A DNA stretch of 64,000 nucleotides, from the NCBI GenBank assembly GCA_963705695.1, contig CAVPKN010000043.1, positions 103-64,102 on the forward strand. The letters are read 5' to 3'. Origin of the DNA: an uncultured Chlamydiales bacterium. Lineage in GTDB: Bacteria; Chlamydiota; Chlamydiia; Chlamydiales; JAAKFR01. This document shows, piece after piece, positions 1-64,000 of the stretch; position 1 is the first letter of the stretch, and the number at the start of each line of letters is the position of its first letter. The notes under the pieces were generated by a model. The model was not told the origin of the DNA. It saw only the letters and a list, made by a program, of their open reading frames with translations, and searched no databases. The position numbers and the translations under genes were made by a program.

Positions 1-309
1 CAGTTTGGAGTTCGTGCAGGGTAGGGTTGCCGAAAGGGTTTTGGGGGCGGACGTTAATGTGGAGATGGCTGGGAAGGGTGTGTTGGGAGAGGCGGAATAC
101 TTTCCCGGACAAGCCGTTTGAAGAGAGATTCGTTCCGAGGCTTTCCCAAATTTGCGTGAAACCGTGATTCCTAGTTTTAAGGACGATTTTTTGCTCTCAC
201 AGATCTGAATGGAAAGATATTTCCCTGAGGCCGTGTGTCCATAATGTGTCACCCTTCGAAATTGATGGGGGAAGAGGAGTCGGAGTGACTTAGGAAATCT
301 CCATCTCAT
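1..309 (-). CDS. rnpA: RNase P protein component (partial, runs off window start; at least two frame disruptions as sequenced)
   Basis: The minus-strand ATG at 309 overlaps the rpmH stop (ATGA). Translation gives MRWRFPKSLRLLFPHQFRRVTHYGHTASGKYLSIQ..LKLGITVSRKFGKASE. It continues in two other frames as LFKRLVRE and VFRLSQHTLPSHLHINVRP. This fits the RnpA core pattern (G..VSKK.GKA..RN..KR..RE.FR) and the canonical rpmH-rnpA order. The fragments are too short for the ORF track. Confidence 0.55.
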   Translation of the reverse strand, partial: MRWRFPKSLRLLFPHQFRRVTHYGHTASGKYLSIQICESKKSSLKLGITVSRKFGKASERISLQTACPGKYSASPNTPFPAISTLTSAPKTLSATLPCTNSKL

Positions 310-444
310 GCCGCTATCAGTTGATGACGACCTTCCCGTCGTTTTCGAGCAAGGATCCTCCTTCCATTTTTTGTGCTCATCCGTTTGCGGAAGCCGGTGG
401 CCATTTTGCGACATTTTTTTGCTCGGTTGGTAGGTCCGTTTCAT
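306..444 (-). CDS. rpmH: 50S ribosomal protein L34 (one frameshift in an A7 run as sequenced)
   Basis: Own translation gives MKRTYQPSKK, then after a 1-nt shift CRKMATGFRKRMSTKNGRRILARKRREGRHQLIAA. This is the classic L34 signature. The span is 139 nt, which is 3n+1, so one extra A in the run agcaaaaaaatg explains the break. Confidence 0.8.
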
Positions 445-769
445 GACTCAAAACCCTTTTTAATCTTTTGAGAGCGTGGATAGCAAATCCCCCCGAAATT
501 GACAATAGAAACTCCGTATTAGGCAGGGCGCCGACCATAGATGCCAATCCCGATCTAAAAATAATGCCCCCCTTTCAATGCAACGATCCAATATTAAAAA
601 AATTATCTGCTGGCAATGTTACCAACTAGCTTAACACAGACCAGATGTTTACTTAGGTGATGACACACTTTTTTGATGGGGTAGTCGATTTTAAAAAAGA
701 GAATGGTGACTTGCCAAGAAGTGGGGTTTAGGGTAAATTACCCCCTTTAACTGAAAATTCTGGGATGAT

Positions 770-907
770 ATGAAAGTAAGAGCTTCGGTCAAAGCAGATC
801 CTTCTAAGGGCGATAAGCTCGTCCGTAGGCGAGGACGTCTCTATGTCATCAATAAAAAAGACCCAAACCGGAAGCAGCGGCAAAAGGGTCCAGCTCGTAA
901 GAAATAG
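770..907 (+). CDS. rpmJ: 50S ribosomal protein L36, cysteine-free (zinc-independent) form
   Basis: Own translation: [45 protein letters not shown] (45 aa). The L36 signature is present but the CxxC...C...H zinc ligands are absent. The gene is missing from the ORF track because it is under 60 aa. Confidence 0.9.
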
Positions 908-920
908 GTGCATGTAGCGT

Positions 921-1228
921 ATGGCAAAAACATCTTCCATTGCAAAGCAAAAGAAAAGGGAAAAATTAGTCGCTTTAAATTGGCAGCGGCGCGCTGATTT
1001 AAGAAACAAAGCGAAAGATCTTCATTTGAGTGATGAGGAGCGGGAAAAAGCAAGGACCGCTCTGAATAAAATGCGACGAGACACTTCCCCCAGCAGGCTG
1101 AAAAATCGTTGCCAATTGACAGGCCGCTGCACATGGCTACCTGCGCAAATTCAAAATCTCTAGACTCTGTTTCCGCGAACTCGCCCGGAATGGGGATAAT
1201 CCCTGGTGTCACAAAAGCAAGCTGGTAG
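921..1228 (+). CDS. rpsN: 30S ribosomal protein S14 (two frame disruptions as sequenced)
   Basis: The ORF 921..1163 reads [16 protein letters not shown]...[14 protein letters not shown]. It continues in other frames as [21 protein letters not shown] and [10 protein letters not shown] ending at 1228. The second shift is at a GGGG run. Confidence 0.85.
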
Positions 1229-2396
1229 CTTCGGGACGTAGATCCCTTAAAAATTGGGTACATGGCGTACAGACGATTTCCCCTTTTTTATAACGATCTT
1301 GACCGCGATAGAGAAGGAGGCACACTGCTTCAGGGTAGTCTGCTTTAAAGGCTTGGAGACCTTTGAAGTCATTTGGAGAAAGACGATCTGAATTTTTCAC
1401 CTCAATCGCCCACACCCGATCTGGCCCATAGAGGATAAAATCAACTTTTAAACCAGAGCGGGTCCTCCAAAAATAGAGTTCATAAGGCTGAGGAGTTAAA
1501 TCGATCCATGCCTTTAAATGTTGTGCAACGAGTCCTTCCAAGGTAGCTCCTTCAATTTCTTCAGGTCGATCAAAGGGCCCGCATGGCCTCAATGAGCGGA
1601 ACACACCACAGTCAAAAAAATAGAATTTGGGATGTGCTATGAGCGCTCGTTTGGCTCGTTTCGAAAAAATGGTCAGAGTGAACGAAAGTAAAAGATCTTC
1701 AAGGATATGAAGAAAGTTGTCGATTGTTTTGCGGGGTATGGCGCATTCCCGTGCAATGTTTGCTGTATTAAGGAGGGTTGCATGGGAAAAGCTGACTATC
1801 TCTAAGAAGCCGGCAAAGGTGCCTATTTGCCTAACAAGCCCCTCTGCCTGAACTTCTTCTTTGAGATATAACCCTGCATAGGCCTGCAAAGTTTCTTGTG
1901 GCGAGGGTGAGCTTAGGACAAGAGGGAGCATGCCGATTTCAAGTGCCCTTTCTAAAGCAAACTCGATGCCCAGTTCTGAAGCCATAAATGGATGCATATG
2001 TTTAAGGAGGGCACGCCCCCCAAGCAAATTGACACCCTTCTTTCGAAGCTTGCGACTACTCGACCCCGTCATTACAAATTGATAGCCCTTATGCTCTTCA
2101 ATAAGAGAGTGGATTTCAGAGAGCAATGAAGGCACTTTCTGAATTTCGTCGATTACGATTACAGATGAGCTGGTAAATCCTTGGATTGTTTCCCTAAGAC
2201 GCTCAGGATACGCCTCATAAATTCTTAAAATCCTCAGGTCTAAAAGGTCTATCCATAAAGAATCTTCAAATGCTTCTTTAAGCCAAGTTGATTTTCCCGT
2301 TCCCCGTGGCCCAAATAAAAAAAAGCTTTGTTTCGGCAATTTTAAAAATCTGCGAATTGTATTCACAAAATGCTCCCAAAGTGGCCACTTTTTCAT
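1209..2396 (-). CDS. AAA-family ATPase of the COG1373 type (AAA_14 plus DUF4143-like C-terminal region)
   Basis: Intact 395-aa ORF. It has Walker A GPRGTGKST, Walker B VIVIDEIQK, and a later FYFFDCGVF motif typical of this family. Confidence 0.8.
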   Translation of the reverse strand: MKKWPLWEHFVNTIRRFLKLPKQSFFLFGPRGTGKSTWLKEAFEDSLWIDLLDLRILRIYEAYPERLRETIQGFTSSSVIVIDEIQKVPSLLSEIHSLIEEHKGYQFVMTGSSSRKLRKKGVNLLGGRALLKHMHPFMASELGIEFALERALEIGMLPLVLSSPSPQETLQAYAGLYLKEEVQAEGLVRQIGTFAGFLEIVSFSHATLLNTANIARECAIPRKTIDNFLHILEDLLLSFTLTIFSKRAKRALIAHPKFYFFDCGVFRSLRPCGPFDRPEEIEGATLEGLVAQHLKAWIDLTPQPYELYFWRTRSGLKVDFILYGPDRVWAIEVKNSDRLSPNDFKGLQAFKADYPEAVCLLLYRGQDRYKKGEIVCTPCTQFLRDLRPEATSLLL

Positions 2397-2410
2397 TCAA
2401 AATGGCATCT

Positions 2411-3229
2411 TCAGGGAAAAGTACAAGAGCTTTGGTTAAGGGAGTCCCCATGATCACGATTTATGGCTTTCTGGGGAGGGCTTTGATTTCGTCCTCGGGT
2501 TTTAGTGGGGCTAGCTTGTCCAAAAAGCTCACCTAGCCGGTTTAACTGCCTTTGCGAGAGATATAAGGCTTGATCGGGTGGTAGGTGCTTGACGCGCAAG
2601 CCTGGCCCAAAGGTAGGATGATTCCAATAGGAGATGTTTGGCTCTACTGCTGCTATCCAAGGATAGTAAATGGCCTTGCTCAAATCGACCCCTTCAAAAA
2701 GATGAGTCATGAAATCTGCCGATAGCTGAAGTGGGAACTCTCCCAAAACATTTCCTTTGAGATCTGAAGCAGCTTGCAGAATAGCCTCCACTTGAAGATT
2801 ATCTTCCTCTGTGATTTTCACATGTCTTGCAAGTAGCAGGATCTGCTTGGACAACGGGCTTTCTGGATCTGCTTGTGGATTGAAAATGGCATGCAACTCT
2901 GCGACACAATCATCGTTGGGATCGCGCTGTAAACCTGCCTGGACCTGGGCATATTCTTCAGCGGATCGATAGATGAGGTATTCCCGATCTCCCAAAACAA
3001 TCCCCATCACCCGATTTGTCAACGAGATGAGGTAAACCCGCGGCATAAAACGTATAAAGCGAAATAATTCCGCTTTTATTAGGTCACTCAAATGGGAACG
3101 ATTGCTCTCCTTTGTTTGTGCCACAATGTGGATGAGGCGTTTGGCCACCTCTTCGGGTAGGAATGTTTTTAATTGCTCTAAGGTGCCAGGAGCAACCACA
3201 AATGGAAATGGATATTGTTTAATACCCAT
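2411..3229 (-). CDS. hypothetical protein
   Basis: Intact 272-aa ORF, 14 nt upstream of the ATPase gene on the same strand. I recognise no motif. Confidence 0.6.
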   Translation of the reverse strand: MGIKQYPFPFVVAPGTLEQLKTFLPEEVAKRLIHIVAQTKESNRSHLSDLIKAELFRFIRFMPRVYLISLTNRVMGIVLGDREYLIYRSAEEYAQVQAGLQRDPNDDCVAELHAIFNPQADPESPLSKQILLLARHVKITEEDNLQVEAILQAASDLKGNVLGEFPLQLSADFMTHLFEGVDLSKAIYYPWIAAVEPNISYWNHPTFGPGLRVKHLPPDQALYLSQRQLNRLGELFGQASPTKTRGRNQSPPQKAINRDHGDSLNQSSCTFP

Positions 3230-3308
3230 TGTTTTCCCCGGAATCTCATCTCCGTTTTTATCACCTCGTCATTTTGAGGGACAAAGCCTAAAGTGCGCTT
3301 ATTGTTTC

Positions 3309-3750
3309 TCAAAGAGGATCGTGTTGAATGTGGGAATCGATCTGGATCTGAAAAAAAAGGGGATCGGCCAAGGGAAGGAAAGCGTTCCGCTCCAAAGCAG
3401 AAACAAGATCCCTTACAATAGCATGTGATTCATCTGGATCGAGAGCACAGAGAAGATGGGGAAAGATCACTGCCAATAGATACTCCTTTTCCCCTGTTCC
3501 ATCTGCTTCACGTACCTGCTCGATCAATCAGGGAGAGATCTTCCGAATTAAAGTGGTAAGTGCCGCCGCATAATTTTTCGATCTCTGCGACCCATTCTGC
3601 ATAGTATGACTTCAAGGCCCCTACAGCCTCTTCATGCACCAATTGATCTAATGATTGGGTGGGCAAAGCCTTCAGAAGGGAGGGGAGGGCTTCTGCAAGT
3701 TCTGTCACACTCATTTCCATAAGCAAATCTGGCAACAAATAGGCAGTCAA
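3309..3750 (-). CDS. hypothetical acidic protein, frame-disrupted (fragments 3508..3750 and 3309..3527)
   Basis: Two overlapping minus-strand ORFs lie in different frames and read through each other (..HFNSEDLSLID / EQVREADGTGEKEY..). This is consistent with one gene of about 145 aa carrying one frameshift. Confidence 0.45.
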
Positions 3751-3770
3751 CTCACCTAGGGAAAGGATCT

Positions 3771-4004
3771 TTAAAATTCCTCCTCATTGCGGTGATCGAT
3801 CCAATCAGCCACCCGTTGGTAGTTCTCTTCAGAATAATCCTCTAGATCGAGTCCCTCTGTGGGCATATCTTCAAAGAGAATCACCTCACATCCTGGCTTA
3901 AACCCTTTCCCTCCGAGAACAGGAGGCGCAGCTAAAGCTACAGTGCCCAGTAACCAGAGACCCCAAAGTCCTATGGCCGCTTTTATCACCCTTTTCCCCG
4001 TCAT
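3771..4004 (-). CDS. small secreted or membrane-anchored hypothetical protein
   Basis: 77-aa ORF. The N-terminal hydrophobic segment AAIGLWGLWLLGTVALAAPP looks like a signal peptide, and the C-terminal tail is acidic. Confidence 0.5.
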   Translation of the reverse strand: MTGKRVIKAAIGLWGLWLLGTVALAAPPVLGGKGFKPGCEVILFEDMPTEGLDLEDYSEENYQRVADWIDHRNEEEF

Positions 4005-4141
4005 AATCCACTCATTTGTAAAAAGATCCGCAAAATAGGTTAAGCCACGGAGTTCAAAAAAAGCAATCTATACTTAAGAGGAATATTAATTGGTTTCCTT
4101 GCCCCTGGTCCGGCATTAATTGGGCAAGCGCAAGGGGCGGG

Positions 4142-4557
4142 TTAGGGGGCGTGGGTCATTTCTTGGAGAAGTTCAGGAAGGTCAGCGAGACGCTTCCATT
4201 CCGCCATTTCCTCACCCCAAATAAAGGTGTGATCGGAAAGGAGACCCTCTCTCCAGACTTTGATCAGTCAGGGAGCTCCATAGGACCTTGTCGGTGGTGG
4301 TGAAGGTCAAGGTAGTACCACATTTTTAACCACAGGTCTGAGCGCTTAACAAGGATTTTTTTAGGAGGTGGCGCTTCACTCTTTTTCCCTACTTTTGGGA
4401 GGAAGAGGATCGTGGCAAGGGCGAAAAGCCCTAAAAAAAAGGCTATAGTAAACCAAATTAAGGGATGGCGTCCTCTTTTATTAGCCAAGTAGGCGCCAAT
4501 GGAGCCACAAAAAAGCCCTCCCAAAATCATCAAAACTTGCATATCCATGTGGTCCAT
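4142..4557 (-). CDS. membrane protein with C-terminal GYF_2-like domain (one frameshift near 4265)
   Basis: The ORF 4264..4557 has two hydrophobic helices and then WYYLDLHHHRQGPMELP. The next frame continues LIKVWREGLLSDHTFIWGEEMAEWKRLADLPELLQEMTHAP with a stop at 4142. This fits the WYY..GP...L......G.I...T.VW..GM..W pattern of GYF_2 domains. Confidence 0.6.
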
Positions 4558-4623
4558 TTTAAGGTATCACCCCTTTTTTTCCCACTGACAATCGCCTATG
4601 TGCAGGGCATAAATTTGCAGTCT

Positions 4624-4716
4624 AAAATAAATTTTAGTTCGTGAACGAGCCCGAGCCCGAGCCCGATTGCTATCTTTAATTCGGGGCACGGGCTCGGGCT
4701 CGGGCTCGTTCACGAA
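4624..4716. repeat. Palindromic GAGCCC-hexamer repeat element, family A, full copy
   Basis: The sequence is aaaataaattttagTTCGTGAACGAGCCCGAGCCCGAGCCCG, then a loop, then CGGGCTCGGGCTCGGGCTCGTTCACGAA. The arms are near-perfect inverted repeats of about 28 nt. Related copies lie at 21456, 50060 and 57261. Confidence 0.8.
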
Positions 4717-4791
4717 AATATATCTCGATCTGAGTTAATAACCTGTGTTTTGGGATTGACAGGGAGTGGCTGATAAAGTAGCTTTTTCCCC

Positions 4792-7258
4792 ATGGTTTGT
4801 GATGAAGAGGAGAGAAAGCATTCACCTATGATGGAGCAGTGGCATCGATGTAAATCGAGCGCCAAAGAAGCTGTTTTGCTCTTCCGGATGGGTGATTTTT
4901 ACGAGGCTTTCTACGAGGATGCTCATCTTTTATCTAAAGAACTCGACCTGACCCTGACGAGGCGGCAAGGGATTCCGATGAGTGGTGTCCCCTGGCATAC
5001 GGCAGAAAGCTATATCGACCGTCTGGTCGCCAAGGGGTATCGGGTTGCGATTGCTGAGCAGAGAGAGGATTCGAAACAAACAAAAGGTTTGTTACATCGC
5101 GAGATCGTCCGCTATGTGACACCCGGAACGTTGATCAGTTCGACATTACTGGGGGAGAAGGCGCACAATTTTGTAGGGGCTGCTACCCAAGTCGGCTCGC
5201 TCTTAGGTTTTGCGTTCTGCGATATCACAACAGCCACGTTCCGAGTTCTTGAAACCGAGGTTGAGCGGGAGCTTCTTAATGAAATCCACCGCCTCAATCT
5301 CTCCGAGCTCGTTATTTCGAAAAAGTTTCGGGAGAAGCAGAAACGACTTTTAAGCGAGTGCAGCAACGTTCCTCTCTATACAATCGACGAGTGGCGTTTT
5401 GAACACCAAACAGCGGCCCACTATTTAATCACCCATTTTCACGTGCCCCATCTGGATGGGTTTGGCCTAAAGGGGAGAGTAGCAGCGATCAATGCGGCCG
5501 GGGCTCTTTTAGCCTATATGGGGGAGGAACTCTCTCTCAATCAGTCATATTAAAGAGATGAAACCCTACGCAGCGACTGAAGGGTTGCTGATGGACCGGA
5601 CATGCCAACTGAATTTGGAGTTAACGGAGACCCTCTACAAATCCTCCCATTCAACAACACTGCTTCACGTGATCGATCAGACGTTAACTCCAATGGGAGG
5701 GCGCCTTTTAAGAGAGTGGTTAAAAAAACCTCTTGTGGACGTTCAGAAAATCGGAGCCCGGCAAGAGAGTATTGCCGAATTGCTCTCTTCCCCCTCTCTA
5801 TGTGTAGAGCTATCCCCTTTATTAAAAGAAGTCAGAGATATTGAGCGGCTGTTATGCAAGATCACTACAGGGTATGCCAATCCCCGTGATGTGGGCGTGT
5901 TTGCACGCTCTTTGGGGCACATCGGTCCGATTAAAAATCTCTTTCGCGCAACCAGATCGCCTGTGTTGCAAAAGGCGTGTGAAGAGCTGGTTGAACTGCC
6001 CGAACTCTGTGATGAATTGACGCGCGCCCTTGTCGAAGAACCGCCTCTGAGAGTGTCTGAAGGGGGGATCTTCCGTCCCGGTTTTAATCACGAACTCGAT
6101 CAACTCCGCTTGTTGATGCAAGGAGGGAGAGAGTGGCTGGCACAGTATCAAAATACCCTTAAAGAGGAGAGCGGTATTAAAAACCTGAAGGTCAGTTTTA
6201 ATAAAATCTTTGGGTATTACATCGAAGTCAGCAAAGGGCAAGCTCACTTAATTCCTCCGACTTTTGAGCGGCGTCAGACCCTCGTCAACTGTGAACGATT
6301 TATATCACCCCAATTAAAAGAGTATGAAACCAAAGTTCTTACCGCGGAGGAAAAGGCTCTGTCGCTAGAACAAAATCTTTTCCACGATTTGAGGGGAAAA
6401 GTGGCCACACATGAGAAGGCAATCTTTCAAACAGCGAGCGCCATCGCTCAAATCGATGTTCTCCTTTCGTTAGCGCGTTTAGCTCAAGAGAGAAAGTACT
6501 GCCGCCCTGTTGTCGATGGGAGTTCAGAGCTCCTCATCATGGAAGGGCGCCACCCAGTCGTTGAAGCGGTGAGCAATAAGGAGTATTTTATCCCAAACGA
6601 TCTTTCGCTCGATGGGGATAAAGAGCGCTTAATGGTGATTTCCGGTCCCAATATGGCGGGTAAATCGACCTTTATCCGGCAAGTGGCTCTGATTGTCATC
6701 TTAGCGCAAATGGGAAGCTTCGTCCCTGCTAAAGAGGCACGGATCGGTATTGTAGACCAGATTTTCACCCGGATCGGCGCCAGCGACGATCTCTCCCGAG
6801 GGCAATCGACGTTTATGGTGGAGATGAGTGAAACGGCTCATATTCTCAATAACCTGACTTGTCGCTCTTTGGTGATTCTCGATGAGATTGGACGGGGTAC
6901 TAGCACGTACGATGGGGTCGCAATCGCTTGGTCGGTGGGGGAATATTTGCTCAAAAGTAAGGCGAAGACACTCTTTGCCACTCATTACTGGGAATTGACG
7001 GAGCTCGAAAAAAGAATGGAGGGAGCGTGTAATTACCATGCTGCTGTGCAAGAGTGGAATGACGATATTATTTTTCTCCATAAAATTCTCAAAGGGAGTG
7101 CGGATCGGAGCTATGGGATCCATGTGGCCCGGCTCGCCGGTCTCCCCTCTACCGTTATTGAACGCGCACACTCTATTCTCAAGAAATTAGAGATACGGAA
7201 AGAGCAGGGGCGCGTGGCAAAAAAAGAAGCAGTTGATACCCAATTGTCTCTATTTTAA
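4792..7258 (+). CDS. mutS: DNA mismatch repair protein MutS (one frameshift near 5545-5558)
   Basis: Fragments 4792..5553 and 5558..7258 are in different frames. The N-terminal part reads SPMMEQW..RMGDFYEAFYEDA. Walker A is GPNMAGKSTFIRQ, followed by DEIGRGTSTYDG. Confidence 0.9.
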
Positions 7259-7275
7259 AAAGACATAGACGTACT

Positions 7276-9141
7276 ATGCCATTCGATGTCAATGAGCTAA
7301 AAAATTTTCCTGCCCAGCCCGGGGTCTATATGATGAAAGATCGGGAGGGCCATATTCTCTATGTAGGAAAGGCAAAAAACCTCCGAGCCCGGGTGAAACA
7401 ATATTTTGCCATAGGAGGTGACGGTCGGGAGATGGTTCCTTTTTTGACAGCTCAAGTGGAAACTATCGACACCCTTGTAGTGACTTCGGAAAAAGAAGCG
7501 CTCATTCTCGAAAATAACTTAATCAAACAACACCGACCGAAATACAATGCCCTCCTTAAAGATGATAAATCCTTTTTCAGTCTGATGATCAACCACAAGC
7601 ACCCATGGCCGATGATTCGGGTGGTTCGTTTCAGGGGGAAGCCTCCTTCCGGTAATCTCTATTTTGGCCCCTACGCTCATGGTTACGCTGCCCGTCAAAC
7701 CCTAGAACTGCTCCGCCATCTTTTCCCGATGCGGCAGTGTTCCGACAGAGAACTTCTCTCCCGTACACGTCCCTGTATCCTTTACGATATGAAGCGATGT
7801 ATCGCACCTTGCGTGCTCAAATGCACTCCTGAGGAATATGATCGTTTAGTCAAACAGGTGATCCAATTTTTACGTGGTCATAATAGTGCGATTCTCAAGG
7901 AATTGAAAGGGGAGCTGGAACAGGCGATTGAAAAGCTGGAGTTTGAGCACGCCAATCGCCTCCATTATACCATTCAATATATTGAAAAAACGCTCGAAAA
8001 GCAAAAGGTGGAAAAAGCAGGACAGGCCGATCTCGATGTGATCGGCCTTTATCGAGAAAGGGATCGGGTCGCTCTGACACAGTTGATTTTCCGCGAGGGG
8101 AAACTGATGAGTTCTAACGATCGCTTTTTTACCCATAATGCACAGAGTAATGAGGAGCTTCTCTCCTCTTTTATTGTTCAATCGTACACCGATCAAGAAT
8201 GGTTACCCCATGAGATCATTGTTAAACCTCTCCCTCCTGAGCGGGAGACATTAGCCCATCTGGTCTCAAGTGGGAAGAAAAGAACTGTTTCGATCCTCGC
8301 TCCTCAGAGGGGGAACAAAAAGGCCCTTCTTGAGATGGCCGACGCTAATGCTAAAGCCCGTTTTTTTAGACAACAAGATGCAGAAGATCAGCAGGAACAG
8401 CTCCTCATGTCAATGGAGGAGATCTTCCATTTGACCAACTACCCAGAGCGGATCGAGTGTTTTGACAATTCAAGTCTTTCGGGTAGCGAGCCGGTAAGCG
8501 CCATGGTGGTCTATGTTTTGGGAAAAAAAGAGAGTAAATGTTACCGGAAATTTGCGATTCGTAGCGCTGATCCCTCAGACGATTATGGCGCTCTGAGAGA
8601 AGTTCTGCAGCGCCGTTACAAAAAGGCAAAGGAGGAGGATAATCTCCCTGACTTAATCATGATCGATGGTGGAAAGGGACACCTCAATGTGGCGCAAGCG
8701 GTGTTGTCAGAGCTCGACATCAGCACGGTTGATTTGATCGCAATCGCTAAAGAGGAAGGGCGTCATGATAAAGGGATCACTGCGGAGCGCATTTTCCTGA
8801 CTGATAGCAGCGAGCCGATTGTGTTGAAGCCCCATTCCCCCCTCCTTTTCTTTTTGCAAAGAATCCGGGATGAGGCCCACCGTTTTGCGATCACCTACCA
8901 GCGCTTGAAAACAGGAAAGAGGAGTCTTGCCAGTCAATTAGATTCCCTCCCTGGGATCGGTCCGATTAAGAAAAACCGCCTCCTCAAGCATTTCGGCAGT
9001 GTCAAACGGATCCTTGAGGCGGGCCCTGAAGAGTGGCGATTGGTCCAAGGCCTCAATAAAAATGACTTAGAGACCCTCGCTCGCCTGAAACAGGGACATA
9101 TCGTTCCCCCATCTGAGACAGGTAGATCACATCATGTTTAA
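7276..9141 (+). CDS. uvrC: excinuclease ABC subunit C
   Basis: Intact 621-aa ORF. The GIY-YIG N-terminus reads GVYMMKDREGHILYVGKAKNLRARV, and a C-terminal HhH region is present. Confidence 0.95.
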   Translation: MPFDVNELKNFPAQPGVYMMKDREGHILYVGKAKNLRARVKQYFAIGGDGREMVPFLTAQVETIDTLVVTSEKEALILENNLIKQHRPKYNALLKDDKSFFSLMINHKHPWPMIRVVRFRGKPPSGNLYFGPYAHGYAARQTLELLRHLFPMRQCSDRELLSRTRPCILYDMKRCIAPCVLKCTPEEYDRLVKQVIQFLRGHNSAILKELKGELEQAIEKLEFEHANRLHYTIQYIEKTLEKQKVEKAGQADLDVIGLYRERDRVALTQLIFREGKLMSSNDRFFTHNAQSNEELLSSFIVQSYTDQEWLPHEIIVKPLPPERETLAHLVSSGKKRTVSILAPQRGNKKALLEMADANAKARFFRQQDAEDQQEQLLMSMEEIFHLTNYPERIECFDNSSLSGSEPVSAMVVYVLGKKESKCYRKFAIRSADPSDDYGALREVLQRRYKKAKEEDNLPDLIMIDGGKGHLNVAQAVLSELDISTVDLIAIAKEEGRHDKGITAERIFLTDSSEPIVLKPHSPLLFFLQRIRDEAHRFAITYQRLKTGKRSLASQLDSLPGIGPIKKNRLLKHFGSVKRILEAGPEEWRLVQGLNKNDLETLARLKQGHIVPPSETGRSHHV

Positions 9142-10873
9142 AAAAGAGAGCTTGGACAAACTGCGTGAGAGAATCGATCTGATAGAGGTGATCTCTGGAT
9201 ATGTCGAGATGAAACGCTCTGGCGCTGCCTATAAAGCGCTTTGCCCCTTCCATCAAGAGAAAACACCCTCCTTCATGATCCAGAAAGGGGATACCCATTA
9301 CCATTGTTTTGGGTGTGGCGCCCACGGAGATGCGATCCAATTTCTAATGAATTATTTAAATTTGCCGTTTGTTGAAGCGGTCGAATTATTGGCTGAGCGT
9401 TTCCATGTCCCGTTGGAAAGGGAGCATATTAAAGAGGGAGAGGTAGAGAGAGGCGCTTTAAAAGAGGTGTGTCGTGTTGTAACCCAATTTTTTCATGCGG
9501 TATTGCTTTACACTGAAGAGGGAAAAGAGCCCCTCCATTATCTCTATAAAAGAGGGATCACCCTCGATTTCATCCGTCATTTTGAAGTGGGGTACGCCCC
9601 TTCGGATGCTGCTCTTTTTTTAAAAGTGATGAAGGGGGAAAAGATCAAGGAGGTTGTGTTGGCTGAAGCAGGATTGATTGGAGAGGGGAGACGTCCCTTT
9701 TTTCGCGATCGCATTATGTTCCCAATCAGCAACCAAGCAGGGAGTGTGATCGGATTTTCTGCTAGAAAGTATAAGGAAGCCACATTTGGTGGGAAGTATA
9801 TCAATACCCCTGAAACCCCTCTTTTTAAAAAATCGAGAGTGTTATTTGGCCTCAACTACTGCAGGCGGAGGATTATTAAGGAGAGGCGAGCGGTGATTGT
9901 CGAAGGGCAGATCGATTGTCTGAAGATGATTGAGGCGGGGTTAAATGTGACGGTGGCTGCTTTAGGAACTGCATTTGGTGAAGGGCACGTGGAGGAGTTA
10001 GTCAGGCTGGGCCTTCGCACGGCCTATTTGTTATTTGATGGAGATGAGGCGGGGAAAGGGGCCGCTTCAAAAGTGGGAGATCTTTTGCAGAAAAAGGGGA
10101 TCGAGGTCTTTGTGGTGAATTTACCGCAAGGAAGCGATCCTGACTCCTTTTTAACACAGTGGGGAATGAACCGTCTTCTCGAAGAGATTGTATCTGCTCA
10201 AAGTTATTTGGTGTTTCAGCTCGCTTATCTCAGCCGTGCACTCAATCTCGACTCTCCTGCAGGAAAGGCGGAAGTGGTTAAAATGATCAAAAAACAGATT
10301 GAGCAGTGGCAAGATCCCATTATGGTGCATGAGAGTTTGCGCAAGGTGGCTTTTTTGTTGAAAGTGCCTGAGGGGATGATCGAAGTGTTCCAGACTGCCT
10401 CTCCCTTATCCCCCTCGAAACAACCTCTTTCTCTACAAACCATCGATCCCAACCGGATTTTGGAATGCGATCTTCTCCGTTGGCTTATTTTAATAGGGGA
10501 GCCCTTTTTTCCTACGGCACGTACCTATCTCAATGAAAAACATTTTCTGACTCCCCAATGCCAAAAAATATTCCACGAGATCATCCATCACTCGACAGTC
10601 GATCTCCTTTCTCTCTCCTCTGTCGTCGAAGAGGATGCCTTTATGGATGAAATTCTGAACAAGAAAGTGAATCGAGAGCGGGCAGAAAGTCAATTTCTAG
10701 AAACGGTGCAAAAACTGCTCGATCGGGAGTGGATGCAACACCGGGAAGCGATCAAAATGGAGATCCATAGTGGTAAGCACTCGGATGAGAAAATTTTAGA
10801 GTTAGCAAAAAAATTCGACGCCCTCAAAACAGAGCGCCCCCTTGCCCATCTTATTAAATCAATCACCGCGTAA
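9134..10873 (+). CDS. dnaG: DNA primase
   Basis: Intact 579-aa ORF. It has the zinc ribbon CPFHQEKTPSF..HCFGCGAHGD and the TOPRIM motif VIVEGQIDCL. It overlaps the uvrC end by 8 nt. Confidence 0.95.
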   Translation: MFKKESLDKLRERIDLIEVISGYVEMKRSGAAYKALCPFHQEKTPSFMIQKGDTHYHCFGCGAHGDAIQFLMNYLNLPFVEAVELLAERFHVPLEREHIKEGEVERGALKEVCRVVTQFFHAVLLYTEEGKEPLHYLYKRGITLDFIRHFEVGYAPSDAALFLKVMKGEKIKEVVLAEAGLIGEGRRPFFRDRIMFPISNQAGSVIGFSARKYKEATFGGKYINTPETPLFKKSRVLFGLNYCRRRIIKERRAVIVEGQIDCLKMIEAGLNVTVAALGTAFGEGHVEELVRLGLRTAYLLFDGDEAGKGAASKVGDLLQKKGIEVFVVNLPQGSDPDSFLTQWGMNRLLEEIVSAQSYLVFQLAYLSRALNLDSPAGKAEVVKMIKKQIEQWQDPIMVHESLRKVAFLLKVPEGMIEVFQTASPLSPSKQPLSLQTIDPNRILECDLLRWLILIGEPFFPTARTYLNEKHFLTPQCQKIFHEIIHHSTVDLLSLSSVVEEDAFMDEILNKKVNRERAESQFLETVQKLLDREWMQHREAIKMEIHSGKHSDEKILELAKKFDALKTERPLAHLIKSITA

Positions 10874-13800
10874 CTGTATGTTCTTGGATTTTGCTGAAAT
10901 CGGCGAGTTCTTCGCAGAGATCCCAGATCTCTTGAAGGAGGGAGAGACGGTTGGTTCGAATGGAGGGATCATCATCGATGATTTTGACATGTTCAAACAG
11001 GGTGTTCACCGGTTGATGGAGTTGAGCGAGAGCAATAAAGGCCTCTTTCCATTGTCTCCCCTTCGGATCTCGTCGGTCAACGAGATCGACATGAAATTTC
11101 TTTTTGATTGAGAGTACAGTGGCGTACACCTGCTCTTCAGTTGTGTTTTTGAATAGAGTCGGCTCAACTGGGGGATAACGATTTTCGTCAAAGAAAGTAC
11201 CTCCGAGCTGGTTAGAGATCCAACCAGGGGAGAGTTCTGGATTTTGACTCAAAAGTATTTTCTTGGTCCTGGTGAAGAGTTCCAAAATATTTAAAAAAGC
11301 ATCATGGTGTGTTTTTCTAAATTCATGGAGCGCTTTCAGTTTGCGAAAAATGTCGTAAGGGTCATTAATACCTTGGCTAAGGGTTGCTTCCACTTCATCT
11401 TTATCGAAGCCATATTCATGCAATAAGGTGCGGAATCGGTTGAGGAAATAGCTTATAAGATCGCTGAGGATCGTTCCCTCCCTCTCTTCAATCTCTTTTT
11501 TGATTTTATCGGAAAGGTATGGGGTCTTTCTAAAAATGGCAAAACCCTCCTTGAAGGCCTTGTAGATGGGAAGATGGAGCTCCCCCTCAATCAACATTTT
11601 TAACATCCCAATGGCTTGCCGTCGGAGCGCGTAGGGATCGCTTGACGATGTGGGTTTGAGATCGAGGGCAAAACAACTTAAAAAATTGTCGATTTTTTCT
11701 GCCATACTGAGGAGCACTCCACAGGGGGTCTTTGGGAGAGGTGCCTTTTCCCCACGCGGCATCCAATGCTCTTCAATGGCCAAGGCCGTTGCCTCCTTCT
11801 CCCCCCCTTTTAACGCGTAGAGTTTCCCTGCAGTTCCCTGGAGTTCGGGAAATTCACCCACTAAATGGGAAGCTAAATCGGCTTTGCATAGGCTTGCCGC
11901 GCGGCGCAAAATATCTAATTCGCAAATTGGGAGATAATTATGGAGAATTTCAGCCAATCCGGTGACCCGCTTCACTTTTTCCCAGACGCTTCCTAACTCC
12001 TTTTGAAAAATGAGGTGTTTGAGCTTTTCGTTGAACTGGGAGAGCGGTATTTTTAGATCCTCTTCGTAGAGGAACATTCCATCAGATAGGCGGGGAGAGA
12101 GGGCTTTCTGATTTCCTGCTCGAATCAGATCACTCGGTGTGTTGTTGCAAACGATGGCAAAATGGGGGATGAGGTTTCCTTGAAGATCGGCGAGTGGGAA
12201 ATACTTTTGGTGCTCCACCATTTCGGAGATAGAGACCTCTTTCGGTGTCTGCAGGTATTTTTTATCAAAGTTGCCAACTGTAATGAAGGGATATTCGACG
12301 AGATGGAGGACCTGATGCATGACACGCTCTTTAGCAATGACCTTTGCATTGAAAGAGTGCTCCACTTTTCCGAGCTGCATTTCGATCGATTCTGCCCTCT
12401 CTTTGACATCTGCGATCACAGAGTGTTTTCTCAAGAGATCGGTATACTCTTGAGGATTGGAAAGCTCGAGTGGTAGCGGCGCCATTTGTCGATGTCCGTA
12501 AGTCAGATTGGAGGAGACAATATCTCCAACTACAAAGGGGATGATCTCATTGCCATAAAGAGCGGCGATCCATTTTAAGGGGCGTGCATATTCGATGTCG
12601 AGATCGGACCACCTCATTTTTTTGGGAAACTCGAGTCCTAAAATGAGTTTACGCAAATTGTGTGCTAACAATTGCCTCGTTGCGATCCCTTTCTGCTCCA
12701 ACGTAGCGAAGAGGTAGCCGCTCCCTTTGATCGTGCGTATTTCAAGTCCAGGAATTTCTCCTCGTTCGATTTGGGAGAGAGTCGGCTTGTCAAACTGGAG
12801 AGAGCGGAAAAACCCCTCTCCTGCCTTTGAAGGGCGACCATCGGATTCAAACGCGGCGGCGATCGCCGGCCCTTTCCGCTCAATCCTTTTACCCTCTGTT
12901 CCGCCTGCTAATTGGGTCACTCTCACCGCTAAACGACGGGGAGTGCCAAAAACCTCAAGGTGTTCAAAGGGGAGTTCATTCTCTTGTAGGAGGCTCCTCA
13001 TATGGCTTTCGAGCTGCTGCATACCGATCGGCACGAAAGTAGCAGGAAGCTCTTCCGATCCTATTTCGAGTAGGAAATCACGCTTTTCAGAAGGATCGTG
13101 CTTTTCACTCACAGCGGGGATGGCAACTTCGCTTCGCTTACGGTGGTTTCTCATGAGAGGGAAGGAGAGGCGCTGGCGGCTCTCAATCCAACTTTCCGCC
13201 AAGGCTTTGGCTAAATTACGGATCCGGGCGATATAAGCTGTCCGTTCCGTTACAGAGATTACGCCCCGCGCGTCTAAAATATTAAAGGCATGGGAACATT
13301 TCATCACAAAATCGTAGGCAGGGATCGGGAAATGGCGCGCGATCAGACGGATGGCTTCAGCCTCGAACTCTTCGAAATGGCGGAGCCACATCGCTGTATC
13401 TGCTTCTGTAAAATTGTAATGACTCCATTCAAACTCGCTCCGTTTATAAATATCTCCATAGGTGACTTCATGATTCCATTGGAGATCAAAGAGCGAGTCA
13501 ACACCTTGGATATACATCGCCAATCTCTCCAGGCCGAAGTAATCTCCCCACTCACAGGGTTTACAGGGATACCGCCGACTGCCTGAAAGTAGGTGAACTG
13601 CGTGATCTCCATCCCATCGGACCACACCTCCCATCCTAATCCCCATGCCCCAATAGTGGGATTTTCCCAATCGTCATGGACAAAGCGGATATCGTGTTTG
13701 TTCAAATCGAAACCAATAGACCTTCAAGTGACTGAAGATAGAGAATCTCTGTATGTTATGAGGGGAGGGTTCTCAGGATCACTTGCATTTGATGGTAAAA

Positions 13801-14016
13801 TTGGACTCGATTGAGGGGTTTCTCTCCGTACCTGCCATCTTGGGGGCGGCGTGAAGGCTCGACATATACAGCCGAATACGGTTCGGGACCCAAACAGCGC
13901 AAAAAGGTAGCTGGATTGAAAGTCTTATCCTGCTCCCACTTCAAGATCATGATTAACGAGACATCCCTTTTCTGCCCAAAATTGGGTCAATTAGTACTAT
14001 TTCTAAAATTAAGCAT
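10863..14016 (-). CDS. glyQS: glycine--tRNA ligase, fused alpha-beta form (body intact; N-terminal ~700 nt has about five or more frame disruptions)
   Basis: The 935-aa ORF 10863..13670 contains the alpha C-terminus ([13 protein letters not shown]..) running directly into the beta N-terminus ([14 protein letters not shown]). Upstream fragments in shifting frames read [59 protein letters not shown] and [20 protein letters not shown]. The start ATG is at 14016. Confidence 0.9.
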
Positions 14017-14133
14017 CTTACGCTTTCCCTAGGTAAAAAAAATAACTATAAAAAATTCTCGTAGGATCAGCAATCATAAAAAAAGGTTACTTTATTTAAT
14101 ACCTTAATCCTAAAAATGATAAGAGAACACATT

Positions 14134-15471
14134 ATGGCTGCATCTTTAGATACTCACCTCGTAGCTGCTCGCTTGAATCTTGCAGGTTATGATGTTGATG
14201 CCAACCAAGTGAACGATTGATCGAGGCAAGTCCTACATACCGTAGTGCTATTATTATCCTAAGTAATCAGCTCACGATGACGGGTATGGATTTTCGGCGC
14301 AATGAGGATGGGGAGATTCAACCTACTGCTGTCTATCAAGAGGCTCGCAGGCTGCATCTGTCCAACAAGTCGCTCGTAACACTTTGCCAAAGACAGAAAA
14401 AAATTATTTGATATTTAATCCCCTGAGCGCTGTTTGGAAATCAGATGTGATTCGAACGTATGCGACCATTCTCCCTTTTACCTACATTTTTGGAATGATG
14501 GGTTACGCCGCGTCTCTACCGCTCCGTGTAGGCTCTTTTTACACTCCTTTTTCATGCTCTTTGCAGAATTTTTTAAAACGTTTGCTACTGGAGAATGGAG
14601 CACCCTGTGCAATCGGATGGAGAAGCGTGCCTTTGCCCTTTTGGGGACTACCGGTGAATTGATTTCAGGAACTGTGGGGTGCGTCTGTCCTCCCCTTGCC
14701 TATTGTGCCGATGAGGGATCCGATCAACCAAAAGATCCATGAATGGTACCGCGCTTGTAGGATGAGTTACTGGAACCAGGAAGAACAGGGGCAGGGAATC
14801 ATGGAAACCGTAATCGCAGACTCGGAGCGGGCGCGCGAGGCAAAACATGATAGAGAAATTGATGCACTTAAGAAAAAGTTCACTCTGCTACGAGATTATA
14901 CGGTCAAAGCAAAGAATTTGCTGATTGAATATGTCGACGATGCTGGAATGCCCTATACGCTCTATACTTTCCCAACATTGGGGTTGGTTCGAGCGTCTGC
15001 GGATGAGATTTCTCTTCAGGAAGTCACCGATTTAGTCATTGAGAAATACGCGACTCAGGAAAAAGATGAGGGGAAGGTCTTCAAAAGAGAGAAAAACTGG
15101 AGAAAAATCTCAGACAATTTAAAGCGCTTTGGGATGTTTTAGTAGGATCGGAGCAAGCAGAAGCTCAAAAAGTGGTGCGCGCGATTAAATATGAGTTGCT
15201 TTTAGATGCTGCAGCGGATGATTTCAAGGAGGGTGAAAATCGAGAGAGCGTTGAAAAAAAACTAAAAAGCTGCCTTGCTAAAATGGATAAGCAATCCATC
15301 GTTGTTGATGGCGAAACTCTAACTGCCGGTCAAGCGGTGGCACAAATGAAAAAAAACATGAGCGAATTTACCCAAGACATCTGTAACGTCAATAGAGATC
15401 TTTTTCTAGCTCTCTCTAACCTCAGCAACGCAAAAGAAGCGGTTCAGGCGGACGAAGACGATCCAGAATAA
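14134..15471 (+). pseudogene. chain of abutting ORF fragments in shifting frames; probable single disrupted lineage-specific gene
   Basis: The ATG at 14134 gives MAASLDTHLVAARLNLAGYDVDANQVND. Fragments then follow at 14217, 14384, 14434, 14696 and 15172, each starting where the previous one stops. I recognise no family. Confidence 0.4.
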
Positions 15472-15552
15472 TCATGCACATCGGAATGGCTCCTTGCAAT
15501 AAAAGAGGCAGGGAATTAACGTTTCTTAGTAAAAGTTAAGTATGTTGGGCGC

Positions 15553-16149
15553 GTGAGCCTAGCCAATTATCTCACCTTTATCCGTATATTTGTGAGTCCC
15601 ATTTTCATGTTCCTTTATTTGGAACATGATTTGTTGGGGATTAGTTTGGCGGTTTTGCCATATATTCTCCTTGTCCTTCTAGGGATTTCGGAGCTCTCTG
15701 ATGCTTTTGATGGGTATGTCGCCAGAAAATTCCATCAAGTCACCGATTTGGGAAAAATTCTCGATCCGATGGCCGATAGCATCTATCGAATCTCAGTTTT
15801 TCTCACATTTACCCAACCCCCAGTGAATCTCCCCTTGCTCATTGTTTTTATTTTTCTCTACCGCGATTCAGTGATCAGTACCTTGCGTACGATCTGCGCT
15901 TTGCGTGGCTTTGCCTTGGCAGCGCGCTCCTCAGGAAAAATCAAGGCTGTCATTCAGGCTGGATGCTTGTTCGTGATTTTGCTCTTGATGATTCCTTATA
16001 CGATGGGATATCTCTCGTACGGTGTGTTACATGGCATTTCAATCGGTGCCGTTTCCTTGGCTGCTCTCTATGCCCTCTATTCAGGAGTGGAGTACATTTG
16101 GGCGAATAGAACCTACGTTCTTAGGCTTTTGTTTGACAAGGGGGAGTAG
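15553..16149 (+). CDS. pgsA: CDP-diacylglycerol--glycerol-3-phosphate 3-phosphatidyltransferase
   Basis: 198-aa polytopic ORF carrying the CDP-alcohol phosphotransferase motif DAFDGYVARKFHQVTDLGKILDPMADSI. Confidence 0.9.
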   Translation: MSLANYLTFIRIFVSPIFMFLYLEHDLLGISLAVLPYILLVLLGISELSDAFDGYVARKFHQVTDLGKILDPMADSIYRISVFLTFTQPPVNLPLLIVFIFLYRDSVISTLRTICALRGFALAARSSGKIKAVIQAGCLFVILLLMIPYTMGYLSYGVLHGISIGAVSLAALYALYSGVEYIWANRTYVLRLLFDKGE

Positions 16150-17530
16150 TATTATAAACGGTGAGATACTCCTCTGCCGGCCTTTCCCAGCTATAATCTT
16201 CCTCCATGCCACTGAGTTGCATGGCGCGCCATTTTAGGGGGTGCTCATACCAAGTTTGAAAGGCTCTGTCGAGTGCGGTATTGATCCCTTCAACGGTAAA
16301 GGGAGTGAATGTAAACCCATTTTTTCCATCAAAGACTGTATCGCTTAGGCCCCCTGTCCTCCTCACCACAGGGACCGTCCCATATCGCATCGCAATGAGT
16401 TGAGTGAGGCCACACGGTTCAAAAAGGGAGGGGACTAAAAAGAGATCTCCGGCTGCATAGACGATATGAGAGAGCGCTTCGTTATAAGTCAGTTCGAGAT
16501 GAACATGGGCTGACCCTGCGAGTTTCCTTTTCAAATTATAAAATTGAGTATGTGTCGCTTGATCTAGTGCAGAACCTAGGAGTACAAACTGCCCTCCCCA
16601 TTCTAAAGTACGGAGGAGCGCCGCTTTAATTAATTCGGGCCCTTTTTGAGCCACAAGGCGGGTCACCACGCAAACTAGAGGGGATTTTTCATCAGCCAGA
16701 GAGAGGCGAGCCTTCAATTCTTCCTTCACATCCCCTTTTTTGTCGAGGGAGCGGAGGGAATAGTGGAGGGGGAGATGGGGATCGGTTTGCGGATTCCAAT
16801 ACGAATAATCGATCCCGTTTAAAATCCCTGAAAATTTTGTCTGATGTCTTTTAAGGGTACCTTGTAGCGATCCTCCCAAATCGGAGGTCAACAATTCCCG
16901 TGCGTAGTTCGGGGAGACTGTTGTGACTTGATCGGCATAGATGATCCCCCCTTTTAGCAAGTTATAAGATTCCCCATCTCGCAAGCTTTCATCAACCCAA
17001 TCTAATTTTTCCAGATCGTGTTCGTTACAGAGACCTTGGTAGGCAAAATTATGGATTGTAAAAACTGTTTGTACCTCAATTGTAGGTGTATTTTTAATTA
17101 AGCCAGCAAGCGCTGCTGTGTGCCAATCATGGAGATGAACGACGTCACACCCTTTTTTAAGAAGATAGGAAAGAGCGGCCGCGCAGAAATAGAGAAATCG
17201 GGCATTATCATCGGGGCATCCATATACTTTCCCTCTTTCAAAATATCCATTAGCATCATGGGATTCGATGAAAAGAAGGGGTATCCCATCAATCATTCCT
17301 TCCCATAGCGTATTGGTATGGTGAGTCTGGCCAAATGAAACAATGTGGTTGTTGTCGACGACTTTGAGAAATTCTAGATCGCTCAGATCAAGTGTATCGT
17401 ATTCAGGCAAAACAACTTCTACAGTATGTCCCCTTTTTAATAGCGCTTTGGACAGCCCATGCACGACATCTCCCAGCCCTCCCACTTTCACAATCGGCGC
17501 CAGTTCGGCAGCCACATGCATAATCTTCAT
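16121..17530 (-). CDS. glgA: glycogen synthase
   Basis: MKIMHVAAELAPIVKVGGLGDVVHGLSKAL matches the GlgA N-terminus. I placed the start at the internal ATG at 17530 rather than the ORF-track start at 17566. Confidence 0.9.
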   Translation of the reverse strand: MKIMHVAAELAPIVKVGGLGDVVHGLSKALLKRGHTVEVVLPEYDTLDLSDLEFLKVVDNNHIVSFGQTHHTNTLWEGMIDGIPLLFIESHDANGYFERGKVYGCPDDNARFLYFCAAALSYLLKKGCDVVHLHDWHTAALAGLIKNTPTIEVQTVFTIHNFAYQGLCNEHDLEKLDWVDESLRDGESYNLLKGGIIYADQVTTVSPNYARELLTSDLGGSLQGTLKRHQTKFSGILNGIDYSYWNPQTDPHLPLHYSLRSLDKKGDVKEELKARLSLADEKSPLVCVVTRLVAQKGPELIKAALLRTLEWGGQFVLLGSALDQATHTQFYNLKRKLAGSAHVHLELTYNEALSHIVYAAGDLFLVPSLFEPCGLTQLIAMRYGTVPVVRRTGGLSDTVFDGKNGFTFTPFTVEGINTALDRAFQTWYEHPLKWRAMQLSGMEEDYSWERPAEEYLTVYNTTPPCQTKA

Positions 17531-17640
17531 AGGCCGCACTCTACTTCCCCCCTCTTTATCCTGCAACCCATGAAATGTGGTAAAATTTTACTTAAAGTAG
17601 CGAAAATCACATACCAGGGCGTTTTTTTAATGTGACTTTA

Positions 17641-17901
17641 GAAATAGGAAATGGGTAGACATGTCGGGTGGGTACGTCACTTCGTGTCAGTACCCCCCTG
17701 CGACCCCCTTGAGCCTCATCTCGCTTAGCCGGAATCACATCCTCGCTAGTGGGTTGTGCAGAGCACTAACCCACCGCCCTAGTCGGGCTTTCGCTGCGGG
17801 TGTGATCCGGCGTTGCGAGATGAGGCTCAATGGGGGTCGCAGGGGGTGGCCCGACATGAAATGACGGGCAACGACCCGACATGTCTATACGATTCCTATT
17901 T
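17641..17901. mobile_element. MITE-like foldback element, family D, copy 1
   Basis: The termini gaaataggaa..tagacatgtcggg and cccgacatgtcta..ttcctattt are inverted. The interior is itself palindromic (ccccctgcgacccccttgagcctcatctcgc / gcgagatgaggctcaatgggggtcgcaggggg). It shares its ends and left interior with the element at 45472..46073. Confidence 0.7.
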
Positions 17902-17993
17902 TTAGAAGAGGATATCGAGTCGAGATGGTAGTGTGCAAATACTCTGGTCTTGGCAAAAAATGGATGGGGGGGGTAGTATGACTCCATTTTTGA

Positions 17994-18065
17994 TGGGGTG
18001 TAGCCAAGTGGTAAGGCAGCGGTTTTTGGTACCGCCATTCGGAGGTTCGAATCCTTCCACCCCAA
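17994..18065 (+). tRNA. tRNA-Gln (anticodon UUG)
   Basis: Hand-folded cloverleaf. The acceptor stem is tggggtg/cacccca. The anticodon stem gcggt/accgc carries the loop ttTTGgt. The T arm is ggagg-ttcgaat-ccttc. CCA is not encoded. The sequence closely resembles bacterial tRNA-Gln. Confidence 0.85.
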
Positions 18066-18077
18066 TCTGCGCTTATA

Positions 18078-19031
18078 GTGAGTGACAAATTGAGTAAAAG
18101 CTCATTTGCTTTGTTTTCTGGAAATTCCCATCCTGCTTTTGCGGCTGAATTGGCCCGCTATCTTAATATGGAATTGGGAAAGGTGCATTTTGAGCCTTTC
18201 CCCGATGGTGAGATCTACCTGCAGATTCAAGAAAATGTGCGGGGCCGAGATGTCTTTGTCATTCAATCCATTGCCCGCGATCCCAATTACTATTTAATGG
18301 AATTGCTGATCATGATCGATGCCCTGAAAAGGGCGTCGGCAGAGAGCATTGTGGCTGTGATCCCCTATTTTGGTTATAGCCGCCAAGACCGGAAAGACAA
18401 ACCCCGAGTACCTATTTCGGCTAAGTTGGTTGCCGATTTGCTGGCAACCGCAGGGGCGACACGCGTTTTGACAATGGATCTTCATGCCGGACAGATTCAG
18501 GGATTTTTCGATATTCCGGTCGATAATCTTTACGCCAGGCCCCTTTTGGCGGGAAAATTTTTCTGAGCTGCACTTAAGAGATTCGTCATTATGGCTCCCG
18601 ACCTCGGCGCCATAAAAATTGCCCGCGCCTATTCCAACCAACTGCATGCTGAGTTTGCTGTCATGGATAAGCGGAGAGTGAGCACCGAAGAGGTCAGTAT
18701 CACGTCGATCATTGGATCAGATGTGCAGGGGAGGGATGTTTTGCTCGTCGATGACTTATGTTCCACTGCGGGGACTTTGGTAACAGCAGCTGAAACCTGC
18801 CAAAGAAATGGGGCAAAAAGAATCTTTGCCGCTTTTACCCATGGACTCCTTGTAGGAGGAGCTGTGAGGAAGTTGGAGGATTCGGCAATTGAAAAAATAT
18901 TTATGACAAATACGGTCCCTTTAATTGAGGAGAGAGCTATGAAATTTGAAATCATCTCAGCTGCCCCCCTCTTTGGAGAAGCCATTCGGTGTATCAACTC
19001 TGCCGATTCGATCTCGTCGATTTTCAATTAG
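18078..19031 (+). CDS. prs: ribose-phosphate pyrophosphokinase interrupted by one in-frame TGA (18564..18566)
   Basis: Fragments 18078..18566 and 18591..19031 are in the same frame. Read-through gives ..[32 protein letters not shown]. This aligns without gaps to the region of Prs preceding the conserved VVSPD.GG..RA motif. Confidence 0.9.
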
Positions 19032-19088
19032 CACAAAAATCGGGTGTCACATATACTCTCCTTCTTTCACTATTTTTTGGAGAGAGTC

Positions 19089-19646
19089 ATGAAACTCAGT
19101 GTGACAAAGCGCACGGCAAAAACGAAATCGGATTTACGAATGATTCGGCGTGAGGGAAAAATCCCCGCTATTCTCTACTCTAAAGGAAAGAGTGGGGAGG
19201 AGATCGTTGTCGATGGGATTGACTTTCAAAAAATTTTAAACACAACGCCTACGGGAACACTTTCCTCTAAAGTTTTTAAACTCGATATTGAGGGAAAATC
19301 GATCCAAGCGATTGTCAAAGACATTCAATACAATATTACAACCTACGCTGTGATTCATATCGATTTTGAAGAGCTCCACGCCGACCATCCTGTCACGCTC
19401 AATATCCCTTTAAAATGTGTGAATGCAGCCAATTGTGCTGGAGTTAAACTGGGGGGTGTGATTCGACAGGTCGTAAGACAGGTGAAGGTATCATGCCTTC
19501 CTAAACATATCCCTGATGAATTTGAGCTCGATCTCCTTGATTTGAATCTTGGGCAGATGATAAAACTGGAACATTTAAAAATTCCTAAAGAGGTGCGTCC
19601 TGCGGGTAAAATGAAAGGAGTCGCTGTAGTCATCGCAAGAAAGTAG
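19089..19646 (+). CDS. rplY: 50S ribosomal protein L25 / general stress protein Ctc
   Basis: The sequence reads MKLSVTKRTAKTKSDLRMIRREGKIPAILYSKG. I chose the ATG at 19089 because it is preceded by GGAGAGAG. Confidence 0.85.
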   Translation: MKLSVTKRTAKTKSDLRMIRREGKIPAILYSKGKSGEEIVVDGIDFQKILNTTPTGTLSSKVFKLDIEGKSIQAIVKDIQYNITTYAVIHIDFEELHADHPVTLNIPLKCVNAANCAGVKLGGVIRQVVRQVKVSCLPKHIPDEFELDLLDLNLGQMIKLEHLKIPKEVRPAGKMKGVAVVIARK

Positions 19647-19647
19647 G

Positions 19648-20253
19648 ATGGAGGATTATCTCATTGTCGGGCTTGGGAATCCCGGTTCCAAATACGAGAA
19701 GACCCGCCACAATTTAGGGTTTATGGCCGTTGAGGCTTTTGCCAAAACACATGGGTTGTCACTTAAACGGGGATGGCGACTCAATGGGCGAGTGGCGAGT
19801 GGGTGTGTTGGTGAGAGGAAAGTGTTTCTTCTTCTCCCTTCGACATATATGAATTTAAGTGGAACTGCCGTGAGTAAGGCGGTTAATTATTACCATATTC
19901 CCCTCAATCGCATACTGGTGATTGTCGATGATGTTTACATCAAAATAGGGGAGTTGCGGATCCGCCCTTCAGGTAGTCCTGGGGGGCATAATGGTTTAAA
20001 AAATATCGATGCGTTGCTGGGAACGCAGGAATATCCTCGCCTCCGGATGGGGGTAGGCCCTGAAGAGGGACAATTGCCCAGCAGGCAAGAAGTGGCTTTA
20101 GAAGAATATGTCTTGGCACAATTTGCGCCAAGCGAGCAAAAGCGACTCATTCAGGTGGTAGAAAACAGCACTTCGGTCATTGAATGCTGGTTATCACAAG
20201 GTGTAGAAAGAGCAAGCCAACTTGCAGGGGAACTCAACAATAGGTTCACATGA
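19648..20253 (+). CDS. pth: peptidyl-tRNA hydrolase
   Basis: The LIVGLGNPGSKYEKTRHNLGF signature is present in an intact 201-aa ORF. Confidence 0.95.
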   Translation: MEDYLIVGLGNPGSKYEKTRHNLGFMAVEAFAKTHGLSLKRGWRLNGRVASGCVGERKVFLLLPSTYMNLSGTAVSKAVNYYHIPLNRILVIVDDVYIKIGELRIRPSGSPGGHNGLKNIDALLGTQEYPRLRMGVGPEEGQLPSRQEVALEEYVLAQFAPSEQKRLIQVVENSTSVIECWLSQGVERASQLAGELNNRFT

Positions 20254-20585
20254 AAGAAAGAAAACAACTCTATGAAGGGATGTATATCCTCAACGCAGCC
20301 TTAAGTGAAGATGCGCGACAAAAGTGTCTTGAGCGGATCACTTCGGGAATATCGGAAAAGGGAGGAGAGATCCATAAAGTCCACGACCAGGGACGTAAAA
20401 AATTGGCTTACGAGATCCGTGGTCTGCGCGAAGGTCATTATTTCTTACTCTACTTTACAGCGCCAAGCACTGTATTTTCAGAGTTATGGAGAGAATACCA
20501 TCTCAACGAAGATCTTCTCCGGTTTTTAACGCTAAGAGCAGAAGAGATTAAGGAAACAATTGAGTTTAAAAAACTTCCCGAATGA
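20250..20585 (+). CDS. rpsF: 30S ribosomal protein S6
   Basis: [14 protein letters not shown]...[15 protein letters not shown] fits S6. The gene begins the rpsF-rpsR-rplI order. Confidence 0.9.
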
Positions 20586-20595
20586 GGAAAAAAAA

Positions 20596-20862
20596 ATGAT
20601 GAGAATGACGTCGTCGTCGCCGGACTCACCCTATATGGAGTCTCGTAAGAAACGCGTTTCAAAGCGTTGTCCGTTCATGGCGGCCGGCTGGAAGGATATC
20701 GATTATAAAGATATTGAGACCTTGAAACGGTTCATTACCGATCGAGGGAAGATTCTTCCACGGCGCATCACCGGTGTTTCAGCCCGTTTCCAACGGCTTT
20801 TAAATATCGCGGTTAAAAGAGCTCGCTACATTGGACTCCTTCCATTTGTATCAGAAGAATAG
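20596..20862 (+). CDS. rpsR: 30S ribosomal protein S18
   Basis: [50 protein letters not shown] fits S18. The start is set at the ATG at 20596, after a GAGGA site. Confidence 0.9.
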
Positions 20863-20871
20863 GTAAATCAT

Positions 20872-21408
20872 ATGAAACAACAACTTCTACTTTTGGACGA
20901 TGTCGATGGTTTGGGGCGGAGCGGCGACGTTGTGACAGCCAAGCCAGGCTTTATTCGCAATTTCCTGCTCCCGCAAAAAAAGGCTGTTATTGTCGACAAA
21001 CAAACTTTAAAAATGCAGGCTCGCCTCAAAGCTGAGAGAGAAAAACGAGCCCTCGTAGATCGAAAAGAAGCGGAGGAATTTGCAAAAACGCTTGTTGGTC
21101 TGACTCTGACTACCGAAGTTAAGATTGATCCGGAAGGAAGAATGTACGGCTCAGTCTCGACACTCGATATTGCCCGTATGCTTCAGGCAAAAGGTTATCC
21201 TTTCGAGCGAAAAAACATCTCTCTAACTCAGCCTATCAAAGCGCTTGGGTCTCATACAATACAGTTGAAATTGAAAGAGGGTGTCTTAGCGACATTTATT
21301 CTAGTTGTTGAGCCTGAAGGTGGCATTTTGCCACAAAAGCAAGCTGCTGCTGCGCCACCTCAGGAAGAGGAAGCCACGGAAGCTTCCTCCGAGGGTGAGG
21401 AGAAGTAA
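20872..21408 (+). CDS. rplI: 50S ribosomal protein L9
   Basis: MKQQLLLLDDVDGLGRSGDVVTAKPGFIRNFLLPQKKAV fits the L9 N-terminus. The C-terminal tail is acidic. Confidence 0.9.
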   Translation: MKQQLLLLDDVDGLGRSGDVVTAKPGFIRNFLLPQKKAVIVDKQTLKMQARLKAEREKRALVDRKEAEEFAKTLVGLTLTTEVKIDPEGRMYGSVSTLDIARMLQAKGYPFERKNISLTQPIKALGSHTIQLKLKEGVLATFILVVEPEGGILPQKQAAAAPPQEEEATEASSEGEEK

Positions 21409-21455
21409 TTTTCTTCTGTTTGCCGAGCGAGCACGTGATGCCTGGAAAGTAAAGA

Positions 21456-21488
21456 TCGGGCACGGGCGCGGGCTCGGGCTCGTTCACG
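21456..21488. repeat. family A repeat, right-arm-only partial copy
   Basis: tcgggcacgggcgcgggctcgggctcgttcacg matches the right arm of the 4624 element. No clean left arm is present. Confidence 0.5.
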
Positions 21489-21510
21489 GTCAAAGGATCG
21501 GAATCGGAAA

Positions 21511-22335
21511 ATGTTGACGCTTTTTTCGCCGGCTAAACTGAATCTTTTCCTCTTAATTTTAGGGAAGAGGAGCGATGGGTATCACGAGCTTGCCTCCTTG
21601 ATGCAAACCATCGATCTGGGGGATCAGATCACTTTTACCCTAGCTTCAGAAGATCGCATCCGTTGTTCCGATCCCAATTTGCCTTGTGGACCTACGAATT
21701 TGATCTCTAAGGCAGTAGCCCTTTTCAGAAGAAAAACAGGATTAAATCACTCCATTTCCATTGAGGTGGAGAAGAAAATTCCGATCGAGGCTGGGCTTGG
21801 AGGAGGGAGTAGTAACGGGGCAACGACCTTATGGGCTCTCAATGCGCTCCACGGGCACCCTGTAAAAGAGGAAGAACTTCAGAGTTGGTCGGCAGAAATG
21901 GGATCGGACCTCCCCTTTTTTTTCTCACACGGAACTGCCTATTGCACAGGACGGGGAGAAAACGTAAAAAACCTACCACCACTGACGTTTGATCGCCCTC
22001 TATTTCTCTATAAGCCAAAAGAAGGGCTCTCTACAGTTGAAGTCTACCGCGCTCTTCAACTTGCAACGTGTGCCCCCTTAAATCCAGAAAAATTGATCGA
22101 GGAGTTTTATGGCGGGGAGCCGTTATTTCATAACGATTTGGAAGAACCTGCCTTCCGCCTTTTGCCCGAGCTTTATCGTTATAAAACGGAACTGCAGGCA
22201 CAGGGAATCACGCAGATCACACTTTCAGGATCGGGCAGTGCTCTTTTTGGTTTTGGCAAGGGGACAAATGCACTTAGGTGTATCAATCGCACGGCTAATG
22301 CCTGGTACACAAGCGATGTAGCGAGTGGAAATTAA
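21511..22335 (+). CDS. ispE: 4-diphosphocytidyl-2-C-methyl-D-erythritol kinase
   Basis: The N-terminus is SPAKLNLFLLILGKRSDGYHEL, and the GHMP kinase motif is PIEAGLGGGSSNGATTL. Confidence 0.9.
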   Translation: MLTLFSPAKLNLFLLILGKRSDGYHELASLMQTIDLGDQITFTLASEDRIRCSDPNLPCGPTNLISKAVALFRRKTGLNHSISIEVEKKIPIEAGLGGGSSNGATTLWALNALHGHPVKEEELQSWSAEMGSDLPFFFSHGTAYCTGRGENVKNLPPLTFDRPLFLYKPKEGLSTVEVYRALQLATCAPLNPEKLIEEFYGGEPLFHNDLEEPAFRLLPELYRYKTELQAQGITQITLSGSGSALFGFGKGTNALRCINRTANAWYTSDVASGN

Positions 22336-22727
22336 ATGGCTCCTGCGAACCGGGAAGTGTGTTGGCTGGCTGCTGTTTCGATAATAGATTTGCACTCCCT
22401 TAGGTGCTGCACTCCGGCATCTCTCGCTTTTCGGCCATAAAGGATAAAGCGGTGTTCTAAATCATCTGCACGCTCTTCAAAAGCCTGGATCAATCTTTGT
22501 TTATGGTTATCGTCAATCCCATACTGCTCGATTACGCTCTTAAGCTGCGTCTGTAGCCCTGGAAGATCGGTAATGTAACGATTTGTGTCTAATTTGTGCG
22601 CCTGCCGCCAAGTGACATTTGTAAAATGTTTTTCTTCTCGGTCATAAATAAATCTCTGCCCCGTGTCCAGGGCGGTTGAGATAATTTCATACTGTCTAAC
22701 GATGTTGTTTTCTTGGTTAAATGTCAT
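22332..22727 (-). CDS. hypothetical protein
   Basis: 131-aa ORF with an AT-rich upstream region. No motif recognised. Confidence 0.55.
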   Translation of the reverse strand: MTFNQENNIVRQYEIISTALDTGQRFIYDREEKHFTNVTWRQAHKLDTNRYITDLPGLQTQLKSVIEQYGIDDNHKQRLIQAFEERADDLEHRFILYGRKARDAGVQHLRECKSIIETAASQHTSRFAGAI

Positions 22728-22849
22728 GATGTTACCTCAAATGTTTACTTTATTGTAACATGTTGAAACATAAATGGTAATATCATTTTTTTAACTCGGA
22801 GAGGGGTCCGAGAGAAACTCGGACCGGACTCTACAGGGAACGCTTTGCT

Positions 22850-23212
22850 TTAAAGAGAGCGCTGCGCTTGACGAATACTTTTGAGAAATGAAGGGAAACG
22901 AGCCGCATCCCCTGACATAAACTCTTTCACCCCTTTTGTCTCTGTGTCGATCGGAGTGGCTTTGCACTTATTGGTCGGAGCTATTTTTTGTAAAAAGGTA
23001 GGACTTGAATAATCTTGGGGAACTTTGTATTGACTCATTTGCCCTTGAACCTTCTCCATATGTTCCGTGGTAGTGCTCACGCCAGACGTCAGGGGTTCAA
23101 AGGTTTTTGTATCGCTATTGTAACTAATCCGCGTCTCTAGCGTCGCTGCTTTTGAATTCACAGATCGATATGACATATTGTTCCCTTCCGACGGCCCAAT
23201 CTTCGATGACAT
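22850..23212 (-). CDS. hypothetical Ser/Thr-rich protein
   Basis: 120-aa ORF preceded by GAGGTGAGG on the minus strand. It has no hydrophobic segment and no recognised motif. Confidence 0.5.
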   Translation of the reverse strand: MSSKIGPSEGNNMSYRSVNSKAATLETRISYNSDTKTFEPLTSGVSTTTEHMEKVQGQMSQYKVPQDYSSPTFLQKIAPTNKCKATPIDTETKGVKEFMSGDAARFPSFLKSIRQAQRSL

Positions 23213-23299
23213 AACCTCACCTCGTTATTTGGTTAACGATTCTGGCTTATACCGATTCAATTTTTATTTGTCTAATTCCAATATCGTTTTTTCCTCGAT

Positions 23300-23492
23300 G
23301 TAACTAAAGATGGTGGCAAATTTTTATTTAACTGACAACATCATGACTCCGCTACGATGAGAACGATACACGATATGAACGATCACAAAAAAAAAGCACT
23401 TCTCTTATTTTTTTGATACTTTCTATCGTTTCTGTGTGCGGGTATATGATAGTCGTCGATTAAAAGATAGATTTGCCACCACCTTTAGTTAC
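23300..23492. mobile_element. MITE-like element, family E, full copy
   Basis: The 22-bp terminal inverted repeats are gtaactaaagatggtggcaaat and atttgccaccacctttagttac, with one mismatch. The interior is shared with 29913..30098 (inverted) and 58768..58857. Confidence 0.7.
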
Positions 23493-23588
23493 ACCCTTTT
23501 TCTCCGGATCGCTTTTGTTTTTGTGAGCCATTTGTTATATTCTCTCAGATATGAAGATGTTTGAAGACCTACTTTTGGGAGTCAGATT

Positions 23589-24572
23589 ATGAAGATGTTT
23601 GAGGATAAGTACATCGTTGTAACAGGTGGTTGTGGATTTATCGGATCGGGGGTGGTGCGGACTTTGAACGATCTCGGGATGAAAAACATCGTCGTGATTG
23701 ATAATTTGGGGCAGAGCGAAAAGTGGAAAAATCTGGTGGGGAAACGCTTCGTCGAAATCGTGCATAAAGACCATTGCTTTCAATGGCTTCATGGGAAAGA
23801 AGATGAGATTGAAGCGTTTATTCATCTCGGAGCCTGCTCAAGCACTACAGAAATGAATGCCAATTATCTTCTCGAAAATAATTTCCGTTTTTCAATGGCC
23901 TTGGCAGAATTTGCAATCACACATGATCACCGTTTTATCTATGCCTCCTCTGCAGCGACCTATGGCGATGGAAGTCAGGGATTCTCCGACGCTCATGCCA
24001 AGCTCGGCATTTATTCCCCTCTCAACATGTATGGCTATTCCAAACACCTTTTCGATCTTTGGCTCCAAGATCAAAATTTACTCGATAAAGTCGTCGGCCT
24101 TAAATATTTTAACGTCTATGGACCGAACGAATTTCACAAAGGACGTATGGCATCCGCTATTCTTAAGATGGTGCCCGACGCACTCAATCAAGGGAAAATC
24201 TCACTCTTTAAATCCTCCGAGCCAGAAAAATTTTCAGATGGGGGGCAGATGAGAGATTTCATCTATGTCAAGGATGCGGCGCGGATGACTGTTCAATTTT
24301 TAGAAAATGAGGAGAGCGGAATTTTTAATATTGGTTCTGGCAAGCCTCAGAGTTGGAAAGATCTTGCCGAGTCAGTCATTGCCGCCCTTGATCGTCCCAT
24401 TACTATTGAGTATATCGATATGCCTAAAGATCTGATTGGTAAATACCAGAACTACACTTGTGCTGAGATGGAAAAAAGCCGGGATCAACATCTTCTCATG
24501 CCCCAATTCAATTTGAAAGAGGGCGTTGGAGATTATATCCGTAACTACCTTCTTCCCCATAAATATTGGTAA
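23589..24572 (+). CDS. hldD: ADP-L-glycero-D-manno-heptose 6-epimerase
   Basis: VVTGGCGFIGSGVV, ASSAATYG, YGYSK and YFNVYGPNEFHKGRMAS are colinear with HldD/RfaD. Confidence 0.9.
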   Translation: MKMFEDKYIVVTGGCGFIGSGVVRTLNDLGMKNIVVIDNLGQSEKWKNLVGKRFVEIVHKDHCFQWLHGKEDEIEAFIHLGACSSTTEMNANYLLENNFRFSMALAEFAITHDHRFIYASSAATYGDGSQGFSDAHAKLGIYSPLNMYGYSKHLFDLWLQDQNLLDKVVGLKYFNVYGPNEFHKGRMASAILKMVPDALNQGKISLFKSSEPEKFSDGGQMRDFIYVKDAARMTVQFLENEESGIFNIGSGKPQSWKDLAESVIAALDRPITIEYIDMPKDLIGKYQNYTCAEMEKSRDQHLLMPQFNLKEGVGDYIRNYLLPHKYW

Positions 24573-24598
24573 TTGTTCCGATGAACCTATCCCACTAT

Positions 24599-24826
24599 CA
24601 GCAATTCCCGCCGACAATTTTATGCGGTTATTTTTTTACCACAGAGCTCACAGAGCACACAGAGTTAATTGCTTGTGTGGAGTCGCGCACAAACGATAGC
24701 GCTCGGCCAAGGCCCGCGTATGCGCTTGGCCGGCTCTGTGCGCTCTGTGTTCTCTGTGGTTATAAAAAAAGTTTACGAAAACTTTTATCAAGCCTACTCG
24801 ATGGAATCGACCGGCGGGAATGGCTG
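24599..24826. mobile_element. MITE, family C (cacagag family), full copy with 9-bp target-site duplication
   Basis: The termini are cagcaattcccgccg and cggcgggaatggctg. The internal palindrome is accacagagctcacagagcacacagag...ctctgtgcgctctgtgttctctgtggt. The identical direct repeat tcccactat lies at 24590..24598 and at 24827..24835. Confidence 0.8.
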
Positions 24827-24980
24827 TCCCACTATTGGCAAAAAGTGCTTTTTAAGTCTTTTTCCGCATCTTTTAGAGCCGCTTCTCGGCCTACTTACCA
24901 AAGTATGTCCTTCGAAACGGCTCTAAAATCTGCAAAAAAATCCTTTAAAAATCACATTTTTCGAATAGTGAGATAGGTTC

Positions 24981-25934
24981 ATGGTTCTTTTAAAACCAAA
25001 AAAAATTCTCGTTGCCGGCGATGTCATGCTCGACATCTACACCATAGGCGATGTCGTCCGCATATCCCCAGAAGCACCCGTTCCCGTATTGCGCGTCAAA
25101 GAAGAAACACAGAGACCGGGGGGAGCGGGTAACGCCATTTTAAATCTGATCTCTCTTGGGATGGAGGTGGTCGCATTGGGAAGAGTAGGGGATGACCCGG
25201 GCGGCTTCACGTTTCTAGAGGAGATGAAAAAAGAGAGAGTTGACACGCGGGGCATCGTGTGTGAGCCCTCTTTCAAAACGCCCTTGAAAAACAGAATGAT
25301 TGCTTCAGGGCAACAGATAGTCCGGATCGATCATGAACGCCCGAGCTTATTGACTCAAGAGATGGAAGCTCGCATCATTAATTTGCTCCCTGCATTGTTA
25401 GAAAACATCGATGTGGTAGCCATATCGGACTATGCGAAGGGTTTTTTGACACAATCTCTCCTTACACAACTGATCTCTTCTGCCAAAAAACAGGGGATTC
25501 CCATTGTCGTCGATCCCAAAGGAATGGATTTCAATCGCTATCAAGGGGCCACGCTTCTCAAGCCGAATCTGGCAGAGGCGGTGGGTGCTGCTGGTTTAGG
25601 CATTGAGGCCACGCTAGATGATATTGCAGCCCGAATTTTGAGCGATGTCGATATTGAAACCCTTCTCATCACCCGTTCCAAGGAGGGGATCTCCCTCTTT
25701 ACACGGAATCAGCGAAGACAAGATTTCCCTGCTCAAATTCATGAAGTGAAGGATGTCACAGGGGCCGGGGACACCGTGCTTGCTATCATTACGGCCGCAG
25801 TGGCTAACCATCTTTCATTCGGCGAGGCAGCCATCCTGGCGAATGTCGCTGCCGGCATCGCGATCGAAAGAGTTGGGTGTGCCCGCATTTCCCTTGCCGA
25901 TCTGAGCCAACGTCTGCTACATACATTTAATTAA
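24981..25934 (+). CDS. rfaE: D-beta-D-heptose 7-phosphate kinase (RfaE domain I type, PfkB family; no adenylyltransferase domain attached)
   Basis: ILVAGDVMLDIYTIGDVVRISPEAPVPVLRVKEETQRPGGAGNA matches the HldE kinase-domain N-terminus. The C-terminal motif is VTGAGDTV. Confidence 0.85.
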   Translation: MVLLKPKKILVAGDVMLDIYTIGDVVRISPEAPVPVLRVKEETQRPGGAGNAILNLISLGMEVVALGRVGDDPGGFTFLEEMKKERVDTRGIVCEPSFKTPLKNRMIASGQQIVRIDHERPSLLTQEMEARIINLLPALLENIDVVAISDYAKGFLTQSLLTQLISSAKKQGIPIVVDPKGMDFNRYQGATLLKPNLAEAVGAAGLGIEATLDDIAARILSDVDIETLLITRSKEGISLFTRNQRRQDFPAQIHEVKDVTGAGDTVLAIITAAVANHLSFGEAAILANVAAGIAIERVGCARISLADLSQRLLHTFN

Positions 25935-26044
25935 CTCACTTTACGCAGCCACCGATCCATGTAAGTAGGCTGCACTCTGAAGGTGAGTAATTAACGCACT
26001 CTAAGTTTTATTTGGTCAGCAGACACACTTGAAGAGGGGATTCT

Positions 26045-27391
26045 ATGTTTGATTGGGAATGTCAACCTGGAGCTGAGGCCTGGCTCTACGCGATGCTCAA
26101 TGAATTTAAGGAAAAGAATCGCTATTTAATCGATTTAGAAAGGGAACTTGTCGAGAAAAGCAGCACCCGTCTCTTCGATTGGATCGATCATCTCACGATT
26201 CCCTATTCAGCATCGGTAGAGGAAGAGTTGCAGAGGCATGGCTTTGAGCAGGTACTCGCCATGCCAAGCTACTGCCTATTTTCCCATCCTGGGGCTAAAC
26301 TTCCCTCCCTTCTCATCACTGATACGGGGAGCAATACCGTCCTAAGCCATCCACACGGTATAGCGATCAAAGTGGAGAGCATTTCCGATTTTTTGATGGT
26401 GCGCCGCTTGAATAGAACCATTGAAGGTTCGATCTGTGCCCCTTATCGCCGTTGTTTGGTCCATCAAGAAGGAGGCGTTGCATTACTTGCTGTGGAAAGA
26501 AGAGGGACAAGAGGGGTGGAACCCATCTATCTTGGTGAAGGCCATATCTCTAACTACGTGAGCACACTTGAGCAATTGCAGACCCGGAGCCGCACTACCA
26601 TGGAGGAGATTTTACGGTTGGCACAAGAGTGGGTAGTCGAGCTTGGTTGTGACATGACCGCTTGGGCAGTCCTCGAAATTGAGAGGCTATATTGGCAGAG
26701 TCGAAACCGGGCCGCAGCCTTGCAAAAATCACGTCAAGATTGCGTCGGCATGGGGTGGGGCAATCACGATCATCATACTTTTCGCAGTAGCAGAACCCAT
26801 TTTTCCCTTCTCGTCCGCCTCTTTGAAACGTTAGGCTTTCATTGCCGTGAACGGTATTATGCCGGTGAAGAGGCAGGGTGGGGGGCGCAAATCATGGAAA
26901 ACACAACATGTGGTTTGGTCCTCTTTCTCGATGTCGATTTAGCACCCGATGAATTGGATATCGACTTTGCCCACCATCCGTTACCTCCTCTTAAGACTTT
27001 AGGAACCGTAGGCTTATGGTGTGCGCTCCACGGTGATTCCATTTTGGAAGCGGGCATGCACCATTTAGAGGCGCAATTTTCATTTGAGACACTCACAGCC
27101 GATTTAGCCACACATCAGATCGGCATGATGGCGCCGTTTAGCAACTTCACTTACCTGAAACAAGCCTTCACACAGGGAGAGATCTGGTCAGTCGATCCCG
27201 CACGTATCGCCGTGCTGCAAAAGGAGGGAGTCATCACATCAACTCAAGCGGAACACTTTCTCCACCACGGTGCTCTCGGTAGCCATCTCGAAAATCTTCA
27301 GAGGCAAGAGGGATACAAGGGCTTCAATAAAAACAATGTCAGCGTCATCATCAAAAAAACCGACCCCCGACTCCACCACCAGCAGCAATAG
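26045..27391 (+). CDS. hypothetical protein (448 aa), His-rich motifs, family not recognised
   Basis: Intact ORF. The motifs HPHGIAIKVESISDF, NHDHHTFRSS and GMHHLEAQF are weakly reminiscent of metal-binding VOC-type folds. This is speculative. Confidence 0.65.
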   Translation: MFDWECQPGAEAWLYAMLNEFKEKNRYLIDLERELVEKSSTRLFDWIDHLTIPYSASVEEELQRHGFEQVLAMPSYCLFSHPGAKLPSLLITDTGSNTVLSHPHGIAIKVESISDFLMVRRLNRTIEGSICAPYRRCLVHQEGGVALLAVERRGTRGVEPIYLGEGHISNYVSTLEQLQTRSRTTMEEILRLAQEWVVELGCDMTAWAVLEIERLYWQSRNRAAALQKSRQDCVGMGWGNHDHHTFRSSRTHFSLLVRLFETLGFHCRERYYAGEEAGWGAQIMENTTCGLVLFLDVDLAPDELDIDFAHHPLPPLKTLGTVGLWCALHGDSILEAGMHHLEAQFSFETLTADLATHQIGMMAPFSNFTYLKQAFTQGEIWSVDPARIAVLQKEGVITSTQAEHFLHHGALGSHLENLQRQEGYKGFNKNNVSVIIKKTDPRLHHQQQ

Positions 27392-27496
27392 CTGCGCCAG
27401 TAGTTTGGATATTTTGTTTTTGAACAAGCGCAAACGCTCTCTGTGCGTGCTTCGCTCCGAAGTTGTGAAAAAAAATAGGATTTTAGGGAAATAAAA

Positions 27497-27523
27497 AAAC
27501 CCAGCCTTTCACAGGCTGGGTTT
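27497..27523. terminator. bidirectional hairpin terminator between convergent genes
   Basis: The hairpin is aaaCCCAGCCTttcacAGGCTGGGttt, flanked by an A-run and a T-run. It sits between the stops at 27391 (+) and 27543 (-). Confidence 0.6.
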
Positions 27524-27542
27524 CAACGTACAATTAATTTGT

Positions 27543-36758: not shown

Positions 36759-37942
36759 ATGCTCCTTTTTTTCATAAAGTGGTTAAGTGCTTTTGGGGTT
36801 AGAGTCCCGGCTGTCTTTAGCTACTGTTCCACAAGAATGGCATTAGCAGCTATTAGCTCTCTTTTACTCACTCTGATTTTCGGTAAGTTTTTTATCAGAA
36901 AGCTATATGAGTGGAAGATCGGCGATCGTGTCAGAACCGAGCATTGCCCATTACTTGGTGAGCTTCATCGGAATAAAAACGATACTCCCACCATGGGAGG
37001 GATCCTGATTTTATTTTCGTTGATCCTCTCTCTCTTGCTCTGGATGGACCTCCATAGTTCGTTTACTTTGATTTTGTTCTTAACAACGCTCATTGTAGGC
37101 TCTTTGGGTGCGTATGATGATTACAAAAAATTGAGATATAAGAATAAAAAAGGGATCTCGGGTAAAAGGAAGTTGTTAATTCAAGGGGGTTTCTCTTTCC
37201 TGATTGCTCTCTATTTATTGAGTGGACCCTTAAATGATTGGCTTCATGTCGGGTTCTGGTTCCCACCTCCTGAGGTTAAATCGGAGGGAGTTGCCCTCAC
37301 AGTAAGGGAGTATGCAGCGAGGATCTATCTCCCCTTTTTAAAGAACCCATTTGGCAGTTTACCGGATTGGGGTGTGTCGCAATGGCCATTTTGATTACCT
37401 TTGTGATCACGGGATCTTCCAACGCAGTGAATTTAACAGATGGGCTCGATGGGTTAGCAACCGGGATGGTGATGTTGGCCGCGGGGGCCTTTGCTCTTAT
37501 CGCTTTTGTTTCCAATAATATCGATCTCGCTCAGTATCTCCATATTCTCTACATTGACGGGAGTTCAGAGATCGCGATCTATTTGGCGGCCCTCTTTGGC
37601 GCTTGCTTGGGCTTTCTCTGGTACAATAGTCATCCTGCACAGGTCTTTATGGGAGATACGGGATCGCTGACACTGGGCGCTATCTTAGGGGTTTCTGCTG
37701 TCCTCTTGAAGCGGGAGCTTTTGTTGGGCATTATCGGGGGAATATTCGTCATCGAAGCACTCTCAGTCATGTTACAAGTGGGTTATTTCAAATTGTGTAA
37801 CAAAAAGAGATTGTTTCTCTGTGCGCCCCTCCACCATCATTTCGAGTATAAAGGTTGGCCAGAGACGAAGGTGGTGATCCGCTTTTGGATCATTGGCCTC
37901 ATGCTTGCCATCGTCGGTATCGCCTCCCTCAAATTCCAATAA
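36759..37942 (+). CDS. mraY: phospho-N-acetylmuramoyl-pentapeptide transferase (one frameshift near 37375-37395)
   Basis: Fragments 36759..37394 and 37367..37942 are in different frames. Motifs present are [30 protein letters not shown] and PLHHHFE. Confidence 0.9.
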
Positions 37943-37954
37943 AGTGGGGAGGGT

Positions 37955-39256
37955 ATGAAAGCGGTTGTCTTAGGCTTGGGAATTAGCGGGACGGCAGTGG
38001 CCGAATATCTGAAGACACAGGGTTATTCTCTCCTTGGCGTGGATAGTAAACCCAAGAGCGCTTCTTTCCCTGTGATTTCTGACTCCCCCCCCCACTAACT
38101 ACGACTTCGATCTTCTTATTAAGTCACCGGGGATTGCCACACGCCATCCCTGGGTTGAAGAGGCCAAAAGACGGGGAATTCGAGTCGCTGGGGAGATTGA
38201 TCTAGCGCTTGAAGCGTTGAGCAAAAAAAATAAACATCTGCTCGCTATTACCGGCTCCAACGGCAAGACAACAACCACTTTGATGTGCACTCACCTTCTG
38301 AACCTGTGTGGAAAGGTAGCCATTGCTGCCGGTAATGTGGGAAGCGCCTTGATCTCCCAGATCGATTTGCCCTGTGACGTCATCGTGGTTGAGCTGAGTT
38401 CATTTCAGTTGCAATCGATCGAACCCCACCCGTGTTTTGATGGCGCCGCCCTACTCAATATCACCCCCAATCATCTCGATCACCATACCAGCTTTGAAGA
38501 GTACGTTGAGGCAAAGTTGAAGATTGTGACGTGCTTAAAGGAAAAGGGGATGTTCTTTTATGGAAAAAACGTTTTGGAAGCGTGTGGGCCCTTTTTTTGT
38601 CAAACACTGGAAGGAAAAAGGGGGGGATTTAGAGGAAAAGATTGCAGAGATTCTTTCTCTGAGTTATAGAGATAACAGTTACTCCCTTTTTCCTCATGAT
38701 GTGGAAAATGCAGCCGCAGCCCTGGCATTGGCAAGTGTCGTGGTAGGAGAGATACCACCTGAAAAGGTGCATGAGGCTCTTCAGACTTTTGTGAGACCGC
38801 CTCATCGTTTAGAATGGGTGGCAAATATCGGCCAGATTGCCTATGTCAATGACAGCAAAGCGACCAGTGTCGACGCTGTCATAAAAGCAGTTGACGCGGT
38901 TTCTCCTCCTATTTTATTAATTGCTGGTGGCGTGGATAAGGGAGGAACGTACCGTGATTGGCTTTCCCATTTTAAGGATAAAGTGTTAAAAGTGTTTGCT
39001 TTAGGCGAAGCTGCGGAAAGAATCAAGAGTGAGTTGGAGCCTGTAATGGATGTTGAAATCGTCTCTTCTTTGGCTGAGGGGGTGGATCAAGCCACAGATT
39101 GGGCCTCAAGAGCCCTTCTATCACCGGCTCACCAAACATAACGGTTCTCTATCGCCAGGCTGCTCCAGTTACGATCAATTTAGAGATTATCAACATCGCG
39201 GGGAAACATTTCGTGATATTGTAAGGGGAAAAAGGAACTCTCTCACACGAGGATAA
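37955..39256 (+). CDS. murD: UDP-N-acetylmuramoylalanine--D-glutamate ligase (four or more frame disruptions, one in a C9 run at 38085..38093)
   Basis: The ATG at 37955 gives MKAVVLGLGISGTAVAEYL. After the C9 run the next frame gives DLLIKSPGI..HPWVEEAKRRGIRV..LAITGSNGKTTTT. Later fragments at 38560 and 39050 end in SPGCSSYDQFRDYQHRGETF. Confidence 0.85.
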
Positions 39257-39259
39257 ATT

Positions 39260-39965
39260 ATGAGTCGAAGAGATACAATTATTATAGCCGTTCTTGTGAA
39301 TGCCGCATTATTGATGGTCCTTTTCGCGACAGCCATGCGTTCTGGCGATGGAAAAAAGTGGAGAAAATAAAAAGAGCACTTTGTCGACGCATCGGTGCCC
39401 AATCCTTTTCTCAAGAAATTCTGCTCAACGAATTTGTCGTTGATCTCCCTGCATTATCAGACACAGCAGCAGATCCTTTTTTTCTTTTGTTGAGACAGGG
39501 GAGCTCGCTCTTGCTCCTACTCCCATTCCTCCCCCGCCTGCACCTCCTGCTGCTGAATTGATTCCTTCGACACTGGCCACCCTCAAGCCAGTGGAAACAG
39601 CAAAACAAACCCAAGAAGATTCCTTTGTGAATATCACTGTCAAAAAGGGAGATATGTTAGAAAAAATCGCAAAAGCCAATCAGACAACGGTGGCTGCGAT
39701 TATGAAAGCAAACAACATGTCCTCCACACAGCTTAAAATCGGCCAAGTCTTACGCATTCCTGTGGGGCAAAAAGGAGGATCTTCTATTTTAACTCCAGCC
39801 GGCACGCCCGCACAGGGGGAATTTTATGTTGTAAAGGAGGGGGATAGCCCTTGGTTGATCGCATCCCGCAATAAGATCAATTTGGAGGAATTATTGCGCC
39901 TCAATAATCTCGATGAACAGAAAGCAAAGCGGCTCCGTCCCGGCGATAAATTGAGAATCCGTTAA
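39260..39965 (+). CDS. membrane-anchored double-LysM protein at the nlpD position (two or more frameshifts; no M23/LytM domain visible)
   Basis: The N-terminal anchor is MSRRDTIIIAVLVNAALLMVLFATA. A Pro-rich linker follows (APTPIPPPPAPPAA). Two LysM repeats follow (ITVKKGDMLEKIAKANQTTVAAIMKANNMSSTQLKIGQVLRIP and YVVKEGDSPWLIASRNKINLEELLRLNNL..LRPGDKLRI). The stop is 7 nt before ftsW. Confidence 0.7.
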
Positions 39966-39972
39966 GAATGCG

Positions 39973-41121
39973 ATGAGACTGCTCCTTTTGGTCTGTGTGA
40001 TTTTGATTTTCGCGCTAGGCTTGATGATGGTTTACAATACCACCTCGGCTGAAATTCTCGATAAAGCGTTAGATCGAAATCTTCAACATGCTTTTTTCCG
40101 CCAAGTTGTCTATGCGGCAATAGGGGGAGTGGCAGCCTGGCTTGTTTGGAAGGTTGGCTATGTCTCTGCTCTCCGCTTTACTCCATGGCTTCTTCTCTTG
40201 GCCAGTTTTTTATTGCTCCTTGTGTTTGTTCCTGGAATTGGTAAGGTGCGAAATGGAGCACACCGGTGGATCGGATGTGGCAGCTTTACCTTCCAACCCT
40301 CTGAATTTGTCAAATACCTCCTTCCAATGGCTTATATCGATTGGTTTTTAGCCCGGAGAGAGACCCCCATCACTTTCCCCCTTTTTTGCAAATGTGTCTC
40401 CCTTCTTGCAGTGCCGATGTTTTTGGTGATGATAGAACCCGATAATGGAACCACCGCTGTCATGGGGGCTTCCTTAATCCCCCTCTTTTTCATCAGTGGG
40501 ATCCGTTTTAAATTTTGGGCTTTACCTATACTCATTCTCATGGCTGTAGGTATTGTAGCTGCCTATCAATTGCCTTATGTGCGGGGACGGCTCGCTGTGT
40601 ATCTTCATCCCGAGCTAGATCTCAAAGGGAAAGGCCACCAGCCTCACCAAGCAAAAATTGCAGCCGGTTCGGGTGGTTTAATCGGAAGGGGACCTGGAGC
40701 TAGTTTGCAAAAATTGACCTACTTACCAGAAGCACAAAACGACTACATTGCTGCCATTTATGCTGAAGAATTTGGTTTTATTGGAATTCTCCTTTTAATT
40801 ACCCTGTATATGCTTTTTGCGTACGGTGGATTTACGATTGCCATGAGGAGCACAACACTTGAGGGGAGTTATCTTGCTCTGACGATTACTTTTTTAATTG
40901 CTTTGCAAGCCTTTTTAAATTTGGGTGTTGTCTCGGGTCTCTTGCCGAGCAAAGGGGTCAACTTACCCTTCTTTAGCCAGGGGGGAACTTCATTAATTGC
41001 GAATATCGCCGGTTTGGCCATGCTGATGAATATCGGGAAAAGTTTAGTCCATGAAAAAAAAGATTGTTCTGAGCGCTGGGGGAACAGGGGGTCATCTTTT
41101 TCCAGCACAAAGCTTAGCTGA
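39973..41121 (+). CDS. ftsW: SEDS-family peptidoglycan glycosyltransferase FtsW
   Basis: Intact 382-aa polytopic ORF. Motifs present are QPSEFVKY, PDNGTT, LPEAQNDYIAAIYAEEFGF and PFFSQGGTSL. Confidence 0.9.
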   Translation: MRLLLLVCVILIFALGLMMVYNTTSAEILDKALDRNLQHAFFRQVVYAAIGGVAAWLVWKVGYVSALRFTPWLLLLASFLLLLVFVPGIGKVRNGAHRWIGCGSFTFQPSEFVKYLLPMAYIDWFLARRETPITFPLFCKCVSLLAVPMFLVMIEPDNGTTAVMGASLIPLFFISGIRFKFWALPILILMAVGIVAAYQLPYVRGRLAVYLHPELDLKGKGHQPHQAKIAAGSGGLIGRGPGASLQKLTYLPEAQNDYIAAIYAEEFGFIGILLLITLYMLFAYGGFTIAMRSTTLEGSYLALTITFLIALQAFLNLGVVSGLLPSKGVNLPFFSQGGTSLIANIAGLAMLMNIGKSLVHEKKDCSERWGNRGSSFSSTKLS

Positions 41122-42142
41122 AGCTTTAATTGAATATGAGGTCTATTTTGTGGGAGGAGGCCTTTCCCACAACCGCTATTTTGATCGTGACTCCTATTCT
41201 TTTGGGAGATTAAGGCAGCGACTTTCTCCCTTTCAAAGCCGGTAGAGGTTTTGAGAGGGTGTCGAAAGATTTTGTTAGGCGTCAGAGAGTCAAAAGAGAT
41301 CTTGAGAGAGTTAAAGCCTCAGATCGTCGTGGGATTTGGCAGTTTTTTTACTCTCCCGGTGCTGATCGCAGCCGCACAGATGAAGGTACCGATTGTGTTG
41401 CATGAGCAAAATGCACACCCTGGTCGGGTCAATCGCATTTTTGCCCCATGGGCAGAAAAAATTGCCATCACGTTTCCCTCATCCCGCGCATGTTTAAATA
41501 AAAAATGTCAGAGTAAGATCAGCGAAGTCGCGTTTCCTTTGAGAAAACGCTCTCTCGCTTCTAAAAAAGGAGGCTCTAGAGCACTTTGGGCTTGTAGTGG
41601 GAAAACCCACTCTTCTCATTTTTGGAGGCTCAGCGGGTGCGGTCCGTTTAAATACCCTTCTTTTAGAAGCGGCTTCCTCCTTTCGTGAGCTGCAGCTTCT
41701 CCATTTTACAGGAAGTGAGCAGCAGGCTCAAGAAGTTGAAAAGCGGTATAAGGAGTTGCAGATCAAAGCGTATGTTCGCCCCTTTGAACCTCAAATCGGC
41801 CTAGCCATGCAGGCAGCCGATTGTGCCATCGGTCGCTCCGGCGCCGCTACTGTGTGTGAATTAATCGAGTACCAACTTCCCGCCCTACTCATCCCTTATC
41901 CTTTCGCAACGAACAATCACCAAGAAAAAAATGGGGAACATTTTGTCTCGATTGTCAAAGGGGGCAAGATGTATAAGGAGAAAGAACTTACCCCTGCTTT
42001 ATTAGCATCGACAATCAGCGGGCTCCTTGCAGAGCAACATGTTTTGCAGGAAAGAATCATCACATACAAACGGGAAAGGGAAGTACAATCCTTTTCAGAA
42101 CTAGTGAAAGAAATCGTGGAAAGAGGAGTACGAGTACGATGA
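41051..42142 (+). CDS. murG: UDP-N-acetylglucosamine--lipid I transferase MurG (two frame disruptions)
   Basis: Fragments lie at 41051, 41251 and 41597. Recognisable segments are SAGGTGGHLFPAQSLAEAL, PIVLHEQNAHPG, and GRSGAATVCELIEY..PALLIPYPFA..NHQEKN. Confidence 0.85.
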
Positions 42143-44558
42143 AGACAAAGAGGTATCACTTTATTGGTATTGGGGGGATTGGGATGAGTGGATTGGCGCG
42201 CATCTTACTCGATCAACAACAATGCGTCTCGGGAAGTGATCTTTCCGCAAATGAAGCTATCCAGCAACTCATCCATAAGGGCGCTTCCGTTTCCAAAGGG
42301 CATGCTGCCACTCACATTGAAGCGGAAGATATCGTGATTTACAACTCCCAGATCCAGAAGAATAATCCAGAGTATCTCGCTGCGCTCTCTTTAAAATGCC
42401 CCTTGATGCACCGCTCCGATCTTTTAGCCCATCTCATGGAGGGGTACCAAACCCTAGCTGTAGCAGGAACTCATGGTAAAACAACAACCTCTGCGTTGCT
42501 CAGTACCGTGCTACTTGAAGGAGGGTGGGATCCCACGTTTGCTATTGGGGGGATGTGTGGCGGCTTAAATGGAAAATGGGGAAAGGGGCGTTTTTTTGTG
42601 GCAGAGGCCGATGAGAGTGATGGCACCTTTTTGAAATACCATCCCCAGGGCGCAATCATTACAAATATCGAACCCGAGCATCTCGATCACTACAAGAGCC
42701 TGGAGAATTTAAAACGTGCCTTTCAGACCTTTTTTTCCCAAGTGAGCAATGAGGAGCTTTTGTTCTACTGCGGTGATGATCCCATCCTACACGCCCTACC
42801 TCATAAGAAAGGGGTTTCTTATGGTTTTAAGAAGGGATGTGACCTTCACATCTCCAACTTTCAGCAACAGGGTTGGACCCTGCAGTTCGATCTCTCTTTG
42901 AACGGTAAAAATTACCCCAAAATCGGGATCCCATTGGTAGGGGAGCATAATGCCTTAAATGCAGCCGCTGTGTTTGGACTTTCTCTTAAACTCGGTATCC
43001 CGGAGGAAGTGATCAGAAAGGCATTTCTCGCTTTTCGAGGTGTAGGGCGGCGGTGTGAAAAAAGGGGGAACTCGGTGGCGTCCTCTTTCTTGATGATTAT
43101 GGTCACCACCCGACGGAGATTGCGACCACATTAAGGGGAATTAAGAGAGCCGTTCAAGAAAGGAGGCTCATCGTTGTCTTTCAACCCCACCGCTAACGCG
43201 GACCCGTGATTTAATGAACGATTTTGCCCGCGCATTTGAATGGGGCGATGAACTCATTGTAACCGATATTTATAGCGCCTTTGAAGAACCGATTGAGGGG
43301 ATTACTGCAGAGAGCCTTGTCACTGCGATTCGGGAGGCATCTACACTACCCTGCCATTATGTTTCGAAAAATAATTTGATCGAGAAGATCCACTCCTTGC
43401 TCCTTCCCCACGATGTGGTGTTGACAATTGGTGCAGGAGATATCACCCATCTCCATAAGGAATTACTAGGGAGCTTCCACCCCAAAAAAATCACACTGGG
43501 CTTGATCTTTGGGGGAAATTCTTGTGAGCATGAAATCTCACTCCGCTCCTCCCGATTTGTAGCGCAATCGTTGAACCGATCCCTGTACGATATCCGTTAT
43601 TTTGGGATCGATAAAAAAGGGGGAATGGATCGTAGGGGAGGAGGCAGAGAAGCAGTTGGCGACTCAAAAGGTGGTGCAATCCAGTGAGGCAGCTCCCCTT
43701 TTAGCCCCTCATATCACACAGGCTCTGCAAGAGTGTGATCTTTATCTTCCCATCCTTCATGGCACACATGGCGAGGATGGCACCATTCAAGGTTTTTTCG
43801 AAATGTTAGGAAAGCCGTATGTGGGTCCTGATTACTGTTCAGCTGCTATCTGCATGGATAAAGTGTTAACAAAGCGGTTGGTGGAGAAAAGGGGGCGTTC
43901 CTACACCACGTGACGTTACCTTTCGCTATCAAGAATGGCTCGAAAATCGAGAGGGTGTTTTATCTCATATCACCTCCCAGCTCCCCCTTCCTGTTTATGT
44001 GAAGCCGGTCCATTTAGGTTCCAGTGTTGGAGTCACTCCTGTTTTTGAGAGGGAAAAACTCGGTGAAGCGATCGATTTGGCTTTCCGTAACGATACACAG
44101 GTGATGGTGGAGGAGGGGAAAGTAGGGTGTCGGGAACTTGAATTTGCACTCATAGGCAATACGGGTGGCTTTCCCATTTTAGCTCCTGGCCCTGGGGAAA
44201 ACTCGCGGCCGGTGATTTTGTCGATTATGAGAAAAAGTATGGTGCAAATGCTGTAAAAACGAACGTGAATCCCGATTTACCGCCAGACATATTAGAAAAA
44301 GGAAAAAACCTGGCCCGCCGCGCTTATGAAGCGGTGGGTTGCACGGGGATGACCCGCGTCGATTTTCTACTCGATTCATCAGGGGAATTTTGGCTTTTCG
44401 AAATGAATACAATACCCGGTCTTCAACAACTCAGCCTTTTTCCTAAAATTTGGCATCGCGAGGGGCTCTCTCCCGAACAGCTTTTCGATCGTCTGATTCT
44501 CTTATCGCTGGCACGTCATCGGCAACACAAACGGCATTACCGATGTATCGAAGTTTAA
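42139..44558 (+). CDS. murC/ddl: fused UDP-N-acetylmuramate--L-alanine ligase / D-alanine--D-alanine ligase (about five frame disruptions)
   Basis: The MurC part has [23 protein letters not shown] and YGHHPTEI in a shifted frame. Within the single ORF 43214..43687 the MurC C-terminus runs directly into the Ddl N-terminus ([19 protein letters not shown]). Later Ddl fragments read [13 protein letters not shown] and [10 protein letters not shown]. Confidence 0.9.
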
Positions 44559-44561
44559 TTT

Positions 44562-45377
44562 ATGAGACGGCTCTTAAGCGCTCTTTTTTACGACAAAGGG
44601 CCTAAATATAGTTGGAAGAAAGTGTTTACAATAGTGGCTATCTCCAGCTTTATCGTTTCAGGAAGTGGCATAGCTTCTTATTCCATTTATCGCTCAATCA
44701 AAAGGATGCAGGCATGTGATACGAAGGCGCACATTCAAGCAATTATCCAAACAGGACCCGCCTACGCTCCCTTTCCAAACGGCTATTTAGCTGAAGCCCT
44801 TCAGCTCAGTGCCGACACTCCGACCCATCTCGAACTGTATGATCTGCAATCCGCTCAAGAGAGAATTTTTGCAACGGGAGTGATCCGCACTTTAGAATTA
44901 AAAAAAATAAAACCTAATCTATTATGGATTGATTATTCCCCTCGGGCTCCACTCATTTTTCTTGGAGATGTTACTAATACCGTTATGGATGAATCAGGAC
45001 ATTTTTTCCCCTTTGCCCCCTTTTTCTCCCCTAGAAAGCTCCCTTCTCTTTACCTGGGAAAGCTCGCACCAACCCCGTTATGGGGCGCTCAGCTTGATCA
45101 GAAATATTTGGAACAGATTCTATTTATCATGAGTGCGCTCGATAAGGAGAATATCGAGTCGATCGATCTTTCTCAGATTGAGGCGAGTTCTTCAGGAAAA
45201 AGGGAGTTAGTGGTTTCGCTAAAAAATAAAGTCATTTTGCGCCTAACCCCCACCCAGAAGGGGAAGCAGTTAGAACGCTACTCCCAGCTCCGGAGAGTCC
45301 TTGAGCAAAAACAGATCCACCCCTTAGTCATCGACTTAAGAGTCAGCAACATCGCCCTCATCCAAGAACATCACTAA
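44562..45377 (+). CDS. FtsQ-like bitopic division protein (positional and topological call)
   Basis: Intact 271-aa ORF. It has a short cytoplasmic N-terminus, one TM segment (VFTIVAISSFIVSGSGIASY) and a periplasmic domain. Its position immediately after murC/ddl matches other dcw clusters. I did not verify sequence similarity. Confidence 0.55.
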   Translation: MRRLLSALFYDKGPKYSWKKVFTIVAISSFIVSGSGIASYSIYRSIKRMQACDTKAHIQAIIQTGPAYAPFPNGYLAEALQLSADTPTHLELYDLQSAQERIFATGVIRTLELKKIKPNLLWIDYSPRAPLIFLGDVTNTVMDESGHFFPFAPFFSPRKLPSLYLGKLAPTPLWGAQLDQKYLEQILFIMSALDKENIESIDLSQIEASSSGKRELVVSLKNKVILRLTPTQKGKQLERYSQLRRVLEQKQIHPLVIDLRVSNIALIQEHH

Positions 45378-45471
45378 ACAAGAAAGATTTAGGCTTGCCA
45401 TAGACGAAGAATGTACCATTCTCAACTCATCGAGTCAAGCTATAAGGCATATCGGCACAGGGCATATATAG

Positions 45472-46073
45472 TTTAGAAAAGGGGAATTAATAGACATGTC
45501 GGGTGGTAGCCCGTCATTTCATGTCGGGCCACCCCCTGCGACCCCCTTGAGCCTCATCTCGCTTAGCCAGAGTCGCATCCTCGCAGGTGAGCTGTGCAAA
45601 GCACTAGCCCGACACGCCCTTACGGGCTCTGCTGCGGGTGCGATCTGCCTTTGCGATCTGAGGCCGCGGGCTGCTTCGTGCACGAATACCCCACCGGCGC
45701 TCACACGCTCTTAGCGGGGCCCCTTTCGTGTCGACTCGCAGACATCTTCGGGAAGGGCCCTTTTGCTCCGCAAAACCCCCCTTCCCGCACCCATCTCCCA
45801 CCCAACTCAAAAAACGACGTGTACCCTGTAGCAATCTTTCCATATTTTGGGTGGGGGGAGGGGAGAAGCCCAGATGGGCTTCGGGGAGGGGGGTTTTTGC
45901 GATAGTAAAAAGGGCCCTTCCCGAAGATGTCTGCGAGTCGACACGAAAGGGGCCCCACAGAGAGACGAAGTCCGGTGGGGTATTCGTGCACGAAGCAGCC
46001 GACGGCCTCAGATCGCATTGACATGAAATGACGGGCAACCACCCGACATGTCTATTAATTTACCTTTTCTAAA
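45472..46073. mobile_element. MITE-like nested foldback element, family D, copy 2 (602 bp)
   Basis: The termini are tttagaaaagg..aattaatagacatgtcgggtgg and ccacccgacatgtctattaatt..ccttttctaaa. Two further internal inverted-repeat pairs are present (ctgaggccgc..gtgcacgaatacccc / ggggtattcgtgcac..ggcctcag, and ggggcccctttcgtgtcgactcgcagacatcttcgggaagggccc plus its complement). The ORFs inside mirror each other on the two strands. Confidence 0.75.
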
Positions 46074-46248
46074 AGCTAACATAAAATCAAAATTGTTCTG
46101 AGGAGTGGGGTTTGGGGCGAGAGAGTTGGTTATGGAATAAAAACATTTCTTTTTTATTCCTCTTTCTTTATCCTTTGCCCTTCGACCGAAGAGAGTGCTT
46201 TTTTGTGGTCGGAACTTTTTTGATTTTAATTTCTCTATAGGTGGAGTT

Positions 46249-46557
46249 ATGGAAGATTTTGTTGCCTACATCATAAAAAATCTCGTTTCAAAACCCGATA
46301 ACGTCTCTGTTTCTTTATCGGAAGACCAAGGGCAGATTTTCATTGAAATCCGTGTTGCTGCAGAAGACGTCGGTAAGGTGATTGGGCGGCGCGGGAATAC
46401 CATTAATGCGTTAAGAACAATAGTACGCACTGTCGCTACCCGATTGGGTCGGAAGGCACAGGTTGAGCTCATTCAGCCCGATCAAGAGACTTGCCTTATG
46501 GAGGAGAGTGAATCGGAGGAGCAAATGGAGATCGCCGAAGAGGCAGCTCTTATTTAA
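46249..46557 (+). CDS. KH-domain RNA-binding protein (YlqC/UPF0109 type)
   Basis: The sequence reads MEDFVAYIIKNLVSKPDNVSVS...EDVGKVIGRRGNTINALRTIV. The start is set at the ATG at 46249, after GTGGAG. Confidence 0.8.
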   Translation: MEDFVAYIIKNLVSKPDNVSVSLSEDQGQIFIEIRVAAEDVGKVIGRRGNTINALRTIVRTVATRLGRKAQVELIQPDQETCLMEESESEEQMEIAEEAALI

Positions 46558-46601
46558 TTTTTTTTCTCAGCTATCGAATTTGTGACTGTTCATTAAGGGA
46601 A

Positions 46602-46940
46602 ATGGGTATGGAAGCTCAAGTGGAAGAAAAAGGTGATGTTGTTGTTGTACGCGTATTGGGCCGACTCGATGCTGCGTCTTCGCCACAGCTCGAAAAAAAG
46701 ATCAATTCGATCATCGAAACAGGGCACTTCAAACTGATTCTTAACTTAGGTGGTGTGGACTATCTGAGTAGTGCTGGAATGAGATTGATGCTCTCTGTTT
46801 CGAAGAAATTGCGCCATCTAGAGGGAAAAATCGTCGCTTGCAACTTGAGCGATGATGTTTTAGATGTGATCAAAATGGCGGGTTTTCACCAAGTTTTAGA
46901 GCTTTATCCCTCTGAGGAAGAGAGCTTCAACCATTTATAA
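46602..46940 (+). CDS. rsbV: STAS-domain anti-sigma-factor antagonist
   Basis: 112 aa. VVVRVLGRLDAASSPQLEKK...LNLGGVDYLSSAGMRLM contains the conserved phosphorylatable Ser context (DYLSSAG). Confidence 0.8.
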   Translation: MGMEAQVEEKGDVVVVRVLGRLDAASSPQLEKKINSIIETGHFKLILNLGGVDYLSSAGMRLMLSVSKKLRHLEGKIVACNLSDDVLDVIKMAGFHQVLELYPSEEESFNHL

Positions 46941-46952
46941 TGACTAACCGTT

Positions 46953-47987
46953 GTGAGCGCTTTCACACCAGAATGTGAAGAGAGAATCGTCACTGTCGTA
47001 GGGGGGATTATCCCCCTCGAAAAAAAGATCAAGCAGTTTCAAAAACGAAAACCCCAAAAAATCATTCTCCTAGCTGGGCCTACAGCTTGCGGTAAAACCT
47101 CTCTCTCCCTTTTATTGGCCGAGATGTTAAAGGGGGAAATTGTTTCGGCGGATTCGATTCAAGTTTATAAGGGAATGGATATCGGCACTGCCAAAGTAAG
47201 CGCTGAAGATCAGGCCCGCATTCCTCACCATCTGATCGATATCCGTCAACTTCACGATACGTTCAACATCGTTGATTTTTACTACGAAGCAAGGCAGAGC
47301 TGCGAATCGATTTTAGCGCGTGGTAAGGTGCCGATTGTGGTGGGAGGCTCTGGTTTTTATTTTAGAGCACTTCTCTATGGGCCGCCAGGTGGGCCTCCTC
47401 CTATGCCCGATTTGCGTATGGTGTTGGAAGAGGAGATGGAGCATTTGGGGTCGGAAGCTCTCTATGAAAGATTGAAAGAGTACGACCCGGTTTATGCAGC
47501 CACAATCACTCCCCATGATCGACAAAAAATTGTCCGTGCTTTAGAAATCGTGACGTTAACAGGGGAGAAAGTCAGTAAGCTCCAATGGAAAAGAAATCGC
47601 CCCCTTCCCGATTTTGATTACCATTGCTGGTTTATTTATCGCCCCAGGGAAATTCTCTACCCCGCGATCGATGCGCGGTGTGAACAGATGTTGGAGAGAG
47701 GTTTGATCGATGAGGTGAAAGAGCTTGAGAAGCAGGGACTCTCCTTTAATCTCTCCGCTTCACAAGCGATTGGCTACCGGCAATGCCTCGATTTTCTGCA
47801 GACAAGTCAAGATGAAAATGAGTATAAAAAATTTGTTCGCAAATTCAAAGCGGCCTCCCGCCAATACGCCAAAAGGCAATTTACCTGGTTCCGCAAGGAA
47901 CCTCTTTTTAAGTGGTTAAATGTCGATCTCCACGATTTAGAGATCGGCGCCGAGATGATCGCCCAAGAATATAACTCCAGCATATGA
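46953..47987 (+). CDS. miaA: tRNA dimethylallyltransferase
   Basis: The P-loop is LAGPTACGKTSLSL. Further motifs are ADSIQVYKGMDIGTAK, HHLIDI and GGSGFYFRALL. Confidence 0.95.
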   Translation: MSAFTPECEERIVTVVGGIIPLEKKIKQFQKRKPQKIILLAGPTACGKTSLSLLLAEMLKGEIVSADSIQVYKGMDIGTAKVSAEDQARIPHHLIDIRQLHDTFNIVDFYYEARQSCESILARGKVPIVVGGSGFYFRALLYGPPGGPPPMPDLRMVLEEEMEHLGSEALYERLKEYDPVYAATITPHDRQKIVRALEIVTLTGEKVSKLQWKRNRPLPDFDYHCWFIYRPREILYPAIDARCEQMLERGLIDEVKELEKQGLSFNLSASQAIGYRQCLDFLQTSQDENEYKKFVRKFKAASRQYAKRQFTWFRKEPLFKWLNVDLHDLEIGAEMIAQEYNSSI

Positions 47988-48023
47988 ACCTATCCCAAAA
48001 CTCAGGTTTTTAGGATAGGTTCA
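47985..48023 (+). terminator. perfect 11-bp stem hairpin overlapping the miaA stop
   Basis: The stem is TGAACCTATCC / GGATAGGTTCA with a 17-nt loop, followed by an A/T-rich tract. Confidence 0.5.
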
Positions 48024-48057
48024 TAAAAAAATTAGTTTTTTTATAAAAACAATTTAG

Positions 48058-48831
48058 TTGATTCAATTATTGAATCAAAGCGATATTATTTTCGCCATGA
48101 GCGTAAATAATGTTAATTCAAATCCAATACGATGGGATATTGCCAAAACCCCATCCTCTTCTAGCGCGGTGCCATCCCTTCCAGAGATCTCCCTCCCTGG
48201 TATTGAGGAGAGTCAATTTGTCCCTCCCCCATACAATGTCATTCTCCCCCTTGAGCAGTTAATACAAGGGAAAAACGGATCGGAGATGGCGAAACAGATC
48301 TTGCGCCACTCTCTTCGCGATGCAGCCAAGCGGATTTTTTATCAGCCACTACGCTCCTTTTTAGAGATCGTTGTGAATGCCCTTGATGCTTCCGTTGACC
48401 CTCAAAAAAGCGTAGGGAAGCATGGTTTGGGATTCATTTCGATCTTCACCTTTTTAACACACCCCGAGACGCAGGGATGTTCGATTCATATCGAGACCAC
48501 CTATGAGGAGAGCAAGGGAGTGTTTTCGAGTTATAGCATGGATTTTTTTGAAGAGAATGAAAGCTATAAAGTTCTTTTTAAAGAAAGGGAGCCGCAATCG
48601 GAAACCGGTACCAAAATCGACATCATTCCACAATCGGGCGCATTTTCTCACGAAACCTTGGAACAGCTTAATCGCTATTGCCACTATTTGCAATTCTACG
48701 AACATGGGAAAGTCGAAGTGAAATATGAAGAGGTTACTCGGCTTATTGGTGAAGGCTCTCAAATTTTAGCGTGGGTAGCTTTAAGAAAAGAGGGGCTAAG
48801 CGTATGTGATAAGGCATCCTATTACCCATAA
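48058..48831 (+). pseudogene. 5-prime remnant of a hypothetical gene, cut off by the IS terminus at 48814
   Basis: The 257-aa ORF reading frame runs into the IS inverted repeat and stops there. It contains EIVVNALDAS and GKHGLGFISIF, which are vaguely like a GHKL/sacsin-type N-box and glycine motif, but the spacing is atypical. Confidence 0.5.
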
Positions 48832-50059
48832 GTTTTGCTTGAAATCAATGGGTTACATCATCTGTTGGTAGATCTATTCGGAAAAGCAGCTTTAGGCATG
48901 GGTGGGGGAGGGGTTTGGGGAGGGGGGCGAGCAAAGCGAGGGGCCCTCCCCTAATAAAACCTCGCAAAACTCAGTTTCAATAATTAAAATCCTTCTGCAC
49001 TTAAAAATTTTTCCACCCCTCCCTGACAGATCAAAATTGATTTGGCATAGGTTCAAAGCCTCTTGATTGACTACCCTCCGAATGCCTCCCATGCTAGCGC
49101 AAAATCAACCATTCTTGACATCCCTTTCCATATCACCTTTACTCCTGGTGGACCTTCACTTTTACGATTAACATAGCCTCCTAGAACTGCAATCATTATT
49201 ATAAATTCCTTAAGGCTAGGTGCTTGCAATGGAACTGCTTCTTTTTTATATAATATCTTATATACCGACTTCCATTCTGCATCTGTAAATAGCGCTTCAC
49301 AAGATATTTCTCCATGTACTCTTCCCATCATCATTGTAAATTGTACTCTCCAGGCAAGGATCATAAAAATGGCTATCAATGCCCTCATTCGGTCTGCTGC
49401 CTGTAATTGTCTTTCTTCTATCTTACAGCCACTCTTAAGTATCTTAAAAAATATCTCTATTTCCCAACGACATAGATAGTACTGAATCACTTTTAGGGCT
49501 TCATCAAATGTACCTACCGGAAGACTTGTTATTAGTATCCATACCAAAGCCTTCTCTCCTTCAGGAGGGTGTTCTTCTACGGCCATGACTACATTCATCT
49601 TTTTTACCGTCGCTTTTTTGTTCCTTGGCTTTAATGAAACAGTGATCCCTTTCAATTGTTGTTTGACTCTTCTCTCTGCCTTCTTCTCCCTAGACGGTAT
49701 TACAAACTCTATTTCACCTAATGATGGTGCGTTATCAAGCCTGTGTCTTAATTTTTCTTTTTCTCCCTTCTCTTCCTGAAACAACAATCGATCGTATTGC
49801 GCTCTTACGATAATATCCGCAGCAGTCATACTTTCTTTTTGTTTCTCCACTTCTTCAAAAACTTCTATAATATCTCCTTCTCGATCTATAATGTTAATTA
49901 CTTTGTCTCGGACATTTTCTGTGCAATTTTGCAAGATTGTAGATAACTTTCTAGCCAACAATGGCTTTCTTTATCTGCGATAGCTGCTTTTCCGAATAGA
50001 TCTACCAACAGATGATGTAACCCATTGATTTCAAGCAAAACTTATGGGTAATAGGATGC
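48814..50059. mobile_element. IS4-family (Tn5/IS50-like) element, internally deleted, with perfect 78-bp terminal inverted repeats
   Basis: I checked base by base that 48814..48891 is the exact reverse complement of 49982..50059. The flanking 9-mers differ (tgtgataag vs aagcccgag), so there is no target-site duplication. Confidence 0.85.
49071..49961 (-). pseudogene. DDE transposase, IS4 family, N-terminally truncated
   Basis: 296 aa. IIDREGD and YYLCRWEIEIFFKILKSGCKIEERQL are colinear with Tn5 Tnp residues from about 185 onward (DREAD ... YTHRWRIEEFHKAWKTG). Only 20 bp separate the ORF start from the inverted repeat, so the DNA-binding domain and the first catalytic Asp are absent. Confidence 0.85.
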
Positions 50060-50171
50060 AAGCCCGAGCCCGTGCCCGAATTCAAGGTAGCAATCGGGCA
50101 CGGGCTCGGGCTCGTTCACGAAAATGCCTTGATCTTAGACAATTAAAAATGCTTCTAAAATTTCTTTTTTT
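50060..50171. repeat. family A repeat, copy abutting the IS, left arm truncated, with shared 3-prime tail
   Basis: The core is aagcccgagcccgtgcccg-loop-cgggcacgggctcgggctcgttcacgaa. The tail aatgccttgatcttagacaattaaaaatgcttctaaaatttctttttt is nearly identical to 57311..57357. Confidence 0.7.
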
Positions 50172-50196
50172 AATGGTCAGTGCCATAAGCTCATTG

Positions 50197-50778
50197 TTAA
50201 GTGGGTGGGCGTTCGCCAAAGTTGTTGATTCGGGCGAAGGGGACTTCGAAGCCAATGGTAATGTGGAAATCGTGCCCATTGACGAGTGGAGGTAAGCCGA
50301 GTTTCATCCTTAATTCTTCCAGCTCCTGAGATTCTACAGCGATAATCCAGCGATCCCCAGTATGGTGTTGCTCGGTGCGGTAACCGACATAGACAGCTTT
50401 ATAACTCGGGAGGATCCGAAGTTCTTTAACTTCAAACTGGAATTCCTTTCCGATCACTTCCTCTAGTCCGGTGCATTTTTCCTGATCAGTGACCACGGTA
50501 ATATGTGCCCCTTCCTCCTCGCTAAAAGAGGTTGTCGGCCTTAAATGACCATCCAAAATCAGATTGGGGAAGGTTTTGGTAATGTACTCATTCGTGACAT
50601 CGAGATAGACATAACCGTTCGATTTCATTTTCAACACCCCCACCTGAGGCAATGAGGTTGTGATCTCTAAAACATGATTTTGGGTGTGATCGACTTTATA
50701 ATCGGCATTTGCTTGCTGATAAATGGCAGCATGAAGAGTTGCGGAAAGAGAGAATAGTAAAATGAGGATTTTTTTCAT
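50197..50778 (-). CDS. secreted 2H-phosphoesterase-like protein (LigT / cyclic phosphodiesterase superfamily)
   Basis: Intact 193-aa ORF. The signal peptide is MKKILILLFSLSATLHA. Two H-x-T motifs, each followed by a hydrophobic residue, lie about 80 aa apart (GAHITVV and FHITIGF). Confidence 0.7.
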   Translation of the reverse strand: MKKILILLFSLSATLHAAIYQQANADYKVDHTQNHVLEITTSLPQVGVLKMKSNGYVYLDVTNEYITKTFPNLILDGHLRPTTSFSEEEGAHITVVTDQEKCTGLEEVIGKEFQFEVKELRILPSYKAVYVGYRTEQHHTGDRWIIAVESQELEELRMKLGLPPLVNGHDFHITIGFEVPFARINNFGERPPT

Positions 50779-50846
50779 AAATGCCTAAGTTTAAAAAGGA
50801 TATTCGTAGAAATCTACTATAAGAATTCAGTTTTGTGCAACTGTAT

Positions 50847-51989
50847 TTATTTCGAAACGCACTTTGAAGCAAGTAGGCCCAGAGCGGGGAGGTTGTCGGG
50901 TTCGTTGACTTTTTGTTCTAGGGGGACTTCGACGGAATCAATTCCTTCGTAGGTGCGAATGATCTGGTAAAAAGAGTCTCTTTGAGCGGGTTCAAATCCC
51001 GCTTGCCGGATCATGTGGAGCATATCATTATGATCGGCGCGGCAGATCCATTCAGTGGCCCGATGGACGTTCTCCTCCATGATTGTGCCTCCAAAGTCAT
51101 CGGCGCCGTAATGGAGCGCCTCAATGCCGATCGCCTTCCCTTCGCTGAACCACGAAGCTGCAATATGTTTGAAATTATCGAGATAGATCCGAGAAAAGGC
51201 CAAAATGCGGAAATACGCGTCTTTTCCCGCCCAATTCTTGACATGCCGTCTGAGAAGAGTGCGCTCCCGTTTATAGCTCCAAGGGACAAAAGCGGTAAAA
51301 CCAGAATTGCGGTCTTGATAGGTTCTGAGGGTATCGAGATGGGCCACCACATCCTCTGCCTCTTCAACGTGGCCATACATCATCGTGGCTGTCGTCAAAA
51401 AACCGACTTGATGAGCCGTGTGATGGAACTCGATCCACCCTTGAGGTCCCATTTTTTTAGGTGAGATCTCTTGCCGCACCCGCTCAGATAAAATCTCCGC
51501 TCCACCGCCAGGGATCGTCCGCAAACCTGCGTCCCATAATTTTTCTAATGCCTCTCTTAACGAGATACCAGATACACGGGCGGCATTCCAAATCTCCACG
51601 GCGCTAAAGAAATGGGGATGGAGATCGGGATAGCGGGCCAGAGCGGTTTTCACGAGTTCAACATGATAATCAATCTTTAAATCGTCATTGACCCCACCTT
51701 GGAGCAACACGGTCTTTAATCCTGCCTTTCTGGCTCGTTCCATGTGAGCCATCACCTCTTCGATCGATTTTGTGTAGGCATCTTTTGCCCCTTTATGGCG
51801 GTAAAAGGCGCAGAAGGAACAATCGATATGGCAGACATTTGTGTAGTTAGGATTGGAGTCAAGAACAAAGGTGACTCTCTGATGGGGATGTTTGGTGTTT
51901 CGGATCGCTTGGGCTTTTTGTTTGAGAAGATCAAGAGGGGCGTGCTTGAAAAGCTCAAGACCCTCATCATAATTTATACGGCGTTCCAT
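50847..51989 (-). CDS. radical SAM enzyme of the futalosine menaquinone pathway (MqnC/MqnE family; the two are not distinguished)
   Basis: 380 aa. The CxxxCxxC cluster is CHIDCSFCAF. Further motifs are TVLLQGG, PGGGAEIL and ATMMYGHVE. Confidence 0.8.
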   Translation of the reverse strand: MERRINYDEGLELFKHAPLDLLKQKAQAIRNTKHPHQRVTFVLDSNPNYTNVCHIDCSFCAFYRHKGAKDAYTKSIEEVMAHMERARKAGLKTVLLQGGVNDDLKIDYHVELVKTALARYPDLHPHFFSAVEIWNAARVSGISLREALEKLWDAGLRTIPGGGAEILSERVRQEISPKKMGPQGWIEFHHTAHQVGFLTTATMMYGHVEEAEDVVAHLDTLRTYQDRNSGFTAFVPWSYKRERTLLRRHVKNWAGKDAYFRILAFSRIYLDNFKHIAASWFSEGKAIGIEALHYGADDFGGTIMEENVHRATEWICRADHNDMLHMIRQAGFEPAQRDSFYQIIRTYEGIDSVEVPLEQKVNEPDNLPALGLLASKCVSK

Positions 51990-52081
51990 TCTAATGCCTG
52001 CATTGACGAAAAGTGCTTGAAACGATTAACATCTTCTCTTTAAACTTTTTTGTCAATTCAGTTAAAACTCTTTTCTAAAAT

Positions 52082-53776
52082 ATGAGTCAGATCATCTGCA
52101 TGGAAGAAGAACAAACATTTCCTCAAGACAATTCCCAACAAGAAGCCCTCCAACATACCCTTGACTCTACAGAGCCAGGGTTTGGCGAGCCATATACACC
52201 CTCTTCCTTGCCGGCCGACCATCCTTTTTTGAAACAGCTCGAACAACTTCCCACTAGTGAGGAGAAAATTAAAGCGTGTATCACGCTAATGCGGGAGGCT
52301 TTGGCACAGCCCTCTTCCCCTAATTTCAAGTTGTTTTGGGAGGTTCGGAAAATCTGCCTTCCTCTTTTTAAAGAGGCGTTAGCCGCTCCTGTCCGTGCGC
52401 AGCTTTGGGATGAGTACATTGAAATGACACGTGAGGGGCGTAGATTGAAGAGTCTCCTTGATGAAGAGACAGCTTTCGCGGTTGAGCAGATTGACTTAGC
52501 CATTGCTGCTTTAGAGGAGGAGATCAGAGGGTATCAAACACATCGTGATGGGATCTTAGAAAAGATCACTCCTATCGAATTTCCCATTCCGACCCACACT
52601 CTTGAACAAAGACATGATTTTTATCAAAAAACGCAAAAGCAGCTCAACCTTCTCAATCTCTATGCCGCGCGGATTAATGCTCTTCGTAAAGAATTGATCC
52701 GCACCGAAATGCGAATTCGCCAGAAAAATAAATTTTTTCAACGGCTCTCTCTGCTAGGGGACGCCATATTTCCGCTACGAAAAGACTTAATACGGGATGT
52801 GAGTGAGGCGTTTATTCAAGATGTGGCGGCTTTTGTGGAAGAGCACTTTTCAGATGCCAACTTTAATGAAGCCGAAGTGCGCCACTCTGTTTTCTTTTTC
52901 AGGGAGGAAATTAAGAATCTACAGAGCAGTGCGAAAATTTTGACATTGAACACCCATGCGTTCTCAACGACACGGGAGATGTTAAGTCGCTCATGGGACC
53001 GCCTTAAGGGTATGGAAAAGGAGCTGAAAAAAGAGTATGCTGAGCAAAGGCAGAAATCGGCAGAGAATGCGGTTCAAGTCAAAGAAAAAATAGATCAGTT
53101 TATTCAAGCCTATGAGGAGAAAAAACTCTCCAATGAGGAAGGGCTGCATGAACTCGATGAGATCAGTCGCTGGATGCGTGATATCCAGTTGACCAGAAAC
53201 GACGTCCGCTGGCTGCGTGATCTGTTGCATACGGCTCGACAACCTCTTGAGTTAAAGAAAAACGAAGCGGCTCAAGAAAAAAAACAAAAAGAAGTTGAGT
53301 TTGAGCAGGCACGAAAATGGCGTGTAGAAGAGTTTAAGAAACAATTGGATCAATTACAGAAAGCATGTGAGAGCGAATCCGTTGCTACATTGACAGACGA
53401 CTTGGAAGACGCGCGGAAAGCATTTGCGCAACTCTCTCTATCTAAAGCAGAAAAGCAGTTTTATGACCGCACTCTTAAAGCAATTCGAGATCAAATTACC
53501 GAAAAGCAGAGTCAAGCACTTCTCACCCTTTCTGTTGATGATCGGGCGGCACTCGATGATCTCGAGCAGATGCTCAACCAAAGAATGGAGCGGAGAAAAG
53601 AGATTAAGCATCAAATAGAAGAATATAGAAAAATTATTGGTGGTTCTGGACTCGATTTTGAAAAAGCAATACGATATAATGAGCTTATAGAAACCGAGAA
53701 GGAAGCGCTAGCTAAAATCGACGAAAATATCGTCGAAGTTAAAAAGAAAATAGCGGCTCTCAAAAAAACCCGCTAG
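52082..53776 (+). CDS. hypothetical coiled-coil-rich protein
   Basis: Intact 564-aa ORF, divergent from the mqn gene. It is highly charged and helical, with no TM segment. Its position corresponds to a conserved chlamydial hypothetical gene upstream of rsfS/fabF (from memory). Confidence 0.7.
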   Translation: MSQIICMEEEQTFPQDNSQQEALQHTLDSTEPGFGEPYTPSSLPADHPFLKQLEQLPTSEEKIKACITLMREALAQPSSPNFKLFWEVRKICLPLFKEALAAPVRAQLWDEYIEMTREGRRLKSLLDEETAFAVEQIDLAIAALEEEIRGYQTHRDGILEKITPIEFPIPTHTLEQRHDFYQKTQKQLNLLNLYAARINALRKELIRTEMRIRQKNKFFQRLSLLGDAIFPLRKDLIRDVSEAFIQDVAAFVEEHFSDANFNEAEVRHSVFFFREEIKNLQSSAKILTLNTHAFSTTREMLSRSWDRLKGMEKELKKEYAEQRQKSAENAVQVKEKIDQFIQAYEEKKLSNEEGLHELDEISRWMRDIQLTRNDVRWLRDLLHTARQPLELKKNEAAQEKKQKEVEFEQARKWRVEEFKKQLDQLQKACESESVATLTDDLEDARKAFAQLSLSKAEKQFYDRTLKAIRDQITEKQSQALLTLSVDDRAALDDLEQMLNQRMERRKEIKHQIEEYRKIIGGSGLDFEKAIRYNELIETEKEALAKIDENIVEVKKKIAALKKTR

Positions 53777-53843
53777 TAGTTGTAGGGCCCTCGCGCATTT
53801 CAAAGAAAAAAGAAGCGCATCCTTCTCATTCAATAGGTGATAT

Positions 53844-54464
53844 GTGATCGCTGCCTTCGATTTGGATGGGACTCTTCTCAAAAAAAATAGCAGTTTTGCT
53901 TTTTGCCGTTTTCTTTGTGAAAGAGGGGTTTTTAATAAATCAGATCTCCTCTTCTGCTCTGCTGTTTATATGCGACATATTTATGGGGGACTTTCCTTAT
54001 GGCAACTCCACCATCTTATTTTTAAAAGATTGTTTTACGGCAAGAGCATAGAGATGTTAACACCGTATCTCGATGAGTTTTTGAACGAACGGTTAGAGGC
54101 ATTATGGTACCCTCCCGCTCTTTTGCGACTGCAGGAAATGAGAGCGGGTGGTTTTGAAAGCATGATCCTCTCCAATTCTCCCCATTTTTTAGTCGTGCCG
54201 ATCGCTAAGCGAATCGGGATCGAAAAGGTTTATGCTTCTTTATATAAAAGCGATGCGCTGGGCAGGCTCTCAGGAATAGGGCCTATGATGGATGGGACCA
54301 AGAAGGCTGCGGTATTGAATGGTCTCCCATCGTCAAAAAAAATAGCGTTTTCCGACAGTCATCTCGATCTTTCGTTTCTCCAAGCTGCAGATATTGCTGT
54401 GGCGGTCAATCCGAAATCATCATTGAAGAAGATCGCCAACCGACACGGTTGGGAAATTATATGA
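53844..54464 (+). CDS. HAD-superfamily hydrolase, subfamily IB (SerB-like)
   Basis: The GTG start gives MIAAFDLDGTLL (DxDxT motif I). Later motifs are LSNSP and a C-terminal FSDSHLD. Confidence 0.75.
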   Translation: MIAAFDLDGTLLKKNSSFAFCRFLCERGVFNKSDLLFCSAVYMRHIYGGLSLWQLHHLIFKRLFYGKSIEMLTPYLDEFLNERLEALWYPPALLRLQEMRAGGFESMILSNSPHFLVVPIAKRIGIEKVYASLYKSDALGRLSGIGPMMDGTKKAAVLNGLPSSKKIAFSDSHLDLSFLQAADIAVAVNPKSSLKKIANRHGWEII

Positions 54465-54494
54465 TCTGTTGATGATTTTTTGCGCAAGGTGGGT

Positions 54495-55139
54495 ATGAAG
54501 GAATCAATAGGTCTTTTTGGGGGGACTTTTAATCCTATCCATTTTGGCCATCTCAATTTGGCTTTAGAAATGAAGGAAAAGATCGGTTTAAACCGCATTT
54601 GGTTTATCCCCTCTTTGGTTTCTCCCTTTCGGACAGGTGAATCAGGGATCCCCCCTCAACATCGGCTTAAAATGCTCGAATTGGCTTGCGATGAACTTCC
54701 CCATTTTGAGGTATGTACAATCGAATTACAACGCCCCCCCCCTTCTTTCACAGTTGATACAGTAAGAGAGATTTTAACAAAGTATCCGCAACACCATTTT
54801 TATTTGATTTTTGGTGAGGATAGTTTGATCCATTTCTCGAAATGGAAAGAGCCCTTAGAAATTATCCGCCTCCTCCCTTTGCTGATCGGGTCTCGAATGC
54901 ATTCCGAATTGATAAAAAGATTACCTGACCTTGGTTTTGCAGAGGAAATACGGGGAGCCATCGAGCGGGGAGTGGTTTTGACACGTCAGTTGGAAATCAG
55001 CGCTACAGAGATTAGAGATCGTATCAAAAAAAATCTATATTGTGGCCACTTTTTACCTGGTAAAGTGCTGGACTATATATATGAAAATCAATTATATTCT
55101 TTTGTAAAAAATGAGAAAAGAAGCAGCGCATCTTCTTAG
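54495..55139 (+). CDS. nadD: nicotinate-nucleotide adenylyltransferase
   Basis: GLFGGTFNPIHFGHLNLA is present, with a later ISATEIR. The start is set at the ATG at 54495. Confidence 0.9.
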   Translation: MKESIGLFGGTFNPIHFGHLNLALEMKEKIGLNRIWFIPSLVSPFRTGESGIPPQHRLKMLELACDELPHFEVCTIELQRPPPSFTVDTVREILTKYPQHHFYLIFGEDSLIHFSKWKEPLEIIRLLPLLIGSRMHSELIKRLPDLGFAEEIRGAIERGVVLTRQLEISATEIRDRIKKNLYCGHFLPGKVLDYIYENQLYSFVKNEKRSSASS

Positions 55140-55197
55140 CCCTCTATAAAATATTTTTTTTCGTTCCTTACTTAGGAATGTTGCCGCTGTCGAAAAA

Positions 55198-55560
55198 ATG
55201 AAAAAAGATAATTTAGAGAGTATCAATGTTATTGGGCAAATTCTTTTCGATAAAAAGGGTTTTAATATCCTTGCCCTTGATGTCCGTGGCATTTCAACCC
55301 TGACCGACTATTTTTTGATAGCAGAAGGTAATGTTGATAAACATGTGGTCGCATTAGCGAAAGAGATTATTGAGAAATTAAAAAAAGAGGGGGATGTGCC
55401 AGCACACGTCGAGGGATTGGATCAAGGAGAGTGGGTGGTGATTGATTATTTGGATATTGTGATCCATCTATTCAAACCTGGTCTGCGCGATAAATACCGT
55501 TTGGAAGAATTATGGCACGAAGGGGAAATCATCGATCTTAAATTTGGTGGCTATGAATAA
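55198..55560 (+). CDS. rsfS: ribosomal silencing factor RsfS
   Basis: DYFLIAEGNVDKHVVALAKEI...WVVIDYLDIVIHLF..RDKYRLEELW fits RsfS. Confidence 0.9.
   Translation: MKKDNLESINVIGQILFDKKGFNILALDVRGISTLTDYFLIAEGNVDKHVVALAKEIIEKLKKEGDVPAHVEGLDQGEWVVIDYLDIVIHLFKPGLRDKYRLEELWHEGEIIDLKFGGYE

Positions 55561-64000: not shown

What the first reader, a model, noticed from the sequence alone, without database searches (positions are those of the whole stretch)
50197..50778. Signal-peptide-bearing 2H-phosphoesterase in an obligate intracellular lineage: candidate degrader of 2-prime-5-prime or cyclic-phosphate nucleotide signals
The intact 193-aa ORF has a cleavable-looking signal peptide (MKKILILLFSLSATLHA). 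It also has two H-x-T-hydrophobic motifs (GAHITVV, FHITIGF) about 80 residues apart, which is the diagnostic pair of the 2H phosphoesterase superfamily (LigT, CPDases, 2-prime-5-prime phosphodiesterases). Bacterial LigT proteins are normally cytoplasmic, so an exported 2H enzyme is unusual. Some characterised members of the superfamily cleave 2-prime-5-prime oligoadenylate to blunt OAS/RNase L-type immunity. By inference only, an exported chlamydial version could act on host or periplasmic 2-prime-5-prime-linked or 2-prime,3-prime-cyclic nucleotides. The gene lies in a non-syntenic insert next to an IS element, and a second paralog lies at 31411..32026. This pattern fits an accessory effector-type gene better than a housekeeping one.
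Basis: partly seen in the sequence, partly recalled or inferred. Interest (0 to 1): 0.65.

Follow-up and report, generated by a model that had tools for sequence, protein, structure and literature searches.

The report
Exported chlamydial 2H phosphoesterase gene
This gene from an uncultured chlamydia encodes a small two-histidine (2H) phosphoesterase with an export signal; it belongs to a large, uncharacterised family of such exported enzymes in environmental chlamydiae, and nothing yet shows that it attacks host immune nucleotides.

Summary
ORF 50197..50778 (-) is intact and encodes 193 aa. It has a Sec-type signal-peptide-like N-terminus and two HxT motifs (H92, H172). It scores 55.7 bits against Pfam PF22547 '2H-SAK' (cut-off 27).

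Both histidines are invariant in 104 homologues. AlphaFold models (pLDDT 82-86) show a duplicated hairpin-helix-HxT-strand layout. Their best structural matches are 2H enzymes (phage phosphodiesterase, Acb1, Usb1), but the matches are weak (E about 0.02).

The export signal is the rule in this family, not an oddity. It appears in 22/24 orthologues and 103/117 close relatives, against 5/41 control ORFs. Every relative that carries an organism name is chlamydial or labelled 'Verrucomicrobia bacterium'. One, from Criblamydia sequanensis, is already annotated 'conserved putative secreted protein'.

The second copy (31411..32026) is real but broken by a 1-nt frameshift in an A6 run. The neighbouring IS (48814..50059) is a defective later insertion that does not contain the gene. 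GC content is native. Gene neighbourhoods vary between genomes.

Most likely this is an exported cyclic-phosphate/phosphodiester hydrolase acting on nucleotides or short RNAs outside the cytoplasm. The substrate is unknown, and the 2-5A/cGAMP-degrading effector idea remains untested. This is a moderately interesting new variant of a known kind.

The parts
50197..50778 (-). Intact gene for a 193-aa exported 2H-SAK-family phosphoesterase (stop codon included)
   Evidence: ORF listing. Pfam PF22547 at 55.7 bits against cut-off 27. The identical protein is encoded on an independently assembled Logan contig, L003, which is 99.986% identical to the window over 7.1 kb.
50728..50778 (-). Predicted Sec (SPase I) signal peptide, residues 1-17: MKKILILLFSLSATLHA, cleaved before AIYQQ
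   Evidence: Sequence. The hydrophobic N-terminus is conserved in character but not in sequence across orthologues, followed by a conserved [AS]-[GA]-I-[YHN]-[QE] junction. Heuristic scores: 22/24 orthologues versus 5/41 control ORFs. SignalP was not available.
50494..50511 (-). First catalytic motif, G90-A-H92-I-T94-V
   Evidence: Read codon by codon. G, A, H and I are invariant or nearly invariant. The motif lies in a beta-strand with pLDDT about 89-94.
50251..50268 (-). Second catalytic motif, F171-H172-I-T174-I-G
   Evidence: Read codon by codon. H172 is invariant in 104 sequences. The motif lies in a beta-strand with pLDDT about 90-94.
31411..32026 (-). Second 2H-SAK copy (35% identical), interrupted by one frameshift. 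The repaired product is 204 aa, with signal peptide MTLFSKKMFLTVCLAVLAPLSLCA and both HxT motifs.
31870..31875 (-). A6 homopolymer where the paralog's reading frame breaks. Removing one A restores the frame.
48814..50059 (.). Defective IS4/Tn5-like insertion sequence adjacent to, but not containing, the 2H gene. It has perfect 78-nt terminal inverted repeats and a 296-aa transposase remnant at 49071..49961 (-).
   Evidence: Inverted repeat I1. Pfam Dimer_Tnp_Tn5 plus partial DDE_Tnp_1. Single copy in the window. It cuts the + strand ORF 48058..48831.
50061..50112 (.). GC-rich 19-bp-stem hairpin between the IS end and the 2H stop codon; one copy of a dispersed palindromic repeat

Best explanation
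The gene encodes a catalytically competent 2H (two-histidine) phosphoesterase of the Pfam 2H-SAK family. It is made as a precursor with a Sec signal peptide and released, after cleavage near A17/A18, into the chlamydial periplasm, possibly going further.

Shown:
- Family membership.
- An invariant HxT pair.
- A duplicated hairpin-helix-HxT-strand model.
- A conserved signal-peptide-like N-terminus.
- Membership of a large, multi-paralog expansion in Chlamydiota that includes two- and three-domain tandem forms.

Inferred from the established chemistry of 2H enzymes: the two histidines act as a general acid/base pair on a phosphate adjacent to a ribose 2'-OH. The enzyme would either open 2',3'-cyclic phosphates or cut 2'-5'/3'-5' bonds through such an intermediate.

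Inferred physiological role (weakest step): processing of 2',3'-cyclic-phosphate nucleotides or short RNA fragments outside the bacterial cytoplasm. Metal-independent RNases produce such molecules in the host vacuole or periplasm. The purpose would be scavenging or clearance in a nucleotide-parasitic bacterium.

My confidence that it is an exported active 2H enzyme is about 0.8. My confidence in the scavenging/clearance role is about 0.35.
For: - Pfam 2H-SAK at E 7.7e-15 for this protein, and 30/31 family members hit the same model.
- H92 and H172 are invariant, and G90, A91, I93, F171, I173, G176 and R157 nearly so.
- AlphaFold2 gives pLDDT 82.3 for the full-length protein and 85.9 / pTM 0.81 for the mature protein. 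Each HxT motif lies in a strand that follows a hairpin and a helix.
- The top four PDB matches are all 2H enzymes: phage BCSR5 phosphodiesterase, Acb1 twice, and Usb1. At least seven of the top 15 viral-library matches are annotated as 2H-type enzymes.
- Signal-peptide-like N-termini occur in 22/24 orthologues, 103/117 close relatives and 99/146 diverse representatives, against 5/41 control ORFs.
- A Criblamydia sequanensis member is annotated 'conserved putative secreted protein'.
- The exhaustive profile search finds 1370 family representatives. Most of the 150 listed (123 of the 146 new to this search) are 230 aa or shorter.
- An extracytoplasmic RNase T2 -> 2',3'-cNMP -> cyclic phosphodiesterase salvage scheme is proposed for plant vacuoles, with 2H proteins named as candidates (PMC12369478).
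Against: - No substrate evidence of any kind.
- No RNase T2 motif in the window.
- No conserved gene neighbourhood that would tie the family to salvage.
- Foldseek matches are weak (best E 0.02, TM at most 0.47 in PDB). No solved structure or sequence-detectable PDB relative exists.
- The signal peptide was judged by inspection and a home-made heuristic, not by SignalP.
- Chlamydial nucleotide transporters import NTPs rather than NMPs (general knowledge), so the benefit of making 2'/3'-NMPs is not obvious.
Confidence: 0.45

Rival explanations
1. Host-directed immune antagonist. After Sec export the enzyme leaves the bacterium, for example by type II secretion or vesicles. In the vacuole lumen or host cytosol it destroys nucleotide second messengers such as 2'-5' oligoadenylates or cyclic di-/oligonucleotides, in the manner of phage Acb1 or coronavirus NS2.
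For: - The closest solved structures include Acb1 (7t27: prob 0.99, E 0.024) and a phage phosphodiesterase.
- The family is expanded, multi-copy, variable in genomic location and prone to decay, as effector families often are.
- The window also carries a eukaryote-like F-box protein.
- The best viral-library match is a protein of an amoeba giant virus (Orpheovirus, E 7.6e-5).
- From general knowledge, Sec-dependent chlamydial proteins such as CPAF do reach the host cytosol.
Against: - The similarity to Acb1 is only fold-level (TM 0.39-0.47, 10-11% identity).
- No PADLOC hit, and no link to defence or counter-defence genes.
- Nothing shows secretion beyond the periplasm.
- The likely hosts are protists, in which OAS/RNase L or cGAS-STING-type pathways are not established (general knowledge).
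- No conserved neighbourhood.
Confidence: 0.2
2. Exported RNA-end processing enzyme or ribonuclease. The 2H domain works on RNA 3' ends, trimming like Usb1 or healing 2',3'-cyclic ends like a Swiss-Army-Knife (SAK) repair domain. The RNAs would be host or extracellular, not mononucleotides.
For: - The Pfam family is named for RNA-repair proteins. Distant members sit in phage contexts beside a CCA-adding-type nucleotidyltransferase (identified by eye from the sequence, not by a domain search) and an AAA ATPase.
- One signal-peptide-bearing relative (P0045) fuses the domain to a P-loop AAA_33 kinase, the classic healing pair.
- Usb1 is among the top structural matches.
- Tandem two- and three-domain forms would suit polymeric substrates.
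Against: - This protein is a single domain with no kinase, ligase or phosphatase partner nearby.
- ATP-dependent partners would not work in the periplasm.
- No ligase was seen in any chlamydial context examined.
Confidence: 0.12
3. Ordinary cytoplasmic RNA 2',3'-cyclic phosphodiesterase (LigT/ThpR-like or SAK-like housekeeping repair). On this view the hydrophobic N-terminus is not a functional signal peptide.
For: - All characterised bacterial 2H enzymes are cytoplasmic (general knowledge; PMC4201822 and PMC5283653, listed).
- Faint LigT_PEase / 2_5_RNA_ligase2 hits appear in one or two family members.
Against: - The N-terminal n-h-c pattern is conserved in character across hundreds of members while its sequence drifts, which is typical of signal peptides.
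- Some members have lipobox-like sites instead.
- There is no NCBIfam ThpR hit, and hhalign against ThpR is insignificant.
- The 12-residue hydrophobic core is too short for a membrane anchor.
Confidence: 0.07
4. Non-enzymatic or decaying gene: a nucleotide-binding protein without turnover, or a family on its way to loss in this genome.
For: - The sister copy in the same window is frameshifted, and the adjacent penicillin-amidase gene is fragmented.
- An IS has landed 138 nt from the stop codon.
Against: - The gene at 50197..50778 is intact, and the identical protein is encoded in an independent assembly.
- Both catalytic histidines and their flanks are invariant across the family, including all repeats of the tandem forms.
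Confidence: 0.05

Closest known systems
Pfam PF22547 '2H-SAK' (2H phosphoesterase domain of Swiss-Army-Knife RNA-repair proteins; described, from my memory, by Burroughs & Aravind 2016, NAR 44:8525, which was not readable here)
   Same: The sequence matches well above the curated cut-off (55.7 versus 27 bits). It has the same two HxT motifs and the same domain length.
   Different: This is a stand-alone domain behind a signal peptide, in a chlamydial chromosome. It has no HAD phosphatase, kinase or ligase partner and no RNA-repair neighbourhood. The phage-context members are only 26-37% identical.
Phage Acb1 (anti-CBASS 2H nuclease, PDB 7t26/7t27) and the Burkholderia phage BCSR5 phosphodiesterase (PDB 9q2g/9q2y)
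   Same: These are the best solved structural neighbours. They are small single-domain 2H enzymes of similar size.
   Different: The match is weak (E 0.02-0.05, TM 0.3-0.47, 10-16% identity). The phage proteins are cytoplasmic and lack signal peptides. No functional link to cyclic-oligonucleotide signalling was found.
E. coli ThpR/LigT (RNA 2',3'-cyclic phosphodiesterase)
   Same: Same superfamily chemistry (two HxT motifs). The internal duplication is visible: motif 1 here aligns to motif 2 of ThpR.
   Different: There is no significant sequence relationship (hhalign E 0.17; no NCBIfam or LigT Pfam hit). ThpR is cytoplasmic.
Criblamydia sequanensis CDR33855.1 / WP_053331802.1, 'conserved putative secreted protein' (P0071)
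   Same: It belongs to the same family (profile E 1.1e-34), is of similar size (200 aa) and has a signal or lipoprotein-type N-terminus. It comes from a cultivable amoeba-associated chlamydia.
   Different: It is a distant paralog/orthologue (about 30% identity). It is annotated only as secreted, not as a phosphoesterase, and is uncharacterised.
Periplasmic CpdB and extracellular CdnP-type nucleotidases (general knowledge)
   Same: They do the same proposed job outside the cytoplasm: hydrolysing 2',3'-cyclic nucleotides or cyclic dinucleotides for salvage or immune evasion.
   Different: They have unrelated folds (metallophosphoesterase / 5'-nucleotidase, DHH-DHHA1) and are metal-dependent. 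This is analogy only, not homology.

Membership tests
2H phosphoesterase superfamily | Two H-x-[ST]-x motifs, each after a hydrophobic residue, in the two halves of one domain | tested here: met
   GAHITV (H92) and FHITIG (H172) are present. Both histidines are invariant in 104 homologues.
2H phosphoesterase superfamily | Duplicated alpha+beta fold, with the two HxT strands facing one cleft | tested here: inconclusive
   The models (pLDDT 82-86) show hairpin-helix-HxT-strand twice, and the top PDB/BFVD matches are 2H enzymes.
2H phosphoesterase superfamily | His-dependent, metal-independent hydrolysis of a cyclic phosphate or 2'-5'/3'-5' phosphodiester | not testable with these tools
   Needs an enzyme assay with H92A/H172A controls.
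Pfam PF22547 2H-SAK | Score above the curated gathering threshold | tested here: met
   55.7 bits against 27 for this protein, and 57.1 bits for the paralog. 30/31 relatives also pass.
Swiss-Army-Knife RNA-repair proteins (architecture) | 2H domain combined or co-located with HAD phosphatase, kinase or ligase RNA-repair modules | tested here: not met
   Single domain plus signal peptide. Its neighbours are a CofH/MqnC-type radical SAM gene and an IS. No repair genes occur in six other chlamydial contexts. Only rare relatives carry a kinase (P0045).
LigT/ThpR family | Sequence membership (NCBIfam/Pfam LigT models) and a cytoplasmic location | tested here: not met
   No NCBIfam hit. No LigT_PEase hit for this protein. 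hhalign against E. coli ThpR gives E 0.17. A signal peptide is present.
Acb1 / viral 2',5'-phosphodiesterases | Specific structural or sequence similarity and activity on cyclic oligonucleotides or 2-5A | tested here: inconclusive
   Acb1 7t27 matches at E 0.024, prob 0.99, TM 0.39/0.47, 10% identity. No family-level sequence hit. Activity is not testable here.
Sec (SPase I) secretory proteins | Positively charged n-region, 7-15-residue hydrophobic h-region, small residue at -1 of the c-region, with the pattern conserved in orthologues | tested here: met
   K2K3, then I4-L15, then A17 followed by A18. Conserved in 22/24 orthologues, against 5/41 controls. This rests on a heuristic only; SignalP and experimental cleavage were not available.

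The most novel reading that the evidence does not exclude
Environmental Chlamydiota carry a lineage-specific, multi-paralog family of Sec-exported 2H phosphodiesterases, with one to three catalytic domains. These would be delivered into the inclusion lumen or host cytosol to destroy host nucleotide signals (2'-5'-linked, cyclic di-/oligonucleotide or 2',3'-cNMP alarmones). That would make them the first bacterial exported 2H-type immune antagonists, analogous to phage Acb1 and coronavirus NS2.
Probability: 0.15. Interest if true: 0.8.

Novelty: new variant of a known kind. Interest (0 to 1): 0.42.

Why it matters
All characterised 2H phosphoesterases known to me work inside cells or viruses, on RNA ends or nucleotide messengers. 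In the literature I could search, I found no description of a 2H enzyme with a signal peptide and none from chlamydiae.

This gene belongs to a family of more than a thousand sequence clusters. Every member that carries an organism name is chlamydial or labelled 'Verrucomicrobia bacterium', and most members carry export signals. The family has no solved structure and no assayed member.

If active outside the cytoplasm, these enzymes bear on one of two questions. One is how nucleotide-parasitic bacteria exploit RNA breakdown products in the host vacuole. The other is how they blunt nucleotide-based host signalling.

A cultivable carrier, Criblamydia sequanensis, makes both questions experimentally approachable. 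If the enzyme turns out to be a plain periplasmic cyclic phosphodiesterase, the finding is a useful annotation upgrade for hundreds of 'hypothetical proteins' and little more.

Tried and rejected
- **PDB by sequence.** phmmer and a family-profile hmmsearch against PDB sequences found nothing relevant. The best hits were ribosomal eS10 and PDH E1-beta at E about 0.4.
- **Other libraries.** NCBIfam and PADLOC gave no hits. PHROGs gave only an unknown-function family, phrog_12204.
- **ThpR comparison.** hhalign of the family profile against a single E. coli ThpR sequence was insignificant. It aligned motif 1 to ThpR motif 2, so it could not confirm the motif correspondence.
- **Second model.** A model of the mature protein with a deeper alignment raised confidence (pTM 0.81) but did not improve the Foldseek E-values.
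- **Phages and plasmids.** tblastn against annotated phage and plasmid collections found no match.
- **Gene neighbourhoods.** I clustered 292 flanking ORFs from 37 loci. No neighbour was conserved for the chlamydial clade; the only recurrent sets were phage-type clusters around distant members and a pyruvate-dehydrogenase neighbour seen in three loci.
- **RNase T2.** A motif scan of the window was negative.
- **Repaired paralog.** An exact-sequence look-up, meant to decide pseudogene versus sequencing error, found nothing.
- **Literature.** No paper combines chlamydiae with 2H phosphoesterases or names '2H-SAK'. The papers that define the 2H superfamily and SAK proteins (PMC137960, PMC5062991) are not held.
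- **IS cargo idea rejected.** The gene is not cargo of the IS, because the 78-nt inverted repeats close at 50059, before the gene.
- **Recent transfer rejected.** There is no compositional signature of recent horizontal transfer; GC is 0.42-0.46, the same as the flanks.
Full report

Yes. The minus-strand ORF 50197..50778 is intact and encodes 193 residues beginning MKKILILLFSLSATLHA. Reading the DNA codon by codon places GAHITV (H92) at 50494..50511 and FHITIG (H172) at 50251..50268, exactly 80 residues apart. A third HxT (H138-H-T) lies in a poorly conserved hairpin and is not part of the family signature.

The pattern is not a chance pair. Pfam PF22547 '2H-SAK' matches residues 58-178 at E 7.7e-15 and 55.7 bits, against a curated cut-off of 27. 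An independently assembled Logan contig (L003) is 99.986% identical to the window over 7.1 kb, encodes the identical protein, and stops 42 nt past the stop codon, just before the repeat and IS region.

**2. The family**

A word-index search found 24 close relatives: 22 full-length proteins (187-206 aa, 55-71% identical) plus two truncated ones. All but one (P0022, which looks truncated at the N-terminus) have a hydrophobic N-terminus.

An exhaustive profile search of 1.84 billion cluster representatives found 1370 members at E<=1e-3 and 910 at E<=1e-10. Of the 150 best that were listed, most are 230 aa or shorter. There are also two-domain proteins of about 350-372 aa and three-domain proteins (P0032, P0033) in which every repeat keeps both HxT motifs.

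In alignments of 31, 68 and 104 sequences:
- H92 is invariant in all three; H172 is invariant in the 104-sequence alignment and at least 90% conserved in the other two.
- G90, A91, I93, I173 and R157 are invariant or at least 90% conserved in all three.
- F171 and G176 reach that level in two of the three.

That is the behaviour of an active site under selection.

**3. Fold**

AlphaFold2 gave pLDDT 82.3 for the full-length protein. For the mature protein with the 104-sequence alignment it gave pLDDT 85.9 and pTM 0.81. The secondary structure is a duplicated unit of beta-hairpin, helix, then the HxT strand. The motif strands are in high-confidence blocks.

Foldseek against the PDB returns 2H enzymes in the first four places for the mature-protein model: the Burkholderia phage BCSR5 phosphodiesterase, phage Acb1 (apo and product complex) and human Usb1. 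For the full-length model they take four of the first five places. None is better than E 0.02, and TM-scores are 0.25-0.47.

Against predicted viral structures the best match is an Orpheovirus protein (E 7.6e-5, TM 0.52). It is followed by phage proteins annotated as RNA 2',3'-cyclic phosphodiesterase, 2'-5' RNA ligase superfamily, 'Swiss Army Knife 2H phosphoesterase domain-containing protein' and Acb1.

Sequence searches of the PDB find nothing, so the family has no solved representative.

**4. Signal peptide**

The N-terminus has two lysines and a 12-residue uncharged core (I4-L15). Alanine is at position 17, immediately before a conserved mature start. In orthologues the junction reads [small]-L-x-[AS]-[GA]-I-[YHN]-[QE]. 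The core is too short for a membrane anchor.

A crude test asked for an uncharged stretch of at least 8 residues, at least 60% strongly hydrophobic, starting within the first 25 residues. Results:

| Set | Flagged |
|---|---|
| Close orthologues | 22/24 |
| Chlamydia-proximal profile hits | 103/117 |
| Diverse family representatives | 99/146 |
| Other window ORFs >=150 aa (control) | 5/41 |

At least three of the five control hits look like integral membrane proteins from their N-terminal sequences. Some family members carry lipobox-like sites instead.

Export is therefore a family trait rather than a peculiarity of this gene. SignalP was not available, so this remains a strong inference.

**5. 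Who carries it**

The window's FabF has only chlamydial MAG proteins among its best organism-named hits, at 81% identity or below; the closest hit of any kind is 85% identical. At about 70% identity there are also MAGs labelled 'Verrucomicrobia bacterium'. The window also encodes an F-box protein.

Every organism-named relative of the 2H protein is from Chlamydiales, Chlamydiia, Simkaniaceae or Simkania MAGs, or from two MAGs labelled 'Verrucomicrobia bacterium'. Because MAGs with that label also appear among the window's best FabF hits, ranked with chlamydiae, the label may be a misassignment.

One representative, P0071, is Criblamydia sequanensis CDR33855.1. Its genome's authors annotated it 'conserved putative secreted protein'.

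Several paralogs can occur per genome. P0021 and P0216 lie on one 2.29-Mb contig, and the window has two copies.

More distant members (26-37% identity) sit in phage-like contexts. They lie beside what looks, from its sequence, like a CCA-adding-type nucleotidyltransferase (not confirmed by a domain search) and an AAA ATPase, and on five IMG/VR contigs. This fits the RNA-repair origin implied by the Pfam name. Single-sequence tblastn against annotated phages and plasmids found nothing.

**6. Surroundings**

The gene lies 68 nt downstream of, and on the same strand as, a CofH/MqnC-type radical SAM gene (50847..51989). No sigma-70-like promoter was detected between them.

Downstream of the stop codon lies a 19-bp-stem GC-rich hairpin (50061..50112). 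It belongs to a dispersed palindromic repeat.

Next comes an IS bounded by perfect 78-nt inverted repeats (48814..50059). Its Tn5/IS4-like transposase is only 296 aa, against about 477 aa for full-length Tn5 transposase (from memory). It matches only the C-terminal half of the DDE_Tnp_1 model, so the N-terminal part appears to be missing. The IS interrupts a plus-strand ORF (48058..48831) and does not include the 2H gene.

GC content across the gene (0.42-0.46) equals that of the flanks. Orthologues in two other chlamydial assemblies have different neighbours: SnoaL and AbiE genes in L001; TPR, DUF5399 and transposases in L002. Four further family members likewise have unrelated neighbours.

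So the location is variable, which fits an accessory gene. The IS itself is not evidence that the gene was recently brought in.

**7. The paralog**

The region 31411..32026 contains a 53-aa ORF with a signal peptide and a 135-aa ORF with both HxT motifs. They are in different frames and meet at an A6 run (31870..31875). Deleting one A yields a 204-aa full-length family member that is 44% identical to P0074.

Whether this is a true pseudogene or a homopolymer assembly error cannot be decided here:
- The two assemblies of this organism differ by one 1-bp indel in 7.1 kb.
- The neighbouring penicillin-amidase gene is also in pieces.
- A +1 recoding event at AAA-AGA is formally possible but unsupported.

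**8. What it most likely does**

By family membership and invariant catalytic residues, this is a metal-independent phosphoesterase that uses two histidines on a phosphate next to a ribose 2'-OH (established 2H chemistry; PMC4201822 and PMC5283653, listed).

Because of the signal peptide, it should act in the periplasm or beyond. The most economical role is hydrolysis of 2',3'-cyclic-phosphate nucleotides or RNA fragments, which metal-independent RNases generate in the host vacuole or periplasm. This is analogous to the RNase T2 -> cNMP -> cyclic phosphodiesterase scheme proposed for plant vacuoles (PMC12369478) and to periplasmic CpdB (general knowledge).

I give about 0.8 to 'exported active 2H enzyme' and about 0.35 to this particular role.

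Acb1 is among the closest structures, and the family looks effector-like. But the similarity is only fold-level, no defence-related association was found, and secretion beyond the periplasm is unproven.

An RNA-end-processing role has some support from a relative that fuses signal peptide, 2H-SAK and a P-loop kinase (P0045). The cytoplasmic LigT-like reading is disfavoured.

**9. Comparison and novelty**

The protein passes the membership test for the 2H superfamily motifs and for Pfam 2H-SAK. It fails the tests for LigT/ThpR and for the multi-domain SAK repair architecture. The test for Acb1-type enzymes is inconclusive.

Database pipelines already tag these proteins with PF22547, and one relative is annotated as secreted. 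So the gene is not new as a sequence family.

What I could not find described is the combination: a large clade of Sec-exported 2H enzymes, stand-alone or in tandem, whose named members are chlamydial. No paper in the searchable library combines chlamydiae with 2H phosphoesterases.

I rate it a new variant of a known kind, with interest 0.42. It gives a sound, testable annotation and a plausible but unproven effector story.

Noticed in passing
window 48814..50059: Defective IS4/Tn5-like insertion sequence with perfect 78-nt terminal inverted repeats. Its transposase ORF is only 296 aa and appears to lack the N-terminal part. It is a single copy in the window and truncates the + strand ORF 48058..48831, whose product has no Pfam hit.
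   Followed up: partly
window 4647-4707, 21456-21481, 50060-50113, 57282-57301: A dispersed GC-rich palindromic repeat (GAGCCCGAGCCCGTGCCCGA and its complement) gives 8 matches where 0 are expected by chance. At 50061-50112 the two arms form a 19-bp-stem hairpin, and paired or overlapping copies occur at the other sites. It may be a REP-like element or terminator family.
   Followed up: partly
window 30195..30512 and 30522..30848 (+): Two tandem small paralogous ORFs (105 and 108 aa) share an SRSVVPQAP motif followed by a long two-lobed hydrophobic segment. This is reminiscent of chlamydial inclusion-membrane (Inc) proteins. Neither has a Pfam hit.
   Followed up: no
window 32708..34793 (+): A penicillin-amidase-like gene appears split into several overlapping ORFs, right next to the frameshifted 2H paralog. 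Either this region is decaying or the assembly has homopolymer indels.
   Followed up: partly
window 58882..59616 (-): A 244-aa protein with a eukaryote-type F-box domain (E 6.7e-7), typical of effectors in amoeba-associated bacteria.
   Followed up: no
L004 6001-8278; proteins P0176 and P0045: In one chlamydial lineage a two-domain 2H-SAK gene is followed by a Sulfotransfer_1 gene. Another family member (P0176) fuses signal peptide, Sulfotransfer_5 and 2H-SAK. A third (P0045) fuses signal peptide, 2H-SAK and an AAA_33 P-loop kinase. This may hint at a nucleotide-cofactor-related role.
   Followed up: partly
L003 versus window 50155..57273: The Logan assembly of run ERR10755948 differs from the window by a single 1-bp indel in 7.1 kb. 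The indel appears to fall in the nadD-like gene, which is split in L003 and intact in the window. Indel errors therefore exist in at least one assembly of this organism.
   Followed up: partly
proteins P0032, P0033, P0179-P0216: Many chlamydial relatives are tandem arrays of two or three complete 2H-SAK domains behind one signal peptide, and every repeat keeps both HxT motifs.
   Followed up: partly
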